From: a virus
Virus record (IMG/VR): IMGVR_UViG_3300032053_000034
Coordinates: 1 to 64,000 of that record
DNA length: 64,000 nucleotides
Direction: 5' to 3' (one strand)
The notes below the pieces were generated by a model. That model was not told the origin of the DNA. It did not search any database and worked only from the letters and a program-made list of their open reading frames with translations. Both the position numbers and the translations under genes were made by a program. Shown piece after piece: positions 1-64,000 of the stretch (the stretch's first letter is position 1; every line of letters begins with the position of its first letter).

Positions 1-255
1 AACAGCTTTACCATTAGTGAGCACCATACCATTAGCGGAAATAATACCATTTTTGATTTCTATTTTAGTAAGCTTTTTTGTCATAAGCTTAAGGGTGTCT
101 CCCTGCGCATACATGACAACATTCTTAGTCATGAATACGGTATCTTTTGTAAATGGTACAGGTTCTTTACCTTTTGCCATAGCAAAACTTGCTCCAATAA
201 TGATTAAAGATAAAATTGCGAATAATGCAAAGAATGATTTGCTGAAATTTTTCAT
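1..255 (-). CDS. Partial hypothetical secreted/membrane protein (runs off window start)
   Basis: Manual translation MKNFSKSFFALFAILSLIIIGASFAMAKGKEPVPF...; signal-peptide-like N-terminus; same strand as neighbours. Confidence 0.6.
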   Translation of the reverse strand, partial: MKNFSKSFFALFAILSLIIIGASFAMAKGKEPVPFTKDTVFMTKNVVMYAQGDTLKLMTKKLTKIEIKNGIISANGMVLTNGKAV

Positions 256-307
256 GATTGTGTTTTTTAAAGATTATCAAATTACTACATCAACCTAGAT
301 GCAGGCA

Positions 308-655
308 CTATACTTCTTCTTCACCGGGAACAAGAGTTTCTTTTTTATCTTCATTAAAGAGCGATTCTTGTAATCTCTTTTTTGATGAAAATGCTTTTGT
401 TTTGTTTATAGTTTCAAAACTTCCAATAGTATAATCAATGATTTTACTATCATGTGGAGCTACTTTCTCACCATAAATACCTCTACAAGAACCTTCATAG
501 GTAATGATTCCTGTAATTTTACCACTTGCAGGTTCATTATTTTTCATAAAATGAACTGTTTCACCTATGCCAAATGATTGCTTATTCTCCGTCATTTTTA
601 AAGTCTTTAAATGATAGTAATTTAATTTCTTTGATAATATTGTTCCAATAGCCAA
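308..655 (-). CDS. Hypothetical protein (true start probably the internal MTENKQ)
   Basis: ORF track; SH3-like 'FGIGETVHFM...GKITGII' pattern common in small phage proteins. Confidence 0.6.
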   Translation of the reverse strand: MAIGTILSKKLNYYHLKTLKMTENKQSFGIGETVHFMKNNEPASGKITGIITYEGSCRGIYGEKVAPHDSKIIDYTIGSFETINKTKAFSSKKRLQESLFNEDKKETLVPGEEEV

Positions 656-848
656 TTGTAGAGGCTAATAGGAATTGATCCCTGACTAAGTTACATGAGA
701 TAATTGCAGCTATTTTAGCGTTTTCAATCATTTCCTCTTTCTCATAGTCAGTATAAATAAAGTCAATAAGCTTAACAGCATTGTAATGTTGCATTACAAG
801 AGTTTTAGCTTCTGAGTTTATTCCGAAAGCCATATAATTATCTTTCAA
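582..848 (-). CDS. Hypothetical protein
   Basis: ORF track; tightly packed operon; 'AKIAAII...YWNNIIKEI' resembles small Bacteroidota phage proteins. Confidence 0.6.
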   Translation of the reverse strand: MKDNYMAFGINSEAKTLVMQHYNAVKLIDFIYTDYEKEEMIENAKIAAIISCNLVRDQFLLASTIGYWNNIIKEIKLLSFKDFKNDGE

Positions 849-1062
849 AATAACCAGTCATTACCCAAGAATGACCCATAAATGATGATGAGCCTTTTGC
901 ACTACAGTGTCCTGGTGTTGGCTTCATCATAAAGCCATTACAATTATATTCACTTGTTTGTGTGAATTTACCACAATCTGTGCATTGCCAATTAAAATAA
1001 CATGTGGCACTTGCTACAATAGATATTGCCAATAAGGCAATCATTACTAATACTTTTTTCAT
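838..1062 (-). CDS. Small secreted Cys/His-rich protein
   Basis: Signal peptide MKKVLVMIALLAISIVASA followed by CxxC, further Cys and a GHSW motif. Confidence 0.65.
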   Translation of the reverse strand: MKKVLVMIALLAISIVASATCYFNWQCTDCGKFTQTSEYNCNGFMMKPTPGHCSAKGSSSFMGHSWVMTGYFER

Positions 1063-1066
1063 TTTA

Positions 1067-2257
1067 TTATTTATTTAAAAGTTCCTCAACTGTAATTGCA
1101 ATAGATATTGGCAAGCGATACCTTCTTTTGTCACCATCAGACTCTTTGTAAACTGAGTTAGAATGAAATTCTCGGATAAGGTTCTTTAAAAGAGTAATGA
1201 GCTGGTCTTTTTCAACAACTACTGCACTTAACTCCTCAATTTTATCAGATAATTCATATTCTTGAGGTGTCAATAGTGTTCCAGGCTCACCTATTGATTG
1301 AAATGTTTGCTCTTGAACTGCATTAAAATATTCCTGCATTTCTCTTTGTTCATCAGGATCATTAATAAAGCGAACACCCATTTGAGTAACAAATTGCGCC
1401 CATCTTTCAGGGTCTAGACGTTGATATTCTGGTCTGTTTTCTATTTGCTCAAATAATCCATTACTCCTATTAAGCGGTCTTTCAATTTCATTTGCTAAAC
1501 TTTCATGAAATTGTCCCCCTGCCTCTTCAGGTGCAAGTGGTGCTTGATGCAATCTAGATAGTCTTGCAATTTCTACTAATCTATTTCTTTCTCTTTCTAT
1601 TTGTCCAGCCATAGACATAGTGCCTCTTACAGAATGTATATTTGTTAGTCTGGCTCTTCTTTGTTCATCAGATTCTGTTATTCTTGAATCATCTTCAGTT
1701 ACTCGTGGATAGCTAGATAATGGAGGAGCAATAAAACCAGTTGATATTACTCTTCTTAATGATTCTTGCATATACCTAGAATTAAGAGTTGTCTCTTGTA
1801 AAGATGATGCAGTGTTTTGATTAATCATTATTTCTGCATTTACAAGATCTGTTATTTCTTGTGGTGATGGTTCGGGTATGTTTTGAGTTCTTAGTTGATT
1901 TTGATAAACTCTAACATGTGCATTTAGGCGTTGTATTTCAGTAGTAAGATGACTGCTTTCGGAAACAATGGCTGCTTGTGTATTTCTTATTTCTTGAATT
2001 TCTATTTCTAACCTATCTCTTGTATTATTAATACTTCTTATTTCTACATCAGCGTTACCAAGTAGTGCAAGCCCAATATTTACACTTTCTTGCTCGTTAA
2101 TATACTGTCTATGATACATATCCCCTCTTCTTTGAGATACTTCTAAAGACAATCTAAGAATATTGATTTCACTTATTAACTTCCTAATCCTAGGTATATA
2201 ATAAAACAATATTAAGCATGTTGCTAATCCATAGGCTATACTCAAAAATGTACTCAT
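1067..2257 (-). CDS. Membrane-anchored coiled-coil protein with a long lysine-free region
   Basis: N-terminal hydrophobic helix, R/E/Q-rich helical body, no Lys between residues 26 and 339. Confidence 0.75.
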   Translation of the reverse strand: MSTFLSIAYGLATCLILFYYIPRIRKLISEINILRLSLEVSQRRGDMYHRQYINEQESVNIGLALLGNADVEIRSINNTRDRLEIEIQEIRNTQAAIVSESSHLTTEIQRLNAHVRVYQNQLRTQNIPEPSPQEITDLVNAEIMINQNTASSLQETTLNSRYMQESLRRVISTGFIAPPLSSYPRVTEDDSRITESDEQRRARLTNIHSVRGTMSMAGQIERERNRLVEIARLSRLHQAPLAPEEAGGQFHESLANEIERPLNRSNGLFEQIENRPEYQRLDPERWAQFVTQMGVRFINDPDEQREMQEYFNAVQEQTFQSIGEPGTLLTPQEYELSDKIEELSAVVVEKDQLITLLKNLIREFHSNSVYKESDGDKRRYRLPISIAITVEELLNK

Positions 2258-2277
2258 TTCAAATTTGCTTAGAAGTT

Positions 2278-2302
2278 ATGGGTGAGTAATATACCCACCC
2301 AT
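2278..2302 (-). terminator. Intergenic hairpin (possible weak terminator or processing site)
   Basis: Inverted repeat ATGGGTGAGTA/TACCCACCCAT, fully paired on the minus strand with one G-U; weak U tail. Confidence 0.4.
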
Positions 2303-2308
2303 TAATAA

Positions 2309-2791
2309 CTAAAGCCTACCAGTAACATTAAGCATATCTTTTGTGTACTGATATACTGTTTCTTTCTTTGGCCTTGGCTTCTTATTTATCTTGTTCTTGA
2401 TGAAATTAAATGGATTAACATTGCATTTAAGATTTTCTTTATCATCAAGTACATTGTATGTGTATCCAAATCCTTTTTGCTTTCTATCAAACATATACTT
2501 CTTGCCTGATATTTCCAAGTAAAAGAAATCTTCAATCATGCTTGCCTCAAAATAAACTATCACATCTTGAAGTGTACCAAATGTTTTGTATTGTGTTGTT
2601 TTGAGTCCGTCAATATCAATTGTAATGATATTAACACTAACACGCGAATTGGTATCTTTAAATGTTACTTCAAATACTTGTGTACATTCATTCTCTGTTT
2701 CTTCAATGAGTTTAAATGTATTTGGTGATGCATTAGACATTAAGCAAGCACACATTAATGCTATGAATGATAAAATAACCAGATTTCTCAT
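2309..2791 (-). CDS. Hypothetical secreted protein
   Basis: Signal-peptide-like N-terminus MRNLVILSFIALMCACLMSNA. Confidence 0.65.
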   Translation of the reverse strand: MRNLVILSFIALMCACLMSNASPNTFKLIEETENECTQVFEVTFKDTNSRVSVNIITIDIDGLKTTQYKTFGTLQDVIVYFEASMIEDFFYLEISGKKYMFDRKQKGFGYTYNVLDDKENLKCNVNPFNFIKNKINKKPRPKKETVYQYTKDMLNVTGRL

Positions 2792-2802
2792 GACTTTAAG
2801 GA

Positions 2803-2934
2803 TTAAGGGATTTTAATAAAATATTTCTTTTCTTCAGAGTTTAACAATGAGTATTTAGTTTCATTAATCTCATCATTAATTCTTATTTGATCTCTCAGCG
2901 AGTGAGAATAGAATGTTTTAACACATTTGTACAT
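2803..2934 (-). CDS. Small hypothetical protein, paralog of 2918-3103
   Basis: MYKCVKTFYSHSLRDQIRINDEINETKYSLLNSEEKKYF aligns with the upstream ORF; start reassigned from 3045. Confidence 0.6.
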   Translation of the reverse strand: MYKCVKTFYSHSLRDQIRINDEINETKYSLLNSEEKKYFIKIP

Positions 2935-3103
2935 TTGCATATAATGGAGTGTTAATGATCTTATAGTCTTGTAATGTGAATAGAGTAAAATACTCTTTTT
3001 CTCTTGTTGATAATTGTGAGTATTTCTTTTTATCAATAAACTCACCTGCTCTTACCTCATCATTTAATGATGGAAAGAATGCCCTTTTAATGCATTTATA
3101 CAT
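2918..3103 (-). CDS. Small hypothetical protein, paralog of 2803-2934
   Basis: MYKCIKRAFFPSLNDEVRAGEFIDKKKYSQLSTREKEYF. Confidence 0.6.
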   Translation of the reverse strand: MYKCIKRAFFPSLNDEVRAGEFIDKKKYSQLSTREKEYFTLFTLQDYKIINTPLYANVQMC

Positions 3104-3105
3104 AA

Positions 3106-3291
3106 TTATTTAGTTTTGTTAAATAGATCAGAAATAGCATAAACCCATAAAGCAATAGCTATTAATGGCCATAAGAGCGCGCTTGTTAAATGATATACAA
3201 ATGAGATTTTGTATTTATTTCTGAGTGTCTCATTAGATATAAATACAAATGGCATTGCCAATATGTATAGTATTATGATTAGTAGTATCAT
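3106..3291 (-). CDS. Small membrane protein (2 TM)
   Basis: Two hydrophobic segments, LLWP motif. Confidence 0.6.
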   Translation of the reverse strand: MILLIIILYILAMPFVFISNETLRNKYKISFVYHLTSALLWPLIAIALWVYAISDLFNKTK

Positions 3292-3462
3292 TTAATTTTC
3301 TTTAATGTAGCTTAAAAAACCAAAGAAAATACCAAGAATTACAGTAAATGCAATGCCTGAATATATCTTATTAATTGTCATTAACCATAAGCACAGCCAA
3401 ATTGACAACATGAGTACAGACATAAACAATATGCCTATAAGTATATGTCTAAATAGTTCCAT
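3292..3462 (-). CDS. Small membrane protein (56 aa, 2 TM)
   Basis: Manual translation MELFRHILIGILFMSVLMLSIWLCLWLM...; abuts the flanking ORFs. Confidence 0.55.
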   Translation of the reverse strand: MELFRHILIGILFMSVLMLSIWLCLWLMTINKIYSGIAFTVILGIFFGFLSYIKEN

Positions 3463-3545
3463 TAGTCTCTAAGTAATTGAGCTTGAGTAATAAGTTCTTG
3501 TTCTTGCTCATATTGAGCAATGAGTAATTGTTCTTGTTCAGTCAT
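3462..3545 (-). CDS. 27-aa Q/E-rich micropeptide
   Basis: Manual translation MTEQEQLLIAQYEQEQELITQAQLLRD; TAATG coupling to the next gene. Confidence 0.45.
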   Translation of the reverse strand: MTEQEQLLIAQYEQEQELITQAQLLRD

Positions 3546-3547
3546 GG

Positions 3548-3748
3548 TTATCTAAAGTTATGAATGTATGTTAGTACAGTAATGGTATCATCTAAAAAGC
3601 TTAATGGCTTATTAGTCGCGTTAAGTAAAACTGAGTTTACCATGTGTGAAATGTCTTCTTTGGTCATTAAGTTTAGCTGATTAAGCATAAACTTAGATGG
3701 ACAGTTTAGCCTTACAGCTGCTTGCTCTGCTTTAATTAGTTCTTTCAT
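3548..3748 (-). CDS. Hypothetical protein
   Basis: ORF track; A-rich initiation context. Confidence 0.55.
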   Translation of the reverse strand: MKELIKAEQAAVRLNCPSKFMLNQLNLMTKEDISHMVNSVLLNATNKPLSFLDDTITVLTYIHNFR

Positions 3749-3750
3749 GA

Positions 3751-3855
3751 TTAATTATTTATTATTATCATGATACAAAACCAGAAACTAAATGCAAGCA
3801 CAGATAATAACATAACAGTCATTATTGTGAATTGAAAATTTTTAAATATTTTCAT
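3751..3855 (-). CDS. 34-aa single-TM micropeptide
   Basis: Manual translation MKIFKNFQFTIMTVMLLSVLAFSFWFCIMIIINN. Confidence 0.4.
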   Translation of the reverse strand: MKIFKNFQFTIMTVMLLSVLAFSFWFCIMIIINN

Positions 3856-3913
3856 AGTGTATTATTAGTGAATGAATATTAAGACTTGTTATTAATCAAC
3901 AGACTATAAGCAG

Positions 3914-3944
3914 AAAAAAGAATACACCATTATAGGTGTATTCT
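3914..3944 (-). terminator. Intrinsic terminator
   Basis: Perfect 10-bp stem AGAATACACC/GGTGTATTCT with a U-run on the minus strand. Confidence 0.65.
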
Positions 3945-4076
3945 AATTAGTATAGATGCAATAACATAAACACAGCAAAACGCAAATGTTAAAATAAATA
4001 CAGTATCAAAGGTATTAGTCTTGTCTTTCATAGTCGTGTACTATTATAATGTTAATATTTGATTTATTAGTGCTTG

Positions 4077-4121
4077 TAAAATGGTTAGAATATAGTCGAG
4101 TTTTGACTGCATTCTAACCAT
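4077..4121 (-). terminator. Long hairpin/terminator after the first early gene
   Basis: 11-bp perfect outer stem ATGGTTAGAAT/ATTCTAACCAT plus imperfect inner stem, just after the stop of 4130-4402. Confidence 0.55.
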
Positions 4122-4129
4122 CTAAATAT

Positions 4130-4402
4130 TTACTCTTTAATCCATTTTACACCGCCTGTTTTAGGTTGTGTAAATTCTAAAGATAGCACTGAATCAATGT
4201 ACTCGGCTTTTTCTTCTTCTGTCTTTAGTGTATCAAACTCCCTTTGTAAATTCAATGAGCTTGTACTCATGAACTCATCTTGTATTCCTTTTGGTAAGTC
4301 TTTCCCAGCTAATTTTACCACACCTTCACATACATAATGTCTGATTGATGCCTCTCTAGTCTCTGTTTTTGGTTGAATTTTAGAAATAATAACAAGTCCC
4401 AT
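4130..4402 (-). CDS. First gene of the leftward (early) unit, hypothetical
   Basis: ORF track; long A-rich leader; flanked by G-rich motif and hairpin. Confidence 0.7.
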   Translation of the reverse strand: MGLVIISKIQPKTETREASIRHYVCEGVVKLAGKDLPKGIQDEFMSTSSLNLQREFDTLKTEEEKAEYIDSVLSLEFTQPKTGGVKWIKE

Positions 4403-4440
4403 GATTTTAGATTTTAAAGTTTAGTTTTGAAATATAACAA

Positions 4441-4790
4441 ACACAGGGGGTGCAGGCAACGGGGTACTTCCTATCCAAGAAAATAAATATTTTTTATAAA
4501 TTTTTTTAGTCAATCTAGCTGCTGTGCTTTTTAAAGATCCCCACTCAGCTCTTCACCAGTGCATTAAATTGACTAGGGGGCTATGATGACATGAGTTTGA
4601 TAAAAGAGGGTTGTAGGGGGTTCTTTTTAGAGTGAGAGATAAGCTAAAAAGAAGAAAAAAGGAGTATAGAATAGAACAACTTGTAAGTAACTGAGTATCA
4701 GTACCAAGTTTTTCATTTTTTATGAGTAAGGTACACTCTGGGGGTGAGTAAGGAAATGGTTAAAACTATTCACAATATTTATGAGTATAA
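4441..4790. promoter_or_regulatory. Divergent non-coding control region with G-tracts and TGAGTA repeats (origin, packaging or promoter candidate)
   Basis: G5 runs at 4446, 4576, 4616, 4740 and G4 at 4461; TGAGTA at 4692, 4723, 4745, 4782; strand switch of coding. Confidence 0.5.
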
Positions 4791-4793
4791 TAC

Positions 4794-4823
4794 TTTGAAT
4801 TAGAATTTAATTCACTATATTTG
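4794..4823 (+). promoter_or_regulatory. Bacteroidota primary-sigma promoter (-33 TTTG / -7 TAnnTTTG)
   Basis: TTTG 4794-4797, 18-nt spacer, TATATTTG 4816-4823, 19 nt upstream of ATG 4843. Confidence 0.65.
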
Positions 4824-4842
4824 TGAGGTAATCAATAAGAAA

Positions 4843-5310
4843 ATGAATTATAAAAAGAAGAAGTTTTCTGAATTGGGGCCACAATTTATTATTGTTTACT
4901 TGGAGAAGGTATCGGATATATCAAAGAAGTTAAATCCAACTGAGATAGAACTTCTTACCTGGATGTGGAAAGATTGTGTTACCCAAGGAGAAGAGCATCA
5001 CAATGTTGTTTATGCTCTTGCTCACAATAAGAATAAGTGGGCTGCAAGTATAGAGACTAAGGTTGGGGTAATTGAGAATGCAATAACATCACTTGTCTCT
5101 AATGGGTTTATTAAAAGGATTGGCAGAGGGGTTTATATTCTTAATCCGGAGTATTTCTATAAAGGCTCAAAGAATGGTAGATTTTCTTCTTTTGCTGATT
5201 ACAATAAACACATAACTGAAGAAGAGGTTGTTGTAGATGGTAAGACTAATCCACTATTAAGATCACCAGTTGATGAAGAAGCCAGAGAAAACAAAGCAGG
5301 AACTTATTAA
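4843..5310 (+). CDS. RepL-like winged-helix DNA-binding/replication protein
   Basis: C-terminal 'AITSLVSNGFIKRIGRGVYILNPEYFYKGS' typical of RepL-family wHTH proteins, which occur in crAss-like phages. Confidence 0.7.
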   Translation: MNYKKKKFSELGPQFIIVYLEKVSDISKKLNPTEIELLTWMWKDCVTQGEEHHNVVYALAHNKNKWAASIETKVGVIENAITSLVSNGFIKRIGRGVYILNPEYFYKGSKNGRFSSFADYNKHITEEEVVVDGKTNPLLRSPVDEEARENKAGTY

Positions 5311-5392
5311 TGAAGGGATAGCAAAGAGGATAGAAGAGTTTAATAGTCGGCCTAAACAAAAGAAAAGTGGTACTGTACGTGGTAGTGGTTAG
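5273..5392 (+). CDS. 39-aa basic peptide
   Basis: Manual translation MKKPEKTKQELINEGIAKRIEEFNSRPKQKKSGTVRGSG; fills the gap after RepL. Confidence 0.35.
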   Translation: MKKPEKTKQELINEGIAKRIEEFNSRPKQKKSGTVRGSG

Positions 5393-5702
5393 GATAATAT
5401 TACACTTGATTTATGTGGTTAGTAAACAGGCTATAAGAATCAAGAACAAAGATATTAATAAAGAATATCTTGATGATTTAATAAACACGGACAGTGGATT
5501 AAAAATAATCAGATATATAGAGAATGATATATTTGAGTTTTATTTTAAAAAGAACAACAGGGACTATTATATATTTTATTCTTTCACAGACAAGAGAATG
5601 ATGATATATGAAAATGATGGGGAATCAAATAACCCTGTTTTCAATGGAATTGTTGATAGTATTTATGAAGCAAAAGTAGTATTTAAACAAGTAGGTATAT
5701 AA
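5367..5702 (+). CDS. Hypothetical protein (start possibly GTG 5415)
   Basis: ORF track; C-terminal 'VFNGIVDSIYEAKVVFKQVGI' phage-like motif. Confidence 0.6.
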   Translation: MVLYVVVVRIILHLIYVVSKQAIRIKNKDINKEYLDDLINTDSGLKIIRYIENDIFEFYFKKNNRDYYIFYSFTDKRMMIYENDGESNNPVFNGIVDSIYEAKVVFKQVGI

Positions 5703-5704
5703 TC

Positions 5705-6136
5705 ATGGCAGACAATAATCAAATTAAGAAGTCAATAATGGCAATGCCAACAAAAACTTCTCAGTCACCAATAGGTAAGTTTGCATCTAAGTTATTCTTC
5801 TCAAGAATACAGGCGCATGTGTTTCACCTATCTGTAAAGGGAGAAGGAGGCTTTGCAAAGCATAAGGCTCTTGAGGAATATTATGAAGCAGTACTTCAGC
5901 ATGTTGATGTTCTAATTGAGGCTCATCAAGGAACAAATCCAATTGTTACTGATTATTCAATGAATGAAAAATTAGTAACAGATACAAATGAAATCACTCC
6001 TTACTTTGAACATCTACTTGTTTTTGTTAAGGAAGCTAGAACAGAAGTCTCTTCTGATTCTGATCAACAAAATATTATTGACAATATTGCTACTCTTATA
6101 AGAGTGACTCTTTATAAACTAAACAAGCTAAAATAA
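5705..6136 (+). CDS. Ferritin/Dps-like four-helix protein (DUF5856-like)
   Basis: QAHVFH...HKALEEYYE...DVLIEAHQG...NIIDNI...TLYKL motif set. Confidence 0.75.
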   Translation: MADNNQIKKSIMAMPTKTSQSPIGKFASKLFFSRIQAHVFHLSVKGEGGFAKHKALEEYYEAVLQHVDVLIEAHQGTNPIVTDYSMNEKLVTDTNEITPYFEHLLVFVKEARTEVSSDSDQQNIIDNIATLIRVTLYKLNKLK

Positions 6137-6885
6137 TGAGACCAGTATTTACGGAAGAAGATCATAAATATACTTGTCCACAAACAAGACTGGTATATGT
6201 ATCAACAACAACACTTCTTGGTCAGTATAAGCCGCAGAAGGATTGGAATTTAATAGCAGAAAAATATGCAAAGAAAAATGGGCAAACCAAAGAGTACTGG
6301 ATTGCTGAGTGGAAAAAAACAACAGTGGAAGCCTGCGAAAAGGGCAGTGACTATCATGCTAGAAAAGAACTTGAAGATCTTAATACAGAAGTACATCAAG
6401 TAAATGGAAGACTTCTTTCTTTGGGTGCTAACACTGATGGTGTTCAGGATTTATATTCCCTTCCTGATGGAGTTTATGTGGAGATGTTACTGTGGAATGA
6501 CCACTTTAAAATCGCTGGTAAAGCGGATAAGGTCATTATTGAAACAGTAAATGGCGTTAGATATATTGAAATCTTAGATTACAAAACAAGTAAAGAAATC
6601 GTAGATTACAACTATATTAGATATGATGGACTTAGAGTTACTTCTGAAAAACTATTAGCACCACTTGACAATGTGACTGATTGTAACTATAATGTGTATC
6701 AGTTACAGTTAAACGTATATGCATGGATGCTTATTCAATTTGGATTTGTACTAAGAGGTGGATGTATAATTCATGTGAAAGATGTAACAGATTCAAGCAA
6801 AGATGAGTTTCATCCTTTATTGAATATGCAAAGAGAAGTGGATGCTCTTATGGTTGATAGGCATAGAAAATTAAGATTAAACTAA
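6136..6885 (+). CDS. PD-(D/E)XK Cas4-like exonuclease
   Basis: SxTT...G-x-xH...IAGKAD...ILDYKT...YQLQLNVY. Confidence 0.85.
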   Translation: MRPVFTEEDHKYTCPQTRLVYVSTTTLLGQYKPQKDWNLIAEKYAKKNGQTKEYWIAEWKKTTVEACEKGSDYHARKELEDLNTEVHQVNGRLLSLGANTDGVQDLYSLPDGVYVEMLLWNDHFKIAGKADKVIIETVNGVRYIEILDYKTSKEIVDYNYIRYDGLRVTSEKLLAPLDNVTDCNYNVYQLQLNVYAWMLIQFGFVLRGGCIIHVKDVTDSSKDEFHPLLNMQREVDALMVDRHRKLRLN

Positions 6886-6893
6886 ATAAGCAA

Positions 6894-7358
6894 ATGAAAA
6901 AGTACCTAACAATTGTCACAGCAGTATTCGCTGTTCAGTTTCTAAACACAGAAGAATCTTTAGCAAGTGCTAAAGAACTTCTTGGTGATGAATATTCTAC
7001 AACCGTTTCTCTTGTTCAAGAATCCCCAATCCTATTATTCAACAAGGATAAGTTTGAGCAGTGTCCAGAAAATTCTTGGCTTGTAAAGGCCGATACAGGA
7101 TTAATTCTTGTATATTCAGATGATGAATTTCATCTTAACTTCAATGAGGATACTGCTTATGTTCCAACAGAAGAGGGATCTACAGTAGAAATGTCAAAAT
7201 CTACTGCAGAAGAAATTGTTACTAAAATGGAAGGTGGTACTAAAGAAGAAGCTCCAGTAGCTGGAACTCCAGACCAACCTAGTCCTGAGTTTGTTAAGCC
7301 TGAAGAAACAGAAATTCCTTCTACTCCTGAAGATCCAATTACTCCAGTAGTGGAATAA
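6894..7358 (+). CDS. PGDYG-like domain protein with acidic P/E-rich tail
   Basis: KKY...AVQF...NSWLVK..G....S..EF...F resembles the 'KKPVVIEAVQF...GDWIIKG' phage family. Confidence 0.55.
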   Translation: MKKYLTIVTAVFAVQFLNTEESLASAKELLGDEYSTTVSLVQESPILLFNKDKFEQCPENSWLVKADTGLILVYSDDEFHLNFNEDTAYVPTEEGSTVEMSKSTAEEIVTKMEGGTKEEAPVAGTPDQPSPEFVKPEETEIPSTPEDPITPVVE

Positions 7359-7400
7359 TTTTTAAGTGGTTAAATAGTTAAATTCTTAATAGTTAAAGTT

Positions 7401-7880
7401 ATGTCAGAATTAAAGGAAGGAGTTGAGCGCTCCAAAGAAGGTTACAAGAAAGATGAAGAAGAGTTCTTGGGATCTATAAAAAAGATGGATGATGAATGGG
7501 CTAAAATTGGTGAATTACCAGACCGAAGTGAATCTGTTAATTTCCATGCTAATTCAGAACCTAGTGAATTTTTGCCAGAAAAAGAGGATGAAATTAATTT
7601 AATTTCAAATACAGATCCAGAAGATTTTGGCATTGAATCTCCAGAACATCAAGAATTATGGATGCCAGAAGACTTTGACTTCCAGCCAGCATCCTCAGCA
7701 AGATTCTTCTTTGAAAAGAGAAACTTTGAACTTGTTCCAAAGCAACATAATTATTGGTTGTGCAGGAAGAAAATTAGAAATGCAAAAGGCAATACTGAAT
7801 ACCTGGTTAAATTCTTTGTCAAGATTTTACCAACAGATATTGAGTTTGCGAGAATAATGTTAACCAAAGCATTAGAGTAG
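7401..7880 (+). CDS. Hypothetical protein (acidic N-terminus, basic C-terminus)
   Basis: ORF track. Confidence 0.65.
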   Translation: MSELKEGVERSKEGYKKDEEEFLGSIKKMDDEWAKIGELPDRSESVNFHANSEPSEFLPEKEDEINLISNTDPEDFGIESPEHQELWMPEDFDFQPASSARFFFEKRNFELVPKQHNYWLCRKKIRNAKGNTEYLVKFFVKILPTDIEFARIMLTKALE

Positions 7881-7881
7881 T

Positions 7882-8151
7882 ATGGCCACTGCAGATCAAT
7901 TACCCACACATAGAAGGGCAACTATTGCTGCAACCAAAAGTACTAATGACATAGTTAATGAGGCTTACCATAGACTAGGAGGCAAGTATAATCGTACACA
8001 GATTAGACAATGCTTTCTAGTCTATCTTGGTATATGTCAAATTGTATTGGCAGCAAGGAAGGTTTGCAATGTATTTAGCATCTTTAAGATGATAGCAAGC
8101 AGAGGTCACGTTAAAAAATGGTTTGGGTTAAATAGTAAGAAAGATGGCTAA
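7882..8151 (+). CDS. Small basic protein, possibly degenerate HU/IHF-like
   Basis: Size, basic charge, helix-helix-strand pattern; position before terminase. Confidence 0.45.
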   Translation: MATADQLPTHRRATIAATKSTNDIVNEAYHRLGGKYNRTQIRQCFLVYLGICQIVLAARKVCNVFSIFKMIASRGHVKKWFGLNSKKDG

Positions 8152-8680
8152 TTTGTTTGAGGTGGTCGACTCCACTGTTAAGATAAACTATAACCTTTTT
8201 GGTATAGATATATTCAGGGCAATATATGATAGAGACAATACTTCAAAGAAGGAGAAATCCTACAAGGAGTTTTGTTTTATTTTTTACATGGCTGACAGGA
8301 AAAGTCCATATTCAAGTTCTGACCCAGCAACCAAGCAGGCAGAGATTATGAAGTCTGTTGGCCTAAAAAACATTGATGATGTTGTCATTCAGTGTATGGA
8401 AAAGTACTTAGAGCTACAAGAAACATCCTCTTCAAGAATGTACTATCAGATTGAGAGAAGTAAGGATTCTCTTGCTACACTTCTTAAAGGAAAGAATGAT
8501 GCTGGACTTACAGAGAATGATCTTGACATGGTATTAAAACTTATTGATAAGTTTGCAAAGTTAGTGTCAGACTCAAATAAGATTAAAGACATTATTGATA
8601 AGGAATCAAATAATGTTGCAACAATTAAAGGTGGTGGTATAAAAGGAATATACGAAGATGGATTTCCCGAACATCTCTGA
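8144..8680 (+). CDS. Conserved packaging-region protein (candidate terminase small subunit)
   Basis: 'DRDNTSKKEKSYKEFCFIFYMAD..SPY' motif upstream of terL as in crAss-like phages. Confidence 0.55.
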   Translation: MANLFEVVDSTVKINYNLFGIDIFRAIYDRDNTSKKEKSYKEFCFIFYMADRKSPYSSSDPATKQAEIMKSVGLKNIDDVVIQCMEKYLELQETSSSRMYYQIERSKDSLATLLKGKNDAGLTENDLDMVLKLIDKFAKLVSDSNKIKDIIDKESNNVATIKGGGIKGIYEDGFPEHL

Positions 8681-8885
8681 CATAGTAATTGCTTACTCTA
8701 AATTAGCTCTTGTAAAGCTAGGAGGCAGGGCAACACCTATTGCACAGAATAGATATGCGATATGTATTTCTAATACCTGTGGTATATATGATGATAAAAC
8801 TGACAAGTGTAAAAATTGTGGTTGCTCATGCCAAGCATTAGCATACTCGCAAAAGAAGCCTTGTCCTAAAAACTTGTGGAGATGA
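8658..8885 (+). CDS. Small Cys-rich zinc-binding protein (DUF6171-like)
   Basis: R..IC...C......C..CGC.......CP.NLW. Confidence 0.65.
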   Translation: MDFPNISDIVIAYSKLALVKLGGRATPIAQNRYAICISNTCGIYDDKTDKCKNCGCSCQALAYSQKKPCPKNLWR

Positions 8886-10918
8886 GTAATCTTATAATAG
8901 GCCCTGATGATGGAGATGTTGATTTTGATGATCAGGCTGAAATTGTCCTGGTAAAGAATGTCCCATTATTTATCAGTAATCCAATACACTTTGTAAATAC
9001 ACTTTTATTCTCTGAAGCTGCTATTTTCTATAATAGAAATAAGTGCTATACACTTGCACCATCTGGAACACTTGCATATAAGCAATTCTGGGATGAAGAG
9101 GTAAGAAGGTGTAGAAAGGGATATACTGTTGGTGGGGTTACAATTACCGGTAGGCATTATTTTTACCTGAATTACTTTAGGATCAAGAAATTCAAAGAGG
9201 GTAGTAGAAATAAAAAGGAATATGGTTTTCCAGAGTTCTTTGATATGGATTACTATTACTTCCATGAAATAGATTTATGCCTACTTGAAGGTTTAGGTTT
9301 ATGCGTAGCCAAAGCTAGAAGAAAAGGTTTCTCATATAAGAATGCTTGCATAGGCCATTATGAATATATCTTTGAAAAGGAAAGTACCACTGTTGTAGGA
9401 GCTTATTTGGATGAGTATGCTCAGACTACTACAGAAATGATAAGTCATAATAATGACTTCTTAATGGGTATCACACCATTTGGTAGAATGAAAATCATAG
9501 ATAGAGCAGATTATTTTATGTCTGGCTATGAAGAGAATAAAGTTAAAAAAGGATTTGGTAGTGAGGTTTATACTATTTCATTTAGGAATAACTTCTCTGC
9601 ATCTATTGGTAAATCTTGTAGTATATTCTTATGGGAAGAAGCGGGTAAATTTCCCAATTTACTGCAGTCCTATGAGTTTACGCGGGATACCCTGATGGAT
9701 GGCTCTATGGCTGTTGGTTGTAATTTAATATTTGGTACAGGTGGTGACATGGCTTCTGGTGCTTCTGAAGGGTTTGAGGAAATGTTTTATAATCCACACA
9801 AGTATGGGCTTAGGGCCTATGATAGTCAGGCTTATGACACTGAAGATCCTCATCCATGTAGCGGCTACTTTGTTAATGACTTATGGATGATGAGACCTTT
9901 CTTTGATAAAGAAGGAAACTCTGATACTGCAACAGCCAAAAGAAAGAACTTGGCTGATAGGAAAATTAAGATGCAGGATGCTAAGAATAATAGTGGTCTT
10001 GATACTTACATGACACAACACCCTCTTACACCAGGGGAGGCTTTCTTAATAGCTATTGGGGCTTATTTTGACAATGCTCTCTTAATGAGACAGTTAAATA
10101 CACTCCTAACAAACAAACACTTATCCAGTTTTGGAGAGAAAGGGACTCTTGATCTTTTTAAAGATGTCCCAAGGTGGAAGCCAGATTCTACTTTAATGGA
10201 AGCTGAGTTTCCTTTCAATATAAACAATCAAAAGGGGTGCATAGTTATTTATGAGCATCCAGAGTATGTTAATGGAGAGGTTCCTTTTGGGCTATACTTA
10301 AGCTCAACTGACCCCTACATGCATGATGAAGCCAAGTCAAGTAACTCACTAGGCTCCACATTTATCTATAAAAAGTTCTTTAAGCAAGGCAAATCCTATG
10401 ATTGTATAGTAGCAGAATATACTGGTAGACCAGATACTTCTGATGAATACTATGAAACAGTAAGACTATTATTGCTATATTACAATGCAAAATGTTTATA
10501 CGAGAATCAATTCAAAGACATGAAAGGGTACTTTGAAAAAATGAATTGCTTGTATCTTCTTGCAAGACAACCAAGTATAATAAAAGATATTGTTCCAACA
10601 ACAGTTGTTAACAGAGGGTATGGAGTTCACATGCCTGTAGAAATGAAGCAATATGGAATTAATAAACTGAGAGCTTGGTTTAAAAAAGACAGAGGTGACG
10701 GAAAGACTAATACTGATGAAGTAATGAGTATCTTTGTTATTAAGGAAGCGTTGAAGTTTAATATGAAAGTAGGTAACTTTGATAGAATATCTTCTCTTCT
10801 TATATTGATGATTTTCATAGAAGAGACGTATAAGATTGTTGTTGAGAATAATGAAGAAGAATCAAGAAAAGGTTACTTTGATAAACTCTTTGAAAATACA
10901 TACTCTAAAAAAAGATAA
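8876..10918 (+). CDS. terL: Terminase large subunit
   Basis: ITGRHYFYLNY, Walker A KARRKGFSY, Walker B WEEAG, GTGG, nuclease DPY..D and NFDRIS; crAss-type. Confidence 0.95.
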   Translation: MEMSNLIIGPDDGDVDFDDQAEIVLVKNVPLFISNPIHFVNTLLFSEAAIFYNRNKCYTLAPSGTLAYKQFWDEEVRRCRKGYTVGGVTITGRHYFYLNYFRIKKFKEGSRNKKEYGFPEFFDMDYYYFHEIDLCLLEGLGLCVAKARRKGFSYKNACIGHYEYIFEKESTTVVGAYLDEYAQTTTEMISHNNDFLMGITPFGRMKIIDRADYFMSGYEENKVKKGFGSEVYTISFRNNFSASIGKSCSIFLWEEAGKFPNLLQSYEFTRDTLMDGSMAVGCNLIFGTGGDMASGASEGFEEMFYNPHKYGLRAYDSQAYDTEDPHPCSGYFVNDLWMMRPFFDKEGNSDTATAKRKNLADRKIKMQDAKNNSGLDTYMTQHPLTPGEAFLIAIGAYFDNALLMRQLNTLLTNKHLSSFGEKGTLDLFKDVPRWKPDSTLMEAEFPFNINNQKGCIVIYEHPEYVNGEVPFGLYLSSTDPYMHDEAKSSNSLGSTFIYKKFFKQGKSYDCIVAEYTGRPDTSDEYYETVRLLLLYYNAKCLYENQFKDMKGYFEKMNCLYLLARQPSIIKDIVPTTVVNRGYGVHMPVEMKQYGINKLRAWFKKDRGDGKTNTDEVMSIFVIKEALKFNMKVGNFDRISSLLILMIFIEETYKIVVENNEEESRKGYFDKLFENTYSKKR

Positions 10919-10920
10919 CT

Positions 10921-11247
10921 ATGCCAATTCCTGTACAGCCTGATGGCTTAATTAGAAGACCGCCAGCAGTGGGCTCTGTTGAGAAAGTTTTATATGACAT
11001 TCTTGATCAGTTTTTCACACAATCAAATTACATTGCTGGATACATGCCTGCTGGTATTGACCAGGCTGGTGATCCATCATACTTTGGATTCTTTAACCCA
11101 TCTGGACATTACTATATTCAGAAGGTAAATGAAGCAACTGGACTTGTAACCTATTATGTAGGTAAAGATTCAGATAATTTTGCAACAGATTGGGCCAATA
11201 GAGCTGCGTTAGTATATGTTGATTCTTATCTTTTAAACTTCATGTAA
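10921..11247 (+). CDS. Small virion accessory protein (adaptor for the following fibre-like protein)
   Basis: YFGF....G.YYIQK...TYYVG.....W.NRA.L.Y pattern of small phage structural proteins. Confidence 0.55.
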   Translation: MPIPVQPDGLIRRPPAVGSVEKVLYDILDQFFTQSNYIAGYMPAGIDQAGDPSYFGFFNPSGHYYIQKVNEATGLVTYYVGKDSDNFATDWANRAALVYVDSYLLNFM

Positions 11248-11249
11248 TC

Positions 11250-12692
11250 ATGCCATATAGATTTAATCCATTCACAAAGAAGCTAGATTATTATGGTGGC
11301 AGTGGCCCAGCTCCAACACCACTTAGTGGGATTGGTGTTACTACTGGTATTGTATCTGGAGGTATACTTTCTGCTGGTATTGCTGGTACATTTAATTTAA
11401 CAGCACTTACAGGGGCGGTAAGAAATCGCATTACAGGAGTGGTAACTCCAGTTACTGCAGGGCCATTTACAAATATTCCAATAATAAATCTTATTGGTGC
11501 AGATTATTCTTTTATAAAAATTACACCGGCAGGAGGAATACTTCAACAAGTAACCACATTTACCGCTTCTGATTATGAAGGGTTTATTTGTATTGGATAT
11601 ATTGCACACCCAAATCACACATCGGTTACATCATCTGGCAGTATAGTTAATCAAATTAACTATGCAAACATGGGGGCAAGAAATCTTGGAGCTGCCATAG
11701 GTGATTTTAATGTTGAGGGTAATATATTTGCTGCAAATGGTACACTTTTAACCATAAATATTTCATCAGGAACTATTTATTCCTATGGTGCAGGATGGGA
11801 TGGATTAACAGCAAGTGCAGATACTATTCCGTTGACATCTAAGATAGCCCCAAGCTTTTATAGGTCACTAAGAAATGATACATTTACAGTGTCAACAAGT
11901 GTTGATACATTAAATTATGATAATGCAGGTGTGCTTACGGCAATACCTGTTGGGAATAAATGGGTTGCTCATTTGTGCTCTGTACTGCCAGATCAGTCTG
12001 CAATAATGCAATATGGGCAAACTGTTTACAATAGCTTTCAGGAAGCTAAAGTAGGAGTTTCAAGTGATACATTTATAGCTTCCCCAACAAGTACTCTTGC
12101 GGTAAGAAGATACTTCTTAATAGTAAAACAAGGAACAACAAACCTTGCAACAGCCATATCTGCTGGTGATGCATTATTTCAACAACTTGATAAGTTTGGT
12201 TCTATTGGTGCTGGTGTTGGTGGATCTGTAATTCCGCCAACAATAAGTGTTATTGAAGATTGCCCAGTATCTTTAGTACAGTCTAGTAATACATCTGTAA
12301 ATATAATTTTAATAACAAAAATTGTAGCTGCTGCATCATTAACTGTAACAAAGATATACTTCTTTGCCACTAGTGTAGCTGCTGGTGATACAATAATGGT
12401 TGGAATATATGACACCACTGGAGCAACGCTTCACACACAAGGGCAAATATTATCAGCATCAATTGTGGTTGGCTATAATGTTGTATCTGTTCCAGCATTT
12501 ACTTTGGTTTCCGGGACTGTTTATAGGGTTGCATTAAAAGGTGTTACTGGGGCGGTAAACTTTGCCGCATATACAAGTCTTGGAAATGCATTAATAACAT
12601 CATCTTTATTCAATGGTGCAGGAACATTACCAGCATCAACTGCTGCATCAACTGCAGCCACAACTGCCCCTTATATTGCTATTGGGGTATAA
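11250..12692 (+). CDS. Fibre/decoration-like virion protein with FNPF N-terminal motif
   Basis: MPYRFNPFTKKLD start; G/T/A/S-rich beta composition; C-terminal beta-sandwich. Confidence 0.6.
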   Translation: MPYRFNPFTKKLDYYGGSGPAPTPLSGIGVTTGIVSGGILSAGIAGTFNLTALTGAVRNRITGVVTPVTAGPFTNIPIINLIGADYSFIKITPAGGILQQVTTFTASDYEGFICIGYIAHPNHTSVTSSGSIVNQINYANMGARNLGAAIGDFNVEGNIFAANGTLLTINISSGTIYSYGAGWDGLTASADTIPLTSKIAPSFYRSLRNDTFTVSTSVDTLNYDNAGVLTAIPVGNKWVAHLCSVLPDQSAIMQYGQTVYNSFQEAKVGVSSDTFIASPTSTLAVRRYFLIVKQGTTNLATAISAGDALFQQLDKFGSIGAGVGGSVIPPTISVIEDCPVSLVQSSNTSVNIILITKIVAAASLTVTKIYFFATSVAAGDTIMVGIYDTTGATLHTQGQILSASIVVGYNVVSVPAFTLVSGTVYRVALKGVTGAVNFAAYTSLGNALITSSLFNGAGTLPASTAASTAATTAPYIAIGV

Positions 12693-12714
12693 TTAATAGT
12701 TAAATTAAAAGGAT

Positions 12715-15165
12715 ATGTCTTCAGGGTTTCCAAGTCAGAAATTGACCATAAGTGAAAGAATCAGTAAGTATGGCTCACTAGAGGAATTTGCAAAACAGAT
12801 GCTCACATCTGTGGAGGGGATTGCTGGGCTTACCTATGGAACACTTAATGATATAAATTATCAAAGAAGTATCCTGAAGGATCTTACAAATGGGAAACTA
12901 AACAATAGAGATATTGAATATGTCCTTAAGCCTTATGGAGAGATGACTCCTAATGCCCAAGCAGAAATGAGATATTATGATAGGCTTTCCTCTAAGCTTC
13001 ATACTCTTTTTGGTGATGAAATTAAAAGGCCATTTGTATTTAGAGCTACACCTATTGATGCAACATCTTTAACAACTATTCAAAGGGAAAAAACCGAAGA
13101 GGTGTTGAAGATGTTTGATAAATATATTCAAGCTCAAATGGATGAAGCTGCAGCTAAGAATCCACCTCCTCCACCACAACCAGGAGAACAACCACCTCCA
13201 CCACAAGATCCACGCAAGTTTAATGAGTATGTTAATACTAATTATAAGTGCCAAAGAGAGATTGTGGCTAATAAATCCATGCAATATCTTATGGAGCAAC
13301 TAAAGCTCAAGGATATGTTTAATGATGGATTTCAAGATTTATACACCACTGGTGATGATATTTATTTTACTGGAATAAGAAATGGAGAGCCTGTGGCAAG
13401 GCGCGTAAATCCATTTAACTTTTACTATGATCAGTCTTCTGAGGTTAAATACATAGAAGATTCTTCATGGGCAATGGAATACAGATGGATCCCTGCATCT
13501 AAAGTGTATGATGAATTTGGTGATGTTCTTACCGATAATCAGATTCAGTATGTTGAGAATTTGAAGGGAAGTTTAAATCAAATGATGGGTTATGGCGGAA
13601 CTACAGCGAATATCAATTATGATGAAACTCTTGGTTCTTTTAGAAATAATAGTGATTATGGTTTTAATATTAACTCAAACACAATAATCAAGGTTACTCA
13701 CTTTGTATGGAAGTCTCTTGCAAAGGTTGGCTTTGTCAAGTACTATGATGAGGAGTCTGCGCAGGAGCTTGAAAAAATGGTTGATGATACTTATAAAAAA
13801 CAACCAGATGATATTGAAATTAATTGGGAATGGATAAACCAAACATGGGAAGTAACCAGAATTGGTCAAGATGTTTTCATTGAAGCAAAACCAAGAATAC
13901 AGCAATACAGAACTATTGACAATCCTCAGAAAACAAGATTGCCATATACCGGTGTTTCCAATATGAAGTACTCAGTGGTAAATCGTGTTAAGGAAATGAT
14001 TTATCTGTATTGCATTTACATGTATAGGCTTGAGATAGAGGTTTCAAAAGCTTCGGGTAAAGTCTTGCTTTTTGATGTTGCCCAAATACCAAGGTCAGAA
14101 GGTTTTGATATGGAGAAATGGCTTTACTATCTTAAGTCAATGGGTATTGCATTTATCAACTCTTTTGAAGAGGGTAAGCGCGGAACCAGTGCTGGTCAGC
14201 TTTCAAGGTTTAATCAATTTAATTCTATTGACTTAACATTAAGTGCATCCATAAATCAGTATATCGGAATCTTAGACAAATTGGATGCTCTTATTACAGA
14301 TATTATTGGTATATCTCCACAAAGACAAGGACAGCTTTCTCAGTATAATGGAGCTCAGGCAACTGAGATGGCAGTAGATGGATCTAATTCTGTTACTGAA
14401 TATCTGTACTACACCCACAATGAATGTAAGAGAAGGGTAATGACAAACCTTCTTGAAGAGGCTAAGTATGCATGGAAGAAGGGTAAGAAGGGTAAAATTG
14501 TACTAGATGACTTATCTGAAATTATTCTTGATTTAGATAAGGATGAACTTATAGATGCTGACTATGGTGTTTTCATTACCAACTCTGGTAAGGATATTAA
14601 ATCTAAACAGTTACTTGAACAATATGCTTCTAATGCTATGGCTAATAACCAGGCTAGTTTGGCAGACGTATTAAGAGTTATAAACACTGATAGTATTTCT
14701 GATTCCATCAGAATACTTGAATTGTCAAGAACTAAACTAGCTCAAGAGGCTCAGCAAAATGCATTACAACAACAAGAACAGCAACATCAAAACCAAATGC
14801 AGATTGAGCAATTCAAGGATCAAGCCCTTGATAAACAAAGAGCATTTGAGGCAGAGCAGAATCAGCTTGACAGGGACATGGAAATCAGAAAAACAGAAAT
14901 TACATCCCTTGGCTTTGCATCAGCAACACCAACAGACACTGATGATAAGAGAATCATTGAAGAGGCCAAAAATGGAATTGCTGAACTTAAGATTGCTTCT
15001 GATGTTTCTATTAAAAAAGCTGAACTTGGTTTAAAAAGTAAAGAGATAGATATGAAATCTTCAAGTGAACTTGCTAAATTGCAAGTAGAAAGAGAAAACA
15101 TGGCTAACGATATAAAGGTTGCAGAGATAAATAAGCAGGGTAGACAAAATAACTCTAAGAAATAA
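12715..15165 (+). CDS. Portal protein
   Basis: 816 aa, FPSQKL start, L.G.EIKRPF, GISPQRQG, C-terminal coiled coil; synteny terL-portal-MCP. Confidence 0.92.
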   Translation: MSSGFPSQKLTISERISKYGSLEEFAKQMLTSVEGIAGLTYGTLNDINYQRSILKDLTNGKLNNRDIEYVLKPYGEMTPNAQAEMRYYDRLSSKLHTLFGDEIKRPFVFRATPIDATSLTTIQREKTEEVLKMFDKYIQAQMDEAAAKNPPPPPQPGEQPPPPQDPRKFNEYVNTNYKCQREIVANKSMQYLMEQLKLKDMFNDGFQDLYTTGDDIYFTGIRNGEPVARRVNPFNFYYDQSSEVKYIEDSSWAMEYRWIPASKVYDEFGDVLTDNQIQYVENLKGSLNQMMGYGGTTANINYDETLGSFRNNSDYGFNINSNTIIKVTHFVWKSLAKVGFVKYYDEESAQELEKMVDDTYKKQPDDIEINWEWINQTWEVTRIGQDVFIEAKPRIQQYRTIDNPQKTRLPYTGVSNMKYSVVNRVKEMIYLYCIYMYRLEIEVSKASGKVLLFDVAQIPRSEGFDMEKWLYYLKSMGIAFINSFEEGKRGTSAGQLSRFNQFNSIDLTLSASINQYIGILDKLDALITDIIGISPQRQGQLSQYNGAQATEMAVDGSNSVTEYLYYTHNECKRRVMTNLLEEAKYAWKKGKKGKIVLDDLSEIILDLDKDELIDADYGVFITNSGKDIKSKQLLEQYASNAMANNQASLADVLRVINTDSISDSIRILELSRTKLAQEAQQNALQQQEQQHQNQMQIEQFKDQALDKQRAFEAEQNQLDRDMEIRKTEITSLGFASATPTDTDDKRIIEEAKNGIAELKIASDVSIKKAELGLKSKEIDMKSSSELAKLQVERENMANDIKVAEINKQGRQNNSKK

Positions 15166-15170
15166 TAGTC

Positions 15171-16211
15171 ATGCCAGATCCTAAAAAGAAGGTTGTAAAA
15201 GATCCACAAGCAGAAGCTAAGGCTAGGATAGCAAGAGAAGCTCAAGAGTCCATTGATAGACAAAAGTCTAAGGTGAACTCTGAGAGTGCTGTTATGCAAA
15301 AGGCTCTTGCTGGTTTGAAAAATACACACAATGCAAAGTTACCTTCTGCGCCACAGGTTAAGAAAGGTCTTGAGCATGCTGCTTATATTAATCAAACTGA
15401 AAAAAATAAAGCACAGAGAGAATTAAAGCAGCAAAATGCCATTGTTTTTCCAACTAAAAAGGAAATGGAGGATGAGGCTTATGCTTCTAATCATAAAGCT
15501 GAAACACAGAAATTCTACAAAGAAGAGTATGATAAGAAAATAGAAAAAGAAAAAGAAGCAAGCCCAATTTATCACCCTTATGACAATGTTGTTGCGCCAG
15601 CTTTGGAAAAAATTATTGGTGAGAAAGGATTAAAAGCCACAGAGAAAATAGCAGGAAATCCTGCAGTTCAATCTGCCCTATTTGCAATGTTTTCAAAAGG
15701 GAAAGGGATGGGTAATAAGGTTCCTTATGCCCCTAAGCTGCCAGCGCCAAAAGTGGCATTTAATAAAGTAAAAGATTTTGGCCAAGGTACTGTAGGAAAT
15801 AAAATATATTCTGATGCAGGGCCTATAGAAGGAAAGTCTCCAGAATTTAATGCAGCTAGGAATTTTGGCAGGAAACTTGTTGAAAATCCAATCACAAAAC
15901 CACTTGCTGTTGGTACAGAAGCTACAATTAGACATGGTAAAAATGTCATTGGGTATCCTGGAAAACTAGTTGGTAAAGCTGCAAAAACTATAATGAACAA
16001 TAAAAAAAACTCAGCTATCATTGGTGGTGCTGGTGCTTATTTTCTAGGAAGAGCAGCGTCATATGATATTGGGGATCTTCCTGAAGATGATAATAGTAAA
16101 AACAAAAGCAAAGCACAAAGAGATAGTACTATGGCTAGGATTCAAAAAGAGTTGATGAATAGACAGTATATTGATAGTCTTGATAATCCAGAGAAGTACA
16201 AAGTTAAATAG
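15171..16211 (+). CDS. Basic putative internal/cargo protein with hydrophobic segment
   Basis: Lys-rich, 'AIIGGAGAYFLG' segment; between portal and scaffold. Confidence 0.55.
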   Translation: MPDPKKKVVKDPQAEAKARIAREAQESIDRQKSKVNSESAVMQKALAGLKNTHNAKLPSAPQVKKGLEHAAYINQTEKNKAQRELKQQNAIVFPTKKEMEDEAYASNHKAETQKFYKEEYDKKIEKEKEASPIYHPYDNVVAPALEKIIGEKGLKATEKIAGNPAVQSALFAMFSKGKGMGNKVPYAPKLPAPKVAFNKVKDFGQGTVGNKIYSDAGPIEGKSPEFNAARNFGRKLVENPITKPLAVGTEATIRHGKNVIGYPGKLVGKAAKTIMNNKKNSAIIGGAGAYFLGRAASYDIGDLPEDDNSKNKSKAQRDSTMARIQKELMNRQYIDSLDNPEKYKVK

Positions 16212-16227
16212 TTAAATAGAAGATAAG

Positions 16228-17388
16228 ATGAGCGATTTACCAAAAGAAGAAATTGGAAACGGAGAGTTTCTAAAGTCAAAAGCAATAACAGTTGATGGAT
16301 TCTTTGACGAGGGTGAGAACCAATTCCAAATGGAAGAAGTTGCATCTAAAGCAATTACACCAGAACCTGTAAAAGAAATTGCCGTTATTAAAGATAAAGG
16401 TGGTGATACTCCTCCTGAGTTTGGTGATAAAGCAGATGCGCCAAAGCCTGAGGTAAAACCTGAAGAGGATAATGAAGAAAAGAAAACATTCTTTGGTGAT
16501 GAACCTGGAGAAGAGGTAAATGCAGATGGCTTTAGTGTTCTTCCTATTATTGAGGTTATTCATGATAAGTTTGGATGGGACTTTGACGCAGATGCCTTTA
16601 AAGGGGCAGACCTTTCAAATGTTGATACTCTTACTGATTACATTACAAATATTATTGAAGAAAATTCTAAGCCAGAGTATGCCAATAATATTTCTGAAAG
16701 CTTTGATCAGTATTTAAGAAATGGCGGAAGGCCTGAGCAATTCTTAGAAAACTATAACTCAGAAACAGACTATACTGTTATAGATCTTGAGGATGAAAAC
16801 AACTTAAGAATGCTTGGTGTAGAGTATTACACAAAGACTGGGCAATCAGTTGAGGAGGCTGAGGAAACAGTAAAAGATTTGGAAGAATCAAATGCTCTTG
16901 CTAAGTTAGCTCCAAAGTTTGTAAAGCAATTAGACTCTTGGCAAAAGAGTGAGTCTGCGGCAAATGAAAAAGCAAGGCTTGATGCATTAAAAAGTGATTA
17001 TGAAGCTTCTGAAAAAGCTCTTGAAAATACCTACAACACCATCCAATCTAAAGATGAGATAGCTGGTTTACCATTTAAGAACAAGGCAGATAAGGATAAG
17101 TTTTTTGAGTTTGCTTATGTTCCTGATAAGAAGGGAGAAACAGCATATCAGAAAATGTTTAAGGCTGATCCAGAAATGGAACTTAAAATGCTTATGTTTG
17201 CGTATAGAGGTATTAGTAAGGAAAAGATATTAGCAATGTCTACAGATAAGGCTACCAAAGATCTAAGAGTAAACTTAGAGAAGTTTACAGATTCTCAATC
17301 TAAACATACTTCTTCTCTTAATAAAGATGGGAAGAGTAAGAGGTTAGCTCCTGAAGACTTTAATGCTAATGACTGGATTATGGAATAG
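16228..17388 (+). CDS. Acidic scaffold-like protein
   Basis: Highly acidic, helical, immediately upstream of MCP as in Crassvirales. Confidence 0.7.
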   Translation: MSDLPKEEIGNGEFLKSKAITVDGFFDEGENQFQMEEVASKAITPEPVKEIAVIKDKGGDTPPEFGDKADAPKPEVKPEEDNEEKKTFFGDEPGEEVNADGFSVLPIIEVIHDKFGWDFDADAFKGADLSNVDTLTDYITNIIEENSKPEYANNISESFDQYLRNGGRPEQFLENYNSETDYTVIDLEDENNLRMLGVEYYTKTGQSVEEAEETVKDLEESNALAKLAPKFVKQLDSWQKSESAANEKARLDALKSDYEASEKALENTYNTIQSKDEIAGLPFKNKADKDKFFEFAYVPDKKGETAYQKMFKADPEMELKMLMFAYRGISKEKILAMSTDKATKDLRVNLEKFTDSQSKHTSSLNKDGKSKRLAPEDFNANDWIME

Positions 17389-17426
17389 TAACTTTAAATT
17401 TTATATATAAAAAACAATAAGGAATC

Positions 17427-18878
17427 ATGGCAATTGATAAGATCAACAAACTGCAATGGCATAAGGTTAAAATCACTGATGGTAGCTTTACGGATAGCAA
17501 CTCATTAGCAACTAACCTGCTAACAAAACCAGAGATTTACAATACTCTTGCTTACGCAATGGGTGATAAATTCTTTACATCATTCCTTACTGCTGGTACA
17601 GGTAGAATTGCAAAGAATTACAAATCTCTTGGCAATGCCGAGTATATGTGGCCTTTAATGGGTGACATTACTAAACCAATCCAAATATCCGATGACCCAA
17701 CACCAGGTAATAAGGGAGCTGGCTTTGTGCCTTTCCAAATTGTCTTGGCTGAAAAATACTTCTTTGAAGGTTGTATTGTCAGATTTGAATCTGGTATTCA
17801 AGCAAGGGTACAATTAGAGCCTGTACAATTAGGTTCTGGATGGTTACACACTTGTGTAATTGTTGATAATGACCCAGCAGTTTTTATTCCTGCAGCTGAT
17901 ACAGTTGTTGGTAAGTTGGTAGCAATGTTCTACACAGCTTATGAAGAAGGGTCTAAAGGCGGTGGATCATTTGAAGCTTACCCAATGTGGTTCCAAAACC
18001 AAATGACTACTTTGCGTATGTCTTATGGTATGACTGGTTCTGCTGCAACAGATGTTATGGTGCTTGAAATGGGTAAAGAGTCAGGTAAGAAATCTTACAT
18101 GTGGCTTTATGCTTCTGAGTATCAGAAAATGATGTTGTGGGAACAACAAATGGAATATTACAGATTCTATGGTAAGTTCAACAAATTGTCAAGTGGTGAG
18201 ATTCCATTACAAGGAACTAATGGTAGACCTGTAAGAATTGGTGCTGGTATTTTAGACCAAATTGCTTCTGCAAACACTTGGAACTACAATACACTTACCA
18301 CTGACTTTTTTAATGATTTCTTGACTACTTTGCAAATTGCTTCTAGAGATGCTGAGAATAAGAAATTGATCATGGTAACTGGTGCTGCTGGTATGCAATC
18401 ATTCTCAAAAGCAATTCTTCAAGAGTACAAAAACTATCAAATTGTGGATACAACTTTCACTACCAAGTCAAATGGTAAGTTGAAATTTGAAAACCAAAAC
18501 TGGAGAACATACACAGGCTTGCTTGGTACTGAGCTTACAGTGGTTTACAACCCAATGTTTGATGACAAAACTAAGTTCACAACCATTGATCCACAAACAG
18601 GATATACTAAAGAGTCTTCAAGAATGGTATTCTTAGACTTCTCTGATTATGCAAATGAGCCAAACATCTCTATGGTGACTAAAGGCGCAGATGGTAGAAA
18701 CAGAAGTATGTTAATGTGGTACACTGCAGGTTCTACTTCACCTGAACCTGGTCAAGATTCTGGTGTTAGTAAAACATTAAGATCATCTTCTTTTGATGGT
18801 TTTGAATGTCACTTCTTATCTGAACAAGGTATCAAGGTAACTAACCCATTAGCTTGTGGTCAATTGATCAGAGCATAA
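17427..18878 (+). CDS. Major capsid protein
   Basis: 483 aa; TDSNSL..NL, NQMTTLR, G.GILDQI, TG..G, SSFDG...HFL...GI...NP; followed by a strong terminator. Confidence 0.92.
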   Translation: MAIDKINKLQWHKVKITDGSFTDSNSLATNLLTKPEIYNTLAYAMGDKFFTSFLTAGTGRIAKNYKSLGNAEYMWPLMGDITKPIQISDDPTPGNKGAGFVPFQIVLAEKYFFEGCIVRFESGIQARVQLEPVQLGSGWLHTCVIVDNDPAVFIPAADTVVGKLVAMFYTAYEEGSKGGGSFEAYPMWFQNQMTTLRMSYGMTGSAATDVMVLEMGKESGKKSYMWLYASEYQKMMLWEQQMEYYRFYGKFNKLSSGEIPLQGTNGRPVRIGAGILDQIASANTWNYNTLTTDFFNDFLTTLQIASRDAENKKLIMVTGAAGMQSFSKAILQEYKNYQIVDTTFTTKSNGKLKFENQNWRTYTGLLGTELTVVYNPMFDDKTKFTTIDPQTGYTKESSRMVFLDFSDYANEPNISMVTKGADGRNRSMLMWYTAGSTSPEPGQDSGVSKTLRSSSFDGFECHFLSEQGIKVTNPLACGQLIRA

Positions 18879-18886
18879 ATTAAACT

Positions 18887-18922
18887 TAACAGAGTGTCAT
18901 TAGTGACACTCTGTTATTTTAT
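18887..18922 (+). terminator. Intrinsic terminator after MCP
   Basis: 13-bp perfect stem TAACAGAGTGTCA/TGACACTCTGTTA followed by T-rich tail. Confidence 0.85.
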
Positions 18923-18956
18923 TTATTTGTTAAATAGTTAGAAATTAATTAGTTAT

Positions 18957-19832
18957 ATGGGATTTACAAACAAAAAACCAGTTGCTCCTGTAGATGAAGC
19001 TCCTGTTGAAAAACTAAATGATGATACAATCCTTGCAATAGCCAATACACCGGTAAAAACAAAGATTAAACACATTGTAAATATTAAGCCAGTAGAAACT
19101 ACTGGAGGTACAGTTAAGTCAAACCTAAATGGCGGTAAGGTTAATAAGTTATTACCAAATGGAACTTTGATTCTGGCTACACAAAAAGACGAATATGACA
19201 ATCCAATTGAGTTTATCTCAGAGGAAGAATTTGAATTATTGGTAAGGAAATTTAATCCTAGAGCCAATTACAGAGATTTTCTTTTGGGCTATCAATTGAG
19301 ATTTACAGATAAAGGATTAAAACTTGATGTTGCAGTTCCTGATAATATGGTTAAATACAAGTTCTGCCAAGTGCATTCTTGGATTGCTAGTTCAAAATCA
19401 GGAGCAAACCCAGCAATTCATTTCTTCTTTATTGAAGATGAAACTGCAGAGGCAAAAATTTCTAACCTTAAAATGGAGGTAGAACTTGATTGCTTTGCAG
19501 CACTGAAAAAAATGTCATCAGTTGATAGAAGAGATTTCTTGAAATTGTATGGAATAGTTCCAGATACATTCTCTGATGAGATTGTATTAAAAAGGCTTAG
19601 AGATTTTATTGCTGTTGATCCAGAGAAGTTTATTTTGCGTTATGATGATATTCACAAAGCAATTAAAATTCTTATCAGCTCTTTAATATTGAAAGGAGTC
19701 TTAAGAAGAAATGGTAAGTCAATCTTCTATGAAGAAACCTGTATTGGTGGAAATGAAGAACTTGCTGTTGAGTATTTGAATAATGGTGCAAATGATGACT
19801 TGTTAACACAGCTTTATAGGCTGAATAAATAA
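18957..19832 (+). CDS. Conserved Crassvirales protein downstream of MCP
   Basis: L.L..P.....Y, P..F, G......AVEYL motifs; synteny. Confidence 0.7.
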   Translation: MGFTNKKPVAPVDEAPVEKLNDDTILAIANTPVKTKIKHIVNIKPVETTGGTVKSNLNGGKVNKLLPNGTLILATQKDEYDNPIEFISEEEFELLVRKFNPRANYRDFLLGYQLRFTDKGLKLDVAVPDNMVKYKFCQVHSWIASSKSGANPAIHFFFIEDETAEAKISNLKMEVELDCFAALKKMSSVDRRDFLKLYGIVPDTFSDEIVLKRLRDFIAVDPEKFILRYDDIHKAIKILISSLILKGVLRRNGKSIFYEETCIGGNEELAVEYLNNGANDDLLTQLYRLNK

Positions 19833-20551
19833 TGACACTAACAGAATCTCTTGATAGTACTAGATACCAACTAGATAAATCTGGGTCTCACGCTCTGGCT
19901 GACTTTCAGCCAGAGGATTTGGCCTTTTGGATGGATGAGGCTACTAAAGAGTTTGTGAAGTTAAGGTATGGTATTAATAACAATGTTCAAAAGTCATTTG
20001 AAACTACTGAAAAAAGAGTTGATGATATTAGAACACTTGTTACAACTACTGATAATTTAACCTTTATTCCTGCACCAGATTATAATTTTGGTGTACAACA
20101 AGGTGTCAATGTTTTACAAGCAACACTTCCAATTGATTATTGGATATTATCCAATGTAATTGGGTATGGGTATTTGGGAAATTGTTTCTCTAAGGTTTTA
20201 AGAACAAAACAAATTAGTCATGATGAAATAGCGGCTGCTCTTGCTGATCCTTTTAATAGACCAACAGGAACAAAGCTACTTTATATGTTTGAGCAAAAGA
20301 CTATAATTATATTTGTAGTTCCTGGCTTAGTTACTGATAAGTTTCTTATTACGTATATAAGAAGACCAAAATCAATATTAGCAACACTGATAGGAGATCC
20401 TGTGAATGCATATACAAATATGAACTCACAAATAGAACTTCCAGACCTTGTTCATAATGAGATAGTGAAACTTTGTGTTAGAATGATTCTTGAAAATATT
20501 GAATCAGGAAGATATAACACTATCCTTAACGAGTATAAAGACGTTGAATAG
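19832..20551 (+). CDS. Tail ring/head-tail adaptor protein
   Basis: FETTEKRVDDIRTL, DPFNRP, YIRRP, ELP..H.EIV..V motifs of crAss ring proteins. Confidence 0.8.
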   Translation: MTLTESLDSTRYQLDKSGSHALADFQPEDLAFWMDEATKEFVKLRYGINNNVQKSFETTEKRVDDIRTLVTTTDNLTFIPAPDYNFGVQQGVNVLQATLPIDYWILSNVIGYGYLGNCFSKVLRTKQISHDEIAAALADPFNRPTGTKLLYMFEQKTIIIFVVPGLVTDKFLITYIRRPKSILATLIGDPVNAYTNMNSQIELPDLVHNEIVKLCVRMILENIESGRYNTILNEYKDVE

Positions 20552-20601
20552 TATGTTCTATTTAACTAACAGATAACACAAACTTCAAATTTAAAAAAGA
20601 G

Positions 20602-21741
20602 ATGAGTACTATTGTAGGCAAAAGCGTGCTTGATGTAGAGATTGGAACTGATTATTCCGCTTTAGCATCACCTCCAACAAATCAACTTGGTGTTATAGAT
20701 TTCCCAGCAGGGATTGCTACCACCAATGCTACCACATCCAATGCAATTCAGTTTATTCAGTCTTGTATTGAGAATGGACAACCAATCAGAAGGTTGTCTA
20801 ATTACATTCAAAAAGGACAAATACAGAGATACACTCAACAAAACTTTATTGCATTAAACACGCAGACTGGTATTGTTAGTTTTACTGGATTTGTTCCATT
20901 GGTAAATGTCAATTACAATTTTGCAATTGAAAGAAAAGATTCACAATCTTTTGAAGTATTCAGACACAATTATGTAATTAATGGTGGTACAACTGTTGCT
21001 TTAACTCTTGCTCAATTCTTAGCACAAGTTGTTACATTGGTTAATGCTGATTTCAATTACAATGAAATTACAGCAACAATCAATAGTACAACTGCTGGTG
21101 AATTATTGCTTGCTGGCAAAGCTAACAAGTCTGACATTACCTTTGAGTTTATTCTTGGAACCAACTTCCCAACAAACATTGTCCCAACATATGTTGGTGC
21201 TGATAAAGGTGTTGGAGCATATCCTACAGTTTCAGAAATGGAGCAGTATTATAAAGGATATAGGGGTCTTCAGATAAACTGGGTTCCTGCTGATTACAAT
21301 GGTGGAACTACATTCTATTATGCACAAGACAGAATCCTTGCAGGTGTTCCAACCGCAACTGGTACTTTGGGTTCAACAACAGTAACTCTTACTGCTGATC
21401 AAGCTGGTACTTATGCCTTAAGAGCTGGACAAGCAATTGTAATCCTTGGTAATACTTATGTGATTGCTAAGAAAACAGCACTTGTGATTGAATTGAATAT
21501 TCCTGCATTGACAGCAATTCCTGCATTAACACCAGTATCAATGTATGTTGGTTATGACACCTTTACTGTTGTTCATAGACATTATTATTCTGGATTATCT
21601 GAAGGCAACTCCAATGCTCCAATTGTGTCAACTGCTTATGTTGCTTCTTTAGTGGCAGCCCCATCTGCAGGTAGTACAGCATTGACTACACTGTTAAGTT
21701 CTGGAACAACAAACTTAGCGGTAAGCTGGATTGGTAATTAA
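20602..21741 (+). CDS. Auxiliary capsid/structural protein
   Basis: T/A/G-rich; G.G....V..ME....GY motif; followed by a terminator like an abundant virion protein. Confidence 0.6.
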   Translation: MSTIVGKSVLDVEIGTDYSALASPPTNQLGVIDFPAGIATTNATTSNAIQFIQSCIENGQPIRRLSNYIQKGQIQRYTQQNFIALNTQTGIVSFTGFVPLVNVNYNFAIERKDSQSFEVFRHNYVINGGTTVALTLAQFLAQVVTLVNADFNYNEITATINSTTAGELLLAGKANKSDITFEFILGTNFPTNIVPTYVGADKGVGAYPTVSEMEQYYKGYRGLQINWVPADYNGGTTFYYAQDRILAGVPTATGTLGSTTVTLTADQAGTYALRAGQAIVILGNTYVIAKKTALVIELNIPALTAIPALTPVSMYVGYDTFTVVHRHYYSGLSEGNSNAPIVSTAYVASLVAAPSAGSTALTTLLSSGTTNLAVSWIGN

Positions 21742-21764
21742 TTAATATTGGGGTGATTAAAATT

Positions 21765-21800
21765 AAAGCCACACTCTTTGGGTGTGGCTTTTTTTATTTT
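21765..21800 (+). terminator. Intrinsic terminator
   Basis: AAAGCCACAC-TC-TTT-GG-GTGTGGCTTT followed by a T run. Confidence 0.85.
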
Positions 21801-21831
21801 AATATTCGTATATTATCTAAACATAAAGGTG

Positions 21832-22506
21832 ATGGCAACATACGCAGAAATTGTAAATAACCTTAGAAACATATATTCTAGTGGTATCTCAAGCGATGAC
21901 TATAACATTGAAGATGAGCAGCTTTTGTTTATTTTTAATACATATAGGGCATTATTTATTAGGAGAGAACTTGATAAAGGCTCTGCAATTAATTCAAATC
22001 TGGTTCAAGATTTTTGTATTAATATGGAGTGTGGGGATTATTCTGATTGTTGCCCTGGTCTTGATACTGGAACAAGAATCATGAAAAGTGTACAGAAATT
22101 ACCAACAGTTATTGACTCAAAGTTTATGAGTTTACTTATGAAGATTGGTAGTGCTGATGGCTCTGTCTCATACCAAATAGTACCAGAGACTCAGGTTAGA
22201 TGGAATTATAATAAGTATACCGGAAAGTTGATTAAGGTTTGGATTAAAAACAACCATGTATTAGCAATAAACATGGATCCAGCAGTAACTACACTTTCTG
22301 TATCAGGAGTATTTGAACATCCACACTTTATAAGTGGAGCAGGAACATGTGATGGTGGATGTTTTTCTTGGGATGAGACTTACCCAATAGCTGCATCAAT
22401 GATTCCGATCATTAATAGTGAAATACTTTCAAAAGAACTTAGAATCATTTCTTCAACTAATCCTGATATTCAAAATGATACTAATAACCAAAGAGGCCAA
22501 GGATAG
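21832..22506 (+). CDS. Tail ring protein (start reassigned to ATG 21832)
   Basis: SDD......L.......R...I, GVFE.P, YPI motifs; the upstream TTG start lies inside the terminator. Confidence 0.75.
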   Translation: MATYAEIVNNLRNIYSSGISSDDYNIEDEQLLFIFNTYRALFIRRELDKGSAINSNLVQDFCINMECGDYSDCCPGLDTGTRIMKSVQKLPTVIDSKFMSLLMKIGSADGSVSYQIVPETQVRWNYNKYTGKLIKVWIKNNHVLAINMDPAVTTLSVSGVFEHPHFISGAGTCDGGCFSWDETYPIAASMIPIINSEILSKELRIISSTNPDIQNDTNNQRGQG

Positions 22507-22981
22507 GATTCTTAATGATCAGGTTAATGATCTACAAGATTTTACAGAGATTTCTTCTGGGGTCTTTGGATTACACGGAAAGAATATATATCCCGCAGGT
22601 TTTGATTATGACAGAATGAAAATGTCCTACTCTCTTTGTAAGATGAATAACAAATCTTTAAAAATGAAGAGGGGGGAGTTTCTCGAAGTAATTAAAGTTC
22701 TTGGCGAAGTTATTATGGATTTTTTATTAGATTATGAGATAATTCATTTAAGAGGAATTGGTACAATATTCTTTGCTGGTGTAGAAAGGTTTACTTCTAA
22801 GTATACTATCAGAAAGTGCAGAAAAGATAATACCCAAGGATTGGCAAGTTTAAAGTGTAAACTTATTCCTTCATGGAGAATGAAGTATACAGTATTGCAC
22901 ACTAGGGAAACTAATAAAAGATTGATTGAGTTTCATAGGGGCGGTAACTCTTTCCCTTCTTACTTTGTAAACAAGAAATGA
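22418..22981 (+). CDS. IHF/HU-like protein of the tail module (start probably ATG 22475)
   Basis: 'EF..VI..L...I...LL....I.L.GIGTI' HU-like pattern; IHF-like genes lie here in crAss-like phages. Confidence 0.55.
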   Translation: MKYFQKNLESFLQLILIFKMILITKEAKDRILNDQVNDLQDFTEISSGVFGLHGKNIYPAGFDYDRMKMSYSLCKMNNKSLKMKRGEFLEVIKVLGEVIMDFLLDYEIIHLRGIGTIFFAGVERFTSKYTIRKCRKDNTQGLASLKCKLIPSWRMKYTVLHTRETNKRLIEFHRGGNSFPSYFVNKK

Positions 22982-22982
22982 C

Positions 22983-23864
22983 ATGGTTAATAAATACACA
23001 TCCATAAAAGTTCTCATAACTAAGATTGTTAGGGACCTGAATATGACCAATGATGAAAGGATCTGGGACACTATAGAGTGGATTGCTGAGGGACTTGAAC
23101 ACATTGGTAGTTATAACCAGTATGTTGCAAAAGGTATTCAGTTTGAACTTTGTGACAGCTTTAAGTATCCTATTCCTTGCGACCTGGTTAAGCTTACAGC
23201 AATGAATACCGGAGGTAGACCATTATCATATTTGACCGGAACTATGGACATGCAGGATGCCAAATTCTTCAAACAGCCATATACACAGCCAGTACCTAAA
23301 ATATGTGGTGAATTTACTCAGGCAGATGGAACCCCAATTTTCATAAATTGTGGGACTGGTAATATAAACAATCCAAACAATGTAAATGGAAATGAAACTA
23401 TTGCTACTGCTGCTGGTAATTCTGGCTTTACCAATACTAGACCAGGATATGTTGTTAATGGTGGCTGGTTTAATTTCAATTTTTCTTCTGGCCTTGTTTC
23501 TCTTTCTTATCTTGGTCTTCTTGTGGATTGCGATGGATACCCAATGATTCCTGATATGGCATCTGTTAGAGAAGCTTTGTTCAAATATGTTGTAATGAAG
23601 TTCTATTATTCTAAGTATATTCTTGGACAAATACCCCCATCAGTATACAGGGATATGCAAGAAGATTGGCATTGGTATTGTTCTCAAGCAAGAGGAGAAA
23701 TGAACATGCCTACTCTTGATAAAATGGAAAGCATTAAGAATAACTGGCTTAGACTTAAACCTCTATTGCAGCAAGAGTCTTATGGCTTTACAGATATTGG
23801 TGTTAACTCAAGAACTAATGGCCTGGGCGCTATTGGCTTGACTGGAAATAATGGTATCCTTTAA
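22983..23864 (+). CDS. Tail ring/tubular protein
   Basis: YTSIK..I.K..RD, EWI.E.L..IG, D.DGYPMIPD, W.WYC.QA motifs. Confidence 0.8.
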   Translation: MVNKYTSIKVLITKIVRDLNMTNDERIWDTIEWIAEGLEHIGSYNQYVAKGIQFELCDSFKYPIPCDLVKLTAMNTGGRPLSYLTGTMDMQDAKFFKQPYTQPVPKICGEFTQADGTPIFINCGTGNINNPNNVNGNETIATAAGNSGFTNTRPGYVVNGGWFNFNFSSGLVSLSYLGLLVDCDGYPMIPDMASVREALFKYVVMKFYYSKYILGQIPPSVYRDMQEDWHWYCSQARGEMNMPTLDKMESIKNNWLRLKPLLQQESYGFTDIGVNSRTNGLGAIGLTGNNGIL

Positions 23865-23875
23865 TAGAAACTGCA

Positions 23876-26800
23876 ATGGCAACAAAACAAAAAGACGGAG
23901 GAAATATATCATATTCTAATATCCTTACTGGAGGTATGAATAAGGATGTGGACCCTTCTTTCCAACCTGAAAATACATATACTCTTGCTGAAGGGATGAC
24001 TGTCAGTAATAGAGAGCATGATGCTATGCTAGAAACTGAAGAAGGAAACTCTAGCGCCTTTGCATTACCAGACAATACAATACCTCGAGTTACTCCTTTA
24101 GACCCTGATGCTAATGTTATTGGGTCCACAACTATTGATAATTTGGTGTTTGTATTTTCGACTAATCCACTTGGAAGGGATTATATAACAATCTGCAATA
24201 AAACTGATGGCACTTCAAAATTAATTCGCGTAAATATTGACCCAACACTTCCTCCAGATGTGGTTTATAATCTTGGGTTTGATATAAACTTTCGTGTGAA
24301 AGCTGAGGCAAAGATTCTTTTTAATGGAGACATTGGGTTATACTTTACTGATAACTTAAACCCAATCAGGTATATCAGGGTAAAAAATAATGCCGGTGTT
24401 TATTCTGGATTCCTAGGTAAGCTTCTCTCTGGAGTATCAACTCCACTGATTGATGTATCTATGCAGGATGGTGGAGGGGCTATTGCGTGTTCTTCATATT
24501 TATTTGCCATTGGGTACACAGATGCTTCAGATACTGTTGTTGGGTATTCTACATTTACAAACCCATATCCTGTAGTGGATGATTATCTTCCTGGCCCAGG
24601 GAATATCCCAGTGTTTGATGGAGCTTATAATGATGTAAAAGCAAATAAGATATTTGAACTAACAATTAATGAGGCAGCATTTGATCCTTCTTATGTTAGC
24701 TTTAAAATTGCACTGATAACATTTATTGGTTTCTCAAATACTCCAAGTGTATTTCTTCTTGATGTTCCATACAGGGCAAGATTTATTGCTGGTAAAATGA
24801 ATATTCAGATTACCGGTAATGAACCTTCAACTCAAATATCATTAGCAGAAGTTACTATTCCATTTGCTGATTATAGATATGCAAAAGAAGTCGCTCAGTT
24901 ATATAACAGATTACTGTTTGCTAATCTTAGAAAAGAAGATCTTCCAATTGATTTTGAAGCTATTGCTAATGCAATTAGTTTAACTCCTTGGCAAAAGCCA
25001 ATTGATACCAATATTGTTGAATACAATGGTACTGGTGGATACAAGGATGGTGGTACTTGTGTTACCAATAAGTCATATATGCGCGATGAAGTATATTCAT
25101 TTGCCATAGTATTTATTATAGATGAAACAACAGAAACCAATGCTTATCATATTGCTGCACCAAAAGTATCTGCTTCTCCAATAATTTATGGACAGAAATA
25201 TCCACCAGCTTCACCTGGAACATTTGGGACTTACTACGCTAGTCAACAACAATACAAGACTGGATCTCCATATTTTACTGGACTAGAAGATGACCATGTT
25301 AGGTATCATGTTATTCCTAAGTATGACTTAATGCAGTCTGGCTCTGATCATGTTGTTATGGCCATTGGTGTAAATGTTACTAATGTTGCCAATGCATTAT
25401 TGCTTATTCCAGACCCTCTATTAAGAGCAAGAATTACTGGATATAGATTGGTTAGAAGACAGAGAAATAATGACTCAAATAAAACCATTGTCTCTCAAGG
25501 TCTTATTCAGAAGTATATTCAGGATCTTAATTGGGGAGGCTTTAGTGGAAACCAAACAAGATGTAACACTGCATTTGGATACCCAGAGAATTCAAGCCAG
25601 TTTGAAATTGCACTTAACAATGCACAGATTGGTTTTTCATCAGTCACAATAGAAGGAAGAGTTATTCTGTATCAAATGTCTCCTGGTACTTTAAATGCAA
25701 ATTTAAGAGCAAAGCAAATTTGTGGTTTTATTTCACCAGAAACAGTGTTTGGACAAAGCACTTCATTGCAGGTTTCCAAGATTAGACCAGAAAGAGCTAT
25801 TGGTACTCCGGTAATTAATTCCTATGGATATGGCCTAAATATTGATGGCTCTTGGAATTACGTCACCCAGGGCAGTACTGATAATTATAATCTTGGCACA
25901 AATACAGAGTTTACTTGGTACACTCCTGGCGTAGAGGTTGTTAACAATCTTTTTGCAAAGATTGATAAAACTGTAACTATAGATCAGTACTGGATAAATC
26001 CAGCCAATAGTTTACTTCAACCATCTACACTGATGGATCAGTTTGGTACTCAGTTTGGGATTGGAACTGTTAGTTTAATCTCATTGCCTGTACAGACAAA
26101 TCACCTTGGTATAAATTTAAGGCAAAATCCAACTGATGATATTAACAATAGATTGTTACTGTATAATGGTGGATGGGCTGACAGTTATGTTATGAATCTT
26201 GAAAATGAGAATCCAAACTGTTATACAACATTGTATTCATCTGAGTATATTAGTTGTGAGTTAATACCGACTATTGCAGATGCATATATTCTTGGAGGAG
26301 ATACATTCATTTCTAGGTTTACAGCTGTTAATCAAATACCAAAATATGTTGATGATGGGGCTTCAAAAACTCTTGGAGCATGGGCTGGCGGTGTTGGTAC
26401 TTATATTGAAAGCCAGTATAACTGTGACTTAAGACATAGGTTAACTAGTAATAATGGTAGTCAAAAGGCAACTCCTTATGTTGATTATATTTCCAATGAC
26501 AGGTTTATTGATACATTTAGAAATACCTTTTTTAAGAGATATGGTATTCAAGACTCCACTTATAATGACGCGTACTCTGCAGAAAACAATTTTAATATTT
26601 GGTTAACAAAGTCTGAGTTCTTTGACCAAGTATTTAACTTTGCTGATAGGATTATTTATTCTGATCAGTCAATTGAAGGTGAAGGTACTGATAGGTATTT
26701 AATATTTAGACAAAATAATTACAAGGATATTCCTAAAAATAGAGGGCCAATCTGGAATTTGTTTGCCTATGACAATGATATTTATGCGCAATGCATAAGT

Positions 26801-27889
26801 TCAACTTATAAAACAAACATGCAGACAACTGCAGTAATCTCTGCTAATAATGGTGTTCAGGCAACATTAGGCGCAAGTGGATTATTCAGTATGCCTGAGC
26901 AGGAGCTTCTAACTATCTCCGGTGGCTATGGTGGCTCTCAAGATTCTTTTAGCGGTGTTAATACTCCAAGAGGAAGATACTTCATTGACAGGGCTCAAGG
27001 GAAGGTTTTCTTATTATCAAGAGGGCTTGAAGAAGTTTCCATTGATGGGATGTTTCACTTCTTTGCTGATAATTCAGAATTTATTGTTCCTAATAATAAG
27101 TCATATCAAGAAAATGATCAATTCCAAAATCCAAATGGACATGGTATTGGTATTGGGTATGATGCTGCGGGAAGAAGATTAATTATCTGCAGAAGAAGTA
27201 ATGATGACACATCAAAAGATTTCACAGCCTCATTCTCTTTTGTAACTGGTAAATGGGCTGCCTTACATAGGTATAAACCAAACATGTTTATTAATTCTGG
27301 CATAGAGCTCTATACTTGCGTAAACACAAATGTAAATGGTGTATCTGGAATCTTATGGAAGCATAGGGGTGGAGTACCTGGTTCTTTCTATGGACAGTCA
27401 CCATATCCATCTATCTTAGAACTATCAGTTAATGAGCCAGCAATTAGGAATAAGGTTCTTGATAACTTGGTAGTATCTGGAGAAACTAGAATTGTAAATA
27501 ACTTAGGAGCTGAGTTATTGTTGCCAATAAGAGCTGTTGGTGACTTTTTAAAGATCTCCTCTAGGTTTTGTAACTCTGGATTGAGATCTTTAGAATACTC
27601 TAATGCGTTTAACTTTAAACCTACACCAGCAACATCAATAACACCTGGTTCTGTAGCTGTAGGATATTACAATAGACAGTATCAATTATCTTGCCCAAGA
27701 AGCTTAGTACAGGATTCTGAGTATTCAAATCCTAATGGTATTAATGTCAATAATATTAAACCTGATATGCTCTTTGCTCCTAGATTAAAAGATACGTACT
27801 TTATAGTTAGGTTTGAATTTTCTAACTTGAGCTCAACTAAGATAAGTATTGATGCAGTATTGGCTTCACTAAGATTAAACATAAGATAA
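23876..27889 (+). CDS. Tail stabilisation/muzzle protein (P22 gp10-like beta-propeller)
   Basis: GGMNKD, YFTD..NP.R, NRLLFANL, SYMRDEVYSFAI, GGDTFI, RIIYS, YGGSQ motifs. Confidence 0.88.
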   Translation: MATKQKDGGNISYSNILTGGMNKDVDPSFQPENTYTLAEGMTVSNREHDAMLETEEGNSSAFALPDNTIPRVTPLDPDANVIGSTTIDNLVFVFSTNPLGRDYITICNKTDGTSKLIRVNIDPTLPPDVVYNLGFDINFRVKAEAKILFNGDIGLYFTDNLNPIRYIRVKNNAGVYSGFLGKLLSGVSTPLIDVSMQDGGGAIACSSYLFAIGYTDASDTVVGYSTFTNPYPVVDDYLPGPGNIPVFDGAYNDVKANKIFELTINEAAFDPSYVSFKIALITFIGFSNTPSVFLLDVPYRARFIAGKMNIQITGNEPSTQISLAEVTIPFADYRYAKEVAQLYNRLLFANLRKEDLPIDFEAIANAISLTPWQKPIDTNIVEYNGTGGYKDGGTCVTNKSYMRDEVYSFAIVFIIDETTETNAYHIAAPKVSASPIIYGQKYPPASPGTFGTYYASQQQYKTGSPYFTGLEDDHVRYHVIPKYDLMQSGSDHVVMAIGVNVTNVANALLLIPDPLLRARITGYRLVRRQRNNDSNKTIVSQGLIQKYIQDLNWGGFSGNQTRCNTAFGYPENSSQFEIALNNAQIGFSSVTIEGRVILYQMSPGTLNANLRAKQICGFISPETVFGQSTSLQVSKIRPERAIGTPVINSYGYGLNIDGSWNYVTQGSTDNYNLGTNTEFTWYTPGVEVVNNLFAKIDKTVTIDQYWINPANSLLQPSTLMDQFGTQFGIGTVSLISLPVQTNHLGINLRQNPTDDINNRLLLYNGGWADSYVMNLENENPNCYTTLYSSEYISCELIPTIADAYILGGDTFISRFTAVNQIPKYVDDGASKTLGAWAGGVGTYIESQYNCDLRHRLTSNNGSQKATPYVDYISNDRFIDTFRNTFFKRYGIQDSTYNDAYSAENNFNIWLTKSEFFDQVFNFADRIIYSDQSIEGEGTDRYLIFRQNNYKDIPKNRGPIWNLFAYDNDIYAQCISSTYKTNMQTTAVISANNGVQATLGASGLFSMPEQELLTISGGYGGSQDSFSGVNTPRGRYFIDRAQGKVFLLSRGLEEVSIDGMFHFFADNSEFIVPNNKSYQENDQFQNPNGHGIGIGYDAAGRRLIICRRSNDDTSKDFTASFSFVTGKWAALHRYKPNMFINSGIELYTCVNTNVNGVSGILWKHRGGVPGSFYGQSPYPSILELSVNEPAIRNKVLDNLVVSGETRIVNNLGAELLLPIRAVGDFLKISSRFCNSGLRSLEYSNAFNFKPTPATSITPGSVAVGYYNRQYQLSCPRSLVQDSEYSNPNGINVNNIKPDMLFAPRLKDTYFIVRFEFSNLSSTKISIDAVLASLRLNIR

Positions 27890-29967
27890 TGAAAATTGAT
27901 AAATCCATATACAAAAAAGACCCAAAAATCAAGAAGATGGAATGGGGTACTCAGGGTTATGACAATTCTTATGTAATTGACCCTAACAAGTCTGATGTAA
28001 ATAATCAGGCTGCCAAAAGAAATTTTGAACTTACTAATAAAAACCAAGACAACACCACTAATGTTAAAACAGGCGTTAGTGCAGTTGGTACTGGTGTTGG
28101 TGCAGTTGTTCCTTGGCTTGGTGCTGTTATTCATGGAGCAAATGCAATGGACTCTGTTGGTAGAAAAATTCCTGGAGCAACGGATGAAAGAGGTTACGCA
28201 AACAGAAAGTCATTTTCTGGGAAAGTTGGTACAGCATTTTCTCCCATAGAGCACATTAAGAATTTATCAAGCGGTAATGCTAATGATACTTTTACTGGAG
28301 CAATGGGTCTTGTTGGTGGCGGAGGGATGAGCATGGGTTATCAAATGCTTGGTGGTGATAAGCTTACTCAGAAAATGTTTGGAAAGTCTTCTGCAGATAA
28401 AGCAAAAGATGAATATGACCAACAAATGAAAATGCAAGGTCAGCTGCAAAACTTCATGTACCAAAAGGTAGATGATAATTATGCTATGGCTAAGAAAAAT
28501 AGAGAAGAGAAACAAATTGCAACCTGGGGTAGACAGAATACTAGTAGTGGTCCAGTGATTGCAAAAACTGGAATGAAAGGGTATAAATGTAAAAATGGTT
28601 CTTCATCAATTAAACCAAAGTCATTTGGTGTTATTGAGATAGAAGGTAAGAACGGTATTGGGGAAATCCACACTGATGAAACCATGAGACAAGTTAAGGC
28701 TATTGGTGTAGCGCCACATTATGCAGGAGGAACTAAATCTATTGCCAAAGAGGGAGATGTGGTTTTCAATACCCAAGGTAAGCCACAGAAGTATAAGAAA
28801 ATTATCACTGCAATTGCAGAGGGAGATCAGGAGACGCTTGAAAGAGAAAGAAAGAAAATCCCTGGAGACTCTGGAGAGAAAATGAAAAAAGGAACTGATA
28901 AATTTGTTCTTGACAAGAAAGGGTATAGATCTACTGTAGATAAACACGGACACACTTATGTAAAAACTCCAGAAGGAAAGTATCTATACAAACCAAAAGG
29001 TGCTAATGATTTTAGAGAAGAAAAAACTTCAAAATCAATAAACAGTATTGATGCGATGGAGTCCAGGTTTAAAGGTGGGAAGATATCCTCACCAACAAGT
29101 ATTCCAAGCGCTTCTGGTAATTCAGTAAAGAAGAGTGAATTTAATGTAAGTGCAAATGAAGATATTATCTATGATAACTCTCAAGGTAAAACCAAAGATG
29201 AAATAGATGATATGAGAACCAATGATGAAAGAGCTTCTGCTAAAATGGATTTTGATGCAGATAAAGTTTCTGAATGGAGTGATGAAAAAAGAGGAAAAGC
29301 AGTTTATCATGGTACTCAAAAAGGCGGAAAGTCAAATAAACCTGGTTATAAATTTGATAATCAAAAAATAAAAGATTTAGTTGGTGCAGGTGCGGAAGTA
29401 GTTCCTATCTTGCATAACCTAACACAAAAGCCTGTAATGCCAAATGAGAGAGGTAAACTATATTCAAGAATGAACAAGTTTATTTCCACTAAGCCGTTAG
29501 AGGATGCGGTTACTGCAGATACTTATGCGGCAAATAAGCATAATGCAGTTGAGATGAGTGGCGGTAATGCTTCCAATGCTAGAGCTAATGCTATTGCTGC
29601 AAATGAAACTGCAAGAATGCAAAGAGCTGGTACTATTGCCAATGATAACCAAAGATACTCTGAAATTCAAAATGCAAACAATGCATTAAGAAATCAAGAT
29701 GCAGCATTTAATTATGAACAAGACTTTCTTAATCAAAGAGAGAAGTATCAGGTTAGATCACAAAAACAAGAGCAAATCACAAAGGCCATGTCTCAGATTG
29801 GAGAGCTTGGAGCAAGAAGCAAGGAGAGAGTTGCTCAGCAAAACTTTAATAAGGAATATTTGGATGCCGTCAAGGAGGGTTATGATGTTAAAGGGTTAAA
29901 TCAAAGTTTAGCACCAAAAGAAAAAGGTGGTAATAAGTCTGTTAGATTTGGTTATAAAAAGAAATAG
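27889..29967 (+). CDS. Cargo/ejected internal virion protein
   Basis: Gly-rich amphipathic/hydrophobic segments, EIEG...E...G..H..GG motif, coiled C-terminus; position after muzzle. Confidence 0.7.
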   Translation: MKIDKSIYKKDPKIKKMEWGTQGYDNSYVIDPNKSDVNNQAAKRNFELTNKNQDNTTNVKTGVSAVGTGVGAVVPWLGAVIHGANAMDSVGRKIPGATDERGYANRKSFSGKVGTAFSPIEHIKNLSSGNANDTFTGAMGLVGGGGMSMGYQMLGGDKLTQKMFGKSSADKAKDEYDQQMKMQGQLQNFMYQKVDDNYAMAKKNREEKQIATWGRQNTSSGPVIAKTGMKGYKCKNGSSSIKPKSFGVIEIEGKNGIGEIHTDETMRQVKAIGVAPHYAGGTKSIAKEGDVVFNTQGKPQKYKKIITAIAEGDQETLERERKKIPGDSGEKMKKGTDKFVLDKKGYRSTVDKHGHTYVKTPEGKYLYKPKGANDFREEKTSKSINSIDAMESRFKGGKISSPTSIPSASGNSVKKSEFNVSANEDIIYDNSQGKTKDEIDDMRTNDERASAKMDFDADKVSEWSDEKRGKAVYHGTQKGGKSNKPGYKFDNQKIKDLVGAGAEVVPILHNLTQKPVMPNERGKLYSRMNKFISTKPLEDAVTADTYAANKHNAVEMSGGNASNARANAIAANETARMQRAGTIANDNQRYSEIQNANNALRNQDAAFNYEQDFLNQREKYQVRSQKQEQITKAMSQIGELGARSKERVAQQNFNKEYLDAVKEGYDVKGLNQSLAPKEKGGNKSVRFGYKKK

Positions 29968-29970
29968 GTC

Positions 29971-32277
29971 ATGGGAGTTTATCTAAATAGTACACCTGCT
30001 GAATTAACACTAGCAAAAGATCTTGATAAAAGACCACTTGAAGCTATTGGTGAATTATATAAAAAGAAGTATGCTGAGAGGGCTGCTGAAATTGCTGAAA
30101 TAAAAAAGAATGAAGAACTTCTTGGTAAGAAACTGAATAATGTTTATAACATTATGAATGTGGGTGAAAAGGCTGTCAAGAAGGAATACAATGATACTCC
30201 TGTAAATGAAAAGATCAGAGAAGCCAGAGCAAAGATTGAGGATGTAAGAGCAAGGATTGGAGAGGAACTTGGTAAAAATCCAAGTGCTAATATTGATCAT
30301 CTTGTGGCAGAACTTAATGGTTATGCTCCAGAGATAAGAGCAGTCTCAAAAGAGATTGACAATCAGAATGCCTATGTTAAAAGCCTTGACAAGTCTCTTG
30401 CTGAACATAAGGGAGAGGTTGCCGGTAACTTCATGGGTATTAATAATAATACAATAGAGCTTTTAAAAAACCCTAACGCGTTTACCTCTGAAAATATTGC
30501 ACCTCCATCAAGAGATGACATTAAGGTTAGAGAGATATTGTTCAATGCAGCAAAGAATTTCAATGACATAAAAGGAAATTCTTATGACAAAAGCATTGAT
30601 TACAATACTCTTGGAGCCTTGTCAAAAGCAATAATGACAGAAAGAAACTGGGAAGGTCTTGGTCCTGATAAAACTAAAGCATATCTCAAAGAGTTTGCCA
30701 AAGTTGATCCACAGGTTAAACAGTATCTTGATGACCAAGCACAAGCACAGCATGAAGGTAATATGTGGGAGATGTCAAAAAGCCCAGAAGGAATTATGGC
30801 AATGCATGCTCCGCTTACCCATGATGACATAAAAGATTTGCCTGTAGAAGATGTTTATCAAAGAGCGCCTGATGGATCTTTTATTGATAAAGATGGTGGT
30901 TCTTACATAAATAAGAATGACTTCTATAAAACAAATAGTAACGGCAAAAGATATTTTGATAAAGAAGCATATTGGGAAAATATAAGAAAGGAAGGTAAGG
31001 TTAAGCCTACGTTATCAAGAGAAGAAGTTATGTATAAAAAGACAAAGAAAAATGTCATGGGCATAACCAATTCTGTTGGTAGTGAATTTCAGCAAAGTCA
31101 AGAAGCAAAGAGAACACTTATTGATTTTCCAAAACCTCCAGCAACTGGAAAAGATAGTGGTTCAGATGATCCCAACTCTGCTCTTACTTCTTTCATTCCT
31201 GGAGACATGCCCTATATTCCTGAGTCACAAAAAACTCAAGGGTTTACCATTGCAGAAGGAGGGAATCTTAGAACTATTGGTGGATATTATGAAAATGGAA
31301 AATCACTTTCAGCTTCTGATATTGCGGCAAAGGTTGATACCGACCCAAGGATAACAGCGCTTAAGCTTAGTTCAGAAAACCTATCAATACTTAAATCTAA
31401 AATTCTTGAAAGATACAATCCTATTAGACAAAATGGAAAAGGCTCTTTCTCAAATCTAATAGCGACTAGTATTGGAAATCCATTAGGACTTATAAATGAT
31501 TCTGCAAGTATGGGTAATCTTGCAGATGAATTTCTTGAAAAGCACTTGTCAAGTGGTGCAGATATGATTCCTGCTGATGCTTATAAAATATTACCTATTG
31601 AACAAAAGGATGCTGTTAATGACAGGATGTTTGAGCTAAAAGAAGCATACAAAAAACAAAAGGTCAATAAGTCAAATGATCAACTTCTTCAAGAAGCAGT
31701 GCCTTATGTTGCTAATAAGGCAAATCAAGTTCCAGCATCTTTATATGGTAAAGCTACAAGCAAGTTGTTACCTGCAATTAAAAAATCTCTTCTTAATCAA
31801 AGGTTATATAAAACCAGAGGAGCTGATGGACAAGAATTACAAGTAGTCCCTGGAGAAAGTTTAAGCTTTGAGGATGGTAGAATAACTGTTATTGAATCTT
31901 CAAAGCCAGACTATGTTACAATCATTACTGATGTTGTTGGTGATGATGGTAAAATAATTGAAGGCAAAGAAGGCGTTGCTGTTGATTTAAAAATACAAAC
32001 AGACCCAACAGATATTAGTGGACGCGGAGCTCAACAAGCATTGAATGCCATAAATACATTATCTTTATTTTCTAACTCAGCAAATGGGCAAAGAGTATTA
32101 TATCCTGTTAACATAGGAGGGAAAATATTAATGAGAAATGTGTCTATTTCGGGTAGTAACATGTATCTTCTTAATGATGATGGTACTAGGGTTATGGAGA
32201 ATGGCAAACCAAAACTACTATTAACAAAAAATGAAGCTCTAAGAAACTACATGGATCTTCAGGATGCTGTAAAATAA
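29971..32277 (+). CDS. Cargo/ejected internal virion protein
   Basis: Helical N-terminus; located between cargo and RNAP genes. Confidence 0.65.
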   Translation: MGVYLNSTPAELTLAKDLDKRPLEAIGELYKKKYAERAAEIAEIKKNEELLGKKLNNVYNIMNVGEKAVKKEYNDTPVNEKIREARAKIEDVRARIGEELGKNPSANIDHLVAELNGYAPEIRAVSKEIDNQNAYVKSLDKSLAEHKGEVAGNFMGINNNTIELLKNPNAFTSENIAPPSRDDIKVREILFNAAKNFNDIKGNSYDKSIDYNTLGALSKAIMTERNWEGLGPDKTKAYLKEFAKVDPQVKQYLDDQAQAQHEGNMWEMSKSPEGIMAMHAPLTHDDIKDLPVEDVYQRAPDGSFIDKDGGSYINKNDFYKTNSNGKRYFDKEAYWENIRKEGKVKPTLSREEVMYKKTKKNVMGITNSVGSEFQQSQEAKRTLIDFPKPPATGKDSGSDDPNSALTSFIPGDMPYIPESQKTQGFTIAEGGNLRTIGGYYENGKSLSASDIAAKVDTDPRITALKLSSENLSILKSKILERYNPIRQNGKGSFSNLIATSIGNPLGLINDSASMGNLADEFLEKHLSSGADMIPADAYKILPIEQKDAVNDRMFELKEAYKKQKVNKSNDQLLQEAVPYVANKANQVPASLYGKATSKLLPAIKKSLLNQRLYKTRGADGQELQVVPGESLSFEDGRITVIESSKPDYVTIITDVVGDDGKIIEGKEGVAVDLKIQTDPTDISGRGAQQALNAINTLSLFSNSANGQRVLYPVNIGGKILMRNVSISGSNMYLLNDDGTRVMENGKPKLLLTKNEALRNYMDLQDAVK

Positions 32278-32300
32278 ATTAAAAGAAAAAACACAAGATC

Positions 32301-35300
32301 ATGAGTGGTAAAACTAAAGAGCAAGAAAGTAAAGAGAGAATGGAAGCAGCAAAACAAGCAGATGCTTCATATAGGCCTACTTTAGATGAAGGTACAAGTG
32401 TTTCTCTTGAAATTGACCCAGATCAAAATAAACTTAATGCACATGAAACAGATGATATGCGCCAGCAAAGACTGTTTGATGAACAGTCTACTGGTGAAGC
32501 TCTTTTGATTGGTGCTGAGAACTTTGGTATTAATGCTGTGTCTTCTTTTATTGGTAATACTGCAGGCGTTGTTGCTGGTGTTCATAATGCTATGACATCT
32601 GGTGATGCCACCATGAATCCTTTGAGTGAAGAGAATATTGATGAGTTTATAAATAACCCAATAAACAAGTATCTTGCTGAGTTTTCTGAAAACTTCAATA
32701 AGGATAATCCAGTGTATTCTGATCCAGGTAATTCAACATTGTTTGATGATGTTGCTAGTGCTAAGTTTTTCTCTGATGTAATTGGAAGTGCTGGTTATAC
32801 TGCTGGAGGAATGGCCTCTGCCCTTACTGTTGGCAAACTTGGTAGTGCCGCAAGACAAGGACTTCTTAAGAGTGCTGTTACCGGTTCTACAAAAGAATTT
32901 GATGAGTTTTTAAAGTCTGGTATTGCTGATCCATTAATTAGGGAGAATGTAAAAAAGGCTGTAATCAATAATACTTTTAAAGGAGCAACCTCTCTTACCG
33001 GGGCAGCTATGGGTAGAGCTTATGAATCTTCAATAGAAGCTTCACAAGCTGGTAAAGAAGCTAGTGCTAGAATGGCAGAATCTTTAAAAGATAGAAAGGA
33101 CCTGTCTACTGAAGAAAAGTCTAGGATGACTGAACAAGCAAAAAATAGTGCTCAAGTAACATCATTTAGTTTGAATATGATGCTTGGGTATTCTGATATG
33201 ACTCAATCTGCAAAGATGTTTAATACCTTTGGTGATGGAGTTGAGAATGTTAGTAAGTGGTGGAAGGAAGGACTTAATCAATTTATTCAAGAAGGAGGAG
33301 AAGAGTATGCTCAGAATAGAATCCAAAAGATTGCTGTAGATAATGAGTTTACTTCTGGAACCTCTAACAAAATACTTAAATCATTCTCTACACTTGTTGA
33401 GGGTGTTGGAGATAGAGAAGCGCAACTTGCTGCATTATCTGGTGGACTTTCTGGAGCCCCAATGGGGATCTATGCCGGTGCTAAGAATTATGATAAACAA
33501 CAAAAGATTGAACTTGAAAACAAAGAACTCTATGCTAAGTTGTCTTCTCAGTTAAAACCAAATGAGAAAATACAGCTTGACAAGAACTTAAAGTATGCAG
33601 AGCTTGAAGAGCAAAAGAATAATGGAAGAGTTGTTCTTTCTGCATTAAACAACCTTGGTCAAGTTTCTGAAGAACAATCTTCTGTTAAGATACCAAACTC
33701 TGAACACACTCTTGGATCACTAAAAGAACTTAGTATAGAGGACACAGTCAAATATGCTTATGAATCAGAAAAGCTTAAAAAAGAACTAGAGATTAGTATT
33801 AGAAGTGCAAGCAATGCTCAGTTATCAGAAACTGTATTTGCAGCAATTGATAGTGGCAATCTTGAAAACTTAAAACTAGAATTGGAGGCCATCTCTAAAT
33901 CTTCTAATGAGGAGATCTCTAAAGTTATTGGAGAAGAAGTGACCAATGATAATAAGGACAAAAAACTAAAAGCCATGTCAGCCAAAATTGACAAAGCTGA
34001 AAAAATATACAACTCTATTAAGAATAATATTGCCGGTGCTTCTCCACAACAACAAAGAGAAGCTGGAATGATTGCAACAAACTTGGAGTTTCTTTCTACC
34101 ATGAGAATGAAAGAACTTCATTCAAATCCATCAAGCCTGGACTTAAGTACTATTGGTATTGATACCACTCTTGCTGAATTTCAAGACAAGTTTAATGAGG
34201 ACTTTCTTGCAATCAAGGATAGAAATACATTCTCAAGAAAGGATATTGAAGACTCTGAGGAGGGAAGCCCACTTGCTGCTTTCAAAAAAAGAGTAGAAAA
34301 TAATCCAAATAAAGAGACCTTTAGAGACAATGTTAAGATTGCTTTAGAGCAAGATGAACTAAGTAAGAAGTCTTTCATGGCCAATGTTATTAAGGCTGTT
34401 GATAAGCACTTTGGTCCTGGAAAACAAAAAGAAAAGGCAGAGGAAGTTGCTACCTATACAGCCAATCTTTATATTCATGACAAGCTTACCAAAGAAATAA
34501 ACAACCAGAGAGTTGAGTATCAGAAATCAATGAATGCTCTTGTCTGGAATAAGCAAAAGGCAGCACAGGAAAAGAAAGATGCAGCGCAGGTTAAGTCTAT
34601 TAAAAAAGATATTGCCAAACAGCCAAAAACTGTTGATGAAATATTGGAAGACTATAGTTTATCTGAAGCGCCTTCTGAAGTTAAAACTCCAAGACTTGCT
34701 GCAGCATTTGAGACATTCTTCAATCTTAATAAAGACAGAACAAATTCTTTTGGTGTTAACTTTGAGACTAAAGGAATATTATCTGCAGTAATTGATGACA
34801 TAGCAAAAGCATACAAGGAAAGTGCTGGTGATAATTCAATGACTGGATCTATTCTATTGCAAAAGGTTATTGAGAAGGCAAATCTTGTTGACGGGAATAA
34901 CTACTGGAAAACGCAAATATCCCCAGAAAGCACAGTAGCTGCTGAGGCAATGCTAAGTACTCTTGGTGATAGACAGCAGAGGCTTGCTAATCCAAAGCCT
35001 TCAGATGGCATAGGTGTTACTCCTATGGATTTATATATCTATGCTGAACAAAACAAGAATAATAGAAACTCTGTACTTGGGGCCGTTGAGAAAGCAGAAA
35101 ATGCTACCTATGTAGAAGTTAAAAATGCAAGAGAAAGACTTGTGCGCTTGAGAAATAAGATTTCCAAGAAGGTAATCATCAGTGAAAAAGGATTAGTTTG
35201 GAAAGATGGACAGTATGTTCCCGCGGTAATTTCTGGATCATACCCAATCTCTCCTTCACAACTGATCACACAAGATGTGAAAGATAGATATGTTCAAGAA

Positions 35301-38300
35301 ATTAATGAAGCACTAAGAGGCCTAAAAAATATTGAATCTCCTGAAGTTATTGATGAGCAGGCAATAAAAGCAGTTCAGTTTGTTATAGAAACTTTTGATG
35401 CTCATCCAGGCACTGTAGATAATCCAAAACCTGACCAGGATGAGATTAAACTTGCCATAGCTGAGTATGAAAATATGCTCTTAACCGGCAAGAAATCTGC
35501 AGGAGCTGGAGACTTTTTCTTTGAGAAAATTGATGGACAGAAGAAAGAGGTTAGTAAAATATCATTGCCGGTATATAGAGATGGAAATACTGGAGTTTCT
35601 AAGGATTTATACTTTGATAAAGCTGATCCAATGGTTGCTCTTGTATATGTGAAAGATGACAAAAAACATACTTTATCTTTTAACAGAACAAAATACTATA
35701 CCTCTCCAGATAAAGGACAATCTATCACAAGTCCTGAAATGGATAGCCTGCTGGTACTTTTTAAAGATACCAATGCTATTGCTTTGGCTGATGCCATGGA
35801 TCTTTCAGTTGCTAGGAATTTTAAATACAACTATGCAAATGAATCTCTTGGAAACCAAACTAAAACATTGGCAGAACTTCCAGGTAAATTCTTTGTTGGT
35901 GGAGTGCCTACTGTAACTGCAGGGACTATTGTGCAGAATGATGGTAATGTAATCTTTGTTAATCCTATAGCGCCTCTTATTGGTAGTAATGGAAAAACAT
36001 ATAATATCCCAGTACAGAGTACACAGCTTGACATTTCAACTGTAAAAGAATTGTCAAAACTTGTAGCTGGAGTAACTGGTCACTCACAGATAAATAGATT
36101 AAGAGCTATTGTAGAATCAATCTATGTGAAAGGATTGACTACTGAAAATATGAATGGTGATATTCTTGAGCAATTAAAGAATGCGGCATTTGTTGGACAA
36201 ATGGTATCTCAGTTTGTAAATAAAAACTCAAAAGGATTTAGATATGATGTAGCTATTCTTAGTGCAGTCAATGAAATGGCTGCTGAGAATCCAGACTTCT
36301 TTGTTTCTCAAGAAAGCGGAAACAAGCTTATTAAGCAATTAGAAAATGACGTAACTCAAGCTACTGATCAAATTCAAGAGCAACTTAACAAAACATTCTT
36401 CAACCCTTTCATTAAGAAAGAATATATTAATGAAATGATTAAAGAGGCCTATGGAAAAGTTAAGACCCAGATTGATGAGATATTTCCTAATCTTGAAGGT
36501 GTGCATCTTGGTATAAATGTTGCCCAAGAAAAAGACTCTGATAATGCCACAGCAAAACTTGTTGTTATACCATATTCTCTTGATAAAAACAGGACATTCC
36601 TTGAAGGTGAAGGAGAGCAAGAGACAAGTAATATCCAATACTACTCAAGTACTATTGACGGTCAGAAATGGATTCAGGCAGAGTACTTTCTTGATGCTAC
36701 TGTGGGTGACCCAACATCTAAGAAGGTTACTGGACTTGAGGCAGAGGGAGGGGATGTTGTATCTGGAGATACTATTCTTTCTTATCTGAACAAGAATGGT
36801 ATGCTCAGAAATGCCGTCTTCCTTAATGTAGAAGCAAGTCAAAATCCAAGTAGGGACATGATTGCCAATGCAGTTTCAAAGGTAATGTCACCTGTGGACA
36901 TTAATAGTCCAATTGCCGGCAAGCTTAGGGGTAAGATTAAAGTTAAATCTGACTTTAATCAACCTGTTGATAGCGCTATTGCAACTGGAGAGGTTGATAA
37001 AGAAAAATCACCAGAACAATCTGCTGCCGAGGAAGACCTTGAGGATCTTCTCTCTAGTATGATGAAAGTTGATACTGGCTCAAATAAGCTTAGGGATAAA
37101 AAAAATCTATCCAAAGCTAGAAGATGGGTTTCAAGAAATCTTCCTGCTGGGATCACTATGAAGGACTTTGATGGCTTTACACAAAGAGCATATAGTCAAA
37201 AGGGGGTTCTTGGTCAGTACATTGATAATATGATTCTACTTAGTAATGAAGCAGGAGGTTCTGTAGTGTACCATGAGGCATTCCATGCAGTTCTTAATGC
37301 TCTTATACCACAAGCAGAGAGATCTCACTTCCTAGCCATAGCTGAGGATGAAATTGGCCCAATTAAACAAGTAGATTTATCTGAATTTAGGAGTCAACAT
37401 GAATCAAGAAAGAATTTAAGTTTTGAAAGACTTAAGGATTTATATCTTGAAGAATATATGGCAGATCAGTTTGCTGAATATAAAATGACTAATGATGCAA
37501 AACCTTGGTGGAAACAACTTTGGGACGGTATAATTGAATGGTTGGGTTTTGCAAAGGTGAGTGGGTCTCAGATTAAAAACTTGTTCTATAAAATAGATAC
37601 AGGCCAATTTGCAAAGTCTTCAATTATAAGTAGTAATAGTAACGCGCTTCTATTTAAAGTAATCAATAAGGATGATGGTTCTCAAATACCAGTATCTGAG
37701 TCTGATGATATTATTAAAGGCTTTGCATCATATTTTCAATATACAAAAGGATTAACATCGAAGACCGCCTCTAGTTTTTTTAAACCAGAAAATAGAGATG
37801 CAATCAGAGAATCTCTTGTTGAGTTTCTTGATGCACATGAAGAGGTGTTTGAGAGTGCTAAACAAAAAAGAAACAGCCTACCAGATACTGCAGCATTTGA
37901 TATAAATGTGTTTAATGATTTAACATCAAGGGCTAGTACAATTGAGAATATTGATACATCTTCTGTAAATGGAATCATTGATTTAATGATCAAAGAGAAA
38001 AGCTCAATATTTGATATTACAAGTGTTGATATTAATCCTATAGATGAAATTAATGAGGCAGAAAAAGCTACACTCAATGACTTTGATGCATCTGCAGGTG
38101 AGTTCTCTATAACACCAGAGACTATTGCTGTTAAGCGATTATTCTCAAATATGCCAATAGAGGATTCTGTCATGAAAAGCGGATTAAATTCTCTTGACAT
38201 TTCTGATAATGCCAAAAAACTTATAAACAATAATATCCTGTTTGCAAGGTTTAATAATGGAGATGCCATGTATGCTCAGGCAATGTCTACACTATCTGAC

Positions 38301-41300
38301 TCTAGCACATTTGAAGAGTATCTTAGCAAACTTGATGCTATGGTTAGTTATCCTGAATGGACATCAATCAAGGATAAAATTAGAAAGGTAAATGGAGAAC
38401 CAACAAACTTTGCACACTTACTTAGAAAGGCAACAAACTACTACTATGTAGATAGTTCATTTGTTAAGGAGGGTGCAAAAACATCTGTAAGCACTACAGG
38501 TTTAGGTTCTAGGGCCCTTACATCTGCAACTATAGATATTCAACAGAAAATTAATGGTGGACTTTCTGTGCAAAAATTAATAGACTCTGTTGGTAATATT
38601 GGGAAAATACTTCCATTAATGAGAAGTGGCTCCCCAAAGGCTTCTGAATCATTTAATAACAACAGAAAAACACTATCAAATAATATTAGGAATATAGGGA
38701 TAACTATAGATCCAGGATTAATATCTTTTCTTGCGGCAAGCTATACCAATAATGAAGTTCTTGATGAAAAGAACAATATTATTGATGCACTAGAAAGATA
38801 CATAACAAGTATTACATCTAAATATGCCGAAGATCCAGAAAGCATTACCGGTAAAAAAGTTGTTTCTCAAATTACTATTCTTCCTGGAATTAAAAAACCA
38901 TTTGAAGACCTTGTTAAAATTACAGCAAGATATAATACTGCGGCACCATTAGTGTCTATTGATAGATTTGCCGGTAAGTCTATTTGGAACTATGTAAGAA
39001 ATAATCACATAGTTTCAAGAGCAAAAGCCATTAACAATGCCAATGACATTTCTGATTTAACAGATACAAAAGCAACTATTGCCTATGCTCCATATTTGAG
39101 AGATGTAGACTTGTTAAAACAAGGGAATAAAAATGAAGATGTAACTGGATCTATTGATAAGGACAGAGTTAGTTTGCATGTATTTAGAGGTTCAGAGAAA
39201 GAGGATGGCAATGATTTGGCATTTAAAGAAATGTCACCTGCAGATATTCTTGAAGCGCAGATTAATATGTTCTTCCATGCGGGAGGGACTAAAAGATTCT
39301 TCATGCCTTATGTAATTGAAAGAAAGAATACTCAATATGTGTATGGTGTTGAGTCTCCATATATTACTCTGGATGATTTTGGTACTGCTAGTAGTACTTT
39401 ATTTGAAGACACTTCAAGTGAAGATTCTGACTTTGATTATAAAGTGTCCAACACAACAATTGATATTTACTATCAAATGTTCATGGCAAATATTGACCAG
39501 GCAATAGAGAATAAGGATAACAAGGAAGAGTTTTATACTTACAGAAATGAACTTCAAAACATTATAAAATACCTAGAGCCATTTAAAGAGGACTTTATAA
39601 AAGACAAGGACAAGGCTCATAAGATGTATGAAAGTAATATTAGAGGTGTTATAAATACTAATCTAAGGAAGGCTTTCAGTGATTTCTTTGTTATGCTTCA
39701 GGATGAAGGTATTGTGAGGATTAATAACCAAACAAAACCTAGCGCTGGAGAGAATAATCCTATTCCCAGATACCTTCCAACAGAAGTAACATCTCTTAAT
39801 GAAATGACTTCTTTTGATAAGAAAGGAAACCACAAGGAGGCTATTAAGGATTATTTATCATTCTTCTTAGAGTCTATGATTGCCAATCAATCATTAGATC
39901 ATATTACTATGGGTGATGATAGACAGTGGAATGAATACAATACCAAAAGAAGTGCTGAGGATAACTCAGCTGCTGCTAAAATTAACAAGTCTAAAAGGAT
40001 GGCTGGTGCTGCAGCCTCATATTCTGGTATGGACATGTATGGTCAGTATAAATATTCTTTTGGTAAGAAGATAAAAATGTCTGAGTCTGAGCAAATGTCT
40101 TTTACTGCTCTTAAGATTTCAGATACTTTTTCTTATGTAAAAGGAGCAGAAACCTTTAAGGATGTTTCTGGGAATATGGAATTTACAGGGCCAAATCCAG
40201 AGGATAAAAAAGCTGTTGCCGCGTTTAAAGCATTCCAAGATAAAATGAGTGCTGAAGGATATTCTGAAGTGGCCATTACTGATGGTCAAGCATATCAGGA
40301 TATTAATAGACTTAGAAACTGGATGATTTCAGATAACAAGATTAGAAATGAGAAAGATGAAAAACTCATTGATAAAATTGCTATGGATAATGAAGAGCTC
40401 TCCAAGCCTGACTGGGAGTATATTCTTAAGAATACAAATGTACACCTGAATAGTATCAAAGATATTTACTATGATGGAGATACATATCTTAAAGAGTCAA
40501 CAACCTTGCTTCTTAGACAGATTACTTCAGTAAAAGAAACAGCTGGTATTATTAAAGATTCCCTTGAGGCTATGTATGCAAAATCAGGCAACCTTCAGAG
40601 AGAGTTTAATTTTAATGGAAGAGATTATGTTAAGGATTCAGCAAATGGACACTGGTATTATAGTGCTCCTAAGGAGTTCATGGGTGCAATTCTTGATACA
40701 AGAAAATTACATGAGAGGTTAAATCAAATGCAAAGAATGGGTGCTACACACATGTTTCATGAATCTTGCGAGAAGCACAAGATGAGTAAACCTGGTGGAG
40801 TATTTGTTCTTAGTAATGATAAGCATGGTAAGCAGCAAGAAACACCATCTGGACATGACCATGTAGTTGATGGAACACAGCTCCAGTCTCTTATTATGGC
40901 TGCAATTTCAGACACTGATATGATTGATGGCAAGTCTGCAAAACATACAAAAGCAGAGATTCTTGCAGCGCAAGTTGCTATTAGGGAGATTAGTTTTGAT
41001 AAGGTGTTTTCTGACATTCTTCTTAAGTCTAAGAATAAGGAGGACAAATTAAACATAAGAAAGCTTTATGCAAAAATTAAACAAGCAAACCTCTCTACTG
41101 GTAAGGATGTAATTGCTCAGTTATTTGATAAAGTTGGTGATGAATATGTTCCAAAATCAATGAACATAGTCTCAAGATCACTTAGAGATTCTATTATTTC
41201 TATCATAAACAATAAGGTGCTCAAGCAAAGTGTATTTGGTGATAAATTCTATTGCGTATCTGCTTATGGCTTTGAAGTGATAGATGAAAAAACTAATAAA

Positions 41301-44300
41301 CCAAGACCTTTAAAAATACACACTGGAGAAAAACCATATTCTGAAGTAATTGTCCCGGTTAAGGATGCAGATTTCTACGGTCTTAAAATTGGTGATGAAA
41401 TTCCAGAAGATATAATGCGCGCACTTGGAGTGAGGATTCCTACAGAATCTGCACACTCTGTTATTCCAATGAGAGTTGTTGCTTTGTTACCACCATATAT
41501 GGGCTCTCAAATAATTGTGCCAAGTGAGTTTGTTCTTTATTCAGGGATGGATTTTGATATTGATGCGCTATATGTGAACATGACTGACTATGATAAAGAG
41601 TATACTCCAGAGGGTATTCTGTTTAATAAAGTTCAGTATGATAGGGGGCACAGTGGGATTAATGATGCAAGTCTATTTATAGATTATGCTATTGAAATGC
41701 TTGAGAATGCTGGTATTAAAAACGCAAAAGAATATTACAACTCAGAAGTGCTTAAAACTGGATCTTTCAGTTTAATGAATAACCCAACAGCCAAAAGAAC
41801 TATTATGCAAGTTACTGGTCTGGGTGATGAAAGAAAGTACCCAGCAACATTTGCAGAATGGAAAGCAATGAAGAATAAGGTAATATCATCAAGAGGGCTT
41901 AAGAATAAGCAACTTGACTTAAGACTTTCTTCATTTAATTCCATAACAAAAGATGGCACTAATCCTCAAATGGAAGCCGCCATTAAACCTGCGGATGTTG
42001 ATGGCCTTACTTCTATTGGTAAACAGATTGCAAGGTTTATGGGAACTAGATTATTGTCTGGTTTAAATAATACTGTAACAGATACTTACCAACAACAGAA
42101 AGCTCAGAGAACAGGTAAGCCACTCATTGATGTGGCTATTGCTCAGGTTACAGGATTATCAATTGCATTGTCTTACAGTAATAGTTTAACTCCTTCACAG
42201 GTGGCTAATATTGAATATGCCCCTGGGAAAAGAATCCCTACAAATGGAAAGACTATTTATGACCTTAAAATGGATGCTGATAGTAATGGCAATATAGTAT
42301 TCTATGGTAATGAATTAGGAGAAACTAGACTCAATGCTGGCTCTGCAGCTGCTGCAGCCATCCTTGATGATAGCAAGAATGCAACAAGCTTTAGTATGAA
42401 TTACACCAAGAGAACATTGTCTGCTTCTTTTGGTGGATATTTACTTGGTATTGGGAGAATGATTACCGGGTTAATGAATAATAACCCAATCATATTCTCT
42501 CTTGATTCACTTGATGATTCTGAGTTCAAAACTTATGAAGCTGACCTTGACTTTATAGCATTTGCCGCAGACACACAACTTGGTAAGTTGTTGGTAAAAG
42601 GTGAAAATGGTGTAGAAAATCTGTATAAACTTTACAGGTCATATATGCCTATGGAGCAAAAAGCAATGATTGCTGATCAAATAAAAGAAGCCAAAGATAA
42701 ATTCCTAAGTAAGCCACTTAGCGCAGAGGCGGTGTATGCTTATATTGGGAATAACAACGGAAGAAATAACTTATCTTCTTATGGTTCTCCTTTAGATGTC
42801 CCTACATACACTCTTTCTCCAGAAGAGTTTAATGAGAGATATAATAAGCAAAAAGCTGGCTTACTTGTAAATAATGTAGATTCTAATTTCGCAAAGAACC
42901 AATTACACATTCTTGATAACTTTAAAAAGCTTGAAAAACTTGGCGGAAATTTAACTTCTATTCAACAGGCATATACAGTTCCTTTGAAGGGTTTTGATCA
43001 GAATAAAATAATCAACTTTGACAGAATGATTGCCAAAATTCCAAATGAATTTGGAGCTAAAGAATATCTCACAAAAGATACCTCATTGATTTCTGCTGTT
43101 AAGACTTTCTCTTCTGATTTATTTGACATGATGTCAAAAACAATCTTAAGATCTTCTGCTCTGTTTGAGCATATTGGTGATAGTTTATTTACATATTTAC
43201 CAGGGATTGATGAGATTGCTGCTAAAGAAAGAGTATCAGATATTGTTGCTGAATACTTTGTATCTGAGGGTGCTAAAAATCTTGGGCTATTTGATGTAGA
43301 TTTTGTTTCTTCATTAGGCTCTGAGGTTAAAAATAGAAATCACAGAAACAGAGTTGCAAGTAATGTATCAGAATTATCTGACCATGCAATAAAAAGACTT
43401 TCTGTTGATCAGTATCTTGCCAACATGCTAAACAAAGAGGTTGAGGTTGCTTCAATGTTATTTGGGTATACTGGCTTTTCAATAGATGGAGCTATTGCTA
43501 CTATCAAGGCTCAATACAACCCTGTAATTGGAAACAAATTCCTAGGCAAGCTTAAGGCAAATAAAACTGGAGAGTTATTCACAATAGATTCTAGCAGGCT
43601 TCTTTCAACAGATAAGTTTGAAGTGTCAAATGATTTTGTAAATCTTCCAGATAAATTAAAGGCGCTTGTATTCTCTCAGGCATACTATGAAGGGTTTTCT
43701 TTTGGCCCAACAAAAGTATCTAGCTTTATGCCAGCACAGGAGCTTGCTTCTCCAGATGTTGTAAAGTTGTTTAAGGATATTGATGATGCTGTTTTAAATA
43801 TTAATGACCCTGAGAATTTCTCTGGCAAACTAAAAAACTTCAATGAAGAATTAAACATTGATGACTTTGCTCACATGGTATTTAAAAGGTCAAGATGGTT
43901 ATTCAAAGAGGTTAAGCCAGAAGCTATAGATAAATTCAACTTGTCTGATGATCCTAAGAAAAAGTTCTCATACAAGTATGTGTATGCAAAGCTTAATGAT
44001 GAGGCTGTTCTTTATAAATTGACTGATGGAGATCCTGCAAAAGTAAATCCTGTAGTTCCAAACTATGAGAAGTCATTATCAAAAATTCATAAAGCTAAGA
44101 TTGAAAAACAGTCTTCTGATATTGTGAAAACTGATAGCTTTGCAAGTATTGCAGGAAGTAGGGATGTTGATGATATAGCATATTTGGCTAATGACAATAT
44201 TATTGTTGTTCTTGGTGTTGGAGATGGTGTTAAGCAAGAGGCATTCTTCATAAGTAAACCTAAGGTTGGCGCAAAAGGAAGTAGTGCTATTGTATTTTCT

Positions 44301-45026
44301 CATAACACAGAATTATACTCATCTGATGTTGTTACTAATGCTGATAGAGGTATATTTGACATAAACTCTATATCAAATGTTAGTGATGAATTTATTGTCA
44401 TAAACAATGTGTTCAATAATAACATGGAGATAGGTGCTGGTGAATTTGTTACTGGTGTTAGTAAGGATTTTACTGCAAGAGCATCAAACAGAAAAGCAGC
44501 ATCTAGTGCAGCTCTAAGAAGAGCTTCATTTAATACCATAAGTGCTGTTGACATGAAGTTAATGAAAATGCTTAATAATGGAACATTAATTTCTGGCTAT
44601 AGCAAGCTTGGCGTAATCATGTCTGATATTAGTGAGTTAAGACCTAAATTCTTTCACTCTCTTGATGAAAATATATCAAAAATTAATGACTACTTGTCAA
44701 TGATTAAAAGTAAGATAGAGGTTATTGTCAATGAAGGATCTGGCATTTCAGAGGATATTCTTAATGATATTATTACAGATGCTAGGGAAAGTGTTTTTGA
44801 TGAGGAAAGAAATATTGAATACTACTCATCAAGAATGCTGGAAGGGGTAAATAGTGCAAGATCAGAAAGAGGTCAAGATTTATTAACCCAAGATCAATTA
44901 GATGAGTATATTGAAAGTGAGTATGGCGAAGTTGGATTTACCGATATGATGAAACATAAAGATGTTTTACTTGATAATCCATCATCAAAAGAATATAAAG
45001 ATTTAACCTCCCAAATAGGCTGCTAA
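32301..45026 (+). CDS. Giant virion-packaged two-barrel RNA polymerase polyprotein with zincin-like domain
   Basis: TDGQ and K...LK.S beta-like motifs, RIPT, catalytic GMDFDID (nt 41550-41564), HEAFH...EEYMA zincin (nt 37272), N-terminal hydrophobic Gly/Ala segments. Confidence 0.9.
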   Translation: MSGKTKEQESKERMEAAKQADASYRPTLDEGTSVSLEIDPDQNKLNAHETDDMRQQRLFDEQSTGEALLIGAENFGINAVSSFIGNTAGVVAGVHNAMTSGDATMNPLSEENIDEFINNPINKYLAEFSENFNKDNPVYSDPGNSTLFDDVASAKFFSDVIGSAGYTAGGMASALTVGKLGSAARQGLLKSAVTGSTKEFDEFLKSGIADPLIRENVKKAVINNTFKGATSLTGAAMGRAYESSIEASQAGKEASARMAESLKDRKDLSTEEKSRMTEQAKNSAQVTSFSLNMMLGYSDMTQSAKMFNTFGDGVENVSKWWKEGLNQFIQEGGEEYAQNRIQKIAVDNEFTSGTSNKILKSFSTLVEGVGDREAQLAALSGGLSGAPMGIYAGAKNYDKQQKIELENKELYAKLSSQLKPNEKIQLDKNLKYAELEEQKNNGRVVLSALNNLGQVSEEQSSVKIPNSEHTLGSLKELSIEDTVKYAYESEKLKKELEISIRSASNAQLSETVFAAIDSGNLENLKLELEAISKSSNEEISKVIGEEVTNDNKDKKLKAMSAKIDKAEKIYNSIKNNIAGASPQQQREAGMIATNLEFLSTMRMKELHSNPSSLDLSTIGIDTTLAEFQDKFNEDFLAIKDRNTFSRKDIEDSEEGSPLAAFKKRVENNPNKETFRDNVKIALEQDELSKKSFMANVIKAVDKHFGPGKQKEKAEEVATYTANLYIHDKLTKEINNQRVEYQKSMNALVWNKQKAAQEKKDAAQVKSIKKDIAKQPKTVDEILEDYSLSEAPSEVKTPRLAAAFETFFNLNKDRTNSFGVNFETKGILSAVIDDIAKAYKESAGDNSMTGSILLQKVIEKANLVDGNNYWKTQISPESTVAAEAMLSTLGDRQQRLANPKPSDGIGVTPMDLYIYAEQNKNNRNSVLGAVEKAENATYVEVKNARERLVRLRNKISKKVIISEKGLVWKDGQYVPAVISGSYPISPSQLITQDVKDRYVQEINEALRGLKNIESPEVIDEQAIKAVQFVIETFDAHPGTVDNPKPDQDEIKLAIAEYENMLLTGKKSAGAGDFFFEKIDGQKKEVSKISLPVYRDGNTGVSKDLYFDKADPMVALVYVKDDKKHTLSFNRTKYYTSPDKGQSITSPEMDSLLVLFKDTNAIALADAMDLSVARNFKYNYANESLGNQTKTLAELPGKFFVGGVPTVTAGTIVQNDGNVIFVNPIAPLIGSNGKTYNIPVQSTQLDISTVKELSKLVAGVTGHSQINRLRAIVESIYVKGLTTENMNGDILEQLKNAAFVGQMVSQFVNKNSKGFRYDVAILSAVNEMAAENPDFFVSQESGNKLIKQLENDVTQATDQIQEQLNKTFFNPFIKKEYINEMIKEAYGKVKTQIDEIFPNLEGVHLGINVAQEKDSDNATAKLVVIPYSLDKNRTFLEGEGEQETSNIQYYSSTIDGQKWIQAEYFLDATVGDPTSKKVTGLEAEGGDVVSGDTILSYLNKNGMLRNAVFLNVEASQNPSRDMIANAVSKVMSPVDINSPIAGKLRGKIKVKSDFNQPVDSAIATGEVDKEKSPEQSAAEEDLEDLLSSMMKVDTGSNKLRDKKNLSKARRWVSRNLPAGITMKDFDGFTQRAYSQKGVLGQYIDNMILLSNEAGGSVVYHEAFHAVLNALIPQAERSHFLAIAEDEIGPIKQVDLSEFRSQHESRKNLSFERLKDLYLEEYMADQFAEYKMTNDAKPWWKQLWDGIIEWLGFAKVSGSQIKNLFYKIDTGQFAKSSIISSNSNALLFKVINKDDGSQIPVSESDDIIKGFASYFQYTKGLTSKTASSFFKPENRDAIRESLVEFLDAHEEVFESAKQKRNSLPDTAAFDINVFNDLTSRASTIENIDTSSVNGIIDLMIKEKSSIFDITSVDINPIDEINEAEKATLNDFDASAGEFSITPETIAVKRLFSNMPIEDSVMKSGLNSLDISDNAKKLINNNILFARFNNGDAMYAQAMSTLSDSSTFEEYLSKLDAMVSYPEWTSIKDKIRKVNGEPTNFAHLLRKATNYYYVDSSFVKEGAKTSVSTTGLGSRALTSATIDIQQKINGGLSVQKLIDSVGNIGKILPLMRSGSPKASESFNNNRKTLSNNIRNIGITIDPGLISFLAASYTNNEVLDEKNNIIDALERYITSITSKYAEDPESITGKKVVSQITILPGIKKPFEDLVKITARYNTAAPLVSIDRFAGKSIWNYVRNNHIVSRAKAINNANDISDLTDTKATIAYAPYLRDVDLLKQGNKNEDVTGSIDKDRVSLHVFRGSEKEDGNDLAFKEMSPADILEAQINMFFHAGGTKRFFMPYVIERKNTQYVYGVESPYITLDDFGTASSTLFEDTSSEDSDFDYKVSNTTIDIYYQMFMANIDQAIENKDNKEEFYTYRNELQNIIKYLEPFKEDFIKDKDKAHKMYESNIRGVINTNLRKAFSDFFVMLQDEGIVRINNQTKPSAGENNPIPRYLPTEVTSLNEMTSFDKKGNHKEAIKDYLSFFLESMIANQSLDHITMGDDRQWNEYNTKRSAEDNSAAAKINKSKRMAGAAASYSGMDMYGQYKYSFGKKIKMSESEQMSFTALKISDTFSYVKGAETFKDVSGNMEFTGPNPEDKKAVAAFKAFQDKMSAEGYSEVAITDGQAYQDINRLRNWMISDNKIRNEKDEKLIDKIAMDNEELSKPDWEYILKNTNVHLNSIKDIYYDGDTYLKESTTLLLRQITSVKETAGIIKDSLEAMYAKSGNLQREFNFNGRDYVKDSANGHWYYSAPKEFMGAILDTRKLHERLNQMQRMGATHMFHESCEKHKMSKPGGVFVLSNDKHGKQQETPSGHDHVVDGTQLQSLIMAAISDTDMIDGKSAKHTKAEILAAQVAIREISFDKVFSDILLKSKNKEDKLNIRKLYAKIKQANLSTGKDVIAQLFDKVGDEYVPKSMNIVSRSLRDSIISIINNKVLKQSVFGDKFYCVSAYGFEVIDEKTNKPRPLKIHTGEKPYSEVIVPVKDADFYGLKIGDEIPEDIMRALGVRIPTESAHSVIPMRVVALLPPYMGSQIIVPSEFVLYSGMDFDIDALYVNMTDYDKEYTPEGILFNKVQYDRGHSGINDASLFIDYAIEMLENAGIKNAKEYYNSEVLKTGSFSLMNNPTAKRTIMQVTGLGDERKYPATFAEWKAMKNKVISSRGLKNKQLDLRLSSFNSITKDGTNPQMEAAIKPADVDGLTSIGKQIARFMGTRLLSGLNNTVTDTYQQQKAQRTGKPLIDVAIAQVTGLSIALSYSNSLTPSQVANIEYAPGKRIPTNGKTIYDLKMDADSNGNIVFYGNELGETRLNAGSAAAAAILDDSKNATSFSMNYTKRTLSASFGGYLLGIGRMITGLMNNNPIIFSLDSLDDSEFKTYEADLDFIAFAADTQLGKLLVKGENGVENLYKLYRSYMPMEQKAMIADQIKEAKDKFLSKPLSAEAVYAYIGNNNGRNNLSSYGSPLDVPTYTLSPEEFNERYNKQKAGLLVNNVDSNFAKNQLHILDNFKKLEKLGGNLTSIQQAYTVPLKGFDQNKIINFDRMIAKIPNEFGAKEYLTKDTSLISAVKTFSSDLFDMMSKTILRSSALFEHIGDSLFTYLPGIDEIAAKERVSDIVAEYFVSEGAKNLGLFDVDFVSSLGSEVKNRNHRNRVASNVSELSDHAIKRLSVDQYLANMLNKEVEVASMLFGYTGFSIDGAIATIKAQYNPVIGNKFLGKLKANKTGELFTIDSSRLLSTDKFEVSNDFVNLPDKLKALVFSQAYYEGFSFGPTKVSSFMPAQELASPDVVKLFKDIDDAVLNINDPENFSGKLKNFNEELNIDDFAHMVFKRSRWLFKEVKPEAIDKFNLSDDPKKKFSYKYVYAKLNDEAVLYKLTDGDPAKVNPVVPNYEKSLSKIHKAKIEKQSSDIVKTDSFASIAGSRDVDDIAYLANDNIIVVLGVGDGVKQEAFFISKPKVGAKGSSAIVFSHNTELYSSDVVTNADRGIFDINSISNVSDEFIVINNVFNNNMEIGAGEFVTGVSKDFTARASNRKAASSAALRRASFNTISAVDMKLMKMLNNGTLISGYSKLGVIMSDISELRPKFFHSLDENISKINDYLSMIKSKIEVIVNEGSGISEDILNDIITDARESVFDEERNIEYYSSRMLEGVNSARSERGQDLLTQDQLDEYIESEYGEVGFTDMMKHKDVLLDNPSSKEYKDLTSQIGC

Positions 45027-48000
45027 TGAAATGTATAGTCAAAGATGATTTATTCCGTTTTGCAGAAGCAAATGGTTTAAACTCACCAGATATTTATCAA
45101 AAGATTCTTGATAAGTATGAGGGAGTTCCTGATAATGTAGCCATTGAGGATCTCCAGAAAAAAATAAATGATCCTATACTGAAGAATACCCTCTTCAGTA
45201 TAGACTCATATATTGATAGCATTGTAAATACTAACAACCTAATTGAAGATAGTATTGAGTCATCAATATTAAAAATACTTCCAGGTGATAATGTAGCAAC
45301 TGCTTCTGCCCAAGGTATTGTAACCAAGAGTAGAAACAGTAATTCTATTGATGGCAAAACTACATTCTTTGCAACAAAAGGTATTCCACTAAACATTCAA
45401 TCTATTATTAAAATTAAGAATGGTCAAAAAACACTTACACTTAGAGACCCAAAAAAGAGTCATTATGGCTCTGACCTTGTACAGCATATTAGTAATGGGA
45501 TCATGGGTAATGGTGTTGGGACCAATTTTACAGCAAGATTTAAGTCCCCTCTTGAGAAAGAGATTGTCACAAAAAGCGGTACAAGAAAAGTACCTGTGCC
45601 AATGAATTTAAGAGAGTATTTATTATGGAGAGCATCCGTAGGCAGGCCTACAAGTGCCAATGCTATTCTTAAAGAGTTTGTTGGTAAGGCTGGTTTAAGC
45701 GAGAGTGGTGACAAAATTAATGACTCTTCAATGGAGGATATTTATGAAGAGGATATTAAGGATTGGTTTAAATATCCAGACTCTCAGGAAAACAAAAGAA
45801 TCATATATGAAGTTGAAGATGTAACTGCAGTTATTACAGAAAAGATTCTTGAGCCAAAAGAGGTGGATGCACAGATTAAGCAGGTGCAAGAAGAATATAA
45901 AGGAAGCACTGTGCACTATCAAATCCTTGGATATGACATTCCTGGCGGTGTTCCAGAAAATCATGTGATTGCTATTATGGAATCTTTAAAAGAGAGGTTT
46001 GGCATAGACTATGAAATTAACCCAAATCTTACTGATGAAATGGGAAATCCTTTACCTGGGATGATAAGTTATTCTGAAGGAGCTATTGGGAAAGTTTATA
46101 TTAACCCAACTGTAGCAACTCTTGATACTCTGTTTCATGAGTATATTCACCCATTTGTAGATCTAATGGCTACAAATAACCCTGCACTGTTTAATAGTTT
46201 GATTGAAGAAATTAAAACACTTTCAAATCCTCAATCAGAAAACCACAGTATTCATATGTCTAACATTGTTGATAGGGTAAAAAGAAACTATCCTAGCTAT
46301 GTAAATGGTGAGGTGTTGAATATTAATGGATGGACAGAAGCGCTTGTACAGGCTCTTGGTGAGGAATCCCAAGATGCATTCTTGGATACCAAGGAGGTAA
46401 ATGAAGTTGGGCAGATTGTAAATACTGGTGATGTAAATACGCGCTTTAGAAGATTGTGTAGAGATTTTTGGGACATGGTAAGCGCTGTGATTGACTTAAT
46501 CACAACACCTTATGGCTATATGAAAAGTCTTTATGGCAACACAGAAAAGAGCATTGTAGTATCTGAGTTGCCGGTAATGACAATTAAGCAAATTGGGACC
46601 ATTATTGGTGGGCTTGATAATAAAGTAAATATTATTGGAGTTGAATCACTAACAATTCCTGAAGCTGAAAAAACTAAAATTCAAATAATTGTAAATACAA
46701 TTAATCAATCTCTTACTACAGTAATTGCTAGCTATAGAGCCAAAGAGAGAAGCGCAATTATGGGTGGTGGTGTTCAATCCTTGCAACATCTAAAGAGTGC
46801 GCTAATGTCAGCTGAGGCTGTCAAGGGAGCTGTTTCTTCTGTGTACTATGGCAACTCTCACTTTAAGGATATTGTAGATACATTTGAGAATAATTATAAA
46901 ACAATGAATCTTAAGGATCAACTTGACTATTTAAGAGAAGTTGATATTATCATGAGAACTTTTGATCCACTCATGACTATAGATCCAGATGTGTTTAATA
47001 AAATTGAGTTTGCTGGTAAAACAGAATTTATAAGAGCCTTGCTTTCTGTTCAAGATAAAATTGGAACAGTTAGCAGAATACTTAGAAGTAATGCACCAAC
47101 AGCAATGAAGCAGTTTATTCATAACCACATGACTGCAGAAGAGCGCGCAAACTTTAATATTGATAAGGAACTTGGTAGTGGTGCAGACTTGAGTTTTCTT
47201 GAGTATGGATTGGGCTCTATGGCCTCTTCTCCTGACTTCATTATGGGCATAACTGATAGAATCAATACCCAAGCCTTACATGAGGATGGTGAGGAACTTT
47301 CTGCAGATATTGAAAGTTTTAGAGCTCTTATGAATGTGTTTTCTGACAAAGGAATTGACCCTATGTCTATACTTGCTGATGAGGATGAAAATGGAAAACA
47401 ATTGCCATTTCTTGTTAGTCACATTGATAGAGCTTTCTATGACAAGAAGAATGAATTAAGTGATAAGCTTAAGGATAATAATGGAGATAATAAGCAGTTT
47501 ATTATTGCTGATACTCCAGAAGCCAAAGTATTTAACAAGCAACTAAAAGCTGATCAAGAGGAATATTTTAAATTTCTCAGGGAAAATACACACATAGATG
47601 AAAGTATAAATGTATCCATGAATATTGGAGGAGCCTACATTGATATTCCCCTTGATTCTTTTAGAGATACTGTTTTCTATTATGACCCTAATACTGGAAG
47701 TCTTCAGATTAGACCAGGATTTTCTGAGTCAGAAGTAAACAATATTATGGATGAATATTTCAATGGTAGAATTAAATCCAAAGTGGATAATAATGGAAGA
47801 TTTGCCGGAGTTACATATCCAATAATTCACAGAGAAGATGGGTCACAGGCATATATCTATGAGAACTTCTCTGTTAAAAGCAAATACACTGTTCCAAACC
47901 AAGATAAATGGCAGAACAAAAAGTTTGCTAAATTACATAGTGATCCACAGAAGCTAGAACTTTACAATAAGTATCAAGAGCTTCATGAGAAATATCTAAG

Positions 48001-49906
48001 CAAATTGCCATCAAGCATCTATGATAAAGATATGATGCCATTAATGAAGAAGGATGTTTCTTCTGCATTTTTTAGTTCTGAAGACAAAGCCGCTTTTATG
48101 GTGAATGGAACTAAGAATATGATTGAGGACTATGTTAGTAATATCTCTAAAAAGCAGATGATGATTAATGGGAAACTTAATCCTGGTCTTCCATTAATGT
48201 TCTTGTCTAAGCCGTCTAAGAATAAACTAGAAAAGCTTGATGCTTTAAAAGAAAGATTAAGAATAGAAACAAACCCTGAAGAAATAGAAAAGATTACAAA
48301 AGTTATTGGCGAGCTAAATAATAAGATTGATTACTCAGAAATTGACTACTCATCTTTTGGCGACTCTTTCATCAAGTTTATGATGATGGCAAATAACTTT
48401 GAAGCAAAAGCCAAGATTGAATCTGCAATGATGGTAATGCAAAACCAGATACACAACAAAAAGGTATATGGCAAAACACTTCTCAAGAATGAAGGTCTTA
48501 TAACAACTGAAGGAGAGGAGAAGTATAAGTCAGCAGAAGATAGTAGGGTTGCCAAGAGGTTTGACGAATACTTGTATGGAATATTTTATGGAGCAGCTCT
48601 ATATGATGATTCCCCAGGTGCAGGTACTGTTGCAGAAACAGTAGTAAAAATTTCATCTATTACCGGGTTAGGATTAAATGCTAAGGCAGCAATTAATAAC
48701 TCAATCATGGGTAATATAAATAATCTTACCGAAGCTTGTGGGGCTCTGTTTTATGGTAGAAGTGATTTGGCTAAAGCAAAAGCTGAATATACTGCGAACA
48801 TATTTGATTTATTATCCACTGGTAGCGAGAGATGTGATTTGAAGATTCTTTTAGATAGTCTTGCAATATTTGAGCCTAATGGTTTAGATGGTAGATTTAA
48901 AGGAGTAAGCTCTAAAAGATTTAGTGATCTTTTAAAAACAGATTCATTATTCTTATTGGATAATACTGTTGAATATGCAAATCAATCTCAAGTTATTATT
49001 GCAATGCTTGAGTCTCATAAGGTTGATGAATATGGCAGTGTTCTTTCTTATAATGACTATAAGAAGAAATATTCTGATGGAACAAAAGAGGACTTTAATG
49101 ACCTTCCAACTCTTAGGTCTAAGATTACCATAGAGGATGGTAAAATGAAATATGATATTAGCAAGCTTGAACTTGAACTATGGAAACAAAGAACCAAAGG
49201 TGTTATTCAATTAATACATGGTAGATATAATATTGAAGATTCTGCATGGATTCAGAGATATTGGATTGGTAAAATGCTTTTGCAATATAAGAGATGGCTT
49301 GGCGCCACTGTTGAAGAGAGATTCAAGAGAAAGTATTATGATGTAAGATTAAGAGAGGATATGGAGGGTAGGTATAGAACATTTGGTAGATACTTGTTTC
49401 AAAAAGCACAACAAGCTATGGGGAAACAAGTAGAAGCAATGAGCTGGGATACCATGTCTGAAATGGAGAAAGGTAATGTAATAAAATCTGCAACAGACAT
49501 TATAATATATGCAGCATTAAGCACTTTGATTGGACTTGCTGGTGTTTTAATGAAAGGCGCTAAAGATGATGATGACAAAAAGAAATATGCAGCAATAAAC
49601 TTTGCAAAATATTATATGGGTAGAGCAAGACAAGAAGTAACTTCACTTGTAAATCCAGTAGAATTATACAATCTTGCGACAAATCCGTTTGCTTCTTCTA
49701 GGACTATCAAAGAGTATGGCGAAGCAATACATGCTCTTGGTGAAGCTGCAATTAGTGATGATGAAATTACTGTTAAGTCTGGTAAATATAAAGGTCAAAA
49801 CAAGGCAGCAAAAGAAGTTATTGATGTTGCTCCAATATGGGGGCAGGTCAGATGGTTTGATAAACTATTTGACTATGAAGCCAATTCTTACACAGGTAAA
49901 AGATAA
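45026..49906 (+). CDS. Large ejected virion protein with zincin-like HEYIH domain
   Basis: DTLFHEYIHPF...EALVQALG (nt 46136); C-terminal HG.Y...Q.K.W...EG.Y and hydrophobic helix typical of crAss giant cargo proteins. Confidence 0.78.
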   Translation: MKCIVKDDLFRFAEANGLNSPDIYQKILDKYEGVPDNVAIEDLQKKINDPILKNTLFSIDSYIDSIVNTNNLIEDSIESSILKILPGDNVATASAQGIVTKSRNSNSIDGKTTFFATKGIPLNIQSIIKIKNGQKTLTLRDPKKSHYGSDLVQHISNGIMGNGVGTNFTARFKSPLEKEIVTKSGTRKVPVPMNLREYLLWRASVGRPTSANAILKEFVGKAGLSESGDKINDSSMEDIYEEDIKDWFKYPDSQENKRIIYEVEDVTAVITEKILEPKEVDAQIKQVQEEYKGSTVHYQILGYDIPGGVPENHVIAIMESLKERFGIDYEINPNLTDEMGNPLPGMISYSEGAIGKVYINPTVATLDTLFHEYIHPFVDLMATNNPALFNSLIEEIKTLSNPQSENHSIHMSNIVDRVKRNYPSYVNGEVLNINGWTEALVQALGEESQDAFLDTKEVNEVGQIVNTGDVNTRFRRLCRDFWDMVSAVIDLITTPYGYMKSLYGNTEKSIVVSELPVMTIKQIGTIIGGLDNKVNIIGVESLTIPEAEKTKIQIIVNTINQSLTTVIASYRAKERSAIMGGGVQSLQHLKSALMSAEAVKGAVSSVYYGNSHFKDIVDTFENNYKTMNLKDQLDYLREVDIIMRTFDPLMTIDPDVFNKIEFAGKTEFIRALLSVQDKIGTVSRILRSNAPTAMKQFIHNHMTAEERANFNIDKELGSGADLSFLEYGLGSMASSPDFIMGITDRINTQALHEDGEELSADIESFRALMNVFSDKGIDPMSILADEDENGKQLPFLVSHIDRAFYDKKNELSDKLKDNNGDNKQFIIADTPEAKVFNKQLKADQEEYFKFLRENTHIDESINVSMNIGGAYIDIPLDSFRDTVFYYDPNTGSLQIRPGFSESEVNNIMDEYFNGRIKSKVDNNGRFAGVTYPIIHREDGSQAYIYENFSVKSKYTVPNQDKWQNKKFAKLHSDPQKLELYNKYQELHEKYLSKLPSSIYDKDMMPLMKKDVSSAFFSSEDKAAFMVNGTKNMIEDYVSNISKKQMMINGKLNPGLPLMFLSKPSKNKLEKLDALKERLRIETNPEEIEKITKVIGELNNKIDYSEIDYSSFGDSFIKFMMMANNFEAKAKIESAMMVMQNQIHNKKVYGKTLLKNEGLITTEGEEKYKSAEDSRVAKRFDEYLYGIFYGAALYDDSPGAGTVAETVVKISSITGLGLNAKAAINNSIMGNINNLTEACGALFYGRSDLAKAKAEYTANIFDLLSTGSERCDLKILLDSLAIFEPNGLDGRFKGVSSKRFSDLLKTDSLFLLDNTVEYANQSQVIIAMLESHKVDEYGSVLSYNDYKKKYSDGTKEDFNDLPTLRSKITIEDGKMKYDISKLELELWKQRTKGVIQLIHGRYNIEDSAWIQRYWIGKMLLQYKRWLGATVEERFKRKYYDVRLREDMEGRYRTFGRYLFQKAQQAMGKQVEAMSWDTMSEMEKGNVIKSATDIIIYAALSTLIGLAGVLMKGAKDDDDKKKYAAINFAKYYMGRARQEVTSLVNPVELYNLATNPFASSRTIKEYGEAIHALGEAAISDDEITVKSGKYKGQNKAAKEVIDVAPIWGQVRWFDKLFDYEANSYTGKR

Positions 49907-49911
49907 AAATC

Positions 49912-50451
49912 ATGCCAGTAAACGCAACTATATCATTAACATATTGTAATAAGCTATCCATTGTAAATAATGAGCTTGTTACAATATATTACCAAATTGG
50001 TAAGGTACAAACAGATGGGAGTTTCTTGTTCCCAGACCCTGTTGTGTGGTATCCAATAGTTCCAGGATATTCAGCAGTAACAGTACTTCCTGATGGTCTT
50101 TATCAGATTATCTTTCAAGGAGATGCTCCTGAAGAAGGATATTATGTTCCTGCCTTGTGCAACATAGAGCAATGTGAAAAGAAATTCATTGTAGATTTAC
50201 TGTGTAAAACAGGTGAATCATGCGGGGTGTATGACAGTTATCTTCTTAGACAACAACTAAAGTTCAGGGCTCTATACACAAACCTGTCATACTTTATTAA
50301 AGTAATAGTTGAGTCTCAGAGTGTATTTACATATATTACTCCAGAAGTATCTGAACTAGTTTATATTAATGACCTGTTTGGAATGCTAACAACAATGTGT
50401 GGGTGTAGTTCAGATAGTTGTCCACCTAAAGACTGCGGGTGCAGTAAATAA
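49912..50451 (+). CDS. Tail hub-like protein with Cys-rich C-terminus
   Basis: PDGLY motif; ends CGCSSDSCPPKDCGCSK; precedes the fibre gene. Confidence 0.6.
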   Translation: MPVNATISLTYCNKLSIVNNELVTIYYQIGKVQTDGSFLFPDPVVWYPIVPGYSAVTVLPDGLYQIIFQGDAPEEGYYVPALCNIEQCEKKFIVDLLCKTGESCGVYDSYLLRQQLKFRALYTNLSYFIKVIVESQSVFTYITPEVSELVYINDLFGMLTTMCGCSSDSCPPKDCGCSK

Positions 50452-50453
50452 TT

Positions 50454-50933
50454 ATGGCAAGTATAACTAAATATCCCGTAATTATAGATAATTCAGAGTA
50501 TATAAACACTCTGGATGAAGATGTTTATAATGATCTCATGGAGGTGTTTTATGATAGCGGAAGAATGGTAGCACTTACCATGAAGGGCAAGAAGTTTGAC
50601 TCTATTGGCAAGGATTCTTTTTGTGTGTATGAAGAGTTGTTTGCTATTCAAGAGTTCATTAGACTTCTGGTTGTTAAGTCTTCAGATTTACAAGCAATGG
50701 AGTGTGAAATTGTTTCAGGAACTCCAGTGCCTATTCTTAAAGATGATGCTGATATTAAATGCGCAAGAGAAATGTTTCTTTGTAAATTTGGTAGTTCAAG
50801 TGATGTTGATTATTTAATTGATGAACTCATAAGAACTGCGCAATTAAATGGAAATTGGTATATTGATGAGGATGGAGATGATTACATTCTTGAAGATGGA
50901 GATGAATGTTCACGATATATATTAGAAAAATAA
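50454..50933 (+). CDS. Tail hub/fibre-attachment protein
   Basis: C-terminal acidic YI.EDG..YILE repeats like fibre-docking motifs. Confidence 0.55.
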   Translation: MASITKYPVIIDNSEYINTLDEDVYNDLMEVFYDSGRMVALTMKGKKFDSIGKDSFCVYEELFAIQEFIRLLVVKSSDLQAMECEIVSGTPVPILKDDADIKCAREMFLCKFGSSSDVDYLIDELIRTAQLNGNWYIDEDGDDYILEDGDECSRYILEK

Positions 50934-50934
50934 G

Positions 50935-53904
50935 ATGGCACTTAAAAAATTTACACAGCTTCCTTCAAAGAATGCGAAGCTAGATTCTATTCTCCCAAAA
51001 GTTGACTTGTCTGATGTAAATGTTAAGGCCACAAAGACCACATTTAATCAGGTATTTGACATTACTAGGGAGACTATTAATGTTGGCGAAGTAACAACAA
51101 CTGATGGGGGCCAGTCTTTCTCTTTATTAGTTGCAGACTTACCTACCAATAAGTCATTAATGTATTTCTATGTTAAATTTCCAGTGGACGCATTAGCAGC
51201 CTCAACACTTGATTTAGGGTTTGGAGCAAAGCCACTGGAATTAAAGGCAAATGATGGGCAAAATTATCAATTTGTTGATAATGGAATGATAAAGGGTGGT
51301 GGTACATATTTATTAATGTATGACTCACTTGCAAGCCCAGGGTTTGTAATGATGAGACCTCCTGTGGATACAGTTACCGTATCTGCTTCTTCAACTGTTG
51401 GCAATATTGCGACTGTAGCTTCAGTAACAACTCCTGGATCTCACTTTATAGATTATCAAATTACAGTGTTGCCTCAGAATATTCCAAATGTAAATCTTAT
51501 TATAGATTTAACTGCGGATCTTGATGGTGGATTTGGATCACTAGAAACTACAAAAACCGCAGCTTCACTTAAGCCTGGGTATTGGTATAAGTTTCTTTAC
51601 ACCTGTATTCATAAGGTTCCAGGAACATCATATCTTAATACCAACCCATTAGTTCAGTCATTTCCTGGATGCACTGTTGTTTCTGAAGAATTTATTGTTC
51701 AAGCTATAGATGTGGATAAATTAAGCTTCACAACTGTAAGAAGCTTACAATACCCAGAGGATATTATTCACTGGAGAGATACTGACAGTACTGTTATCAA
51801 TCAGAATGCTGAAGAGTTCATTCCAAGTACCTTTGTTAATGGTAAAAACAATGTTATAAATGGCAGTAATATTCAATATTTCCTAAACCCAACCACTGTT
51901 TCAAGGGCTGGTAGGATTTACTACAGAGAGGATACTATACAAAGGACTATAGCTCCTTATGACTACAGATCTGTTGTCTACATTAGATATGCACTTAAGA
52001 TAAATGCTGGAGGAAATTACAAGTTCTTTGGCGCAGTTCCACTTGCTCCTGGGCCATACTTCACAGGTGCTATAGTAGAGGTTAACTTCAGATATTATAT
52101 TGTTACCGAAGCTTTCACTGCATTAACAACAAATCTTCTTGATTCTTCTGCGTTCTTAAAAGACATTACAGTTGTAGCAAGTGGGAGTAAATATTTATCA
52201 ACAAGTAACTCTTTGTTTGTTCCATTTGGATATAATGGCTCTCAAAAGATTATAGAGGTTGATCCATTAGACTTTATCTTTACTAAGACATTTCCTATTG
52301 CAATTCCAACATCTGTTTCTCAGTCATTTGCATACAATGTAGAGATCAAAGATTTTGCTGCAGCTTATGTGGAAGCTGTTACTTGGGAATTTTACCCAGA
52401 TATTGTTTTCTATTTGGGGTCAAATGGGAGTCAACCAACAAATATTACTATTGATGGATTCTCTTATGACATGACATTTGTTGGAGCTCAAAATGCTACT
52501 ATTGGTTCTTACTGTAGAAACATCACTCTTGATGGCAATATAATTGGTAGTCCAATTGTTATTGGTAAGAACTGCAGAAATATTATGATGTCAAATCTTA
52601 GAGGTCCCATTGGTATTGGTCCAGACTGTAGTGAAATTCAAGTTGTGGGATCCAATGGTATTGTTAAAATTGGCGATAGTAATACTGGTATATCTTTTAA
52701 TTCAAATCAACCAGGAGAGAGAGTTGAAGTTGGGTCAGATAATGCTAATATTCTTTTGAGCAGTTTTGATGGAACAATTGGTAGTGGTAATACCTATATT
52801 GCTGTTAGTAATTCATTCAAGTACTCTATTGGAAACAATAATAGATCAATAAATGATAGTTACTCTAATGGGGGCGTAATTGGTGAAAGATGTGAATTTA
52901 TTTATCTTAATGCACCAACAACACTTGTTGAGGGTATTACATCTCTTAGGGATGGAGATATTGTTAATGGGTCTTCCGATGTTAAGATATTTACATCTGG
53001 AAAGAATAGCATTATAAAAACAATAAACTTAAAGAATATTGCAGATCCTGGTTTAACACTAATAAACTCTATATTTAACACTACAGAGATTACCAACTTC
53101 TCATATACCGCAGGTGTAGTATTATATAATACATATCTTGTGGTTCAATTAAGACAGACATATAATATTCAGGATATTCTTTCTATTCCTGTTGGGCCTG
53201 GCAATTACTGGATTTGTAATTTTACAAACTGTGATACGTTAACTCTTGATAGAATTTCTCCTGATGGTGGATTCTTACAGTTTGAGTCTGTATTGAATTC
53301 TACATTTACAAATGGCTTGTTTAACACTTCTGCTTTAATACAGAATGTTAAATATGCTACATTTACAAATGTAGATTTATTCTATTCAAACTTGATAAAT
53401 ATACATGGAATTACTCTTGGGAATATGACATTGTGGTACGCAAACCTGTCAAACATAAATGCTATCACAATGAGTTTGTTTACAAAGGTCACAGTGTACT
53501 ATTTATCAATATTAAACTCAAGGGCTATTAGTTTTAGTGGTCTTTCTGCAACAACAAACTATGATAAATTATTCATAGACAAGTGTGTTATAGTTGAGAT
53601 AAATGGAAATATGTCTCTTAGTGATGCTGAAATTGAAGGAACTAGTTCACTAACACTTAAGGTAACTGCGCCAACAAGTATTAGTCAATTTAGTATTGCA
53701 AATGCAAACAAAATGATAAATCCAAATACACTTGTATCTTCAATTGTTGATTTAACAGCAGCTGTTGTTACAGTAAAAGGTGTTCAATTTGGAATGCTTG
53801 TTCAAGACAGTGTAGTACTTACTAATTATTACTTCTGCGGTATTAAACAAGCAATAGCAAGTGGCGTACAAACATCAAGTCCAGTTAAATTATTGGTAGC
53901 ATAA
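50935..53904 (+). CDS. Tail fibre/spike with beta-helix repeats
   Basis: KKFTQLP start; L.PG.WY...E..IVQA....L....S..YP.DII module; repeated IG..C/N..I solenoid. Confidence 0.8.
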   Translation: MALKKFTQLPSKNAKLDSILPKVDLSDVNVKATKTTFNQVFDITRETINVGEVTTTDGGQSFSLLVADLPTNKSLMYFYVKFPVDALAASTLDLGFGAKPLELKANDGQNYQFVDNGMIKGGGTYLLMYDSLASPGFVMMRPPVDTVTVSASSTVGNIATVASVTTPGSHFIDYQITVLPQNIPNVNLIIDLTADLDGGFGSLETTKTAASLKPGYWYKFLYTCIHKVPGTSYLNTNPLVQSFPGCTVVSEEFIVQAIDVDKLSFTTVRSLQYPEDIIHWRDTDSTVINQNAEEFIPSTFVNGKNNVINGSNIQYFLNPTTVSRAGRIYYREDTIQRTIAPYDYRSVVYIRYALKINAGGNYKFFGAVPLAPGPYFTGAIVEVNFRYYIVTEAFTALTTNLLDSSAFLKDITVVASGSKYLSTSNSLFVPFGYNGSQKIIEVDPLDFIFTKTFPIAIPTSVSQSFAYNVEIKDFAAAYVEAVTWEFYPDIVFYLGSNGSQPTNITIDGFSYDMTFVGAQNATIGSYCRNITLDGNIIGSPIVIGKNCRNIMMSNLRGPIGIGPDCSEIQVVGSNGIVKIGDSNTGISFNSNQPGERVEVGSDNANILLSSFDGTIGSGNTYIAVSNSFKYSIGNNNRSINDSYSNGGVIGERCEFIYLNAPTTLVEGITSLRDGDIVNGSSDVKIFTSGKNSIIKTINLKNIADPGLTLINSIFNTTEITNFSYTAGVVLYNTYLVVQLRQTYNIQDILSIPVGPGNYWICNFTNCDTLTLDRISPDGGFLQFESVLNSTFTNGLFNTSALIQNVKYATFTNVDLFYSNLINIHGITLGNMTLWYANLSNINAITMSLFTKVTVYYLSILNSRAISFSGLSATTNYDKLFIDKCVIVEINGNMSLSDAEIEGTSSLTLKVTAPTSISQFSIANANKMINPNTLVSSIVDLTAAVVTVKGVQFGMLVQDSVVLTNYYFCGIKQAIASGVQTSSPVKLLVA

Positions 53905-53918
53905 AAGTTAAAAAGATC

Positions 53919-54629
53919 ATGGAAATAGGACACATTTATCTCATCCATTTGGAGAGAAGAACCGACAGAAAAGATGGTTATTTCAAAGTTGACAAAAATG
54001 GAGAGTTTATTCTTGATGACAATGGAGAAAAGATCTGGATAAAAGGATTTGTAGAAAAACTTGAAGGGGTGTTTTCTGAATATGAAGTATTCCCAGCCAT
54101 TGATGGAATGGAGCTTGATGTTCAATTGCCACCACAGACAGGGCAAAATAGATGGAATAAGGGCGCGTATGCCCTTACTCTTACTACTATTAAAATTCTT
54201 GAAGACTCAATGGAAAAAGGATATGAAAATATTCTTATCCTTGAGGATGATGTTGTTATTAATCCATTATTTGATATAGTGATTGATAATTACCTTAGTG
54301 ACATGACGTTTAAGTTTGATTTTGCATTCTTGGGTTATACAACATTTGGTAATTGTGCAAAACCTGAAACTAGATATTGGGATAGGATCGTTCAAATGTG
54401 TAGTTGCCATGCTTATATTGTTAATAAGCATCTTTTCCCTACATATAAAAATATTCTTAGTCAACTAAATGTACCAATTGATGTTCATGTAAACTCAATT
54501 GTTGCCGCAAGATTGAACTCTTTTTCAGCTGTTAAATGGTCTGGTCATAAACTTATTTGGCAGGAGGATGGTATTTCTGATATAGAAGCAGAGGGAGGTA
54601 AGTTTTATGCCGTTGGGTTCACAGACTAA
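53919..54629 (+). CDS. Glycosyltransferase family 25
   Basis: YLIHLERRTDR, F.AIDG, ILILEDD, HAYIV, PID motifs. Confidence 0.85.
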   Translation: MEIGHIYLIHLERRTDRKDGYFKVDKNGEFILDDNGEKIWIKGFVEKLEGVFSEYEVFPAIDGMELDVQLPPQTGQNRWNKGAYALTLTTIKILEDSMEKGYENILILEDDVVINPLFDIVIDNYLSDMTFKFDFAFLGYTTFGNCAKPETRYWDRIVQMCSCHAYIVNKHLFPTYKNILSQLNVPIDVHVNSIVAARLNSFSAVKWSGHKLIWQEDGISDIEAEGGKFYAVGFTD

Positions 54630-54852
54630 AATCATTTATATCTCTGAGTATATGGGGATACAAATTGAAGAAGAAGCTACTGTAATTGCAGTAGAGGGAA
54701 ATAAAACTTATGTGAAAGATGACTATGGCAATAATCTATATTTCAATAATGAAACAGGTTATTGCTATAGTGATCACACATTTAATGGTGCTAGGAAGTT
54801 TTTAAAGAATCCTTCTGGCATTGTAACACCAATTGAAAAATGGACAAAATGA
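54607..54852 (+). CDS. Hypothetical protein
   Basis: ORF track; overlaps both neighbours. Confidence 0.55.
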   Translation: MPLGSQTKIIYISEYMGIQIEEEATVIAVEGNKTYVKDDYGNNLYFNNETGYCYSDHTFNGARKFLKNPSGIVTPIEKWTK

Positions 54853-55709
54853 AAAAGCCAAATCCTAGTATTCCAAATCCTAACATACAGCCTAATCAGG
54901 TCTATGCAAATAAAGAAATTTATATGGGAAATGATTTGGCTATTGGTAATTACAAGCAAAGTAGAGGTCCAATTAGGGACAAAATTGGGCCCTACAATGC
55001 ACCAACTTCTTCTGGTGATGTAATTAGGCAGGTAGCCAAAAAGAATGCATTAGATTCAGCCACACAGCCTGATTATGTAAATTCTGTTGCTCCTACTAAT
55101 GGTAAAATGACAGAGGCAGATTTAAACGCGACTACTATGAGAGGATTTAGATTATATCCACCAAATATTTCAGAGACTGGAAGTACTACTAAAACTTCTG
55201 GCGCTGGCATTAAGAAGCAACCACAGATTAAGACTGCAGCAAAAGGAATTAAATCTTATGCTGTTGGTTCCCAAGGAATATATGATCAAAATGATTTTTT
55301 ACAGCAAGAAATTGGTAAGCCAATTAAAAGGCAAGAAATAACCAACCAGGGGAATATTGAAGTCCAACAGCAAATTGAGCAAAACAAAATTAACTATCAA
55401 AACCAGTTAACCCAATCTGCAATTGAATCTGCTAGTTCTGCATTTAGTACTTATGCTGGAGGAAAAGGTGTTGGTAAAAAGCAACCAAAAAGCCTATATA
55501 ATGGCGGTAATAATATTGCTGGAGAGCCTGCGCCAAGTGGCATTCAGGCTACAGCTGCTGATGGTATTAAAAGTTTTAAGCAACCTAAGTACCTAGAGAA
55601 TTATCAAGCAGTAAGTACTAATCCTATTCCTGATTATGTTTATGGAGAGAAATCTTTAAAAGGCTACAGGAATGGGTCTCGGATGATAAAGAATACTAGT
55701 AAGTGCTAA
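54840..55709 (+). CDS. Low-complexity putative internal virion protein with repeated AxxG motifs
   Basis: TAAKGIKSY, TAADGIKSF, YRNGSRMI; Q/N/P-rich. Confidence 0.6.
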   Translation: MDKMKKPNPSIPNPNIQPNQVYANKEIYMGNDLAIGNYKQSRGPIRDKIGPYNAPTSSGDVIRQVAKKNALDSATQPDYVNSVAPTNGKMTEADLNATTMRGFRLYPPNISETGSTTKTSGAGIKKQPQIKTAAKGIKSYAVGSQGIYDQNDFLQQEIGKPIKRQEITNQGNIEVQQQIEQNKINYQNQLTQSAIESASSAFSTYAGGKGVGKKQPKSLYNGGNNIAGEPAPSGIQATAADGIKSFKQPKYLENYQAVSTNPIPDYVYGEKSLKGYRNGSRMIKNTSKC

Positions 55710-55710
55710 T

Positions 55711-55751
55711 AAAAAAAAATCCCCTAACCAATTAAGGCTAGGGGATTTTTT
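55711..55751. terminator. Bidirectional intrinsic terminator between convergent units
   Basis: A-run, ATCCCCTA.CC / GG.TAGGGGAT stem, T-run. Confidence 0.85.
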
Positions 55752-56280
55752 ATATAAACGATTTTATAATCTCAAATAGTATCTTGGGGAGAATATATCC
55801 AAGCATAGCGGCAATTACGAATAAATACCAGTACTTGAATACCCACTGTATTCCTCCGACTTTATGGATTATATTGGGTTTGTACACCACTTCTTTATGT
55901 TCTGCTACTAAATAATAATGTCCATCTTTGGCTTTAAGTATTTCCACCTTTGTATTATTAGATAAATAGACACCCTCACTTAATCCGCATTCTGCTCTGA
56001 TCAAATTGGTAATCTGTTTTTTTAGTACAGGATTACTAATCCTCACAGGCTTGCTATTTACGCAAGTATCTTTATACAGTGTGAATAAACTGTCAAATCT
56101 TTCAAACTGCTTCACAATTGATACACTGTCTTTTCCTTTTAGAAATAAAGTATCTCTTACCAGGGATGTGTCCACTAGTTCTGGATGGTTTTTTACTAGT
56201 GTTAAAAATCTTCTTGATGCAGAGCACGAGAAGAGGTATAATGACATAAATACCAACCATAAAATAGGATAACATTTCAT
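55750..56280 (-). CDS. Lipoprotein with C-terminal TM helix (unimolecular-spanin-like)
   Basis: Lipobox LFSC at residue 19, C-terminal hydrophobic WYLFVIAAMLGYILP; last gene of the lysis cassette. Confidence 0.65.
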   Translation of the reverse strand: MKCYPILWLVFMSLYLFSCSASRRFLTLVKNHPELVDTSLVRDTLFLKGKDSVSIVKQFERFDSLFTLYKDTCVNSKPVRISNPVLKKQITNLIRAECGLSEGVYLSNNTKVEILKAKDGHYYLVAEHKEVVYKPNIIHKVGGIQWVFKYWYLFVIAAMLGYILPKILFEIIKSFI

Positions 56281-56281
56281 A

Positions 56282-56533
56282 TTAATTATTTATAGGTGGA
56301 TCTTGAATTTCACTTTCATTCTGTACTGCAAATGTTGCAATTGCAGCCATTGTTGCACCTATTGTTGCTAAGTGTTGAAACAAAGATACAAATTCTGGAT
56401 ATAACTCTATTCCAGGAACAGCAATAATACTTAATGAAAATCCAGAAAGGTATAATCCAGCCTTTCTTACATTCTTAAAGAACACTGGGGTTCTTTTTTT
56501 TGCTCTTTCTATGAGCATTCTAATTCTTCTCAT
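56282..56533 (-). CDS. Holin-like membrane protein
   Basis: Basic N-terminus with TP.FF motif, 2 TM; in lysis cassette. Confidence 0.6.
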   Translation of the reverse strand: MRRIRMLIERAKKRTPVFFKNVRKAGLYLSGFSLSIIAVPGIELYPEFVSLFQHLATIGATMAAIATFAVQNESEIQDPPINN

Positions 56534-56762
56534 TTTTATTAACTTCTCCTTTATTTCTAAATAAGAAAAATATCTTCAGAAAAAGATATGTAACTCCTAA
56601 TACTGCAGAGATTGAAGAGCAAATATGAATCACTTCTTCAAGAGCAAAGTCCAAAGGGCTCAATATCTTAATTAACAAACCCTCAATTTTAAATGAAATT
56701 GAAGTCATCACTGCCACAAACAATGGAGTAATATATTCTGAAGCAATTTGCTTAATTGTCAT
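56520..56762 (-). CDS. Holin/antiholin-like membrane protein (start reassigned to ATG 56762)
   Basis: Two hydrophobic helices and charged tail; directly follows endolysin. Confidence 0.5.
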   Translation of the reverse strand: MTIKQIASEYITPLFVAVMTSISFKIEGLLIKILSPLDFALEEVIHICSSISAVLGVTYLFLKIFFLFRNKGEVNKNEKN

Positions 56763-56766
56763 GGCG

Positions 56767-57318
56767 TTAAATATTAATATTAAGAACTTGTTTTGCCCTG
56801 TCATAAAAAGCAAGCCTTTCATTATAATGTGTATAGCCTCCATTGATAGTTTTTGTAATTTTTTTATATTCTTGCTTATCCGCGAGAATATTAAGACCTT
56901 TTACGTAGAAAAACCAACATGCAGATGCTACAGTATATTCAAGTTGCTCTAATAATTCAGGGGTTTTAACGAAATCTATACCAAAAGCTTTTGATAATTT
57001 AGTATAGTTAAATTTACCGGTAATCTGTATATATCCTCTTCCTTTAAACTTCTGTCCATCACCATCTTTTTCTGGGGTATTACCCAGATCAATTGCTTTT
57101 TGGCCTGTATCATAAGCTTCTCCAGAGGCAATTTCTTTTGTATAAAAAAAAGAACCGCTTTCATGTGCTACTTGAGCAATGAAAGCGGCAAACCTTAATT
57201 TGTTATTTATATCAAATTTTTCACAGTAAACATTCATGAATGGAGTTATGATAGCAAGAGTTTTACTGCTTGCTAAGGGAACAATCTTCTTAATATTTTC
57301 CTGTGTTATAAAGTCCAT
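56767..57318 (-). CDS. Endolysin, glycoside hydrolase family 19
   Basis: AAFIAQVAHES, DG..FKGRGYIQITGK.NY, SACWF, T..INGG...R. Confidence 0.93.
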   Translation of the reverse strand: MDFITQENIKKIVPLASSKTLAIITPFMNVYCEKFDINNKLRFAAFIAQVAHESGSFFYTKEIASGEAYDTGQKAIDLGNTPEKDGDGQKFKGRGYIQITGKFNYTKLSKAFGIDFVKTPELLEQLEYTVASACWFFYVKGLNILADKQEYKKITKTINGGYTHYNERLAFYDRAKQVLNINI

Positions 57319-57427
57319 GATACTAATACGTTATAGAAGGTTATTTTTGTTTTTGTTATTAAGCCTATAAATATACGTAATTATAATACAAACACATACA
57401 AGCCAGACCAAAGTAACATGACACATA

Positions 57428-57589
57428 CTATTTTTGTTTTGAAGGGTGTTTTTGAATTGCTTTTTCGTGTCTCTGATTTACACTACTAGCATCAAGAACA
57501 ACTGAGATTCTTTTTCCTGCAGTGTAAATTTCTTCCTTGAAATTTCTTTTATTTTCTGAGATTGACTTTTTTAAAGATGCCTTAGACAT
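57428..57589 (-). CDS. 53-aa basic hypothetical protein
   Basis: Manual translation MSKASLKKSISENKRNFKEEIY...; starts just after the stop of 57591-57914. Confidence 0.4.
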   Translation of the reverse strand: MSKASLKKSISENKRNFKEEIYTAGKRISVVLDASSVNQRHEKAIQKHPSKQK

Positions 57590-57590
57590 T

Positions 57591-57914
57591 TTATTCTGAA
57601 TTAGATTGTTTAGGTTTTTTTTCTGTATTAGACGCTTTTATCTGTTTCATTAAAGACTCATAAACAGTCTCTACTGCATCATCAAAAAACTCTTTTGATT
57701 CTTCTGGAATCTTATTAATAAAATAGTCGCATACTTCATTAAGTGATTCTTTGGCGCGAATATAATGATTTCTGATTTTTGAATCAGCAAAATGACCAGC
57801 TTTTATCATCATCATACTTTCTCTTGTTGCAGCAGCAAGCATGACCATGTGATAAATTTGGTTTTCCTCTGCCCTCTCGGATTCTGGTGTTAATTTTATT
57901 TTTCTTTTTGCCAT
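57591..57914 (-). CDS. Hypothetical protein
   Basis: ORF track. Confidence 0.65.
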   Translation of the reverse strand: MAKRKIKLTPESERAEENQIYHMVMLAAATRESMMMIKAGHFADSKIRNHYIRAKESLNEVCDYFINKIPEESKEFFDDAVETVYESLMKQIKASNTEKKPKQSNSE

Positions 57915-57917
57915 AAA

Positions 57918-58676
57918 TCAATAATTGCTATTAAACAATAATTCTCTTTTCCCTTCATGTGATATTGCATAGGCTTTAATTCTAACTTCTCCTTTTTCTT
58001 TAAAAACCTTTACATTAATTCCAGAGTATCCCCATGAAAACTCTTCTGCAGAGTTATTCTTGCAGAAATCATTAAAGAAATTAATAAAACTTACTAGAGT
58101 GTTTGTGTTTCTCCAAGATGAAGAAATAAGCTTTTCTGCCATTTTATAGCCATACCTATAAGGATTTGAAATATTCTGAAATGTTGCAGATTTTTTATAG
58201 TTTAAAGAATACTCAGGATACTCACTTGAAATCTTAAAGTCCTTGATTTCTTTTACGAGATTATTAATATAGTCATCTAAGTGTGTTGTTGGTTTTTGAT
58301 ATGGAATACAACATTTAAGTTCATCTCCAAAAAAACAATTACCGTCTTTAATAGCCTCTTGAATACTATATTTATTTTCATTCATTATAGCATCATAAAA
58401 ACTATAAATGCTTCTTCCGCTCCTGTATTCTCCCAATATTTCATAATAATAGAACGCAGCACCCATAGCACACATTTCTCCACAAATATTAAAAGCATAA
58501 TCACCTTTAAAATATTTATGTTTTTCTTCAAACCAATGCTCAAAGACATCATGAAAAATGCCTATGCCATTCCAGAATGCATTGAAGTTTTTATCTTCAG
58601 TTCCTTTAGGGCATAGGCCATATTCTCCACTTGAATCATCTTCAAACATTACTAAATTTACATCTAGTATTTTCAA
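57918..58676 (-). CDS. Hypothetical protein with HDxxEH possible metal-binding motif
   Basis: GIFHDVFEHWFE...GEMCAMGA; TTG start. Confidence 0.65.
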   Translation of the reverse strand: MKILDVNLVMFEDDSSGEYGLCPKGTEDKNFNAFWNGIGIFHDVFEHWFEEKHKYFKGDYAFNICGEMCAMGAAFYYYEILGEYRSGRSIYSFYDAIMNENKYSIQEAIKDGNCFFGDELKCCIPYQKPTTHLDDYINNLVKEIKDFKISSEYPEYSLNYKKSATFQNISNPYRYGYKMAEKLISSSWRNTNTLVSFINFFNDFCKNNSAEEFSWGYSGINVKVFKEKGEVRIKAYAISHEGKRELLFNSNY

Positions 58677-58680
58677 GGTA

Positions 58681-58920
58681 TTAAGAAGATTTTTCTGTAA
58701 CCCCTTTGAGATTATTAATCTCTCTGTTTAAATACCAAGCAGCTTTTTCAAGGTCTTCAACAGTTTTTGCAGGGTCTTTTTTACCTGCACGGGAAATATA
58801 CTTTACAGTATTTCCAAGATTAAACCCAAGCTTCCATGATTCAATGGCATTTATGGGTTCAATAGAATTGCCAGCATAATGCTTTGGCTTATTTACTGGG
58901 TCAAAATTATCTTCAGCCAT
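58681..58920 (-). CDS. DUF3310 family protein
   Basis: DPVN.PKHY, F.LGN.VKYI.RAG.K, EDL.KA.WYL. Confidence 0.9.
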   Translation of the reverse strand: MAEDNFDPVNKPKHYAGNSIEPINAIESWKLGFNLGNTVKYISRAGKKDPAKTVEDLEKAAWYLNREINNLKGVTEKSS

Positions 58921-58921
58921 G

Positions 58922-60013
58922 TTATTTGTTTTCTAATTGTTCACGATACTGAATAAATCCACGGAAATTCTTGCACCATCCAAGAGAATTACCTTCTGGC
59001 TGATATCCTTCCATTGTACTTGAGTGATCAAAAAGTAAACCTTTTACATTTGTCTCGTACTCTTTGTCATCCATTGCTTTTGCACAGTGCTCAAAAGGAC
59101 TCATGTGTTTTGATTTTAAAAGATTATCATGAAGAGATAAGTCTTTTGTGAAATCAATTTTTGCATCATCACCAAGAGTTTCATAACTAAGTCTTGCACA
59201 CCTTGCAGATGATACCATTAGTTGTGCTGTTTGAAGATTAAGCTTTATATTAGTCTTGCTGAAGTAATCACCAGAAGCAAAGCCAAGTAAAACTATTTCA
59301 GCTTCTTCCATGGCATCAATGTTAAAATATGGAATATGCCATTCACCGGGTTCAAGAATTTTTGGAGAACTTTCTACCATTGCATCATACATGCACTCAG
59401 CAAGTCTCATCATATGAACCTCAGCTTGGCCTTTATTTATAGAAAGCCAACCTAATTCACTATATGATTCAAATTGTTTTGACACAATAGCACTGTCAGA
59501 AAATTGTCTTATTAAATCTTTTCTTGATTTAGCTTTGTAAATTCTGTCAATTAGAAAATACTCATATTGAGGACATCTTAAATTAAAGAAATTCTCAAAC
59601 TCAGTTGCAGTAAGAAGTACTTTATGCCACATAAATGGCTCTAAATACCTATTACATATTTGTTTAGTAAGGCCTTTTTCATTTGCGTCAATAGCTCTCT
59701 CTACTGCCTGATCTCTTGCTTTAAGATGATTCATTGTCAACCAAGAAATATCTTTTTTATCAGTAAAATACTCAGTTCCTTGCATGCCTTTGTGGTCCTT
59801 TTGCCAAGCAATAGGAATGAATGGGTCTTCTTTTACTGATTTAAGCATTTTTTCAAAAGGAATAGCCCTGCTTGATGCTGAATTTTTAGAAAATAACCGG
59901 TGAGTATTTAATTCTGCCAAAATAAATCTTGGAAAAACCAACTCCATTGTTGTTATGCGATGACCTTTTCTTGAAATAGAGTCTGCAACTATTTTTGCGC
60001 TAATTTTTGTCAT
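58922..60013 (-). CDS. thyX: Flavin-dependent thymidylate synthase (phage type)
   Basis: PRFILAELNTHR..S.NSASSRAIP, KQ..NR.LEP, NFF.LR, SARCAR.SY, H.SPFEH. Confidence 0.85.
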   Translation of the reverse strand: MTKISAKIVADSISRKGHRITTMELVFPRFILAELNTHRLFSKNSASSRAIPFEKMLKSVKEDPFIPIAWQKDHKGMQGTEYFTDKKDISWLTMNHLKARDQAVERAIDANEKGLTKQICNRYLEPFMWHKVLLTATEFENFFNLRCPQYEYFLIDRIYKAKSRKDLIRQFSDSAIVSKQFESYSELGWLSINKGQAEVHMMRLAECMYDAMVESSPKILEPGEWHIPYFNIDAMEEAEIVLLGFASGDYFSKTNIKLNLQTAQLMVSSARCARLSYETLGDDAKIDFTKDLSLHDNLLKSKHMSPFEHCAKAMDDKEYETNVKGLLFDHSSTMEGYQPEGNSLGWCKNFRGFIQYREQLENK

Positions 60014-60020
60014 ATAAATA

Positions 60021-60722
60021 TTAGAAGAATTTGGTGAGATTTGCTGGTTGATAAAGGTAAGATTTAAGAATCTTATCAGTACCTACTTCTTTCATTACAA
60101 AACCTGTAGGTGCTTCTTGATAATTTACATCTCTTCCTGCGTCAGCATACTTTTGCTTAGAAATCTTGGCCTCCTCTTCTGTTTTACACATTTTAGAGTA
60201 ATTGCTTTTCATTACTTCATTAAAAGCTGGCTCTGCAAGATTAGTTAATCCAAAAGCATTAATTGCACCATAAAGAACAACTCTTAAATCAGTAACAGCA
60301 TCAAGTGCTTCTGGCATGTTAATTTCTCCAGTATTTGCAACACAATGAGAAGCCTCTGTAAGCATCAAATCACAGAACTCTTGTTCTACAGATAGAGCTG
60401 TAGCCAACTCATGAAGTTCTTCAAGTATGAGCCTTAGTCTTTTAATCGAAAGCTCTTTATTTGGATCTGTTGGGTATTCAAAAGTTGGGTGATTAAAATC
60501 TCTATTCCAACATTCAACCAGATTTATTGGGGTTTCTGCCTTAAGGATTTCTTTAAAATTTTCCCAACCCTCATCAATTTCATATTTAGCCAATTCTAAC
60601 TTGAGACTCTTAATCATTCTCTCTTTTAGTTCTAAGCCTTTTTCTGAAACATCTTCAGATTCTTCCCATTTTGCCAAGCCATTTTTAATCTCGGCTATTT
60701 CACTTTGAATATCTTTTGCCAT
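60021..60722 (-). CDS. MazG-like/PRA-PH nucleoside triphosphate pyrophosphohydrolase
   Basis: R..LI.EE..EL...DA..DL..V.YG...F.EV..SN.SK. Confidence 0.85.
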   Translation of the reverse strand: MAKDIQSEIAEIKNGLAKWEESEDVSEKGLELKERMIKSLKLELAKYEIDEGWENFKEILKAETPINLVECWNRDFNHPTFEYPTDPNKELSIKRLRLILEELHELATALSVEQEFCDLMLTEASHCVANTGEINMPEALDAVTDLRVVLYGAINAFGLTNLAEPAFNEVMKSNYSKMCKTEEEAKISKQKYADAGRDVNYQEAPTGFVMKEVGTDKILKSYLYQPANLTKFF

Positions 60723-60924
60723 AATATTTTCTTTTTACAATGTACATGTTAACATATTCACCCGACTTGCTATATTTTTGAATTACAATATCAGAATCCA
60801 AATAAGTAAATAGCCTAATAAAATCAGAATACTCCCTTGCTTCACAATTATATCCTAACTCTTTTAGGTGATTTAATTGCTTTACAAGTGGAGTATTCTT
60901 CATTTTTTCTAATAGATTATCCAT
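60700..60924 (-). CDS. Hypothetical protein
   Basis: ORF track; overlapping operon packing. Confidence 0.55.
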   Translation of the reverse strand: MDNLLEKMKNTPLVKQLNHLKELGYNCEAREYSDFIRLFTYLDSDIVIQKYSKSGEYVNMYIVKRKYYGKRYSK

Positions 60925-61273
60925 TTCCGCGAAAGGTTAGTTTTATTTTATTGAGCTTAGGAACTACATCAATTATGTGCCTATTTTCAAGCAATATACC
61001 CTTTTTAGAAATAGATACATAACCTCTTATTTGAATTACAGAGTGTATAAACCAATACAAAACCTTAACCTCAACATCATAATTAATGTCTTCATAATTT
61101 TCAAAGAAAATAGGATACTTACCAATCAAATGACAATCATCTGTATTATCAAGATTAAGCTTTCTTGGTTTTTTCCCATCCTCATATAACCATACTTCAG
61201 ATAAATGTAATTCTCTGTGTCCAGAAATATAGTACTTTGTTATTATGATTTTAAACTTATGCTTCTTTAGCAT
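60917..61273 (-). CDS. Hypothetical protein
   Basis: ORF track; TAATG coupling. Confidence 0.6.
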   Translation of the reverse strand: MLKKHKFKIIITKYYISGHRELHLSEVWLYEDGKKPRKLNLDNTDDCHLIGKYPIFFENYEDINYDVEVKVLYWFIHSVIQIRGYVSISKKGILLENRHIIDVVPKLNKIKLTFRGNG

Positions 61274-61869
61274 TATTTAATATTTAGACTGTCTTTTTTA
61301 AGGACATCTGCACCAGGTACTATAGTGCCATCATTAATTGTGTTTTTAATTTTAGTCTTATCTGGAGAGCAGGATTGTGTAAATGCAATTTTATTTGCAA
61401 GAAGAAAGTCAAGAATTTTAACCTTGTCTACTTGATTTGGTTTAATAACAATTTCATTATTCATGTATTCAACCGGAATATCTTCCTGGTTGTTAATGAA
61501 TACAAAAGCTGTCTTTTTGACTGCAAAAGTTATTGTCCCACTTGATATAGACTTTGCCTTTTCTTTGCCTTTGTAATCACCAAACTCATTTACAGCACTA
61601 AGCATTCTTGTCTCAAGACTCTCAATAAGTTTCTTTTTCTTAAAAAGCCATCTTTCAATTCTTGCAATTTCTAATTTTGCAAGCTCTTCTTCTTGATTGA
61701 TAGATTTAATAACATCAGAATAAGTGGTTAGCTTAACCGCAAGATTCTCTCTTGTAATAGCAAGTGCTATCTCTTGTTCTGGAGTTACTACCCCATCATT
61801 TTCTGCAATATTTGCAAGTGTTTCTGATAAAGAGGCCTCTATTTGATAAAGACTAAGTGAGTTTTCCAT
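61273..61869 (-). CDS. Siphovirus Gp157-like protein
   Basis: SLYQI start, coiled coil, IP.EY...DKT.IK..I..G..VPGA.......L.IK. Confidence 0.85.
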   Translation of the reverse strand: MENSLSLYQIEASLSETLANIAENDGVVTPEQEIALAITRENLAVKLTTYSDVIKSINQEEELAKLEIARIERWLFKKKKLIESLETRMLSAVNEFGDYKGKEKAKSISSGTITFAVKKTAFVFINNQEDIPVEYMNNEIVIKPNQVDKVKILDFLLANKIAFTQSCSPDKTKIKNTINDGTIVPGADVLKKDSLNIK

Positions 61870-61892
61870 ATTAGATTCCAGTTTTTATAATG

Positions 61893-62306
61893 TCAAAGTA
61901 TAAAGCATTTAACTCCGCACTCTTTCTTATTAACCTCATAGCCAAGTGGTATCACAACCACATTATCCATATTGTCTCTTGAAAGGTAGCCATGTTCCTC
62001 CATTTCATCCAAGATAACTTGAGTTATATTATTATAATCAAATTCTCTCTTGGTATCCCTGATAAGATACATCCCAAGAAGAATAGGTTTAGAAGTAGCA
62101 TTGGCTACCTCTAAAAACCTTGACTTTTGTATTGAGAACACCAAAGAAATGTTTCTTTCAAAAGCTGTTACATTCTTACTTGAAATTATATGTGTACCAG
62201 TCCAACGTTTACTATTTTTCTTTGATGGAATATTTATTCCTTGAATGTAAAAATTTGGATTTGCCAAATCTACACTGAACAGATCTATTAATCTTTGGAT
62301 TACCAT
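61893..62306 (-). CDS. RusA-like Holliday junction resolvase
   Basis: G.NIPSKKNS, R...R.FD..N......D.......DN. Confidence 0.75.
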   Translation of the reverse strand: MVIQRLIDLFSVDLANPNFYIQGINIPSKKNSKRWTGTHIISSKNVTAFERNISLVFSIQKSRFLEVANATSKPILLGMYLIRDTKREFDYNNITQVILDEMEEHGYLSRDNMDNVVVIPLGYEVNKKECGVKCFIL

Positions 62307-63130
62307 TATAAATCAAATTCACTTAGTGGTACAAATCCCTCCCCTATACCAGTAACAACTTCTTTCCCTTGTTTATTAAGAGGTAAAGACGGATTAATAG
62401 TTCTTAATACTCCTCTGGAATGAGATCCATAATTAACAAGTATTCCATTAATAAATCTTTGCTTAATCTCTTCAATAATATTTTTTGGTATAGTATCAAT
62501 TCTATGCCCATCTCTTTCCAGGCAAAATGTAGATTTCTGTCTGTATAACTGATCAATATTGTCTTTTGCTATTATTGGAATGTTTTGGTTTTCTGCAATA
62601 CTCCAGTAATATGAAAATTCACGTTGTGAAGGCTTAGTAATCCTAGTATAACTTGTCTTAGCCACATATACAATTCCTTCATTTGTGAAACTGCCAGTAG
62701 TAAGCATTTGATATATTATCCTTTTTGCTTCTGAAGCTCTTACAAACATATCAATATATGGATCACCACCTCTTGAAAAACATGTATATACATTTGCTCC
62801 AATAAAAGTAATTCCATATTGACTTAACCTTCCTGACATAGAATCTTCTCTTGAAGATTTCGCGTTTATCATTGCAAAAGGGATACTAGTCCCGGTGACC
62901 CTCATCCTTCCAATATTAGTAGTTTCAAGATCACTAATAAACATGTCTATATCACTTTCTGTTAAATTAATAAGGAGTTCTTCACTAGAATTAACCTCTT
63001 TTACAAACATGGCAATCATGTATAAATCTATAGCCGTAAGCCATACTTTCTTATAATCAACATGCTTTGATTCATCAGGGTTAAAAACAATATTTTCACT
63101 ACCCTTTAATATGTCTTGGAGGCTATACAT
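62306..63130 (-). CDS. Hypothetical protein overlapping the ThiF gene end
   Basis: ORF track; overlaps the ThiF stop. Confidence 0.65.
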   Translation of the reverse strand: MYSLQDILKGSENIVFNPDESKHVDYKKVWLTAIDLYMIAMFVKEVNSSEELLINLTESDIDMFISDLETTNIGRMRVTGTSIPFAMINAKSSREDSMSGRLSQYGITFIGANVYTCFSRGGDPYIDMFVRASEAKRIIYQMLTTGSFTNEGIVYVAKTSYTRITKPSQREFSYYWSIAENQNIPIIAKDNIDQLYRQKSTFCLERDGHRIDTIPKNIIEEIKQRFINGILVNYGSHSRGVLRTINPSLPLNKQGKEVVTGIGEGFVPLSEFDL

Positions 63131-63833
63131 AAGTTTTGGCTATGTCTAATTGTTGCAAATTAACATAACAATGAAATGGTACATCTAAGATAGTCATGCC
63201 ATTAATCTTGTTGGAGATTAAATTGTTAATTGCTGCCATTCCAAGACTAGTAATCAATGTTGCATTGTGAGTGGTTGCCTTGGCATTACATGGTAATTCC
63301 TCAGCATCATCATCAGAAAACAATGATTTAGCATACTCATTTGCTTGAGCACCATTAGTAATAAGAAAGAATTCAGAATGTTGAGGCGAACTTCTAAAGT
63401 CAATAAAGAACCTATGCTTAGGAGTTGTTCCAGCAGCTTTATGTTCCATTTGCTTTTTAACCCAAAGCTCATAATACATCTTTCTGTACTTCATGCTATC
63501 TACTGCAGAAACAAAGCAATCACCAATATCTGCTGTAGTTGTTGGTACAAAATACCCAGCATGAGCTTGAGTTGAAACATCACTACCAGAGAATAGTTTA
63601 ATATTGCTTGCTAGTGCAGTTGCTTTGTTTGCTGATAAATTATGTACACCACAGAACTGAGCTGATATATTTTGGACCGAGTATAGGTCATTGTCCCATA
63701 ACTCAAGCAGGTGTCCAATCCTGCTTAAATATAGGGACATCCATGATCCTATCATACCACATCCAATTACTTGTATTTTGAGTTTACTTACGGACCACTC
63801 AAAAGCACTAAACCTTTTGTTTGCAGTACTCAT
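63123..63833 (-). CDS. ThiF/E1-like adenylyltransferase
   Basis: VIGCGMIGS Rossmann, DND...QN..Q, KA.AL, AVDSM..R, IDFR, distal Cys in ELPCNAK. Confidence 0.88.
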   Translation of the reverse strand: MSTANKRFSAFEWSVSKLKIQVIGCGMIGSWMSLYLSRIGHLLELWDNDLYSVQNISAQFCGVHNLSANKATALASNIKLFSGSDVSTQAHAGYFVPTTTADIGDCFVSAVDSMKYRKMYYELWVKKQMEHKAAGTTPKHRFFIDFRSSPQHSEFFLITNGAQANEYAKSLFSDDDAEELPCNAKATTHNATLITSLGMAAINNLISNKINGMTILDVPFHCYVNLQQLDIAKTYV

Positions 63834-63838
63834 GATTT

Positions 63839-64000
63839 TTAATGTTTACGTCTATTTTCTCTTCTTTTTTCTCTGGATTCAGTCCACATTTTTACAGCAC
63901 TATTACTACTGATTTTCTCATCTTTCTCATCAAAGATGTCATCAACTGGAGTGCCATTTTGAGTTGTTTCCACAACACCAAAATCCTCGTCAAACTTTTC
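63839..64000 (-). CDS. C-terminus of a gene entering from the right edge
   Basis: Open frame ...EKFDEDFGVVETTQNG...REENRRKH* ending just before ThiF. Confidence 0.45.
   Translation of the reverse strand, partial: EKFDEDFGVVETTQNGTPVDDIFDEKDEKISSNSAVKMWTESREKRRENRRKH

Follow-up and report, generated by a model that had tools for sequence, protein, structure and literature searches.

An arginine-compensated lysine desert in a protein of an AT-rich phage that carries its own ubiquitin-like cassette

Lysine deserts are a known kind of protein feature. They have been defined as a continuous lysine-free region that either spans at least 150 residues or takes up 50% or more of a protein that is no shorter than 150 residues and has no more than two transmembrane helices (Szulc et al. 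2023). Known examples are components of the ubiquitin-proteasome system, such as Slx5, San1, VHL, SOCS1 and RAD23A/UBQLN (PMC10169902, PMC10665810, PMC13696103), and the deserts shield ubiquitin-system components from self-modification (PMC10169902, PMC10665810). Enrichment has been reported in pupylating Actinobacteria and in Mycobacterium phages (PMC10169902, PMC10665810; reviewed in PMC13696103). So far, bacterial and phage deserts have been argued from GC-rich Actinobacteria, in which composition confounds the signal (PMC13696103). In addition, the bacterial E2 BubB of Citrobacter has a single lysine, which is auto-conjugated in vitro (PMC11601596). These self-conjugation precedents (PMC10169902, PMC10665810, PMC13696103, PMC11601596) offer a mechanism for a desert, namely the avoidance of adventitious lysine conjugation by nearby ubiquitin-like (Ubl) machinery.

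Here we analysed a window of 64,000 nucleotides, positions 1 to 64,000 of the 81,375-bp virus record IMGVR_UViG_3300032053_000034. The source is an uncultured phage from sediment. Flavobacterium phage FpV4 and the Steigviridae crAss-like phages are its relatives and have the same architecture; the giant ORFs encode 4,241 and 1,626 aa here and 4,287 and 1,596 aa in FpV4. The single tRNA of the phage has an odd 8-nt anticodon loop. One of the phage proteins contains a lysine-free run that resembles the deserts of the ubiquitin system in several respects: it exceeds 150 residues and half of the protein, its sequence is predicted to be poorly ordered, arginine compensates for the missing lysine, the leftover lysines cluster in a terminal module, and the same genome encodes what looks like a Ubl conjugation machinery. 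It differs from the actinobacterial deserts in that the phage has a GC content of ~33%, so that GC bias is no explanation. It differs from the known deserts in that neither a proteasome nor Pup plays a part and that the phage itself would supply the conjugation system. What is new is thus an arginine-compensated desert, unexplained by GC content, in an AT-rich phage with its own Ubl/E2/JAB/E1 set, one member of which contains another desert.

The lysine-free run and the protein that contains it

The gene lies on the minus strand at 1067..2257, stop codon included, and encodes a protein of 396 aa. No other ORF of at least 50 aa is present there in any frame, which rules out an overlapping gene as the cause of the unusual composition. 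In the translation, lysine occurs only at positions 26, 339, 350, 358, 371, 377 and 396. Residues 27-338 (1244..2179, minus strand) are therefore free of lysine, exactly as the first-pass annotation had claimed. Its statement that arginine is the basic residue of this stretch was also borne out: all 32 basic residues are arginine (P = 5e-17 at the lysine share of the genome), next to 48 Asp+Glu. With 312 residues, or 79% of the 396 aa, and one hydrophobic segment in the protein, the run is a lysine desert by the definition given above.

Overall, the protein contains 1.8% Lys and 9.6% Arg, compared to averages of 7.9% Lys and 3.6% Arg in the other 75 ORFs of the record. At 7.9% Lys the chance of such a run is (1-0.079)^312 = 7e-12, in good agreement with the ~1e-11 estimated earlier, and ~1e-8 once all 24,658 residues of the proteome are taken into account. 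A survey of lysine-free runs in all ORFs, which had been proposed as a check, gave 257 residues (ORF 65807-66916), 124 and 107 as the next longest runs; long deserts are not common in this genome. The lack of cysteine in the run, to which attention had likewise been drawn, is real, the only Cys of the protein being at position 14; as a signal it counts for nothing, with ~3.4 Cys expected and P(0) of ~0.03.

The highest and only hydrophobic 19-aa Kyte-Doolittle windows of the protein are found at residues ~3-22. Together with a helix in the AF2 model, they suggest an N-terminal membrane anchor at residues ~4-22, followed by RIRK (2192..2248, minus strand); the earlier description of the protein as membrane-anchored comes down to this one hydrophobic segment and the AF2 helix. 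Basic residues are lacking ahead of the putative anchor, whereas three follow it directly, and the bulk of the protein is therefore predicted to be cytoplasmic. By the positive-inside rule the residues after the anchor probably face the cytoplasm (N-out/C-in). The AF2 model, made with three sequences, has low confidence (pLDDT 48). It shows an unbroken helix over residues 2-124, low-confidence helices over residues 139-337, and at the C-terminus a helix (331-367), a hairpin and another helix. The latter part corresponds to a small C-terminal module (residues 339-396; 1070..1243, minus strand), predicted as helix, beta-hairpin and helix, in which the lysine content is normal (6 of the 58 residues). 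The desert itself is net acidic (48 Asp+Glu vs 32 Arg) and its arginines are evenly spread. Searches with the protein against Pfam, PHROGs and NCBIfam gave coiled-coil noise only, and a search of the ESM Atlas gave nothing above chance.

An early position of the gene is plausible, as it adjoins a divergent junction at the start of the minus-strand block. Among membrane-anchored early phage organisers, p16.7 of phi29 consists of an N-terminal anchor, a coiled coil and a C-terminal binding domain. The 396-aa protein is similar in its plausibly early position, its putative single N-terminal anchor, its predicted coiled coil and its small C-terminal module, but has no sequence or fold similarity to p16.7 and is three times longer. 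To our knowledge, no tether devoid of lysine has been described for membrane-anchored early phage organisers or exclusion proteins.

The neighbouring ORFs are ORFans, several of which encode small membrane or lipoprotein-like proteins. Directly upstream lies a lipoprotein-like ORF of 160 aa, and downstream an ORF rich in Cys, which has a signal peptide and weakly matches 'lipoprotein' among the PHROGs. With lipoprotein-like ORFs on both sides, within a cluster of small membrane proteins, and with a coiled coil behind the putative anchor, the long domain could be periplasmic, in a spanin-like or superinfection-exclusion protein acting alongside these neighbours. Lysine might then be a liability through, for example, Lys-specific proteases or peptidoglycan cross-linking. 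We find this improbable. An Rz-like i-spanin would have an N-in/C-out anchor, a periplasmic coiled coil, an o-spanin lipoprotein as its partner and a place in a lysis cassette. A putative anchor, a predicted coiled coil and an adjacent lipoprotein-like ORF are seen here, but the charge distribution around the anchor predicts the opposite topology, and family searches found no endolysin or recognisable holin nearby. Moreover, described i-spanins are far shorter than 396 aa and are not known to be lysine-free.

Codon usage and the only homolog

The gene is AT-rich like the genome (GC 0.336). In the desert GC3 is even lower than in the genome (0.138 vs 0.249), and 28 of the 32 arginines are encoded by AGA or AGG. 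GC pressure and import from a GC-rich donor are excluded because the gene is AT-rich and uses these arginine codons. An avoidance of the words AAA and AAG in the DNA is excluded as well: across the desert they are absent from the coding frame, whereas the two remaining frames contain 41 and 34 of them. Since these 75 occurrences are all off frame, the constraint acts on the codons or the protein and not on DNA words. As many as 121 of the 312 codons in the desert (GAA, AGA, CAA, AAT, ATA and ACA) are one step from AAA, and all 22 AAN codons encode asparagine (P = 4e-8). When bases were shuffled within codon positions, 23 lysines were expected, with a minimum of 9 over 5000 shuffles. No internal repeats were found in the protein, which leaves out repeats as a cause, and mutagenesis of the DGR type was rejected on the grounds that no second copy (template repeat) exists in the genome and that the changes extend beyond adenines. 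The desert is explained neither by base composition nor by repeats or a DNA word bias.

An artefact, in which the ORF is not a gene at all or owes its bias to a GC-rich origin, repeats, word avoidance or DGR-type mutagenesis, is hardly credible on these data. The absence of a recognised family or fold for the protein would fit it, as would a dN/dS of ~1 (see below), which gives no sign of purifying selection. However, the reading frame is open where shuffles within codon positions predict 18.6 stops and none of the shuffled sequences stayed open, and a second genome keeps the ORF across an in-frame indel. The low GC3, the use of AGA, the abundance of AAA/AAG off frame, and the absence of internal repeats and of a second genomic copy argue against the individual sources of bias. 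We conclude that it is very probably the lysine side chain that is avoided by selection in the tether.

A depletion that is specific to codons and to the reading frame is also what a shortage of tRNA-Lys would predict, as caused by nucleases of the PrrC, RloC or PARIS AriB type; the first-pass annotation had raised such translation under tRNA-Lys shortage as one possibility. Having 7 lysine codons instead of ~31 would indeed lessen the dependence on tRNA-Lys. Nevertheless, the full-length product still needs this tRNA, because Lys26 precedes the desert and six lysine codons follow from position 339 on, within the conserved C-terminal module. The neighbouring early ORFs have ~10% Lys, no tRNA-Lys gene was found in the phage, and the second desert is located in the middle-gene cassette, behind a lysine-rich N-terminal domain. 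This part of the earlier proposal is therefore disfavoured, and we regard it as very improbable.

When 5.8 billion and 1.84 billion proteins were searched, the sole homolog was a protein of 313 aa with 74-78% identity (P0002). The contig that encodes it (L005) comes from a sediment metagenome, and its small upstream ORFs are syntenic with those of the window. Compared to the window copy it has an in-frame deletion of 83 codons that leaves the ORF intact. It is lysine-free from residue 27 up to a lysine that aligns with window residue 332. Over residues 27-206 and 290-338 the dN/dS between the two proteins is ~1.0. Among 61 variable sites in the desert, 4.4-4.7 lysines were expected and one was seen, at the edge of the desert, a marginal deviation (P(<=1) ~0.05). 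In addition, none of the 11 differences that involve arginine is an exchange between Arg and Lys, compared to 6 of 25 in this lineage's E2-like protein (see below). The desert is kept in the single homolog, while no purifying selection is otherwise apparent. These data speak, with modest weight, for a continuing selection against lysine in the desert; on the question whether the desert is conserved despite divergence, they offer one homolog and a P of ~0.05.

Contigs from four sediment runs contained the window allele, the P0002 allele or a mosaic of both, and nothing else. In the three alleles the C-terminal 58 residues are nearly identical, also at synonymous sites (dS 0.014), and this module is at the same time the conserved flank beside a region in which sets of small genes are swapped. 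The tail of the contig repeats its head at the two edges only. Megablast and tblastn searches with the 396-aa protein against 50,697 phage records gave no match, and IMG/VR scans with this protein, with ThiF and with P0005 found nothing. A TerL scan for relatives gave distant fragments only, which do not harbour deserts.

The Ubl cassette and its shift from lysine to arginine

Downstream of the primase gene and ~13 kb from the gene of the 396-aa protein lies a cassette encoding a 105-aa Ubl, proteins of 150 and 369 aa, a 353-aa E2-like protein, JAB, ThiF and a 274-aa protein. The ThiF/E1-like adenylating enzyme (63123..63833, minus strand) matches PF00899 above the curated cut-off (E = 1e-9), with weaker NCBIfam matches to PRTRC_ThiF and 6A-MBL cap2_3, and its homologs are present in FpV4-like and crAss-like phages. 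The 3' part of a JAB/JAMM-like gene is found at 63839..64000 on the minus strand, the full gene extending to genome position 64765. Its product carries the motifs EWSG and HSHx7SxxD, which are conserved in FpV4 gp51 and cr111_1 gp058, and its match to Prok-JAB (E = 0.007) is below the curated cut-off. The 274-aa ORF (62306..63130, minus strand) overlaps the ThiF stop and has as many arginines as lysines; it has positional counterparts after ThiF in FpV4 (gp49), cr111_1 and the bajarodcaudo virus. The 105-aa Ubl ends in SGA|ILL. Its homologs in FpV4 (gp53), cr111_1 and the bajarodcaudo virus could be aligned with it, and in all of them the Ubl part ends in SGG or SGA (a conserved SG[AG]).

The 353-aa protein has an invariant HSH...Cys118 motif. 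Its N-terminal 150 residues were modelled as a helix, four strands and further helices (pLDDT 50-79), while the overall confidence of the model is low (pLDDT 42). The best structural matches of this part were for the most part UEV, E2 or RWD folds, among them Citrobacter BubB, CdnG-E2 and Cap2, with Z scores of 5-7; as all scores lie below 8, they count as support and not as proof of an E2 fold. Foldseek with the model against the PDB gave nothing, and tblastn with the protein against phage records gave no match. A relative with 52% identity has kept the counts of lysine (18-19) and arginine (23).

Taken by these parts, the cassette looks like true conjugation machinery. The same part set is found in Bil, Bub/6E, type II CBASS Cap2-Cap3 and PRTRC: a Ubl whose C-terminus has to be trimmed, an E1 of the ThiF type, an E2-like protein that has a UBC fold and an HxH...Cys motif, and a JAB peptidase. 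In contrast to these bacterial operons, the phage cassette is situated in the replication module of a lytic-type phage, and conserved versions of it occur in FpV4-like and Steigviridae phages. Matches to bacterial families of the Bil, Bub, CBASS or PRTRC type were all below curated cut-offs, and the 396-aa protein has no counterpart in the bacterial operons. Our literature search found no paper on the phage cassette; 'thiamine biosynthesis protein' is still its annotation in the FpV4-like and the Steigviridae crAss-like phages.

The second longest desert of the genome belongs to this cassette. It comprises 257 aa with 19 Arg and 48 Asp+Glu and forms the C-terminal tail of the 369-aa protein (ORF 65807-66916), which is encoded between the Ubl and E2-like genes and has 12.5% Lys in its N-terminal 112 residues. 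A similarity between the two deserts was considered and rejected. When the ORFs were ranked by R/(K+R), the 396-aa protein was first and cassette ORFs took four of the top eight places (hypergeometric P = 0.0017). As a group, too, the cassette ORFs are shifted from lysine to arginine (Mann-Whitney p = 0.0012). In charged 100-aa windows of low hydrophobicity, lysine made up 4% of the basic residues in the 396-aa protein, 33% in the 369-aa protein and 43% in the JAB tail, compared to 62-100% in all other phage proteins, lysine-rich low-complexity virion proteins included.

This comparison bears on the idea that no covalent chemistry is involved and that an acidic, arginine-bearing coiled coil or disordered tether simply needs guanidinium groups, which seems rather unlikely to us. 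The predicted helical or poorly ordered structure, the net acidity and the even spacing of arginine would suit such a tether, and zero lysines among 32 basic residues are still compatible with a true lysine share of up to ~8%. The guanidinium groups might serve in contacts with phosphate, lipid or nucleic acid, or in multivalent self-association. Against the idea stands the lysine share of the other charged low-complexity segments of the proteome. Furthermore, AGA to AAA, the most frequent conservative swap, was never seen despite a dN/dS of ~1, and a complete lack of lysine over 312 residues better suits a model in which a single lysine is harmful.

Alternatively, by being lysine-free the tether of this early accessory protein could escape tagging by a Ubl-type defence of the host, with conjugation like that of Bil, Bub or CBASS Cap2, or by a different Lys-specific modifier; the first-pass annotation had raised such an evasion too. 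As cited in PMC11601596, Bil attaches its Ubl to phage proteins via lysine isopeptide bonds. The gene is part of a block of ORFan early genes beside a swap-prone cassette, a dN/dS of ~1 is typical of arms-race genes, and a lineage-specific desert is what a host-specific pressure predicts. On the other hand, the adjoining early ORFs are rich in lysine (10.6% in ORF 2309-2791), and the bias from lysine to arginine in the phage's own cassette proteins would be left unexplained. We consider an evasion of host attack to be unlikely.

A possible role of the desert in Ubl conjugation

The reading that we favour, with a probability of roughly 0.4, is that lysine is kept out of a long, flexible cytoplasmic tether because this avoids Lys-directed conjugation, for which the cassette of the phage itself is the likeliest agent. 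The protein would consist of an N-terminal anchor, a tether of ~310 residues that is probably cytoplasmic, and a small helix-hairpin-helix module. The tether would start as one long helix and continue as poorly ordered, acidic, arginine-bearing sequence. Within it lysine is excluded, in the codons or the protein, against the AT pressure of the genome, AGA/AGG arginines supply the positive charge, and apart from this the amino-acid sequence drifts almost without constraint (dN/dS ~1). On such a long flexible tether an exposed lysine would be a liability, as it would accept covalent Lys-directed modification. The likeliest source of this modification would be the Ubl, E2-like, JAB and E1 proteins of the phage itself, and the 396-aa protein may be an adaptor or tether for Ubl conjugation at the membrane, or a bystander that cannot avoid it. 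The remaining lysines would then be restricted to the membrane interface (K26) and the folded C-terminal module. That the phage's own Ubl chemistry is the reason for the avoidance of lysine is tentative, at somewhat below even odds.

The first-pass annotation had proposed a partner of the phage's E1/ThiF chemistry. In favour of a partner or bystander are the Ubl, E2-like, JAB and ThiF genes, the second desert and the group bias in this genome. The relatives, on the other hand, speak against it. The proposed co-occurrence of the desert with ThiF, Ubl and JAB genes is seen in this genome, but no homolog of the 396-aa protein was found in the cassette-bearing FpV4, cr111_1 and bajarodcaudo virus, nor were comparable arginine-compensated deserts. 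In FpV4 (27% GC) the longest lysine-free run has 198 aa and belongs to a structural protein low in both Lys and Arg, and the tail of gp49 has a run of 106 aa. Lysine-free runs in the cr111_1 and bajarodcaudo cassettes reach 112 aa at most, and the Ubl extensions of all three phages are rich in lysine. Both desert proteins are confined to a narrow lineage, the 396-aa protein to two genomes. Across genomes, the protein and the cassette are thus linked neither by co-occurrence nor by synteny, and only the bias from lysine to arginine connects them. Because the cassette-bearing relatives lack the protein and such deserts, the link between desert and cassette is circumstantial.

Unlike the GC-confounded actinobacterial cases, the signal described here opposes a strong AT pressure and is specific to the reading frame. 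It may therefore be a case, unconfounded by GC content, of a virus that shields its proteins from lysine tagging. A broader and more doubtful reading is that a lytic phage runs its own promiscuous Ubl conjugation and that arginine-compensated deserts protect the long flexible parts of its accessory proteins, one of which would be tethered to the membrane. If this broader reading is true, a bacterial virus would for the first time show a lysine-desert logic for which GC content is no explanation, and lysine isopeptide bonds would be what the Ubl cassette shared by FpV4-like and crAss-like phages forms. Since the same genome encodes the Ubl, E2-like, JAB and E1 proteins, the hypothesis is directly testable. 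The outcome would also offer a first clue to what the Ubl cassette does, which in FpV4-like phages and in crAss-like Steigviridae is conserved beside the primase gene.

Ubl cassette genes beyond the window

The phage cassette of Ubl, E2-like, JAB and ThiF (E1) genes includes a Ubl encoded by a separate ORF (genome 67428-67745, minus strand) with the C-terminal end SGA|ILL. This Ubl is unfused in the studied phage, whereas in FpV4, cr111_1 and the bajarodcaudo virus the Ubl part, ending in SGG or SGA, carries a fused extension of 125-205 aa that is rich in Lys. When compared by eye, the start of this extension resembles that of a 150-aa ORF of the studied phage (genome 66900-67352, minus strand), the likeness being a helix-extension-helix-like motif.

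A 369-aa cassette protein is encoded at genome 65807-66916 (minus strand; 3807-4916 of L004, the stretch reaching beyond the window). Its N-terminal domain (112 aa) is rich in Lys, and the tail of 257 aa that comes next is acidic and Lys-free and contains Arg. The cassettes of FpV4 and cr111_1 lack a counterpart.

The E2-like protein (genome 64765-65826, L004:2765-3826, minus strand) harbours an invariant HSH...Cys118 motif. Its N-terminal domain is predicted to be UBC/UEV-like, and Citrobacter BubB and Cap2 were among the best matches to the predicted structure (Z 5-7).

A tRNA gene with an eight-nucleotide anticodon loop

A tRNA gene (Rfam 53.5 bits) was found beyond the window at genome 76203-76273, minus strand (L004:14203-14273). 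Its anticodon loop has 8 nt (ATAAAGAC), and ARAGORN assigned a four-base anticodon. The tRNA is not a tRNA-Lys.

Surroundings of the membrane-anchored protein gene

The gene of the membrane-anchored protein with the Lys-free stretch is flanked by two minus-strand ORFs, one lipoprotein-like (window 2309-2791), the other rich in Cys and bearing a signal peptide (838-1062); upstream lie two double-membrane-span ORFs of 56-61 aa (3106-3462). These ORFs make up a cluster of putative early envelope proteins around it. A 9-bp hairpin (2280-2300, minus strand; arms GGGTGGGTA and TACTCACCC, loop TAT) is located 23 nt 5' of the start codon and is not followed by a T-run. The plus-strand block opens with a gene matching the RepL family (window 4843-5310; PF05732, E = 4e-6, above the cut-off).

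When the contig head (window 1-1332) was compared with the tail (genome 80106-81375, beyond the window), the repeat was confined to two edges (95-97% identity), whereas the small ORFs in the 0.8-0.9 kb separating these edges differed. The tail-type set (71, 80 and 87 aa) is present in L005, a related sediment metagenome contig. The pattern looks like that of a circularly permuted genome with an assembly spanning two strains, and what lies immediately downstream of the membrane-anchored protein gene looks like a swap-prone accessory gene cassette.
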